Shown here piece after piece: positions 1 to 18,250 of a stretch of 18,250 bases of DNA. The stretch covers positions 1-18,250 of the IMG/VR virus record IMGVR_UViG_3300045988_105363. One strand, given 5' to 3'. Position 1 is the stretch's first letter, and each line of letters opens with the position of its first letter. The position numbers were made by a program, and so were the translations under genes. The notes under the pieces were generated by a model. It was given only the letters and a program-made list of their open reading frames with translations. It was not told the DNA's origin and did not search any database. The stretch is from a virus.

Positions 1-345
1 ACAGTGGCACACTGTGCCCTGTGTCTGTGTTTTCCCCATTGTTTTTTTTAACTTCTCGGCGCCGCGCTCTCTCTGTACTCGACTCGCCTATTTTTTTCTT
101 TCGGTGTCGGGCCTTGTGGTGTTGAGCTTGCTCGCGCCCTTTGCTTGTTTACTGTCTTGTGTCTGTTTTGTTTGCCCGTGATTGGGACTTTGTTTCTTGC
201 CTCTGATTGAGGACTTTTCTTTTTCTTTGTATCTTCATTCTATCGCCTCTTGCTGTGTCTGTCAATTTTTCCGCGTTTGGGCGTGTCGTTTGTTGTCTTG
301 TTTGGTTGCGGTTTGCGACACGCCGGTGGTTGTGGTGTGGTGTGG
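1..345. repeat. Left inverted terminal repeat (ITR-L), perfect 345-bp copy; imperfect similarity continues to about 394
   Basis: The reverse complement of 17906..18250 equals 1..345 (checked block by block). The first mismatch is at 346. Positions 363..386 and ATGGCA at 389..394 match the right end again. Confidence 0.97.
237..265 (-). promoter_or_regulatory. Outward-facing sigma70-type promoter inside ITR-L (TTGACA-17 nt-TAGAAT)
   Basis: On the - strand, TTGACA lies at 265..260, followed by a 17-nt spacer and TAGAAT at 242..237. It points toward position 1 with no gene downstream. Confidence 0.55.
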
Positions 346-358
346 GGTGTGGTATAGT
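330..358 (+). promoter_or_regulatory. Inward early promoter at the inner edge of ITR-L (TTGTGG-17-TGgTATAGT, extended -10)
   Basis: The -10 TATAGT at 353..358 is preceded by TGg. A weak -35 TTGTGG lies at 330..335. The promoter is about 30 nt upstream of the first gene's RBS. Confidence 0.4.
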
Positions 359-388
359 GGGGGTGTCTGGAAAGGACAGGTGATTATG

Positions 389-751
389 ATGGCAATTTCG
401 GAAATGAAGAATACTGGCAAGCATCATTATTATGTGGCGTGCTGGAGCCATGGAATCGGTGTGACTGACAGTGCCGGCAATCCGTATGTCGGTATTCTTG
501 TTTTTGACACTGTTGTTGCGGCTGATGCTTATGCCAATGAACATGCGTATGAAGATGGTCATTCGTATGCTGAGCGCGTTGGCGCTCGTTGTGCAATGCG
601 TATTATGCGGCGCCAATTGTTCTCGGAAATGGTTGATGTTTTGGGCATTCCGCTTTCTTGGCGTGATGATGTTAGCGAGCTGCGTTCGCGCATTAATGGT
701 ATGGGGGTAGATGCTCTTATTGGAGAGTACCGTGTGTACTGTTTTCGCTAG
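389..751 (+). CDS. Hypothetical early protein, 120 aa (left-terminal gene)
   Basis: The RBS AAAGGACAGGTGA lies 5 nt before ATG 389. The ATGGCA aligns with the right-terminal gene's start. An alternative ATG lies at 386. No recognisable domain. Confidence 0.6.
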   Translation: MAISEMKNTGKHHYYVACWSHGIGVTDSAGNPYVGILVFDTVVAADAYANEHAYEDGHSYAERVGARCAMRIMRRQLFSEMVDVLGIPLSWRDDVSELRSRINGMGVDALIGEYRVYCFR

Positions 752-777
752 TTCCAATTGAACCGCAACACGCCGTG

Positions 778-805
778 TTGATTTTTTCGGCACGGCGTGT
801 ATAAT
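778..805 (+). promoter_or_regulatory. Promoter TTGATT-16-TATAAT, embedded in a 10-bp stem hairpin (768..800)
   Basis: TTGATT at 778..783 and TATAAT at 800..805. The arms ACACGCCGTG (768..777) and CACGGCGTGT (791..800) pair, so the hairpin may also act as a terminator for the upstream gene. Confidence 0.5.
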
Positions 806-843
806 TTATAGTACCATCTATTAGTAAAGGTCAGGTGATTATG

Positions 844-1107
844 ATGGCAAAGCAAACCACTACTAAGACTGTCCGTAAGGTTCGCGAATCCAAGTTCGAG
901 TTTCTCACTGGCTATCTTTGCGTGTATGGCGAGACTAAGCGTAGCTTGGTTGTGGCACCGTTTGACATGGATTACAACGGCCGTTGTGATAGCGTGTATA
1001 TTATTCATAAGGTGTCACCCAAGAAAGTGTTGAATCCGTACATGAATGATGATTGGACGCCGGTTCACGAGCGTATCACGTCGGTGTGGGACTTGGTTCG
1101 CGCCTGA
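844..1107 (+). CDS. Hypothetical early protein, 87 aa
   Basis: It has the same RBS and start cassette as 389..751 (AAAGGtCAGGTGATTATGATGGCAA). An alternative ATG lies at 841. No recognisable domain. Confidence 0.6.
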   Translation: MAKQTTTKTVRKVRESKFEFLTGYLCVYGETKRSLVVAPFDMDYNGRCDSVYIIHKVSPKKVLNPYMNDDWTPVHERITSVWDLVRA

Positions 1108-1118
1108 GTTGTAAAAAT

Positions 1119-1153
1119 AAGGCCCTTATAGTTGCGGATACTATAGGGGCCTT
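1119..1153. terminator. Bidirectional stem-loop between the convergent + genes and the - strand tRNA
   Basis: A 14-bp stem, AAGGCCCTTATAGT (1119..1132) pairing with ACTATAGGGGCCTT (1140..1153), includes one G-T pair and has a 7-nt loop. It is followed by GTTGTG on the + strand. Confidence 0.6.
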
Positions 1154-1175
1154 GTTGTGCAATGTGTTATTGGCG

Positions 1176-1249
1176 TGCCCCCAGTAGGGCTTGAACCTAC
1201 GACCGGCCACTTATGAGGTGGTTGCTCTAACCGACTGCGCTATGGGGGC
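1176..1249 (-). tRNA. tRNA with anticodon CAT (elongator Met, or Ile2 if lysidine-modified), 74 nt, CCA not encoded
   Basis: Cloverleaf read by hand: acceptor GCCCCCA/TGGGGGC, D arm GCGC-AGTCGGTTA-GAGC (one G-A mismatch), anticodon arm ACCAC-CTCATAA-GTGGC, variable CGGTC, T arm GTAGG-TTCAAGC-CCTAC, discriminator A. Confidence 0.9.
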
Positions 1250-1257
1250 TTTTGGAC

Positions 1258-1288
1258 GGCGGGGCGAAGAGCGCTCACTCGCCCCACC
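1258..1288 (-). other. GC-rich stem-loop between the tRNA promoter and the tRNA
   Basis: GGCGGGGCGA (1258..1267) pairs with TCGCCCCACC (1279..1288), a 10-bp stem with one mismatch. There is no U tract. It could be a late-operon terminator or a tRNA leader structure. Confidence 0.4.
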
Positions 1289-1297
1289 ACGTTACTT

Positions 1298-1326
1298 AAT
1301 ATACGCTGTGTTTGTCAAGTTGTCAA
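1298..1326 (-). promoter_or_regulatory. Near-consensus promoter TTGACA-17-TATATT upstream of the tRNA
   Basis: On the - strand, TTGACA lies at 1326..1321 (a second TTGACA at 1318..1313 comes from the tandem 8-mer CTTGACAA x2). TATATT lies at 1303..1298. The promoter is downstream of the endolysin stop. Confidence 0.55.
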
Positions 1327-1343
1327 GTCTTGGCGTGTCGCCG

Positions 1344-2276
1344 TTACTTGTTTTCGTTGAGTTTTGCGACGACTTTTTCTGCAATTTCGTTTATCTGTTT
1401 TTCGCTGATATTTACTACAATTCCAGTGTCGTTTTTGTGGTTGAAAAAGAGGTCAGCCAAGCGGTATACGCGACTTGTTAGCCACTTCCATTCGTCGTTT
1501 TTTGTCAGCATATTATTGACGTTATTGGCTGCCGTGTCGATACCAGCAAGGCGGTCACAGGCGCGCACATTGCGTACTTTTTCGTTCCACACATTTCCGG
1601 GAAGTTTGTTGAGCAGATTAACGATAGTCCCGCGTATAGTATCATACATGTTATTGCGGTTCTTATCTTTGTCCCATACGTATTCCCATACGCCCGCAGC
1701 TATTGCGTGAATATCGTTCTTGTTCATGGCATTACCTCCAGTGTTGTTTGTGTTATTGTTGTTGTTATTGTTCGAGCCGCTTCCGGCTAGAATCTGGTTG
1801 GCTTTGTTGATTACATAACGTACGTCAAGGCCGTTTGGTGCGAGGTCTGGGCATGTCGTATGCGTAGAGCCATACACTTCACGATGCAGATACACGTTTC
1901 CGTGCTCACCGTTATGCACTAGCTTTTTCCAGCCCATTCTTCGAGCGATTTCTGCGCATAGTCGTGCGCTTGCGTCCATGCATTCTCTAGTGCATTGCGC
2001 TTGCGGTATTCCGCCCTCATGTTCGATGGAAATGCCTGTCTGATTGGACAACGCATTGCCGTCTGCCCATGCGGTTTCATTTTCGCGCACATATTGGTGT
2101 ATCTCTCCGTTGCGGCCGATTCCGTAGTGTGCTGATGTCTGCACGGCGGGGTTTGCGAACGTGGAATCGGTGCCGGCCAAGAATCCGGCCATGATGTGCA
2201 GTGTTATGTGGTCAATATTGTGCCCGCCGCGTCCCGCCGTGTAATTGGGGGAGCCTTTCCATATGATGTTACTCAT
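1344..2276 (-). CDS. Endolysin: N-acetylmuramoyl-L-alanine amidase (Amidase_2/PGRP, T7-lysozyme-like) with a poly-Asn linker and an unrecognised C-terminal domain, 310 aa
   Basis: The sequence MSNIIWKGSPNYTAGRGG..HITLHIMAG..ISIEHEGG..HREV..THTTCPD shows the zinc ligands His/His/Cys. The RBS AAAGGAAG lies 9 nt before ATG 2276. The gene overlaps the holin stop by 8 nt. Confidence 0.85.
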   Translation of the reverse strand: MSNIIWKGSPNYTAGRGGHNIDHITLHIMAGFLAGTDSTFANPAVQTSAHYGIGRNGEIHQYVRENETAWADGNALSNQTGISIEHEGGIPQAQCTRECMDASARLCAEIARRMGWKKLVHNGEHGNVYLHREVYGSTHTTCPDLAPNGLDVRYVINKANQILAGSGSNNNNNNNTNNTGGNAMNKNDIHAIAAGVWEYVWDKDKNRNNMYDTIRGTIVNLLNKLPGNVWNEKVRNVRACDRLAGIDTAANNVNNMLTKNDEWKWLTSRVYRLADLFFNHKNDTGIVVNISEKQINEIAEKVVAKLNENK

Positions 2277-2661
2277 TGTTTTCATCTTCCTTTCTGTCGT
2301 TGTTGTTGTTGTTTTTCTCAAAAATGCCCATGAACTTTGCTTCTTTCAATTTTGGGTTAATTTCACAAACATTTTCAATGATTGATGTGAGTTCAATGGC
2401 AATAATACCAATGGAAACAATTGGGAATAATTCAAACGGCAGATTAAGCGAAGAATTGAGTTGAATGGTGTCAATAATATATGCAACAAAAATAAGAACG
2501 CAATAAGCGAACTTATGGCCAAGTCCTTCGTGCATTGTACGTGAACTAATTTTAGACTTCATTGCTGCATTCACCACTCCAGTAATATAATCAGTAATAA
2601 TAAATGCAACTACTGCAATGGAATACCACATAATATCATTGGTAATGTATGTATGTGTCAT
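2269..2661 (-). CDS. Holin (phage_holin_4_1 / LL-H-type), 130 aa
   Basis: Three hydrophobic segments and the motif ITGVVNAAMKSKISSRTMHEGLGHKFAYCVLIFVAYIID. It has a charged C-terminus, lies directly upstream of the endolysin, and overlaps the ATPase stop by ATGA. Confidence 0.8.
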   Translation of the reverse strand: MTHTYITNDIMWYSIAVVAFIITDYITGVVNAAMKSKISSRTMHEGLGHKFAYCVLIFVAYIIDTIQLNSSLNLPFELFPIVSIGIIAIELTSIIENVCEINPKLKEAKFMGIFEKNNNNNDRKEDENNE

Positions 2662-3716
2662 GTCCCTATGATACCTCCAATAACAAGGGAAAAATCCGCT
2701 TTCACTTGTGATGTGTCGAAAAACATGCGGCCAATACGGTATGCATTGACCATTTTTCGCGTGATGTCATCTGATTTTTTGATGTATGTTATTTCCTCGC
2801 TTACTTTGTTGTAATCCAGCGTATAATGCCGGTGGTGGTCTTTTTTCACCCGACGGGATATATAATAATCCAATGAACGTTTTGACACGCTGACAAACAC
2901 GCCGAAACTACCGTATAATTCTGTGTCCAATGTGTATGAGTATTCCGCTATGTCAGGTATGTCGCATACAAGCGTATTGGAATCGTCCCTGAACTTATTG
3001 CGTATTGCATAGTCTGCATAATCGGGGTCATATTGTTCCAAAAATTGGCCAAACTTTGACTTCGCCACCTTAGCTGAAAATCCGCCGTAATCTGCCAATT
3101 CGAGGCAGACGAAGCCGCCACAATATGACTTGAATTGCTGTTGTCTGTTTTCTTGTTCGGTAATATCGAGGTGGTATTTCGCGAAATATGGATTCGCTTT
3201 TTGTACTGCGTTTGAGAGGAACAATACGCGTACCCTATCTGTCCACCTATCGACGGTATTATAGAACTCTGAAAAACTGTTCACCTCATTGCTTAAAAAG
3301 CGAACGTTATCTGGGAATATTTCATCGAAAACAATGAGGTGCACGTTTGGGTAGGCTACGGATTTAAGCCCGCCCGCTTGGGATAGCGCAATGAAATAAC
3401 AGCATGTGCGCCATTGTTTTTCGTCCCAGCTATTGTGCCGATATTCACCGCGCCCACCGTTGATACGAAAATCATAATCGGGGAAAAAGTCGGCAATGTC
3501 CCTGAAAAATGTTTCCTTTTTTTTCTGCTCCACGTCGGTGCGTCGTAGATAAATAAACTCGTGTCCGTTTTTAATGGCCTCTTTTATGCCGTACCTTTTA
3601 GCGGCGAACGTTTTGCCGAGGCCGCGCGCGCCGATAACGAAATTCCATGCGGCGCCTCGTGTCAATAGGGCGTGCAGATTGTAATAATCGTTTTCGTCAA
3701 GTGTCTTCAATGGCAT
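2658..3716 (-). CDS. DNA packaging (encapsidation) ATPase, phi29 gp16-like, 352 aa
   Basis: Walker A NFVIGARGLGKT, FIYLRR, Walker B AYPNVHLIVFDEIF, and LSNAVQKANPYF closely parallel phi29 gp16 (NFVIGARGIGKS, FIYVRR, AYPNVSTIVFDEF, LSNAVSVVNPYF; from memory). RBS GGGAGGA. Confidence 0.92.
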   Translation of the reverse strand: MPLKTLDENDYYNLHALLTRGAAWNFVIGARGLGKTFAAKRYGIKEAIKNGHEFIYLRRTDVEQKKKETFFRDIADFFPDYDFRINGGRGEYRHNSWDEKQWRTCCYFIALSQAGGLKSVAYPNVHLIVFDEIFPDNVRFLSNEVNSFSEFYNTVDRWTDRVRVLFLSNAVQKANPYFAKYHLDITEQENRQQQFKSYCGGFVCLELADYGGFSAKVAKSKFGQFLEQYDPDYADYAIRNKFRDDSNTLVCDIPDIAEYSYTLDTELYGSFGVFVSVSKRSLDYYISRRVKKDHHRHYTLDYNKVSEEITYIKKSDDITRKMVNAYRIGRMFFDTSQVKADFSLVIGGIIGT

Positions 3717-3746
3717 AATAATGTCCTCCCGTATACCTCTATCATA

Positions 3747-5018
3747 TCATACGTACCTACGTATCTCCCACATGTACGCGCCATTCATCTGCGTTCTTAA
3801 ATCCTTTTGAATCGGGCCGTTTCCGGGGCCTCCATGCCCCAAACAATGCACGCCGTCGCCTGTGTACATCTCCACATGGTCATAGCTTGGATTATAGCCG
3901 CTCCAAGCAAAAAGAACAAGGTCGCCCACGCGGGCTTTTTTAATGGCGTCATCGACGCTGTTTTGTCCGCTGACGGCCACCCGCCCGCCTTTTTGCGCCA
4001 TTTGTCCAGTCCATGTGCCGACGTTGACGCCCAGCGCGTCCTGATAGGCGCGCCATATCGTGCTTGAACAATCGCCATAGCCGGTGTGCAGTGGGTCGAG
4101 GCGCCCGCCCGCCTGACTGTATGCGAAGCGGCCTGTCCACGATTTGTACAGGTCATGGACTTTCTGCCCCTTTGATTGGTCTGGCGCCGGTGGTGTCGGC
4201 GGTGTCTCCGGTCGCTGCCCGCCTGTTATCGGTTTTCCGTTGTCCAAGGATTCAAACCAATTCTGTGCGCTGGATTTCAGGAACGTGTATATTTTATCCC
4301 CGTCGTGTAAGTATAGGTTGTCGCCGCTTAATTGTATCCATCTTTTTTTCGCGGGCGTCGGTGTGATGGTTGGTTTGTCGCCTCCCTCTGATATAATCGG
4401 CGCTCCGGTTTGTCCGAAGTCTGGTGGCGCGCTTGTGCCGTCCCAATTTTTCAGCATATTGTATACGGTATTGTATCTGTTTTGATACCGTCCAAGCACG
4501 CCGTGGTTGAGAGCGGTGGAGTGCAATAAATCAAGCGAAGCTGTTGCGCTTGTGGAGCCTAATACCTGTACCGCAGACGCGGGCGATTGGTGCCACATGC
4601 TCATAAAAAATATGCGTTCTTTTATATTGTTTTGCGGGAATCCGTAGTTATTGCATGTTTGTTCGTATGATTTACAATCTGATTCCCACAGTGTTTGTTG
4701 CGCTTTATGTTGCTCTTTGCGGCTCGCATATTCAACGAATGCGTTCCCCTCTGCGCGCGTGACATACCGTTGCGTAAAATCCATATTGTTTTGTTCGACC
4801 TGTTGCGCGAGTGTGGGCGCGGCGGCGGCGAACCGCGCCCACCCCTCTGGGTCCGCCGTCTTGGATTCGCGCAACATGCCTGCGGCTCTGCCGCCGTACC
4901 ACTGCATGATGCCGAGCGTGATTGGGTCATTGTAATTGACCGACGTCCACGTGCAATTGGATTCAACAGTGGCGATGACATACATGGCGTACATGGTTTG
5001 ATTGGTTGTGAGACTCAT
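3747..5018 (-). CDS. Tail-associated peptidoglycan hydrolase (functional analogue of phi29 gp13): N-terminal lysozyme/transglycosylase-like domain plus C-terminal NlpC/P60 cysteine peptidase, 423 aa
   Basis: The N-terminus has ATVESN..GIMQWYG (an E-S glycosidase-type motif), followed by a Pro/Thr linker. The C-terminus has GYGDCSSTIWRAY..YDHVEMY..GHGG (Cys/His of NlpC/P60). ATG 5018 was chosen because TTG 5051 lies inside a hairpin. No clear RBS. Confidence 0.7.
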   Translation of the reverse strand: MSLTTNQTMYAMYVIATVESNCTWTSVNYNDPITLGIMQWYGGRAAGMLRESKTADPEGWARFAAAAPTLAQQVEQNNMDFTQRYVTRAEGNAFVEYASRKEQHKAQQTLWESDCKSYEQTCNNYGFPQNNIKERIFFMSMWHQSPASAVQVLGSTSATASLDLLHSTALNHGVLGRYQNRYNTVYNMLKNWDGTSAPPDFGQTGAPIISEGGDKPTITPTPAKKRWIQLSGDNLYLHDGDKIYTFLKSSAQNWFESLDNGKPITGGQRPETPPTPPAPDQSKGQKVHDLYKSWTGRFAYSQAGGRLDPLHTGYGDCSSTIWRAYQDALGVNVGTWTGQMAQKGGRVAVSGQNSVDDAIKKARVGDLVLFAWSGYNPSYDHVEMYTGDGVHCLGHGGPGNGPIQKDLRTQMNGAYMWEIRRYV

Positions 5019-5042
5019 GGTTGTATTGTACCGTAATATTGT

Positions 5043-5068
5043 GGGCGGCAATAACAGTATTGCCGCCC
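5043..5068. terminator. 11-bp stem hairpin GGGCGGCAATA-acag-TATTGCCGCCC with a T tract on the + strand only
   Basis: Perfect stem 5043..5053 pairing with 5058..5068. The + strand continues TTTATTGATTTATAT, while the - strand continues ACAATATTACGG. Confidence 0.5.
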
Positions 5069-5090
5069 TTTATTGATTTATATGATACTG

Positions 5091-6038
5091 TCAGTCGCCC
5101 AATCGAACGATATTGATTGCCGCATTGCGGATTAGGCCGCTCATGTTTTGCGTGGATTCATCCGGCACAAGTGAATCCATGCGCAGCATGTCGCCCGCCG
5201 TGAGGTGGTGCAGCTGCGCGGGGATTACCGATTTCTGCCCCGCTCCCGTCGCGGCGCCGTTGCCGCCCACCACGATTGAAGCGGCGGTGTCCGCCAGGAC
5301 ATTGTTGTATGATGACGGCGAGCCGCGCATGATGCGCGTGTGTATCGGCCTGTAATCCGAGGTGGAGCTAATCAGGCTGCCGTATACGACGTGGCCTGAA
5401 ATGAGGTACCAACCTGTTTTATTGATTTTTATTTCATTTTTGTTCTGAAGGACTATTGAGTTATCAGAACTGTTATGGAAGTCATTTGACAGTTCTGTGT
5501 TAAAATCAATTGGTACTACAGTACTGGAATTGGTCCAATGTACTGACTGTGTGCCAGCGTCCGTATGGTATTGTGCATGTACGATTTTTTCATTAAAATT
5601 AGAGTTTGATTCACTCTTTGAATAAGAATCTGTTTTAGTCCTATACTTGTTATCGCTTTCCGTCTTTGTGTATAGTTCTGCTTTTGTGTACACACTCGTT
5701 TTGTCCGCTTTATTGGCAATGGCGGTGTCGTATACTGTTTTTTCAACAAACTTGCCATCGGCGTTGTTTTCGATTGTGGTTTTGGTGTCGTCAAGCGCTG
5801 TTTTCGTGGCGTATGTGTTCTGCGCGTCCGTTTTTTTAAGATAGTCGCGCTTCACTTCATTGACAGAGCTTTCAGCGTTCTGCGCAGAGGTTTTTGCGTC
5901 AACGGCAGACGTTTTTGCGGCCTGGATGCCTGTGTCAATCTTGTCCATATCCGCGTTGTAGTCGCCGCGCCATGATGGTTTGTCGGCGTCCTGAAACTGC
6001 GACAGATTATAATATGAGGTCTTTTTTGAGCTTGACAT
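5091..6038 (-). CDS. Tail fibre / receptor-binding protein with a possible C1q/TNF-like C-terminal head, 315 aa
   Basis: N-terminus SYYNLSQFQDADKPSWRGDYNADMDKID. The middle has K/T/S/D-rich repeats (KADKTSVYTKAELYTKTESDNKY). The C-terminus has GWYLISGHVVY...LHHLTAGDMLRM. RBS AAAGGA lies 9 nt before ATG 6038. Confidence 0.6.
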   Translation of the reverse strand: MSSSKKTSYYNLSQFQDADKPSWRGDYNADMDKIDTGIQAAKTSAVDAKTSAQNAESSVNEVKRDYLKKTDAQNTYATKTALDDTKTTIENNADGKFVEKTVYDTAIANKADKTSVYTKAELYTKTESDNKYRTKTDSYSKSESNSNFNEKIVHAQYHTDAGTQSVHWTNSSTVVPIDFNTELSNDFHNSSDNSIVLQNKNEIKINKTGWYLISGHVVYGSLISSTSDYRPIHTRIMRGSPSSYNNVLADTAASIVVGGNGAATGAGQKSVIPAQLHHLTAGDMLRMDSLVPDESTQNMSGLIRNAAINIVRLGD

Positions 6039-6055
6039 GATTCGTTGTCCTTTCA

Positions 6056-6706
6056 TTATTGTTTTGGCTGAAAATTGTTTGCCTCCGGGTTGAGTGGCAT
6101 GTAGGTGTTTTTGGCCTCGTTTTCGCCCGGGAGGCATCCGTTTTCATCGTCGGTCGATGGCGGCCCGATTGGGCGTTCGCGCGGGAAGTGTCCGCGCGCG
6201 TCGGTGACGTCGCCAAGCTGGGCGTCAGGTACGCCAATGGGCCACAAATCATATGTGCGCGCGTCCATGCCCACGGCGTCCCATTCGTCCACGCTGAGCG
6301 CCATGTCGTCGTAGTCCCTCGCGAACAGCGCGTGTACGCGAACGTTGTCGTACATATCATCAAGTACGGTCTGCACGGACTGGATTACGCCGCGCACCGG
6401 AGAGCGCGCGACACCTGTTTCGTTCGATGTCTCCACGAGCGCGCGCAGCTCTTTTTCCAACTCCGCTAGCGCCTTGTTTGTTTGGTTGATTACCTCTACA
6501 ATTTTTTTGTCCACGTCGGGTTGAATGTTGTTCAATCCCTCGCCTATTTCGTTGGTTTTTTCGACCACAATATTCAGGTTGTCGCACAATGCCTGAATCC
6601 ACGTGAGCATATTCAGCGTGTCGCGGTATGCGAATGGCTGTGTGGTGGTGAAATACGGCCTGTAGCCATATAGTGTGTCGAATTGTGTGGTAATTGGTTG
6701 TACCAT
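6056..6706 (-). CDS. Hypothetical tail/appendage structural protein with a central coiled coil, 216 aa
   Basis: It lies between the lower collar and fibre genes. RBS GGGAGA lies 8 nt before ATG 6706; an alternative ATG at 6715 overlaps the upstream stop (ATGA). No recognisable domain. Confidence 0.5.
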   Translation of the reverse strand: MVQPITTQFDTLYGYRPYFTTTQPFAYRDTLNMLTWIQALCDNLNIVVEKTNEIGEGLNNIQPDVDKKIVEVINQTNKALAELEKELRALVETSNETGVARSPVRGVIQSVQTVLDDMYDNVRVHALFARDYDDMALSVDEWDAVGMDARTYDLWPIGVPDAQLGDVTDARGHFPRERPIGPPSTDDENGCLPGENEAKNTYMPLNPEANNFQPKQ

Positions 6707-6711
6707 TGTTG

Positions 6712-7536
6712 TCATCTCCCTAGGTAATATCCGAGTGCCGAAAACTGCGCGCCACACCACGGTGGAATTGGCCGGTTGGTCATGGAATCGCTTGACCCCC
6801 ATGTTTGCATGAACAATTGTTCAAGCGATTGCACTACCATCATATCAATATTAAGTAGCGTATTGCGGAACTCATTGAGCAACTGCGAGCGGCTCCCGGA
6901 GAATCCACTCGTATGGGCCTCGCTCGCGCCGTGCGCGGTGTCGGTCTGGTGGCCGGCGGAATCCGTGTACGTGTCGTTGGTGCTGTGCTGCCGCGTGGAG
7001 GTGTCGCTTGTCCCACGTGAATCGGTCTGCGAAGCGCTTGTGGCGTACCGCCGAAAATCGTCAATCCTGGTTTGCGGAAACTCGCTGTTGAACGTCATTG
7101 CCGTGTTGTCGGTTGTCGTATTGCTCGAACTGTCCCCGTCGCTGTTGGCCGTCTGTTTCGCGGTTGAATCGCTGTCGCTGTTGCTTGTGTTTGAAGTGTT
7201 TCCGGTCTGCCATATTTCCGTTGTTATGAATGGGTCGAACTTCATCAATTCTGTCTTATAGAGTTGGTTATAATATGGCATGTTTTCGTTCATGGTTCGA
7301 CCCAATAGGAACGCGAACGCCTGTGGAGTTTCCACGCTGATTTCCCGCATTAAATAATGCCTGATTATTTTTTCATTGAGTTCGGCCCTATGTTGCTCAT
7401 TGAAGATGGGATAGTAGTCGGGAGATAGATGCAATTTTTCGTCGGTGTCATACCCCATGGCAATCAGCGTGCCCAATTCAATGGTGTAATCCGCGCCCAT
7501 GTCCTGTAGTGCGTATTGGCTGAAATCCTGTACCAT
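6712..7536 (-). CDS. Lower collar protein (phi29 gp11-like), 274 aa
   Basis: Synteny directly after the connector. Motifs IIRHYLMREISVETP, MPYYNQLYK and C-terminal NIDMMVVQSLEQLFMQTW. A central S/T/D-rich low-complexity stretch. RBS AGAGG lies before ATG 7536. Confidence 0.6.
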   Translation of the reverse strand: MVQDFSQYALQDMGADYTIELGTLIAMGYDTDEKLHLSPDYYPIFNEQHRAELNEKIIRHYLMREISVETPQAFAFLLGRTMNENMPYYNQLYKTELMKFDPFITTEIWQTGNTSNTSNSDSDSTAKQTANSDGDSSSNTTTDNTAMTFNSEFPQTRIDDFRRYATSASQTDSRGTSDTSTRQHSTNDTYTDSAGHQTDTAHGASEAHTSGFSGSRSQLLNEFRNTLLNIDMMVVQSLEQLFMQTWGSSDSMTNRPIPPWCGAQFSALGYYLGR

Positions 7537-7544
7537 GTCCGCCT

Positions 7545-8483
7545 CTATTCCTCTGTGTCGCCGTCTGTGCTGAGAATGCCGCCTGACAGATAGTCGGACC
7601 AATCCACGCTGAGCTCCGGCATTCCCGCGCGCCGTAGCCACAAATCGTTGATGGTGTCGCACGCTTGTTGCCGGCACTGCAGAAAACTCGCGCGGAACAC
7701 GTTTGTTTTCTCGTTTCCGGCCGCAACCTCGTCGGTGATTAAGCGTTCTTTTTTTTCTGTGGTACTGTTTTGGATACCCAAAAAATTTACAAGCTCGTTC
7801 CATACCTGAGTTTTTACATTAAGCACTTTATCCGCAATAAACGGTGTGGCGTTCGGGAACGTCTGGAACATGCTGTTGATGTCCGCGCTATCATAGGTGT
7901 ACACATATGGCGCGCCATTTTCGCGCGCTTTCATAATGTTTTCCACCGTCAGTTTTTGCGTTTCATTGCACGCTATGATCAGCGGAATCGAAATGTTGTC
8001 CAGATTCACATCAAGCGCCCTGTCCGCTATGGCGAGGCGCATGGCGTAATCGCCCATGACGTCCAACAGTGTGCAGCGCAATGGGTTGTCCCATATGGGC
8101 ACGCACTCTTTGGAACCAAGCTGTTTGTAATGGTATCCGGTGGCGATTGGGTAGAATGTCGTGGGATTGTTGTAGTTGTTTGTGTTGCCGTAATTGCCTG
8201 ATGTCACGACAAACCTATGCCACTGTTTGTCCGGGAAGAACAAAGCCACGCCGTTCTCCAGCAGTGTCATTTCCAAGTACCGCATGTCAATGCCTTGCGG
8301 TAGGTTGCGCCACGTGAATCGTGAGATGCAGAGCATTTCAATCAATTTCATATATTTTTGCACGCGGATTTGTTGCGACATTTCCGCATAATTGAAGTTC
8401 GGCGCGCTCCATCGTGAGCCTAATACTCGGTCTTTTACCTTGAGTGATGCCTGTCGTGCACCATTTTTTTTACGTCGTCCCAT
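7545..8483 (-). CDS. Head-tail connector / upper collar (portal) protein, phi29 gp10-like, 312 aa
   Basis: FLGIQNSTTEKKERLITDEVAAGNE...CRQQACDTINDLW parallels phi29 gp10 [25 protein letters not shown]...SREEACEKINELY (from memory). The basic N-terminus MGRRKKNGAR resembles MARKRSNTYR. Confidence 0.88.
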   Translation of the reverse strand: MGRRKKNGARQASLKVKDRVLGSRWSAPNFNYAEMSQQIRVQKYMKLIEMLCISRFTWRNLPQGIDMRYLEMTLLENGVALFFPDKQWHRFVVTSGNYGNTNNYNNPTTFYPIATGYHYKQLGSKECVPIWDNPLRCTLLDVMGDYAMRLAIADRALDVNLDNISIPLIIACNETQKLTVENIMKARENGAPYVYTYDSADINSMFQTFPNATPFIADKVLNVKTQVWNELVNFLGIQNSTTEKKERLITDEVAAGNEKTNVFRASFLQCRQQACDTINDLWLRRAGMPELSVDWSDYLSGGILSTDGDTEE

Positions 8484-8497
8484 AAGGTCAATGATAG

Positions 8498-8532
8498 CAT
8501 AATGGCGACTGCAATGCAACCGCCATTATGCC
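8498..8532 (-). other. Intercistronic hairpin (11-bp stem) between the tail knob and connector genes
   Basis: GCATAATGGCG (8498..8508) pairs with CGCCATTATGC (8522..8532). The hairpin ends 14 nt before the connector ATG, which lacks an SD. Confidence 0.45.
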
Positions 8533-8548
8533 GCCCACCACAGTTCAT

Positions 8549-10756
8549 TCAGTATCTGATGCCCTTCAGTGGGGCGTTGTCCGCGTAGTCCGTCACCCCG
8601 ATTTTGGAGGGGTCGCGCCATACCGTCACGCCTTTTTCAAAAATACCCTTGATGGTCAGCCTGTATTCTTCGGGGCATGTGCTGGAACGCAGATGGAACT
8701 CATGCAATTTCCAGTACGTGAAATTGCTCATGCACATAAGACTGTCGGGCAGCTGGATGAACCGCTGCACGTAATATCCGAAACGCAGCCAAAACTCGCC
8801 TATATTGCGCATGGCCGCGTCCGGCAGCCTCTTGAAACGCGCCCACACCTCGGCATGGCCGTTGCCCAGGAGCACGGCGTCGCCACCGGACGCCGCGCCG
8901 ATTGTGGGCGATGATAGCCGGCTGTCCTGTATCTTGGCGTTGATTCCGGCTATGGTGTTTGCATAATCGCCCTGTGCGACGGCGGTCGCGAGCGATTTGT
9001 TCATGTCCGCCAGTTTCATTGATTGCTCGTTGTTGAGGTTGGTGGACTGCATGTTATAGGCGTTTTGTTGGCTTGTGGACGCAAGCGCCGTGCTCTGTTG
9101 GTTGGCAAGCGTGGCATTCGCCTGCCGCACTGAGTTGTCGTACTCGGCGACGCCGAACGCCGCGTTGGAAGCGGTGCCGGCAAGCGCTGACACGGCGCCC
9201 CCGACATTGCCCGAAGCGAGCGAGCCCAAAAAACCGGCGCCCCCATTCACGAGGTTCTTACCTTGGCTGATGGCCTGCTGTTGCGCCATGTAGTCCATGT
9301 TTATATCATTGGCGCGGGCCGCGCCCTGATTTGAAATCGCTGTCATGGCGTTACGGTTTTGGTTTGCCAGATTGGCGCCGCTCGTGGCGTATTGCGTGCC
9401 TATTTGCGCTTGCGCGTACGCATTGTTGATGCCCATTTGTGTTTTGTTTTGCGCCCAATCGGCCGAGTTTTGCGAATATTGAATGGAATGCGCATTGCTC
9501 GCCATATACATCGTGCTATTGTTATTGACCACAGAGATTTTAGGCAGGTCCACAAGCCCGATTGTGTTGTTTAAATCCTCGCCGCCATTGTAGTTTCGTG
9601 GGTAGAAAAACAGGCGCGGTTGAGGGGGCGCCAATCGCCCGAACTCCCATATATCCAGCGCGGCGTCATCGACATATTGCGGTTTGATGATGGCGCTGTT
9701 CCCGTTCTGCATGGTCAGCTCGACATACGAATAGGGGAACATGCGGAACTTTTTCAGATGCTTGTACCTGTCATCTATATGGAATCTGTCGCGGAAGTTC
9801 TCAATCCGCAAAAACGATGCATCAAACGTGGAACGGGCGACATTGGCGATATGTTTGTTGCTGTTGTTTCCCAGCACGCCTATATAGAAATCGGCCATGT
9901 AATTGTTGATGTCCACGCCGGCCTGTCCCAATTGCCTGAACCTGGGCACGGCCCATACGCCTATGATGCCCTGTGACACCCATGGGTAGTTTGATATGTA
10001 CCCCATCACCGCCGTTAGTTTTTCGGTGTAATATACGCTCGCGCCGTCGTGCAATGAATCCACGATGCTGCCTACCGCCGTGTGCAATTGTGGATTGGTC
10101 ACAGTGCCCGCGGGAAGCACGAGCGACGTGGTGGACACAATGATGTAGCCGATGTCAGGCTCACGTACCACTTCGACGTCTTCGGGCCTGTCGCCGTGGA
10201 TCACCGTTTTGCCCAGGTCCATGTAGCGTTTCGATTTCTGCTCTACAATCCTGCCGTCCGCGCCGGTGTCGAGGCCCTCTGCTATGTCGAGGTAGTCGCG
10301 TCCATAGTCGTCCCATTGGCGTTCGTTGGCGACGCCGATATGGCCGCGTTCGACGTAACAGCGTCCGAAACCAATGTCGAATTGGAATGATTGCCACACG
10401 TCCAATTGTATGTTCATTTGCGTTGTATATGCGTTGATATATGTACATTCTTGTACGAAATAATACCAATATTTGGGGGTGTCGAAATCGTAGTCGTTAT
10501 AGGCTATCAAATAGTTGTATTTGCACGCTTCAGAAAAAGGCAGTTTCAATCGCACCGGCAAACCGAACTTCGACATGCTGCATTCATTGAACTCAACGCC
10601 TTGCAATGAGTTAAAATATTCCTCTTGCTGTTGCCTGTCATTGAATCGTACAATGTCCCTGTATCCCATGTCCCAATTCACGTTGCAGAGTTTGAACCTC
10701 GTGTTCGGTGTCCAGCTCGCATAGGAGAAATTGATGGGTAAATCGTTCGCGCTCAT
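8549..10756 (-). CDS. Tail knob protein, phi29 gp9-like, 735 aa
   Basis: The N-terminal YNYLIAYNDYDFDTPKYWYYFVQECTYINAYTTQMNIQLDVWQSF parallels phi29 gp9 [43 protein letters not shown] (from memory). It has an internal Q/N/A-rich region and a Gly/Ala hydrophobic stretch. Synteny supports the call. Confidence 0.8.
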   Translation of the reverse strand: MSANDLPINFSYASWTPNTRFKLCNVNWDMGYRDIVRFNDRQQQEEYFNSLQGVEFNECSMSKFGLPVRLKLPFSEACKYNYLIAYNDYDFDTPKYWYYFVQECTYINAYTTQMNIQLDVWQSFQFDIGFGRCYVERGHIGVANERQWDDYGRDYLDIAEGLDTGADGRIVEQKSKRYMDLGKTVIHGDRPEDVEVVREPDIGYIIVSTTSLVLPAGTVTNPQLHTAVGSIVDSLHDGASVYYTEKLTAVMGYISNYPWVSQGIIGVWAVPRFRQLGQAGVDINNYMADFYIGVLGNNSNKHIANVARSTFDASFLRIENFRDRFHIDDRYKHLKKFRMFPYSYVELTMQNGNSAIIKPQYVDDAALDIWEFGRLAPPQPRLFFYPRNYNGGEDLNNTIGLVDLPKISVVNNNSTMYMASNAHSIQYSQNSADWAQNKTQMGINNAYAQAQIGTQYATSGANLANQNRNAMTAISNQGAARANDINMDYMAQQQAISQGKNLVNGGAGFLGSLASGNVGGAVSALAGTASNAAFGVAEYDNSVRQANATLANQQSTALASTSQQNAYNMQSTNLNNEQSMKLADMNKSLATAVAQGDYANTIAGINAKIQDSRLSSPTIGAASGGDAVLLGNGHAEVWARFKRLPDAAMRNIGEFWLRFGYYVQRFIQLPDSLMCMSNFTYWKLHEFHLRSSTCPEEYRLTIKGIFEKGVTVWRDPSKIGVTDYADNAPLKGIRY

Positions 10757-10784
10757 AATGTCCTATCCTTGTTGTGGTATGGAA

Positions 10785-10819
10785 ATGCGGGGCATAATGG
10801 CGTATGTCATGCCCCGCAT
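10785..10819 (-). terminator. 11-bp stem hairpin just after the capsid gene (possible partial terminator or attenuator)
   Basis: ATGCGGGGCAT (10785..10795) pairs with ATGCCCCGCAT (10809..10819). On the - strand it is followed only by UUCCAU. Confidence 0.4.
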
Positions 10820-10836
10820 ATCGGCGTATGGTGCCG

Positions 10837-12624
10837 TTACTTCGACTTCTTCACCAGTGTGGCGTACGAATCGCCGTCGGGCGCGTCGGTGGAATCAAGG
10901 CCGAGGCCCTTGACCCTGACGTGGGTGGCGCCGCCGTCCCACGCGGCCGTGGTGTCGATGTTCACCGTCATGCCGTCGGTGCTGATGCCGTCCATGGCGC
11001 CGCTCACATCGACGTGTGCGAGATGGCTCACATCGACCTTTTCGCCGCTCATGGTGGTGCCGATTGCGCGGAACGTCACCTCGCCATGGTACGGGCCGCC
11101 GTCGCCCTGTTCCATATCGACCTCGACATTGCCGGACGGGCTGATTTCGATGCCCTTGAAGATGCTGGGGCTCCAGCCTCCGAGATAGTCCCCCGCCACG
11201 GGCACGTCAAGCGCGGCGCCCGTCTCCTGGGTGACTTCGGGGTGTGCGGGGTCGATGTATGTGGCGCGCGCCTTGACGCGCAGCTTGGTCGCGTTTTCGT
11301 CGAGGCCGCACACGAGGATTCCCTCGTTGTCCAGTCGGGTGTACTGCGATGTGGCGCCCTCCAACATGTATTCGATGCCGAGCGGGGTGAAATCGGGGTC
11401 GCCCTCCACGGTGATGTTCGACCACACCTGTACGATGCCGCCACGGCGCACGTTCTCTGGAATGATGTTTTCCTCCCCGTACTTGCGCAATTCCACGGTG
11501 AACTCCGGCGTATCGGCCTTGACATTGGACGGCAGGTTGATGTTTTCCGGCGTGCCCTCGCCAGTCCAGAACAGCAGGGCATTGGCGAGAGGATTGGGCG
11601 TGATGGAACCACTATGCTTGTAGAAAATATTATAGCTATTATCAATCGGATTGACTGGGCTATTGGTTGTTTCAAGAATCTGGTCCCAACGGAACCAAAA
11701 ATCAGTGGTTGTAAGAATTGCCTGAGCGCCGCGAATACCAAACTGCTCAGGATTGATGGGAATAATCCTGTAATTGATATCCGCTTTGTCAATGTTGAAC
11801 GTCTGCGCGAGCGCGTTCACGTCAAGCGCGGAAATGACCTGTGGGGTGGCGAACAGCACGGCGTTCTCACGATTCCACGGAATGACCCAATGTGCGGCGT
11901 TGTAGCGGCCCATGCCACTCAGGGGGGTGGCGCGGAGCGTGTCGCTCATGGCGCGAATCTGTCGCAGCATGTTCTTCGCCTGGGCTTCGGTGGAATCCCA
12001 CGCGCCGACGTCATCTGTGTGAATCCTGAAATATCCGCCCTGTTTCGCATACTCCGCGAAGCACTGCGTCATCATCAAATACATGTCATTGCGGTCGGAT
12101 TTAATCGGCGCGTCCATGAGCTCCGCAATGAAATCGCCCATATTGCCGTCGCTCGTAAAGGCCGTGAGAATGGCGTCCTGGGGAACGGTCACAGGGTAAT
12201 AATGGTTAAAGTTGAGCGGGTGGAAATAGTTTTTCACCGGCACCTGATAACGCCCGAAGACATCGTCGCCAAGGTACTCTTTGTTATAGTCGCGTGTGCG
12301 GGCCTCAATCAATCCGACAGCGGCCTGTTCGTATGTGCCGCCGTACCGCTTGAGTTCGTTCGGTGTGCCCATGTCGCGTAGCGGGTTGTCATAGTCGGCG
12401 TGCTGAATATACATGCCAATGATACGCTGAATAAACGTGTTATAGAACTCGTCGCGCAGCACAGGGTACTGTGAAATCTGCTCAATGGATTGGCGAATAT
12501 TGCCCTGTGTTGCAGCTGGAATGCGCACCTGAAATTGCGGGCTCATTGCGCCGCGCACGGCGTTGAATATTTTTTCCGCAGACTGCGTAGCGAGCGGCCT
12601 ATGGTTAGTGGGGTGGACTGCCAT
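10837..12624 (-). CDS. Major capsid protein (phi29 gp8-like HK97 fold) with C-terminal Ig-like (Big_2-type) domains, 595 aa
   Basis: It lies after the scaffold gene and is the largest head gene. The N-terminal two thirds resemble gp8-family capsids. The C-terminal ~200 aa look like two beta-rich Ig-like modules. RBS AAAGGAAC. Confidence 0.8.
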   Translation of the reverse strand: MAVHPTNHRPLATQSAEKIFNAVRGAMSPQFQVRIPAATQGNIRQSIEQISQYPVLRDEFYNTFIQRIIGMYIQHADYDNPLRDMGTPNELKRYGGTYEQAAVGLIEARTRDYNKEYLGDDVFGRYQVPVKNYFHPLNFNHYYPVTVPQDAILTAFTSDGNMGDFIAELMDAPIKSDRNDMYLMMTQCFAEYAKQGGYFRIHTDDVGAWDSTEAQAKNMLRQIRAMSDTLRATPLSGMGRYNAAHWVIPWNRENAVLFATPQVISALDVNALAQTFNIDKADINYRIIPINPEQFGIRGAQAILTTTDFWFRWDQILETTNSPVNPIDNSYNIFYKHSGSITPNPLANALLFWTGEGTPENINLPSNVKADTPEFTVELRKYGEENIIPENVRRGGIVQVWSNITVEGDPDFTPLGIEYMLEGATSQYTRLDNEGILVCGLDENATKLRVKARATYIDPAHPEVTQETGAALDVPVAGDYLGGWSPSIFKGIEISPSGNVEVDMEQGDGGPYHGEVTFRAIGTTMSGEKVDVSHLAHVDVSGAMDGISTDGMTVNIDTTAAWDGGATHVRVKGLGLDSTDAPDGDSYATLVKKSK

Positions 12625-12657
12625 AATATGTTCCTTTGATTGTTATTGTTTATTGTA

Positions 12658-12948
12658 TTAATCTTCGTTGAACAAATCTTCAATGGACGGCGTTTCGTCG
12701 TTGTCGCCGTCATTGTTTTCCGTATTTTCCGCCGGAGAGAAGCCCAATGTCTCAAACATGAACTTGAGTTCTGCGAACGATTTTTCCAGAGCGTCGAGAC
12801 GCGGTTCAATGTTCGCCGTGTCTACCGTGCCATGTTCGGATTCAGGCTGTTCAACAGTCTCGCCGCCGTCAACCTGTGGGGGCGTGGGGTCATTCACTGT
12901 TTCCGTGGTCTGCTCTTCCATGTTTTCCGTGTTGTTCTCGTCAGCCAT
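12658..12948 (-). CDS. Scaffolding protein (phi29 gp7-like), 96 aa, very acidic
   Basis: The size matches phi29 gp7 (98 aa). The composition is acidic and looks helical. The C-terminal PSIEDLFNED resembles gp7 ITIEDLEAK (from memory). RBS AAAGGAAAACA lies before ATG 12948. Confidence 0.65.
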   Translation of the reverse strand: MADENNTENMEEQTTETVNDPTPPQVDGGETVEQPESEHGTVDTANIEPRLDALEKSFAELKFMFETLGFSPAENTENNDGDNDETPSIEDLFNED

Positions 12949-12968
12949 TGTTTTCCTTTCGCGCGCGT

Positions 12969-12974
12969 ATTGTA
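12969..12974 (-). promoter_or_regulatory. Candidate -10-only late promoter element (TACAAT) upstream of the scaffold gene
   Basis: TACAAT lies on the - strand 20 nt before ATG 12948, with no acceptable -35. A 12-bp perfect palindrome, GCGGCGCGCCGC (12979..12990), lies just upstream. Confidence 0.2.
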
Positions 12975-13149
12975 TGTAGCGGCGCGCCGCAATCACGCGA
13001 CGCGCCATATTGGTTATGCAAGCACATTATTGAATCGTGTAGAGTGTCGTTGGCTGGACGAATCACAGTCCCATAACGGTGGCGATTTTCTCACGCCGGG
13101 CCTTTCCGATATGGCAATCTCAGTCACAATTCCATGCTTAAAACCACTT

Positions 13150-14592
13150 CTATAATACCACGGTATCGCCGTCCGCGTCAACCACGGACATGCCGGAACG
13201 GTAGCGTTCCCACGGTATCGGGCCGGTGATGCTGGAACCTGAATGCACCAATCGTACGCCGCCGTTTTCGTCTTGCGCTTGGAATCTATTGATTCCCAAT
13301 ATGACTACTTTTACGAACCGCCCCGACACTTTCCACGCGCCCAGCTCGCTGTCATCTATCGTGATGCCGTTCGGCGCGTCATGTCCGGTCAGCATCAATC
13401 CGTCTGTGTTTGCGTATATCAATCGGTGACTATTCAGACGTGCGGCGCGCAATAATTCTTTGCGCGCATAGGCGTTCACCCACATGGGGACAGGTAAATA
13501 ATCGGTGGAAAAATTGGACTGTTTTCTATGGTATGGTTGCCACGTCAAAGCGCCATCAGCGTCTATTTCCGGCAGTAGTCCGTATCCACGATTAAGCGCG
13601 GCCATTTTCCCCACAAGGGAGTTCAGCATTATTTTAGCCAATTCCCTACGCGCGCCGTGCGCGTTTTTTTTCATGTCATACCATTCGTTTACATACGAAT
13701 AAAACATGCCCTTAGAGCGCCTGAACTTATATCCTTTGACATGCTCAAACAATGTCACATTATAGTTTTCATATAATAGTTGTTGGTCTATGTCTGTCAG
13801 GCATTGCGTGATGAATCCGCGCGTTGATTCCATTCTTTTTTCAGCATCGAACTGCATCATGCCGTCGGTTAAAAACGGAAAGCCATTGGGCTTTAAATCC
13901 GCTCTGAACGTCATTATATCGCAGTGCAACGGCATGTCGTTATCTTCGACATATTCTCCGAAATATTCTTCAGGCTCGCCATAGGGCAACCATTGGTCAT
14001 GCAATATCCATGGATACATGCTGTTGATATCCAAGTCCAACACGTCCCCATATTCCCCGGATTCGGCTTTCATATATCCGCCTATATATCCGCTACGCAT
14101 GTCTGTTTTTTGCTCGTCGGATAAACGGGGGAACTTGTCGGCATACCATGGGCCGCGTCCGTCCCTGAAATCGTGCATTGCGGCGCTGCCCGCCGTGACA
14201 CGCTGCAATCCAAGGCGCTCCAACTCCAATAGTGCGCTATTGAATGTTCCATATGACTTGAGTATGTCCTCATATGTGGAGTGCAATATGTTGCGTATAT
14301 CATAAAACAGGAACCTTTTTTTCTTGGATAAAGTCAACTCGAAACTATAATATTTCCCGTTGGTTGTTACGATGGAATCCCATGACAAACCGCTATGGTT
14401 GGGGTCATGCGGGAACGCCGATACAACGTGCCGTATGAACGGCAATAGCGGGTCTATGCCGCATGAGTATATAACATGCTTTTCGTCGCCTGAATGCATG
14501 ATATTGTTCAATGCTATTTGTGGCGTATCGAACGGCATTGTTGCGCCGTTTGTCCATCGTATTACGCCGTGTTCCAACATTCCCGTTTTCAT
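13150..14592 (-). CDS. Protein-primed family-B DNA polymerase (phi29 p2-like), 480 aa, with a shortened N-terminal domain lacking Exo motifs
   Basis: Motif A DLDINSMYP, LPYGEP, motif B KIMLNSLVGK, motif C LIYANTDG, LGAWKVSG in the KxY region, and RVTAGS matching phi29 RMTAGS. RBS AAGGA lies 9 nt before the ATG. Confidence 0.9.
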   Translation of the reverse strand: MKTGMLEHGVIRWTNGATMPFDTPQIALNNIMHSGDEKHVIYSCGIDPLLPFIRHVVSAFPHDPNHSGLSWDSIVTTNGKYYSFELTLSKKKRFLFYDIRNILHSTYEDILKSYGTFNSALLELERLGLQRVTAGSAAMHDFRDGRGPWYADKFPRLSDEQKTDMRSGYIGGYMKAESGEYGDVLDLDINSMYPWILHDQWLPYGEPEEYFGEYVEDNDMPLHCDIMTFRADLKPNGFPFLTDGMMQFDAEKRMESTRGFITQCLTDIDQQLLYENYNVTLFEHVKGYKFRRSKGMFYSYVNEWYDMKKNAHGARRELAKIMLNSLVGKMAALNRGYGLLPEIDADGALTWQPYHRKQSNFSTDYLPVPMWVNAYARKELLRAARLNSHRLIYANTDGLMLTGHDAPNGITIDDSELGAWKVSGRFVKVVILGINRFQAQDENGGVRLVHSGSSITGPIPWERYRSGMSVVDADGDTVVL

Positions 14593-14629
14593 ATTATGCA
14601 GTCCTTGTATTGCGGGAGTATTATATTGT

Positions 14630-15691
14630 TTAATAATCCTTTACGGCCATGGTCATATAATCATTGAATGTCTGCCTTGCCAGCCGCCTTTGGCGCGGTG
14701 AATCGAACGCGGTTGATATACCGTTTTTAGGGTCGGAATCAATCCACGAAAACACTGTTTTCACTATGGCGCCCTCGTCCCATAAACGTTGACGTTGTTT
14801 CTTGCTTAACGCCCTCCATCTTCTTAAGCCTTTTTTGCCCATTGATTTTTTGATAGCTTCTTCAAAACTATCATATTGATGCGCTTGGCCTTCCTTGTAT
14901 ATTTCAACCTTTTTCTTATTATACTTTTTGGCTGTTTTACCGCTATTGCGCTGAGGTTTGCGCGTGCGTTTGCCAAGCATATTCGCGGCGTCCAATATCT
15001 CATTTTCCAGCACATTGCGATTGTGTTCAAGCAACGAATTAACAAACGCACTATCAGCCAATACGTTCTTTTTACGGAGGAAATTGGATAGTCGCGTAGG
15101 CACGATTTGCTCCACACCGAACTCACCTGTTGCCGACCTATTGAGTTCGGCAATACGCGCGTCGTACACGCTCATTGCTGGCTGTTGGCGTGCAATATTA
15201 TATTGCTCTATCCTCTTTTTTGCATAATTGTACTTGCGCTGCCTACGCCTTAAAAATCGTTTTTGCTTCGACGGCGCTGCCGCTATATCCGCGTCCGTTG
15301 GCGGCTGGGTTTTCACTCGCTCATAATCCTGTTTAGACGGCCTTATTACTGGCATGGTATGATATGGCGTGCGCTTTGCCGCTTCGATTGCCGCACCGGC
15401 GTCGCGCGCCCATGTCCGCGCCATGTCCGAAGCCAATGTTTGCAATTGTTTGTCGGTCATCAACGAGAGTTTGCGCGGCGTTAAAACGTTGATATTCTCA
15501 GGATTTGCGCGCTTTATTCCCATTGCCGCTTGCCGTGCTTTATAATCCTTATATGGAGTTGTATTTTTACGTTTTGTTTTCTTTGTTTTCTTGCGCGCTG
15601 TTTTACGGATTGAATCCGTTTTTCCTTGCTGTTGCACGCTTTTAATATACGCGAGCCTGTTGCCTGAATAGTCGAAGATTTTTTTATCCAT
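14630..15691 (-). CDS. Putative terminal protein (phi29 p3 analogue), 353 aa, highly basic
   Basis: It lies immediately upstream of the polymerase, as in phi29. It has Lys/Arg runs (KKTKKTKRK). The C-terminal WIDSDP places a Ser 34 residues from the end, as in phi29 FDSEGN (Ser232 of 266; from memory). Confidence 0.6.
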   Translation of the reverse strand: MDKKIFDYSGNRLAYIKSVQQQGKTDSIRKTARKKTKKTKRKNTTPYKDYKARQAAMGIKRANPENINVLTPRKLSLMTDKQLQTLASDMARTWARDAGAAIEAAKRTPYHTMPVIRPSKQDYERVKTQPPTDADIAAAPSKQKRFLRRRQRKYNYAKKRIEQYNIARQQPAMSVYDARIAELNRSATGEFGVEQIVPTRLSNFLRKKNVLADSAFVNSLLEHNRNVLENEILDAANMLGKRTRKPQRNSGKTAKKYNKKKVEIYKEGQAHQYDSFEEAIKKSMGKKGLRRWRALSKKQRQRLWDEGAIVKTVFSWIDSDPKNGISTAFDSPRQRRLARQTFNDYMTMAVKDY

Positions 15692-15723
15692 TGTGCGCGC
15701 CTTTATTTTCCCGTGATATGAAG

Positions 15724-15757
15724 CACCCCCACAACCTCGTATAAGGGTGTGGGGGTG
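15724..15757 (-). other. GC-rich hairpin in the leader of the terminal protein/polymerase genes
   Basis: CACCCCCACA (15724..15733) pairs with TGTGGGGGTG (15748..15757). There is no U tract. It lies downstream of the promoter at 15833..15805. Confidence 0.45.
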
Positions 15758-15804
15758 TGTCTGTCAGGTGACTATGCGAGAGGACTGCAACCCGCACAAT
15801 CACT

Positions 15805-15833
15805 AGTATACCATTACTTCTTCTTCATGTCAA
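15805..15833 (-). promoter_or_regulatory. Near-consensus promoter TTGACA-17-TATACT
   Basis: On the - strand, TTGACA lies at 15833..15828 (overlapping the last codons of the SSB-like gene) and TATACT at 15810..15805. Confidence 0.55.
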
Positions 15834-16248
15834 CTTCAGCCGGCACGAGGTTGAAGAACCGGCGCCCCGCCCGCGACCTGCCTTCGACCACCTTGAGGCG
15901 CATTGGCTCGTTCCACGTGTTCGGCGTGCCGAAGATGCCAAACAGCGTGTTGAACGCGCTCGCCAGAGTGGGAGAGGTGGCCGCGTAGGCGTGACCATCT
16001 TCGGTGAGGATAACGACACGCACAGATTCATTCATTTCGTGGGTGGTGTCGTTTTCCACGCTCACGCGCTGCGCGACAACGTTCACGACGTCCAGCGGCT
16101 CATTGAGATGTTCATCGAGCTTGCCCGCGTCTTGCAATGCCGCGTAGAGCGTCATTTTGCCCTCGTTGGTGCTCGTGTCGATGAAATGCTGGATTGTTCC
16201 GTTCGCCGCGTTCTCCATGTCAATGGAGGTCAGTTCTGTGGTTGCCAT
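15814..16248 (-). CDS. Single-stranded DNA-binding protein, phi29 p5-like, 144 aa
   Basis: VVILTEDGHAYAATSPTLASAF...RLKVVEGRSRAGRRFFNLVP parallels phi29 p5 TTIFAADGSLYSAISKTVAEAA...KVKVVQGTSSKGNVFFSLQL (from memory). RBS AAAGGTGA lies 5 nt before ATG 16248. Confidence 0.55.
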   Translation of the reverse strand: MATTELTSIDMENAANGTIQHFIDTSTNEGKMTLYAALQDAGKLDEHLNEPLDVVNVVAQRVSVENDTTHEMNESVRVVILTEDGHAYAATSPTLASAFNTLFGIFGTPNTWNEPMRLKVVEGRSRAGRRFFNLVPAEVDMKKK

Positions 16249-16289
16249 AATAGTCACCTTTCACTAGTTGTTTGTTGGCAAAACTTATA

Positions 16290-16613
16290 TTACTCGTTGT
16301 CTCCGTCGTAGTCAAGTTCGACATCTTCCGGCGTGTCGTCGTTGTCGGCGCCCAGCGTGTCCGTGATGTCCACAGGGTCACCCACCGGCTGCGCGTGCGC
16401 CATGAAATCCACGATGCCCATGGCGAACGTGGCGCGGTACACGCGCACTTCGCGGGCCAGAAAATCAGGATACAGTTTCTTTGCGCGCGCCACGTACTTC
16501 GCGACATCGCCGTGGCGTCCGACCACAGTATGGGTCATGTCCACGAACTCGCCGTTCACGACTTCCACGCCGTGGAGTTCGGCGTAAATCTCACTGCGCT
16601 TTACGTTGCTCAT
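16290..16613 (-). CDS. Putative p6-like dsDNA-binding / origin-organising protein with an acidic C-terminal tail, 107 aa
   Basis: Its size, its position upstream of the SSB gene (phi29 order 6-5-3-2) and its acidic tail DNDDTPEDVELDYDGDNE support the call. There is loose similarity to p6 (VNGEFV / VDGEVQ; AKKLY / KRKY). RBS AAAGGTGA. Confidence 0.3.
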   Translation of the reverse strand: MSNVKRSEIYAELHGVEVVNGEFVDMTHTVVGRHGDVAKYVARAKKLYPDFLAREVRVYRATFAMGIVDFMAHAQPVGDPVDITDTLGADNDDTPEDVELDYDGDNE

Positions 16614-17155
16614 TGTTTGTCACCTTTCATATGTGTGTTTGCTTTCAGGTCATCAAGATATAACTTCACAACCTGCATACTATCATACCGTGTCGCGTCC
16701 AGTTTGTCAAAACTGTTGAATGCACGCGTCAATGCCTGTTGCACTGTCAGCCTATCAAAAAACACGAGTTTCGCGTCATAGGCGCTGCCGCCGACTGTCT
16801 TAAGCACGGCAGACCACCCATAGAGCACAGGCACGTCAATGCTCCAATCGAGACGTTCGATGCCTCCGGTCAGGGGTAGCATGTCCTCAACCCGCGCGCG
16901 GTTGGCGGTGGCGCACATATCAGCGGCCTTGATGCAGCCGCGCATGAGCGCATCGTCACCGCGTGCATCTCCAACATACAGGCGGGCGAGCAGAGCGGCC
17001 GCGCGACATAGTGTCTCCCAGTCGCCGCCATGGTCGAACCTCTTAAGTTTGAGAATCCTGGCGCGGTTGGTCAGCGCCCGCTTGAATCGTGGAGTCTCGA
17101 AGATGCAATCATCGAAGCTGTTGCCGGACAGCGGGCGGTTTGTCTGTTGTCTCAT
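16610..17155 (-). CDS. Hypothetical early protein, 181 aa
   Basis: It has ATGA start/stop overlaps at both ends (17155/17152 and 16613/16610). No recognisable domain. Confidence 0.6.
   Translation of the reverse strand: MRQQTNRPLSGNSFDDCIFETPRFKRALTNRARILKLKRFDHGGDWETLCRAAALLARLYVGDARGDDALMRGCIKAADMCATANRARVEDMLPLTGGIERLDWSIDVPVLYGWSAVLKTVGGSAYDAKLVFFDRLTVQQALTRAFNSFDKLDATRYDSMQVVKLYLDDLKANTHMKGDKQ
16682..16710 (-). promoter_or_regulatory. Near-consensus promoter TTGACA-17-TATGAT inside the 3' end of the 181-aa gene
   Basis: On the - strand, TTGACA lies at 16710..16705 and TATGAT at 16687..16682, about 60 nt upstream of the p6-like gene's ATG. Confidence 0.55.
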
Positions 17156-17493
17156 TGCGCGCCCCACACTGTTTCGGTGAGTGTGATGGGGTCAAGTCCC
17201 CACGACTGAATGAATGCCTCGTACATGGCTTCAATGTCGAGCATGTCGAAGCTGAGTATGACCACCGGATTGCATGGGTTCGTAATGTTCAGGCCGTCGC
17301 ACCAATTGCGGAATCCATCATCTTGGAAGTCTACCATGTGATGTACCATTTTTATGCACGCCTCGAACTCCGATATTTCACGAGGCGCCAGCATTTGTTT
17401 GCTCATTTCGCTATACTCTTCTTTATCGTTTACCGTGATGATAAATGAGCCATACATGGGGTCGAAATACTTTGGGTATTCTTGCTTTTCCAT
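17152..17493 (-). CDS. Hypothetical early protein, 113 aa, strongly acidic
   Basis: RBS AAAGGA lies 8 nt before ATG 17493. Roughly 20 Asp/Glu against 7 Lys/Arg by hand count. No recognisable domain. Confidence 0.6.
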   Translation of the reverse strand: MEKQEYPKYFDPMYGSFIITVNDKEEYSEMSKQMLAPREISEFEACIKMVHHMVDFQDDGFRNWCDGLNITNPCNPVVILSFDMLDIEAMYEAFIQSWGLDPITLTETVWGAQ

Positions 17494-17546
17494 TATAACA
17501 GTCCTTTCATGTTTGCTAAAAGGTTTTACTAAAATACCTATTTTAT

Positions 17547-17575
17547 TTATAAAACAGGTTGCCGAAATCAGTCAA
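17547..17575 (-). promoter_or_regulatory. Promoter TTGACT-17-TTATAA
   Basis: On the - strand, TTGACT lies at 17575..17570 (overlapping the stop of the terminal gene) and TTATAA at 17552..17547, in the AT-rich 78-nt gap before the 113-aa gene. Confidence 0.5.
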
Positions 17576-17862
17576 TTAACCATAAGATACGCTTGGTACA
17601 AATCTTCAAGCGTATCAACGCGAGCGATAGCGCTCAGCGCCTCTTCATTGGCCTTGGAAAGCTCATTGAGGGACAGCAGAGTTTGCTCTGCCGTTTCGCA
17701 ACCATCAAGCATGATACGAATTGCCGCAACCTCGCTGATAGCGTGGAACGTCTCACAGCCACTACGCACAATATACATATTGGCCGCCTCTTCGGAATCA
17801 AACGCCTTTACTATATCCATGGCCTTGGAATAAATGAAGAACTTGCCGGTTGTCAGTGCCAT
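17572..17862 (-). CDS. Hypothetical early protein, 96 aa (right-terminal gene)
   Basis: ATG 17862 lies 5 nt after the ITR-borne RBS AAAGGACAGGTGA. The longer track ORF starts upstream of that RBS. No recognisable domain. Confidence 0.6.
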   Translation of the reverse strand: MALTTGKFFIYSKAMDIVKAFDSEEAANMYIVRSGCETFHAISEVAAIRIMLDGCETAEQTLLSLNELSKANEEALSAIARVDTLEDLYQAYLMVN

Positions 17863-17892
17863 ATTAATCACCTGTCCTTTCCAGACACTCAT

Positions 17893-17921
17893 ATACTATC
17901 ACACACCACACCACACCACAA
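17893..17921 (-). promoter_or_regulatory. Inward early promoter at the inner edge of ITR-R (TTGTGG-17-TGaTAGTAT)
   Basis: Mirror position of the left promoter. The -10 hexamer differs (TAGTAT) but keeps the TGn extension. Confidence 0.4.
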
Positions 17922-18250
17922 CCACCGGCGTGTCGCAAACCGCAACCAAACAAGACAACAAACGACACGCCCAAACGCGGAAAAATTGACAGACACAGCA
18001 AGAGGCGATAGAATGAAGATACAAAGAAAAAGAAAAGTCCTCAATCAGAGGCAAGAAACAAAGTCCCAATCACGGGCAAACAAAACAGACACAAGACAGT
18101 AAACAAGCAAAGGGCGCGAGCAAGCTCAACACCACAAGGCCCGACACCGAAAGAAAAAAATAGGCGAGTCGAGTACAGAGAGAGCGCGGCGCCGAGAAGT
18201 TAAAAAAAACAATGGGGAAAACACAGACACAGGGCACAGTGTGCCACTGT
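17906..18250. repeat. Right inverted terminal repeat (ITR-R)
   Basis: Exact reverse complement of 1..345. The window ends on the last ITR base, as expected for a complete linear protein-primed genome. Confidence 0.97.
17986..18014 (+). promoter_or_regulatory. Outward-facing sigma70-type promoter inside ITR-R (identical copy)
   Basis: TTGACA lies at 17986..17991, followed by a 17-nt spacer and TAGAAT at 18009..18014. It points toward the right terminus. Confidence 0.55.

What the first reader, a model, noticed from the sequence alone, without database searches (positions are those of the whole stretch)
1..265. Near-consensus promoter in each ITR fires outward into about 230 nt of gene-less terminal DNA (candidate pRNA-like or origin-activating transcript)
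TTGACA, exactly 17 nt, then TAGAAT lies on the - strand at 265..237, and identically on the + strand at 17986..18014. The same TTGACA-17-TAxxxT architecture precedes real genes at 15833..15805, 16710..16682 and 1326..1298, so this is the promoter type the phage uses. Here it points at the genome end. A start near 230 (18021 on the right) gives at most a 230-nt A/C-rich run-off RNA. Its only ATG (18212) leaves 13 codons before the DNA ends. I see no intrinsic terminator. The RNA would contain the two small AAUCA-loop hairpins and end in the hairpin ACAGUG-UGC-CACUGU. As I recall, phi29 makes its packaging pRNA from promoter A1 near the left end, transcribing toward that end. This genome has a gp16-type ATPase and a connector with a basic N-terminus, but no other evident pRNA locus. 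The caveat is that the RNA is A-rich and looks weakly structured, unlike known pRNAs. Transcriptional activation of the origins is an alternative reading.
Basis: partly seen in the sequence, partly recalled or inferred. Interest (0 to 1): 0.75.

Follow-up and report, generated by a model that had tools for sequence, protein, structure and literature searches.

The report
Promoter firing off phage genome ends
Each end of this small gut-phage genome carries a real, conserved promoter that points at the DNA end and can only make a short non-coding RNA; that RNA is not a phi29-type packaging RNA, and transcription through the replication origin at the genome end is the most likely purpose.

Summary
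TTGACA-17-TAGAAT lies at 265..237 (-) and 17986..18014 (+), inside a 394-nt ITR of a complete 18,250-bp phi29-like genome related to Bifidobacterium phages. There is no gene or terminator between it and the DNA end. It is not chance: sites matching at least 11/12 number 6, against 0.26 expected.

It is conserved as a promoter. In close relatives the -35 is invariant, the spacer stays 17 nt while its sequence drifts, and the -10 stays functional. In the BP1/BD811P clade (polymerase about 46% identical), 18 of 22 intact termini score at least 11/12, and 14 are perfect. It shares an upstream CGACACGCC box with gene-driving promoters.

The pRNA reading fails. Rfam pRNA does not match, although a phi29 control does. 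No three-way junction or complementary loops exist. The RNA is about 100 nt and unstructured in the BP1 clade, and some relatives lack the promoter.

In the window's subclade, two small hairpins just after the start site covary strongly, and the promoter-plus-hairpin module is duplicated in some genomes.

GenBank already annotates the same outward ITR promoter in Cp-1 and Cp-7, without a function.

Best guess (inferred): early run-off transcription opens the terminal replication origin.

The parts
1..394 (.). Left inverted terminal repeat
   Evidence: arms 1-394 and 17857-18250, 97% complementary. The outer ~340 nt are identical.
17857..18250 (.). Right inverted terminal repeat
237..265 (-). 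Outward promoter, left copy: -35 TTGACA 265-260, 17-nt spacer, -10 TAGAAT 242-237
   Evidence: 11/12. (chance); the -35 is invariant, the spacer length is fixed and the -10 varies among TAGAAT, TACAAT, TATAAT and TATACT in relatives.
17986..18014 (+). Outward promoter, right copy
280..288 (-). Upstream box CGACACGCC, 14 nt upstream of the outward -35 (left copy)
   Evidence: All 6 exact copies in the window lie 5 or 14 nt upstream of a -35, in the direction of transcription. The box is conserved in all relatives.
17963..17971 (+). Upstream box CGACACGCC of the right outward promoter
1..230 (-). Predicted non-coding run-off transcript, left. The start near 230 is inferred from the position of the -10.
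   Evidence: No terminator and no usable ORF. Purine fraction 0.70. Fold z-score -2.34.
18021..18250 (+). Predicted non-coding run-off transcript, right
200..212 (.). Hairpin 2: CCTC-TGATT-GAGG, flanked by TG and ACTT. It lies about +18 to +30 from the predicted start.
   Evidence: 100% of cells pair and the third stem pair appears as UA, CG, AU and GC across relatives. Mirrored at 18039-18051.
175..186 (.). Hairpin 1: CCC-GTGATT-GGG, with the same flanks
   Evidence: Conserved in L003, L094 and L114. Mirrored at 18065-18076.
18039..18051 (.). Hairpin 2, right copy
18065..18076 (.). Hairpin 1, right copy
   Evidence: ITR symmetry.
1..50 (.). Conserved terminal block, the presumed protein-primed replication origin: 41 nt, then T8, then A, including TTTTCCCC
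   Evidence: Conserved in close relatives, and the same 41+T8+A layout occurs in BP1 and about 20 IMG/VR termini. Mirrored at 18201-18250.
316..358 (+). Divergent inward early promoter with its own CGACACGCC box (316-324): -35 TTGTGG 330-335, extended -10 TGgTATAGT 350-358. It drives gene 386-751.
   Evidence: The right-hand counterpart is at about 17893-17935 (-) and drives gene 17862-17572.

Best explanation
What it is (well supported): the site is a genuine early-type promoter for the host RNA polymerase, present once in each ITR. It lies back to back with the inward promoter that drives the first gene at each end. It fires toward the protein-capped DNA end and makes a short non-coding, purine-rich run-off RNA: about 230 nt here, about 100 nt in the BP1 clade and about 143 nt in Cp-1.

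What it most likely does (inferred, not shown): the act of transcribing through the terminal replication origin is the function.
- RNA polymerase uses the 5' protein-linked strand as its template.
- It therefore displaces the strand whose 3' end is the template for terminal-protein-primed initiation.
- A transcription bubble, or a transient terminal RNA-DNA hybrid, would unpair the end and help the terminal protein-polymerase complex to start.
- In phi29 this job is done by protein p6, which has no detectable homologue here.

In the window's subclade the first ~55 nt of the transcript also carry two small covarying stem-loops. These may act on the polymerase or bind a phage protein. Their role and the strand on which they form are unknown.
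For: The promoter is real:
- 11/12 match, with 6 such sites in the window against 0.26 expected, and 0 of 2000 ITR shuffles giving one.
- In 8 aligned relatives of the subclade the -35 is invariant and the spacer stays 17 nt while its sequence changes. The -10 changes only among TAGAAT, TACAAT, TATAAT and TATACT.
- In the BP1 clade, 14 of 22 anchored termini are perfect 12/12 and 4 more are 11/12.
- It carries the same CGACACGCC box, at the same 5- or 14-nt spacing, as promoters that drive real genes and the tRNA.
- The whole promoter-hairpin-box module has been duplicated in tandem, and both copies have stayed intact, in L096 and L114.
- The same outward consensus promoter, divergent from an inward one, lies in the ITRs of the unrelated Cp-1 and Cp-7.

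The act of transcription matters more than the product:
- Apart from the terminal ~50-78 nt origin block, the transcribed sequence is not homologous between clades.
- Its length varies from 100 to 230 to about 360 nt.
- It has no consensus structure in the BP1 clade or in Cp-1 (z = -0.89).

Origin opening is plausible:
- Unpairing 6 nt at the end makes a phi29 origin up to 30-fold stronger (PMC4150772, abstract).
- p6 is thought to act by unwinding the ends (PMC4974454).
- No p6 or other annotated DNA-binding family was found among the small early proteins.
- The RNA is unusually purine-rich: 0.70, against 0.545 +/- 0.036 for coding-sense windows. From general knowledge, this composition favours stable RNA-DNA hybrids.
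Against: - No transcript, start site or replication effect has been measured. The functional step is inference only.
- Some relatives do without the promoter: the L009 and L055 lineages, L044, BadAztec1 and Av-1.
- Two natural variants weaken the -10 at its most conserved T: L089 has TAGAAC and L045 has TATAAC.
- In the phi29 study, origins with fully single-stranded 5' or 3' regions worked poorly (PMC4150772). Complete displacement might therefore not help.
- Outward transcription is head-on to forks that start at the end, and could hinder replication instead.
- The conserved covarying hairpins in the window's subclade suggest that the RNA, or single-stranded DNA, itself matters there.
- The near-constant 45-65 nt distance to the inward promoter fits a regulatory coupling equally well.
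- In the BP1 clade the last ~40 nt of the RNA are C/A-rich, not purine-rich.
Confidence: 0.4

Rival explanations
1. The RNA product is the functional entity. It would be a small terminal non-coding RNA whose two AnUCA-loop stem-loops bind a phage or host protein. It could act in trans (regulation, anti-defence, titration of an RNA-binding factor) or in cis on the transcribing polymerase, as in put- or nut-like antitermination.
For: - The hairpins covary strongly: 100% of cells pair, four Watson-Crick pair types occur at one position, 0 of 500 shuffles match this, and slid controls give 36-43%.
- The loop TGAnT and the flanks TG...ACTT are conserved.
- The hairpins always sit directly downstream of an outward promoter and are duplicated together with it.
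Against: - The hairpins exist only in the window's subclade. The BP1 clade and Cp-1 keep the promoter with an unstructured RNA.
- No copy of the motif occurs elsewhere in these genomes.
- There is no defined 3' end.
- All stem pairs are Watson-Crick, so the hairpin could equally form in single-stranded DNA of either strand.
Confidence: 0.25
2. The outward promoter is a regulatory partner of the inward early promoter. Divergent transcription, or polymerase occupancy, next to the shared CGACACGCC boxes would tune early gene expression near a free DNA end, for example through local negative supercoiling or competition. The run-off RNA would then be a by-product.
For: - The promoter is always back to back with the inward promoter, with 44-65 nt between the two -35 elements, in the window, the BP1-type ITRs and Cp-1.
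- Each promoter has its own box.
- Perfect-consensus hexamers are typical of very tight polymerase binding.
Against: - In L096 and L114 the outer duplicated module has no adjacent inward promoter, yet it stays intact.
- In long-ITR members of the BP1 clade, extra sequence separates the outward promoter from the first gene.
- A short untranslated RNA gives little drag for building supercoils (general knowledge).
Confidence: 0.15
3. The hairpins and the terminal region act as single-stranded DNA during strand-displacement replication, for example as landmarks for SSB, terminal protein or polymerase, or for panhandle formation. The promoter's position next to them would have no direct link.
For: - The ITR strands are extremely asymmetric, with 7% A on the 5' strand. 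This minimises self-structure, so the hairpins stand out.
- In two of the hairpin-1 variants a T.G pair is possible on the + strand only.
Against: - This does not explain the selective pattern on the promoter hexamers or the perfect consensus in the BP1 clade and Cp-1, which lack hairpins.
- The strand hint rests on two cells only.
Confidence: 0.1
4. The transcript is a packaging RNA analogous to phi29 pRNA, bridging the connector and the gp16-type ATPase.
For: - The genome encodes a gp16-type ATPase (PF05894, E = 4.7e-45) and a phi29-type connector (PF05352) with a basic N-terminus, MGRRKKNGAR.
- phi29 pRNA is also made from a 12/12 promoter that points at the nearby genome end.
- No other pRNA candidate is seen in the window.
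Against: - RF00044 gives no match at E up to 10, while the phi29 control scores 145 bits.
- No three-way junction or 5'/3' helix is shared by the window, L003 and L114.
- The two loops are identical rather than complementary.
- The BP1-clade RNA is about 100 nt with 0-3 consensus pairs.
- The promoter is absent from the L009/L055 lineages, BadAztec1 and Av-1, which all have the same packaging genes.
- There is no terminator that would define the RNA.
Confidence: 0.04

Closest known systems
Outward promoter in the 236-bp ITR of Streptococcus phages Cp-1 and Cp-7 (GenBank NC_001825, LK392619)
   Same: - A consensus sigma-70-type promoter (12/12, TTGACA-16-TATAAT with TG) lies inside each ITR, points at the terminus about 145 nt away, and has no gene in front of it.
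- It is divergent from a consensus inward early promoter 44 nt away.
- Its run-off RNA is unstructured (z = -0.89).
   Different: - No sequence similarity; polymerases are ~28% identical.
- Cp-1 has no CGACACGCC box and no TGAnT hairpins.
- In the records it is only a pair of -35/-10 signals with no mapped start site, unlike the PE/PL promoters there. No function is attached.
phi29 promoter A1 and prohead RNA (Rfam RF00044)
   Same: A strong early 12/12 promoter within ~360 nt of a genome end, transcribing toward that end and producing a non-coding RNA (PMC11476376).
   Different: - phi29 has one copy, at the left end only, outside its 6-bp ITR.
- Its product is a defined 174-nt RNA (positions 320-147) with a three-way junction and interlocking CE/D loops (PMC5066667).
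- Here the RNA is a run-off with no such fold, it occurs at both ends, and some relatives lack it.
phi29 protein p6 activation of terminal origins
   Same: The proposed effect is the same: unpairing of the DNA ends to favour protein-primed initiation (PMC4974454, PMC4150772).
   Different: p6 is a DNA-wrapping protein. No p6 homologue was detected here, and the proposed agent is the host RNA polymerase. This is an analogy of function, not membership.
Transcriptional activation of replication origins (lambda ori; R-loop origins of ColE1 and T7) - from general knowledge
   Same: A promoter is placed so that transcription passes through or beside the origin, and a purine-rich RNA could form a hybrid with its template.
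   Different: Those origins are internal and use RNA for priming or for remodelling an initiator complex. Here priming is by protein and the origin is a DNA end. No dependence of replication on transcription has been shown.

Membership tests
phi29-type prohead RNA (pRNA, RF00044) | Match to the pRNA covariance model | tested here: not met
   No RF00044 match in the whole window at E up to 10, nor in L003, BP1 or Av-1. The positive control, phi29 201-318(-), scores 145.4 bits with E = 1e-35. The model is built from Bacillus phages, so a very divergent pRNA could escape it.
phi29-type prohead RNA (pRNA, RF00044) | Three-way junction with a helix formed by the 5' and 3' ends (PMC5066667) | tested here: not met
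   The consensus fold of the window, L003, L091 and L094 keeps only two 4-bp hairpins. The 3-sequence fold has many broken pairs and a positive (penalising) covariation term of +1.67. The BP1 clade gives 0 and 3 consensus pairs.
phi29-type prohead RNA (pRNA, RF00044) | Two loops with intermolecular Watson-Crick complementarity (CE and D loops) | tested here: not met
   Both loops read AAUCA on the RNA strand. They are identical, not complementary.
phi29-type prohead RNA (pRNA, RF00044) | Encoded next to a genome end and transcribed toward it from a strong early promoter | tested here: met
   for the window. for phi29 A1 (356..328, 12/12).
phi29-type prohead RNA (pRNA, RF00044) | Kept in all relatives that use the gp16/connector motor, as expected for an essential part | tested here: not met
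   The outward promoter is absent in L009, L055, L044, BadAztec1 and Av-1, and the -10 is weakened in L089 and L045.
phi29-type prohead RNA (pRNA, RF00044) | Binds proheads; packaging is RNase-sensitive | not testable with these tools
   Needs purified proheads or in vitro packaging.
Housekeeping-sigma (sigma-70/sigma-A) promoter | -35 and -10 hexamers close to consensus at 17 +/- 1 nt | tested here: met
   TTGACA-17-TAGAAT, 11/12. Far above chance.
Housekeeping-sigma (sigma-70/sigma-A) promoter | Hexamers and spacer length conserved while the spacer sequence drifts | tested here: met
   8 sequences of the subclade; 22 termini of the BP1 clade: 14 perfect, 4 at 11/12.
Housekeeping-sigma (sigma-70/sigma-A) promoter | Shares regulatory context with promoters that drive genes | tested here: met
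   A CGACACGCC box lies 5 or 14 nt upstream of the -35 at 265(-), 17986(+), 330(+), 1326(-) and 16315(-). A one-mismatch copy lies 3 nt upstream of the promoter at 778(+).
Housekeeping-sigma (sigma-70/sigma-A) promoter | Mapped transcription start | not testable with these tools
   Needs 5' RACE or dRNA-seq.
Cp-1-type ITR with a divergent promoter pair | Consensus outward promoter inside the ITR, 100-250 nt from the end, with no gene in front of it | tested here: met
   Window. Cp-1/Cp-7.
Cp-1-type ITR with a divergent promoter pair | Inward early promoter back to back within about 45-65 nt | tested here: met
   Window: -35 elements at 265-260 and 330-335. Cp-1: 177-172 and 222-227.
Cp-1-type ITR with a divergent promoter pair | Sequence homology of the ITRs | tested here: not met
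   No DNA match to any GenBank phage, even in sensitive mode. The likeness is architectural only.
Transcription-activated replication origin | Promoter oriented so that transcription crosses the origin | tested here: met
   The conserved terminal block 1-50 lies downstream of the promoter.
Transcription-activated replication origin | Replication depends on that transcription | not testable with these tools
   Needs promoter mutants or in vitro replication with and without RNA polymerase.

The most novel reading that the evidence does not exclude
In long-ITR protein-primed phages that lack a p6-type protein, host RNA polymerase itself would be the origin-opening factor. A consensus promoter in each ITR drives run-off transcription to the protein-capped end. 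The purine-rich RNA forms a transient terminal hybrid with the 5' strand and exposes the 3' template end to the terminal protein-polymerase complex. In the window's subclade the two covarying 5' hairpins would keep the polymerase going to the end, or would recruit a phage factor. This would be a transcription-activated bacterial-virus 'telomere' origin. It would have arisen at least twice, in pneumococcal Cp-1-like phages and in gut Bifidobacterium phages.
Probability: 0.3. Interest if true: 0.75.

Novelty: new variant of a known kind. Interest (0 to 1): 0.5.

Why it matters
How protein-primed origins on long ITRs are opened is known only for phi29 (p6) and adenovirus (cellular factors). A conserved, often perfect-consensus promoter that fires off the genome end now appears in two unrelated groups of long-ITR phi29-like phages. 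That gives a concrete, cheap hypothesis to test in cultured systems: BP1, BD811P1-3 and Cp-1.

The result also narrows the open question of whether pRNA exists outside the Bacillus phages. The most obvious candidate locus in this abundant human-gut Bifidobacterium phage group is not a pRNA.

The small covarying hairpin module and the CGACACGCC promoter box are new regulatory elements for phages of a key infant-gut genus.

Tried and rejected
- DNA similarity to GenBank phages gave no match for the whole window (megablast) or for the ITR (sensitive blastn).
- The terminal protein as a query against IMG/VR gave no relatives. The polymerase as a single query against JGI metagenome contigs also gave none. 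Relatives came instead from the protein database plus contig look-ups and from a polymerase alignment against IMG/VR.
- An exact search for hairpin 2 found 0 hits in viral contigs and 12 in metagenome contigs. The latter look like chance matches in unrelated contexts. L109 has two tandem similar hairpins but no phage context; I did not pursue it.
- A hairpin in the hypervariable 13-nt block of the BP1-clade termini was rejected. Pairing was 71% against 70% in shuffles, and a slide of -3 was as good.
- A larger conserved fold of the 230-nt RNA was rejected. The single-sequence z-scores are modest: -2.34 and -1.71.
- A small ORF in the transcript was rejected: only ATG 18212, 13 codons, no ribosome-binding site.
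- No p6-like or other annotated DNA- or RNA-binding early protein was found in Pfam or PHROGs.
- The tRNA-Met locus (1108-1343) was considered as an alternative pRNA site. It is an ordinary tRNA (58.8 bits) with a leader hairpin and a terminator, and 15 relatives lack it. I rejected it.
- The 'packaging RNA' annotated in Av-1 (16295-16402) is not recognised by Rfam and has no counterpart here.
- The Cp-1 genome paper (PMC190243) is not held in the library, so I could not check what its authors said about the outward ITR promoter.

Full report
WHAT THE WINDOW IS. The 18,250-bp window is a complete linear genome with 394-nt inverted terminal repeats. It encodes the phi29-type core set:
- a protein-primed family-B polymerase (PF03175);
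- a phi29-type SSB;
- a phi29-type capsid protein, tail knob, connector (PF05352) and lower collar;
- a gp16-type packaging ATPase (PF05894), a holin and an amidase.
Almost all genes run on the - strand from 17862 to 1344. Two small genes (386-751 and 841-1107) run inward from the left ITR, and a tRNA-Met sits at 1175-1249 (-). No GenBank phage matches at the DNA level. By polymerase, the nearest isolates are Bifidobacterium phages BD811P1-3 and BP1 at about 47% identity. Near-identical contigs come from human gut metagenomes. The host is therefore probably a gut Bifidobacterium; this is an inference.

TTGACA-17-TAGAAT lies at 265..237 (-) and 17986..18014 (+). Sites matching at least 11/12 number 6 in the window, against 0.26 expected from 300 dinucleotide shuffles. 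None of 2000 shuffles of the ITR produced an outward site of that quality. Downstream of the promoter there is no terminator-like site on the outward strand and no usable reading frame. Position 1 is probably the real terminus. In the BP1 record an Illumina adapter abuts the genome end, and the T8A motif lies at nt 42-50 from that end, exactly as in the window.

IT IS CONSERVED AS A PROMOTER.
- Contigs of the window's own subclade came from look-ups of polymerase and end-gene homologues. Their alignment shows the -35 invariant in all eight sequences. The spacer is always 17 nt but free in sequence. The -10 varies only among TAGAAT, TACAAT, TATAAT and TATACT.
- In the much more distant BP1/BD811P clade (80 IMG/VR loci), 22 contigs reach the conserved terminal block. 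Of these, 14 carry a perfect TTGACA-17-TATAAT and 4 more score 11/12. The -10 ends 103-120 nt from the contig end.
- The promoter is preceded by an A/T tract and by a CGACACGCC box. All six exact copies of that box in the window lie 5 or 14 nt upstream of a -35, in the direction of transcription. These include the inward ITR promoters, the tRNA-Met promoter and the promoter at 16315. The outward promoter therefore belongs to the same regulated set as promoters with obvious products.

EXCEPTIONS.
- The L009 and L055 lineages and L044 have no outward promoter. In L021 the -35 is deleted.
- BadAztec1 (259-nt ITR) and Av-1 have none scoring at least 10/12.
- Two genomes change the most conserved T of the -10: L089, otherwise near-identical to the window, has TAGAAC, and L045 has TATAAC.
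The element is therefore favoured by selection but not indispensable.

THE pRNA READING FAILS ITS TESTS.
- The Rfam pRNA model finds phi29 pRNA at 145 bits. It finds nothing in the window, L003, BP1 or Av-1.
- The single-sequence folds are only modestly better than shuffles, with z = -2.34 and -1.71.
- The consensus fold across the subclade keeps just two 4-bp hairpins. With a third divergent sequence (L114) no larger fold gains support.
- The two hairpin loops are identical (AAUCA) rather than complementary. This rules out the interlocking-loop ring that defines pRNA (PMC5066667).
- In the BP1 clade the run-off RNA is about 100 nt, with A 55-60% and C 23-27%. Its consensus structure has 0 pairs on one strand and 3 on the other.
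- A recent review states that pRNA is known only from phi29 and related Bacillus phages (PMC11476376). This locus does not change that.

A NEW SMALL ELEMENT IN THE WINDOW'S SUBCLADE. Two stem-loops lie directly downstream of the predicted start site, in the form TG-[4 bp]-TGAnT-[4 bp']-ACTT. Across relatives the stems read CCTC/GAGG, CCCC/GGGG, CCGC/GCGG, CCAC/GTGG and CGCC/GGCG. All cells pair, and one stem position shows all four Watson-Crick pairs. No shuffle matches this, and slid controls pair at only 36-43% (with the 3-bp hairpin 1 included). In L096 and L114 the whole module (box, promoter, hairpins) is duplicated in tandem. The two copies have diverged, but both stay intact. Because all pairs are Watson-Crick, I cannot tell whether the hairpin forms in the outward RNA or in single-stranded DNA. 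The motif is absent from the BP1 clade and from the rest of these genomes.

THE ARCHITECTURE IS NOT UNPRECEDENTED. The GenBank records of Streptococcus phages Cp-1 and Cp-7 annotate -35/-10 signals on the outward strand inside their 236-bp ITRs. My scan scores the site 12/12 with an extended -10. It lies 44 nt from a divergent 12/12 inward promoter and about 145 nt from the end. Unlike the PE/PL promoters in those records, no start site is annotated for it, and its run-off RNA is unstructured (z = -0.89). phi29 A1 is the third case of a 12/12 promoter pointing at a nearby end. Six other phi29-like left ends that I scanned have none, although the E. coli-type consensus may miss promoters of high-GC hosts.

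MOST LIKELY MECHANISM.
- Shown: a conserved early-type promoter aimed at the end, with a non-coding and mostly unstructured product. The product's sequence and length are not conserved between clades, apart from the terminal origin block.
- Inferred: the function lies in transcription through the origin. RNA polymerase reads the 5' protein-linked strand. It therefore frees the strand whose 3' end is the template for protein-primed initiation.
- Supporting background: in phi29, end unpairing limits initiation. Six unpaired nucleotides give up to 30-fold stronger origins (PMC4150772), and protein p6 is thought to act by unwinding the ends (PMC4974454). No p6 homologue was found here.
- The transcript is exceptionally purine-rich: 0.70, against 0.545 +/- 0.036 for coding-sense windows. 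From general knowledge, such RNA forms stable hybrids with its template.
I give the whole statement about 0.4, and the 'real outward promoter' layer about 0.85.

RIVALS. They are a hairpin-bearing functional RNA (0.25), regulatory coupling with the inward early promoter (0.15), a single-stranded-DNA role for the hairpins (0.1) and a pRNA analogue (0.04).

VERDICT. This is a new variant of a known kind: an end-directed promoter as in phi29 A1 and the Cp-1 ITR, but with a different product and a new hairpin module. Interest is moderate (0.5). The feature is conserved, recurrent and cheaply testable in cultured phages, but its function is unproven and the architecture was already annotated in Cp-1.

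Noticed in passing
window 280-288(-), 316-324(+), 1332-1340(-), 16330-16338(-), 17927-17935(-), 17963-17971(+); 766-774(+) with one mismatch: A 9-nt box, CGACACGCC, lies 5 or 14 nt upstream of the -35 of several promoters, always in the direction of transcription. With up to one mismatch it occurs 24 times, against 6.8 expected. It is also conserved in the BP1 clade and in BadAztec1. It is probably the binding site of an unknown early regulator.
   Followed up: partly
window 1108-1343 (-): This 18-kb phi29-like genome carries a tRNA-Met (1175-1249) with its own 11/12 promoter (1326..1298), a strong leader hairpin and a bidirectional terminator. The fold z-score is -3.44. None of 15 relatives scanned has a tRNA.
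   Followed up: partly
L008 (GenBank PQ571273, phage BP1) 1-291: The deposited BP1 genome starts with about 258 nt of duplicated internal sequence, followed by an Illumina adapter (259-291). The true left end begins at 292, and the right ITR is truncated at the position matching 380.
   Followed up: yes
window 1-15 and 18236-18250: The extreme termini form a perfect palindrome, ACAGTG-GCA-CACTGT. L114 independently confirms the sequence from nt 7 onward, but no other contig reaches nt 1-6, so an assembly fold-back cannot be fully excluded. BP1-clade termini have no such palindrome.
   Followed up: partly
L096 1-300; L114 170-430: The box-promoter-hairpin module is duplicated in tandem in some relatives. 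This places a second outward promoter about 360 nt from the end.
   Followed up: yes
window 1-360 (+ strand) and its mirror: The ITR shows extreme strand asymmetry. The 5'-ending strand has only ~7% A and is rich in TG repeats, such as GGTGTGGTGTGGGGTGTGG at 331-352. The BP1 clade shows the same bias.
   Followed up: partly
window 766-805 (+); also L093-L096: The 14-bp hairpin ACACGCCGTGTTGA-TTTTT-TCGGCACGGCGTGT ends exactly at the -10 TATAAT and contains the -35 TTGATT of the promoter for gene 841-1107. A terminator-like structure therefore overlaps a promoter, and the arrangement is conserved in relatives.
   Followed up: no
L093, L094, L095, L096, L114 compared with window 386-751 and 17572-17862: A homologue of the window's left-end gene sits in relatives at the polymerase-proximal end, upstream of the homologue of the window's right-end gene. 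ITR-adjacent genes therefore move between ends.
   Followed up: no
A4 columns 84-99 (BP1-clade termini, about nt 76-91 from the end): A hypervariable 13-nt block is embedded between highly conserved terminal sequences. It does not form a covarying hairpin. The cause of its variability is unknown.
   Followed up: partly
L111 (BadAztec1) 1-26 and 141-166: The first 26 nt of the BadAztec1 ITR are the reverse complement of nt 141-166. This is either a terminal fold-back structure or an assembly artefact.
   Followed up: no
L112 (Av-1) 16295-16402: The Av-1 record annotates a 'packaging RNA' that overlaps two ORFs on the opposite strand. The Rfam pRNA model does not recognise it.
   Followed up: partly
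L109 600-650: An unrelated metagenome contig carries two tandem hairpins that closely resemble hairpin 2: CCTC-TGGGC-GAGG-ACTTTTT and CCTC-TGAGT-GAGG-ACTTTTT. Its context is unknown.
   Followed up: no

Follow-up and report, generated by a model that had tools for sequence, protein, structure and literature searches.

The window, the whole 18,250-bp stretch of DNA that was analysed, is a complete phi29-like phage genome, and the phage is most similar to gut Bifidobacterium phages. Its ends are inverted terminal repeats with arms of 394 nt that are 97% complementary, and the terminal 60 nt are identical at the two ends. The features discussed here are collected in Table 1. The 353-aa protein encoded directly upstream of the polymerase gave no match in Pfam or PHROGs, and it is 34% identical to the product of the equivalent gene in Bifidobacterium phage BD811P3 (E 5e-49). 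By analogy with the gene order of phi29 and Av-1, and in view of this conservation in BD811P3, we regard it as the candidate terminal protein; an assignment by homology was dropped because the protein shows no detectable similarity to the terminal protein of Av-1. An Rfam scan of the genome returned a tRNA as its sole match, and the phi29 pRNA was not found in that scan.

Table 1. Features of the 18,250-bp phage genome considered in this study (residue numbers refer to the polymerase).
Feature	Position	Strand	Remarks
Left inverted terminal repeat, presumed replication origin	1..394	.	394-nt arms, 97% complementary
phi29-type protein-primed DNA polymerase ORF, 480 aa	13150..14592	-	PF03175 and phi29 polymerase matches
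Shortened thumb, residues 450-480	13153..13245	-	31 aa versus 46 in phi29
Motif C YANTDG, residues 393-398	13399..13416	-	D397 = catalytic D458; N395 at D456
TPR2 insertion, residues 335-357	13522..13590	-	aligns with phi29 398-420; 23 residues in both
Motif B KIMLNSLVGK, residues 320-329	13606..13635	-	K320 and N324 kept; V327 at phi29 Y390
TPR1 insertion, residues 200-295	13708..13995	-	aligns with phi29 261-358; 96 versus 98 residues
Motif A DLDINSMYP, residues 186-194	14011..14037	-	D188 = phi29 D249; Y193 = steric-gate Y254
Site of the 32-33-residue deletion, around S114-Y115-G116 / T-F-N118	14239..14250	-	same gap in MAFFT, hhalign and HMMER
N-terminal domain, residues 1-117, putative shrunken, catalytically dead 3'-5' exonuclease relic	14242..14592	-	
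Ribosome-binding site AAGGA	14602..14606	-	9 nt upstream of polymerase ATG
Candidate terminal protein, 353 aa, basic	14630..15691	-	directly upstream of polymerase gene; position only
phi29-type single-stranded DNA-binding protein	15814..16257	-	PF17427, E 5.7e-17; phrog_6243
Right inverted terminal repeat	17857..18250	.	pairs with left arm

The polymerase scores 102.3 bits with PF03175 (cut-off 25.8), the match being confined to residues 129-332, and it matches phrog_1907 with an E value of 2e-46. Residues 118-429 align with residues 174-492 of phi29 polymerase (1xhx; E 9e-44), a match that rises to E 4.6e-107 when a family profile is used. The AlphaFold model of the 480-aa protein has a pLDDT of 91.3, and its top Foldseek match is 2pyj; superposition on phi29 polymerase, proposed in an earlier note on this DNA, gave a TM score of 0.84-0.86 normalised to the query. 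For the comparison of individual sites we used a table covering the 150 nearest cluster representatives. Eighteen relatives of 454-496 aa with mutual identities below 50% form one clade, which we call the short clade.

Could the short N-terminus be an artefact, with a full exonuclease domain hidden by a frameshift, by mis-assembly or by a start codon wrongly chosen? The argument for this is the prior that odd gene lengths often reflect sequencing errors, and we consider it next to impossible here. An in-frame stop (14641-14643) stands 17 codons upstream of the polymerase ATG, with the ribosome-binding site between the two, and 37 nt separate the end of the candidate terminal-protein gene from the same ATG. 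The internal deletion of 32-33 residues described below sits inside one unbroken reading frame, more than 120 independent homologue clusters from many metagenomes have polymerases of 464-487 aa, and the short enzyme recurs in eight cultured Bifidobacterium phage isolates (11 records). Finally, a six-frame HMM scan of the genome revealed no coding potential for ExoI-III. A frameshift that would restore a longer N-terminus, which the earlier note had named as grounds for abandoning its reading, is thus ruled out by the stop and the ribosome-binding site ahead of the ATG and by homologues that are uniform in length.

The polymerase motifs on which the earlier note had relied, DLDINSMYP, KIMLNSLVGK, YANTDG and LGAWKVSG, are all present. 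Motif A residues D188, N190 and Y193 are invariant in 18/18 short-clade representatives, as are K320 (phi29 K383) in motif B and D397 in motif C, and N324 (phi29 N387) is kept in 16 of the 18. TPR1 is modelled with high confidence apart from the loop at residues 245-249, and TPR2 is modelled as a β-hairpin with strands at 337-343 and 349-355. Judged by its sequence, then, the polymerisation machinery is predicted to be intact: the catalytic Asp pair, the steric-gate Tyr, the Lys and Asn of motif B and both TPR insertions are in place.

Several positions nevertheless depart from phi29. Two substitutions that the earlier note had pointed out, Asp to Asn in motif C and Tyr to Val in motif B, are confirmed as N395 (phi29 D456) and V327 (phi29 Y390). 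The motif B Tyr, elsewhere near-invariant, is replaced in 18/18 short-clade representatives. Asn at the first position of motif C occurs in half of them (9/18) and is absent from all other full-length representatives; two fragments, P0143 and P0236, have it. Furthermore, the Lys of the KxY motif is lost (N435 at phi29 K498), the thumb is shortened, and the palm segment that precedes it is shorter by a further 19 residues. The three substitutions, N395, V327 and N435, could be taken to mean that polymerisation itself is disabled and that host enzymes replicate the phage, and phi29 D456G is reportedly inactive. We find this very improbable. The catalytic carboxylates named in a review of phi29 are D249 and D458 (PMC4974454), so N395 does not lie at a catalytic carboxylate, and the counterparts of those two residues, D188 and D397, are invariant, with K320, N324 and Y193 retained alongside them. 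The ratio dN/dS is 0.04-0.12 for residues 118-480. Half of the short clade keeps DTD in motif C, which argues that Asn is a tolerated variant in a functional family, and a natural group of family B polymerases, PolB_SITDG, provides a precedent with a hydrophobic residue at the position of the first motif C Asp (PMC7544198). Moreover, a protein-primed polymerase is needed by a linear genome that ends in inverted terminal repeats and encodes a candidate terminal protein together with a single-stranded DNA-binding protein of the phi29 type.

What, then, has become of the exonuclease? The polymerase has 187 residues before motif A, compared with 248 in phi29, as the earlier note had stated. Its scan by eye for Exo motifs also holds: the regular expressions D.E, N.{2,3}[FYW]D and Y...D find no match in residues 1-187, and none of the ExoI, ExoII, ExoIII and Kx2h motifs was found by MAFFT, hhalign or HMMER. 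The two pairs of anchors proposed for alignment with phi29, FYDIRNIL/IYDSLKKL and LQRVTAGS/LDRMTAGS, are reproduced by MAFFT, by hhalign and by a profile HMM search of the PDB. The gap between them, put at about 30 residues by eye, measures 32-33 residues, and the missing segment is the one that in phi29 carries Kx2h (K143) and ExoIII (Y165 and D169). In profile-profile and profile-PDB alignments the ExoI and ExoIII positions fall in gaps, and Gly and Leu occupy the positions of the ExoII residues N62 and D66. Inspection of the Exo columns of PF03175 had been suggested; the PF03175 and PHROG profiles leave the N-terminal 100-128 residues unaligned. No alignment places a conserved Asp or Glu at the ExoI-III positions, the observation that the earlier note had said would count against it. 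One detail of that note is not supported by the profiles. It set Met on phi29 D12, whereas the profile alignments set residue 1 opposite phi29 residue ~20, so that the ExoI strand would simply be absent. In the AlphaFold model, however, the first helix still follows three short strands, and the register at the extreme N-terminus may therefore be other than the profiles suggest; under either register, there is no conserved carboxylate at ExoI.

A further argument, based on conservation, is independent of the alignment with phi29. Across the 18 diverse short-clade relatives, residues 1-117 contain no conserved Asp or Glu column and no conserved His; the only conserved positions are G16 and N101. 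The acidic residues that do occur in this region (E7, D22, D36, E37, D47, D63, D72, E85, D98, E108 and D109) are not conserved, although they might form an unconventional cluster in this one protein. With respect to the DEDD signature, D12, E14, D66 and D169 are all without an equivalent, and the segment that would carry the DEDDy Tyr and the auxiliary family B Lys is deleted. From these comparisons of sequence, and from those of the fold described next, we conclude that the N-terminal domain descends from a DEDD 3'-5' exonuclease domain and has lost its active site.

At ~117 residues, compared with 189 in phi29, the domain is small but recognisable. Aligned by hhalign with a standard exonuclease-domain profile, residues 1-133 match phi29 20-189 with a probability of 97.6% (E 1.3e-11). 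A model of the domain alone (pLDDT 89) retrieves only phi29 polymerase chains from the PDB, with E values of 1e-3 to 1.5e-2, query-normalised TM scores of 0.57-0.66 and rmsd values of 2.7-6.3 Å, the next PDB match having an E value of 0.26. Its best matches in BFVD, which are weak, are mostly viral protein-primed polymerases. The matches of the domain model to the stand-alone DEDD exonucleases WRN and EXD2 are not significant (E 0.36-1.5), consistent with a reduced fold. In addition, the whole-model TM score of 0.84-0.86 exceeds 0.76, the most that the polymerase domain alone could give. Together, the structure predictions and profiles identify the domain as a shrunken version of the exonuclease fold of phi29.

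The relic domain is under strong purifying selection: in three pairwise comparisons dN/dS for residues 1-117 is 0.023, 0.102 and 0.041, no higher than in the rest of the protein. The synonymous divergence between relatives is 0.7-1.3, a figure that reflects time as well as rate. Two residues that line the template tunnel in phi29 are Y101 and T189 (PMC6351526). The first corresponds to Y82, which is Tyr, Phe or Ile across the short clade, and the second to T133, which is invariant in 18/18 representatives.

How widespread is the loss? D12, E14, D66, Y165 and D169 are kept together in 105 of the 150 nearest representatives and in 0 of the 18 short ones, a categorical contrast that argues against chance. 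The survey of relatives called for by the earlier note therefore finds identical losses across a whole monophyletic clade, and all the computational checks that the note had asked for favour its reading. Intact Exo motifs are missing from 30 of the 150 nearest representatives, in about 10 lineages besides the short clade, which suggests that loss of proofreading is recurrent in phi29-like replicases. The nearest metagenome relatives are 94% and 80% identical. All cultured clade members in the phage collection are Bifidobacterium phages (BD811P1-3, BP1, BadAztec and BadAargau), and their existence indicates that the short enzyme supports viable phages. Their records, in which the genes are labelled 'DNA polymerase' or 'hypothetical protein', do not mention an exonuclease defect. 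In the portions of the literature that our searches covered, which took in a 2024 review of phi29-like phages and papers on PolB diversity and polymerase swapping, no earlier account was found of phi29-like phages that have lost the exonuclease. The dead relic is a trait shared by the whole phage clade and is seemingly unreported in the literature searched.

Proofreading might still be retained by other means, through a non-canonical site in the relic or through an exonuclease acting in trans, either a host enzyme of the DnaQ/PolC type or an unannotated early protein of the phage. There is room for the latter among early ORFs of 95, 113, 106, 185 and 214 aa that lack detectable homologues; six ORFs (16220-16507, 16610-17167, 17152-17493, 17572-17892, 149-793 and 748-1008) belong to no family. 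A site in the relic itself would fit with the strong conservation of the domain among close relatives and with N101, which is invariant clade-wide and has no assigned role. We nonetheless consider retained proofreading unlikely. No acidic or His residue of residues 1-117 is conserved across the clade, and in BadAztec-like members the two initial strands are missing entirely. When the other ORFs, the unannotated ones among them, were searched against Pfam, PHROGs and the PDB, there was no nuclease signal, and the standard exonuclease-domain HMM, run over all six reading frames, matches only polymerase residues ~71-116; an exonuclease of a recognisable kind encoded elsewhere in the genome or in a split gene is thereby ruled out. 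To our knowledge, there is no precedent for proofreading in trans of a processive, DNA-encircling, protein-primed polymerase.

We propose that the phage is replicated by an enzyme without intrinsic proofreading in which a relic derived from the exonuclease is kept as a scaffold, and on the sequences compared here we hold this to be likely. The ExoI strand, or at least its carboxylates, has been lost from the N-terminal domain, the Asn and Asp of ExoII are replaced by Gly and Leu, and a 32-33-residue segment is deleted that would bear the Lys of Kx2h as well as the Tyr and Asp of ExoIII. Given the loss of the exonuclease active site, the genome is most likely copied on base selection alone, and a scaffolding role is the probable reason why the relic domain persists. 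In phi29 polymerase the exonuclease domain closes the downstream-template tunnel together with TPR2, the palm and the fingers, which gives strand displacement, and the same domain makes contact with the terminal protein. When the metal ligands of the phi29 exonuclease are mutated, strand displacement is impaired (PMC6351526), so a natural enzyme without these ligands must unwind DNA differently or with help. Removal of the aromatic ring at the motif B position in phi29 (Y390S) lowers insertion fidelity (PMC1976434). We expect that the enzyme would have no exonuclease activity and that an 18-kb genome could tolerate the lower fidelity.

A broader and more speculative reading, which we put forward tentatively and regard as rather doubtful in its full extent, is that the gut Bifidobacterium phages of the clade use a naturally proofreading-free, protein-primed replicase of ~480 aa, that with the motif B and C changes their mutation rates would lie far above DNA-phage expectation, and that the ~10 further independent losses would mean that the smallest tailed phages have time and again been selected for relaxed fidelity, or at any rate tolerate it freely. 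An intact exonuclease active site would then be dispensable both for strand displacement and for priming by the terminal protein.

Why does this matter? phi29 polymerase is the textbook replicase that combines protein priming, strand displacement, processivity and proofreading in one chain. With the exonuclease site gone and a conserved stump of the domain kept, a whole clade of viable phages offers a natural experiment in which the structural and the catalytic role of the domain can be told apart, and the absence of intact Exo motifs in ~10 other lineages means that loss of proofreading in phi29-like replicases is no curiosity. If fidelity is indeed lower, the finding is relevant to how much replication accuracy small double-stranded DNA phages can give up and to the rapid diversification of the abundant gut Bifidobacterium phages. 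Engineered exonuclease-minus variants of phi29 polymerase are already in practical use, and a compact, naturally exonuclease-free and presumably strand-displacing polymerase would be of biotechnological interest.

The closest well-characterised comparison is phi29 polymerase itself (gp2; 1XHX, 2PYJ, 2EX3), with which the enzyme shares PF03175, the fold, the catalytic Asp pair, the steric-gate Tyr and TPR1 and TPR2 insertions of similar length; in both phages the polymerase gene lies just downstream of a gene in the terminal-protein position, and both genomes are small, linear and bounded by terminal repeats. The differences are considerable. The phi29 enzyme has 575 aa rather than 480, the thumb and adjacent palm being ~34 residues shorter here; D12, E14, N62, D66, K143, Y165 and D169 are all missing; Val stands in place of Y390, and Asn in place of both D456 and K498; and the terminal repeats of phi29 are 6 nt long (PMC4974454), compared with 394 nt here. 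Much nearer are the cultured members of the same clade, BD811P1-3 and BP1 from human gut or sewage and BadAztec1/2/4 and BadAargau2 from honeybee gut. Their polymerases, of 470-483 aa, are 46-47.5% and 34-35% identical to the present one over 95-98% of its length, they equally lack the Exo motifs and have a residue other than Tyr in motif B, and the gene order is the same. BD811P3 shares the motif C sequence YANTDG, whereas BadAargau2 keeps YADTDS, and the BadAztec-like polymerases begin ~13 residues later, with an N-terminal domain that is smaller still. The phage described here is a lineage distinct from the cultured Bifidobacterium phages.

Parallels outside the tailed phages are more distant. 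In the protein-primed PolB enzymes of mavirus-like virophages and polinton-like viruses the polymerisation domain is kept and the exonuclease domain is a remnant, from which the authors inferred lower fidelity (PMC11161782). Unlike the polymerase studied here, however, those are enzymes of eukaryotic viruses fused to terminal-protein and vOTU domains, and their loss was accompanied by the gain of a helicase, whereas the relic here is modelled as a folded domain and is under purifying selection, and no helicase was detectable in searches of the ORFs of this genome against Pfam, PHROGs and the PDB. Among cellular enzymes, Pol alpha and Pol zeta keep the exonuclease-fold domain as a structural module after loss of its carboxylates. 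Pol zeta, for example, has been described as having an inactivated exonuclease domain (PMC7544198). Both of these are RNA- or DNA-primed enzymes that work beside proofreading polymerases, whereas the polymerase of the present phage is the sole replicase.

What remains of the exonuclease domain in this polymerase? Every motif quoted in the earlier note, which was made from the sequence alone, is found in the 480-aa ORF, and by profile, catalytic residues and TPR insertions the enzyme belongs to the phi29-type protein-primed PolBs, a placement with which the genomic context appears consistent. The only family feature that it fails is the exonuclease site. The stretch before motif A is 187 residues long versus 248 in phi29, and a pattern scan of residues 1-187 confirmed the reported absence of D-x-E, N-x(2-3)-[FYW]-D and Y-x3-D; the thumb and preceding palm segment are also about 34 residues shorter than in phi29. 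The N-terminal part of the polymerase is invisible to single-sequence and family-profile searches: PF03175 aligns residues 129-332 only and leaves the N-terminal part unaligned, the PHROG 1907 alignment is confined to residues 102-433, and phmmer against the PDB aligns only residues 118-429, opposite phi29 174-492. The phi29 numbering used here was checked against a GenBank phi29 polymerase record, which differs only at engineered positions, including D12A.

Three independent alignments were compared: MAFFT of the query with seven phage polymerases, hhalign between the N-domain profile of the short clade (18 sequences) and that of standard exonuclease domains (105 sequences), and a family profile built from 52 sequences, aligned to phi29 polymerase from the PDB. 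All three reproduce the two anchors proposed in the earlier note, FYDIRNIL with phi29 IYDSLKKL and LQRVTAGS with LDRMTAGS. The gap of about 30 residues noted between them amounts to 32-33 missing residues, those bearing phi29 K143 (Kx2h), Y165 and D169 (ExoIII). At the ExoII positions, G45 lies at phi29 N62 and L49 at D66. Two profile methods place polymerase residue 1 opposite phi29 residue 20-21, leaving the D12-x-E14 strand without a counterpart. The register in the earlier note, VIRW on CRVW with Met on D12, is not preferred by the profiles, though the AlphaFold model places three short strands ahead of the first helix. The N-terminal register is immaterial to the conclusion that the exonuclease site is gone, because no carboxylate column is conserved in residues 1-117 of the short clade, the 18 relatives of 454-496 aa. 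Across these 18 representatives, each less than 50% identical to any other, only M1, G16, N101 and a mostly-Arg position 104 are conserved in residues 1-117, and no Asp/Glu column reaches even 60%. A DEDD two-metal site requires four invariant carboxylates (PMC4974454); the N-domain appears to hold no conserved carboxylates from which to build one. Since BadAztec-like proteins begin about 13 residues later, the first two strands of the relic are dispensable.

A frameshift or a longer N-terminus, which the earlier note named as a possible refutation, is excluded by an in-frame TAA 17 codons upstream of the polymerase ATG, a ribosome-binding site and uniform homologue length. The upstream gene stops 37 nt before the ATG, more than 120 homologue clusters are 464-487 aa long, some with hundreds to over a thousand members, and the short architecture is common to cultured Bifidobacterium phages. 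An exonuclease hidden elsewhere in the genome is unlikely: no other window ORF has a nuclease match in PHROGs, Pfam or the PDB, and a standard exonuclease-domain HMM run over all stop-to-stop segments in six frames with filters off matches only polymerase residues ~71-116.

How widespread is the loss? By tblastn with the polymerase, Bifidobacterium phages BD811P1-3 and BP1 are the closest in the collection, at 46-47.5% identity across 97-98% of the length. BadAztec and BadAargau, Bifidobacterium phages of the honeybee gut, rank next (34-35%); for Clostridium, Hungatella, Actinomyces, Eggerthella and Bacillus phages the alignment begins only at about residue 70-130. The honeybee-gut subclade (BadAargau2, L003 2495-3907; homologue representatives P0122-P0125) starts at about query residue 14, without the first two beta-strands; its N-domain is even smaller, ~105 aa, and motif C DTDS is kept. 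HMMER, run exhaustively over 1.84 billion cluster representatives, yielded 1,940 relatives. The best 150 split into two length groups: 18, the nearest to the query, have 454-496 aa, and most of the others have 540-630 aa. In a joint alignment of these best 150, 105 longer sequences have D12, E14, N62, D66, K143, Y165 and D169, and none of the 18 short ones carries any of the seven. The losses are thus common to all 18 short representatives, which form one clade, split from all others by the midpoint root of a crude neighbour-joining tree built from polymerase-domain columns only. A further 12 of the best 150, of 520-584 aa and with degenerate Exo motifs, are scattered among the exonuclease-intact sequences. 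The ExoIII segment is deleted in some; others, such as P0158 (ADFLTT and YELKDIG), have the full length but substituted carboxylates. This distribution suggests that proofreading was lost independently roughly ten more times outside the Bifidobacterium-phage clade, a count that is approximate because the tree is crude.

The N-domain is nevertheless maintained as a reduced relative of the exonuclease domain. By hhalign, residues 1-133 are homologous to phi29 20-189 (probability 97.6%, E 1.3e-11). An AlphaFold2 model from 52 homologues has a mean pLDDT of 91.3 (90-96 across the N-domain), and its best PDB matches are phi29 polymerase chains (TMq 0.81-0.86), a superposition to which the N-domain would have to contribute, since the polymerase domain is only 76% of the chain. 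Modelled alone (pLDDT 89.3), residues 1-132 match nine PDB chains, all of them phi29 polymerase (E 1e-3 to 1.5e-2, TMq 0.57-0.66; next hit E 0.26). In BFVD the best matches, all weak, are mainly N-terminal segments of protein-primed polymerases, BadAztec1 among them. Against two close metagenome relatives (94% and 80% identity), residues 1-117 have a dN/dS of 0.02-0.10, equal to or below the remainder of the polymerase. Two residues lining the downstream-template tunnel of phi29, Y101 and T189 (PMC6351526), correspond here to Y82 (Tyr/Phe/Ile across the clade) and T133 (18/18). Homology, low dN/dS and tunnel residues thus point to a functional relic rather than decaying sequence. Relative to the 94%-identical polymerase of related contig L008 (3488-4930), nearly half of the synonymous sites differ (dS 0.72, dN/dS 0.04), the protein being very strongly conserved despite deep nucleotide divergence.

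Other changes accompany the loss. In 18/18 short-clade representatives the motif B Tyr (phi29 Y390) is replaced by Val, Ile, Thr or Ala, against a non-Tyr residue in only 12/105 exonuclease-intact ones, counted without correction for phylogeny. Two fidelity determinants, the exonuclease site and this Tyr, would therefore have been lost together, because Y390S, which removes the aromatic ring in phi29, lowers insertion discrimination to about 3x10^2 and abolishes discrimination against dA opposite 8-oxoG (PMC1976434). Nine of the 18, among them the query (N395) and BD811P3, have Asn in place of the first Asp of motif C (phi29 D456); the other nine, among them BadAargau2, have Asp. We take N395 to be a tolerated change, possibly a metal-tuning one, and not an inactivation, because the catalytic carboxylates of phi29 are D249 and D458 (PMC4974454) and a natural PolB group has a hydrophobic residue at the D456 position (PMC7544198). 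The KxY Lys (phi29 K498, a primer-terminus ligand) is N435, with a nearly invariant R436 and an aromatic residue after it, as if the basic residue had moved by one position.

Inverted repeats of 394 nt lie exactly at both window ends (1-394 and 17857-18250), versus 6 nt in phi29 (PMC4974454); the arms share 97% complementarity, with no difference over the first 60 nt of the two ends, which read ACAGTGGCACACTGTGCC... Coding is nearly all on the minus strand and includes a phi29-type major capsid protein (PF25622, E 5.6e-64), tail knob, upper and lower collar proteins, packaging ATPase, endolysin, holin and phi29-type SSB besides the polymerase. The terminal repeats and this gene set mark the window as a small phi29-like podophage genome that is complete or essentially so. 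A tRNA-Met gene (1175-1249, minus strand, anticodon CAT, Rfam 58.8 bits) separates the endolysin gene from the small ORFs at the left end; a 2024 review of phi29-like phages describes tRNA genes as absent from many, including all classified ones. The mechanically listed minus-strand ORFs 6056-6802, 6712-7803 and 7545-8519 overlap each other by 90-260 nt; their true starts are probably downstream of the first possible start codons, because the L008 gene calls are shorter (312, 274 and 217 aa).

Features of the polymerase region and the degenerate-Exo representatives
Feature	Position	Strand	Remark
DNA polymerase ORF	13150..14592	-	480 aa
V327 (phi29 Y390, motif B)	13612-13614	-	Val codon
N435-R436 (KxY motif)	13285-13290	-	Asn-Arg codons
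AAGGA ribosome-binding site	9 nt before polymerase ATG	-	between upstream gene end and ATG
Candidate terminal protein	14630-15691	-	353 aa, Lys/Arg-rich N-terminus; by position
Degenerate-Exo representatives			outside the window: P0158, P0165, P0167, P0189, P0207, P0223, P0233, P0235, P0244, P0273, P0279, P0281

We propose that the polymerase initiates at the terminal repeats, probably with the 353-aa upstream product as terminal protein, a positional assignment; this gene is 34% identical to its BD811P3 equivalent (E 5e-49) and resembles neither the Av-1 terminal protein nor any Pfam or PHROG family. The genome would then be replicated by phi29-like strand displacement, and misincorporated nucleotides would not be excised by the polymerase. 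Tunnel closure is the probable reason for keeping the relic, which would act there with TPR2, palm and fingers; contact with the terminal protein is a second probable one. The phi29 exonuclease domain is documented in each of these roles (PMC4974454, PMC6351526). Phi29 exonuclease metal-ligand mutants are defective in strand displacement (PMC6351526); the contact between TPR2 and the N-domain would have to have been re-optimised in the short clade. Because insertion discrimination in phi29 is reported to be 10^4-10^6-fold (PMC4974454), we infer that an 18-kb genome copied without proofreading would still often be error-free, which would be why the loss is tolerated.

The observation in the earlier note is confirmed, and its suggestion that the replicase may lack proofreading is supported as far as computation reaches. 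The short clade comprises Bifidobacterium phage polymerases that are already sequenced but uncharacterised, annotated just as 'DNA polymerase', and within our incomplete coverage of the literature we found no report that the exonuclease site is missing from them or from other phi29-like phage polymerases. The nearest described precedent is the protein-primed PolB of mavirus and polinton-like viruses, whose exonuclease loss went with the gain of a helicase (PMC11161782); no helicase is detectable in the window genome. Judged from its sequences, the clade as a whole appears to represent a naturally exonuclease-dead, miniaturised phi29-type replicase.
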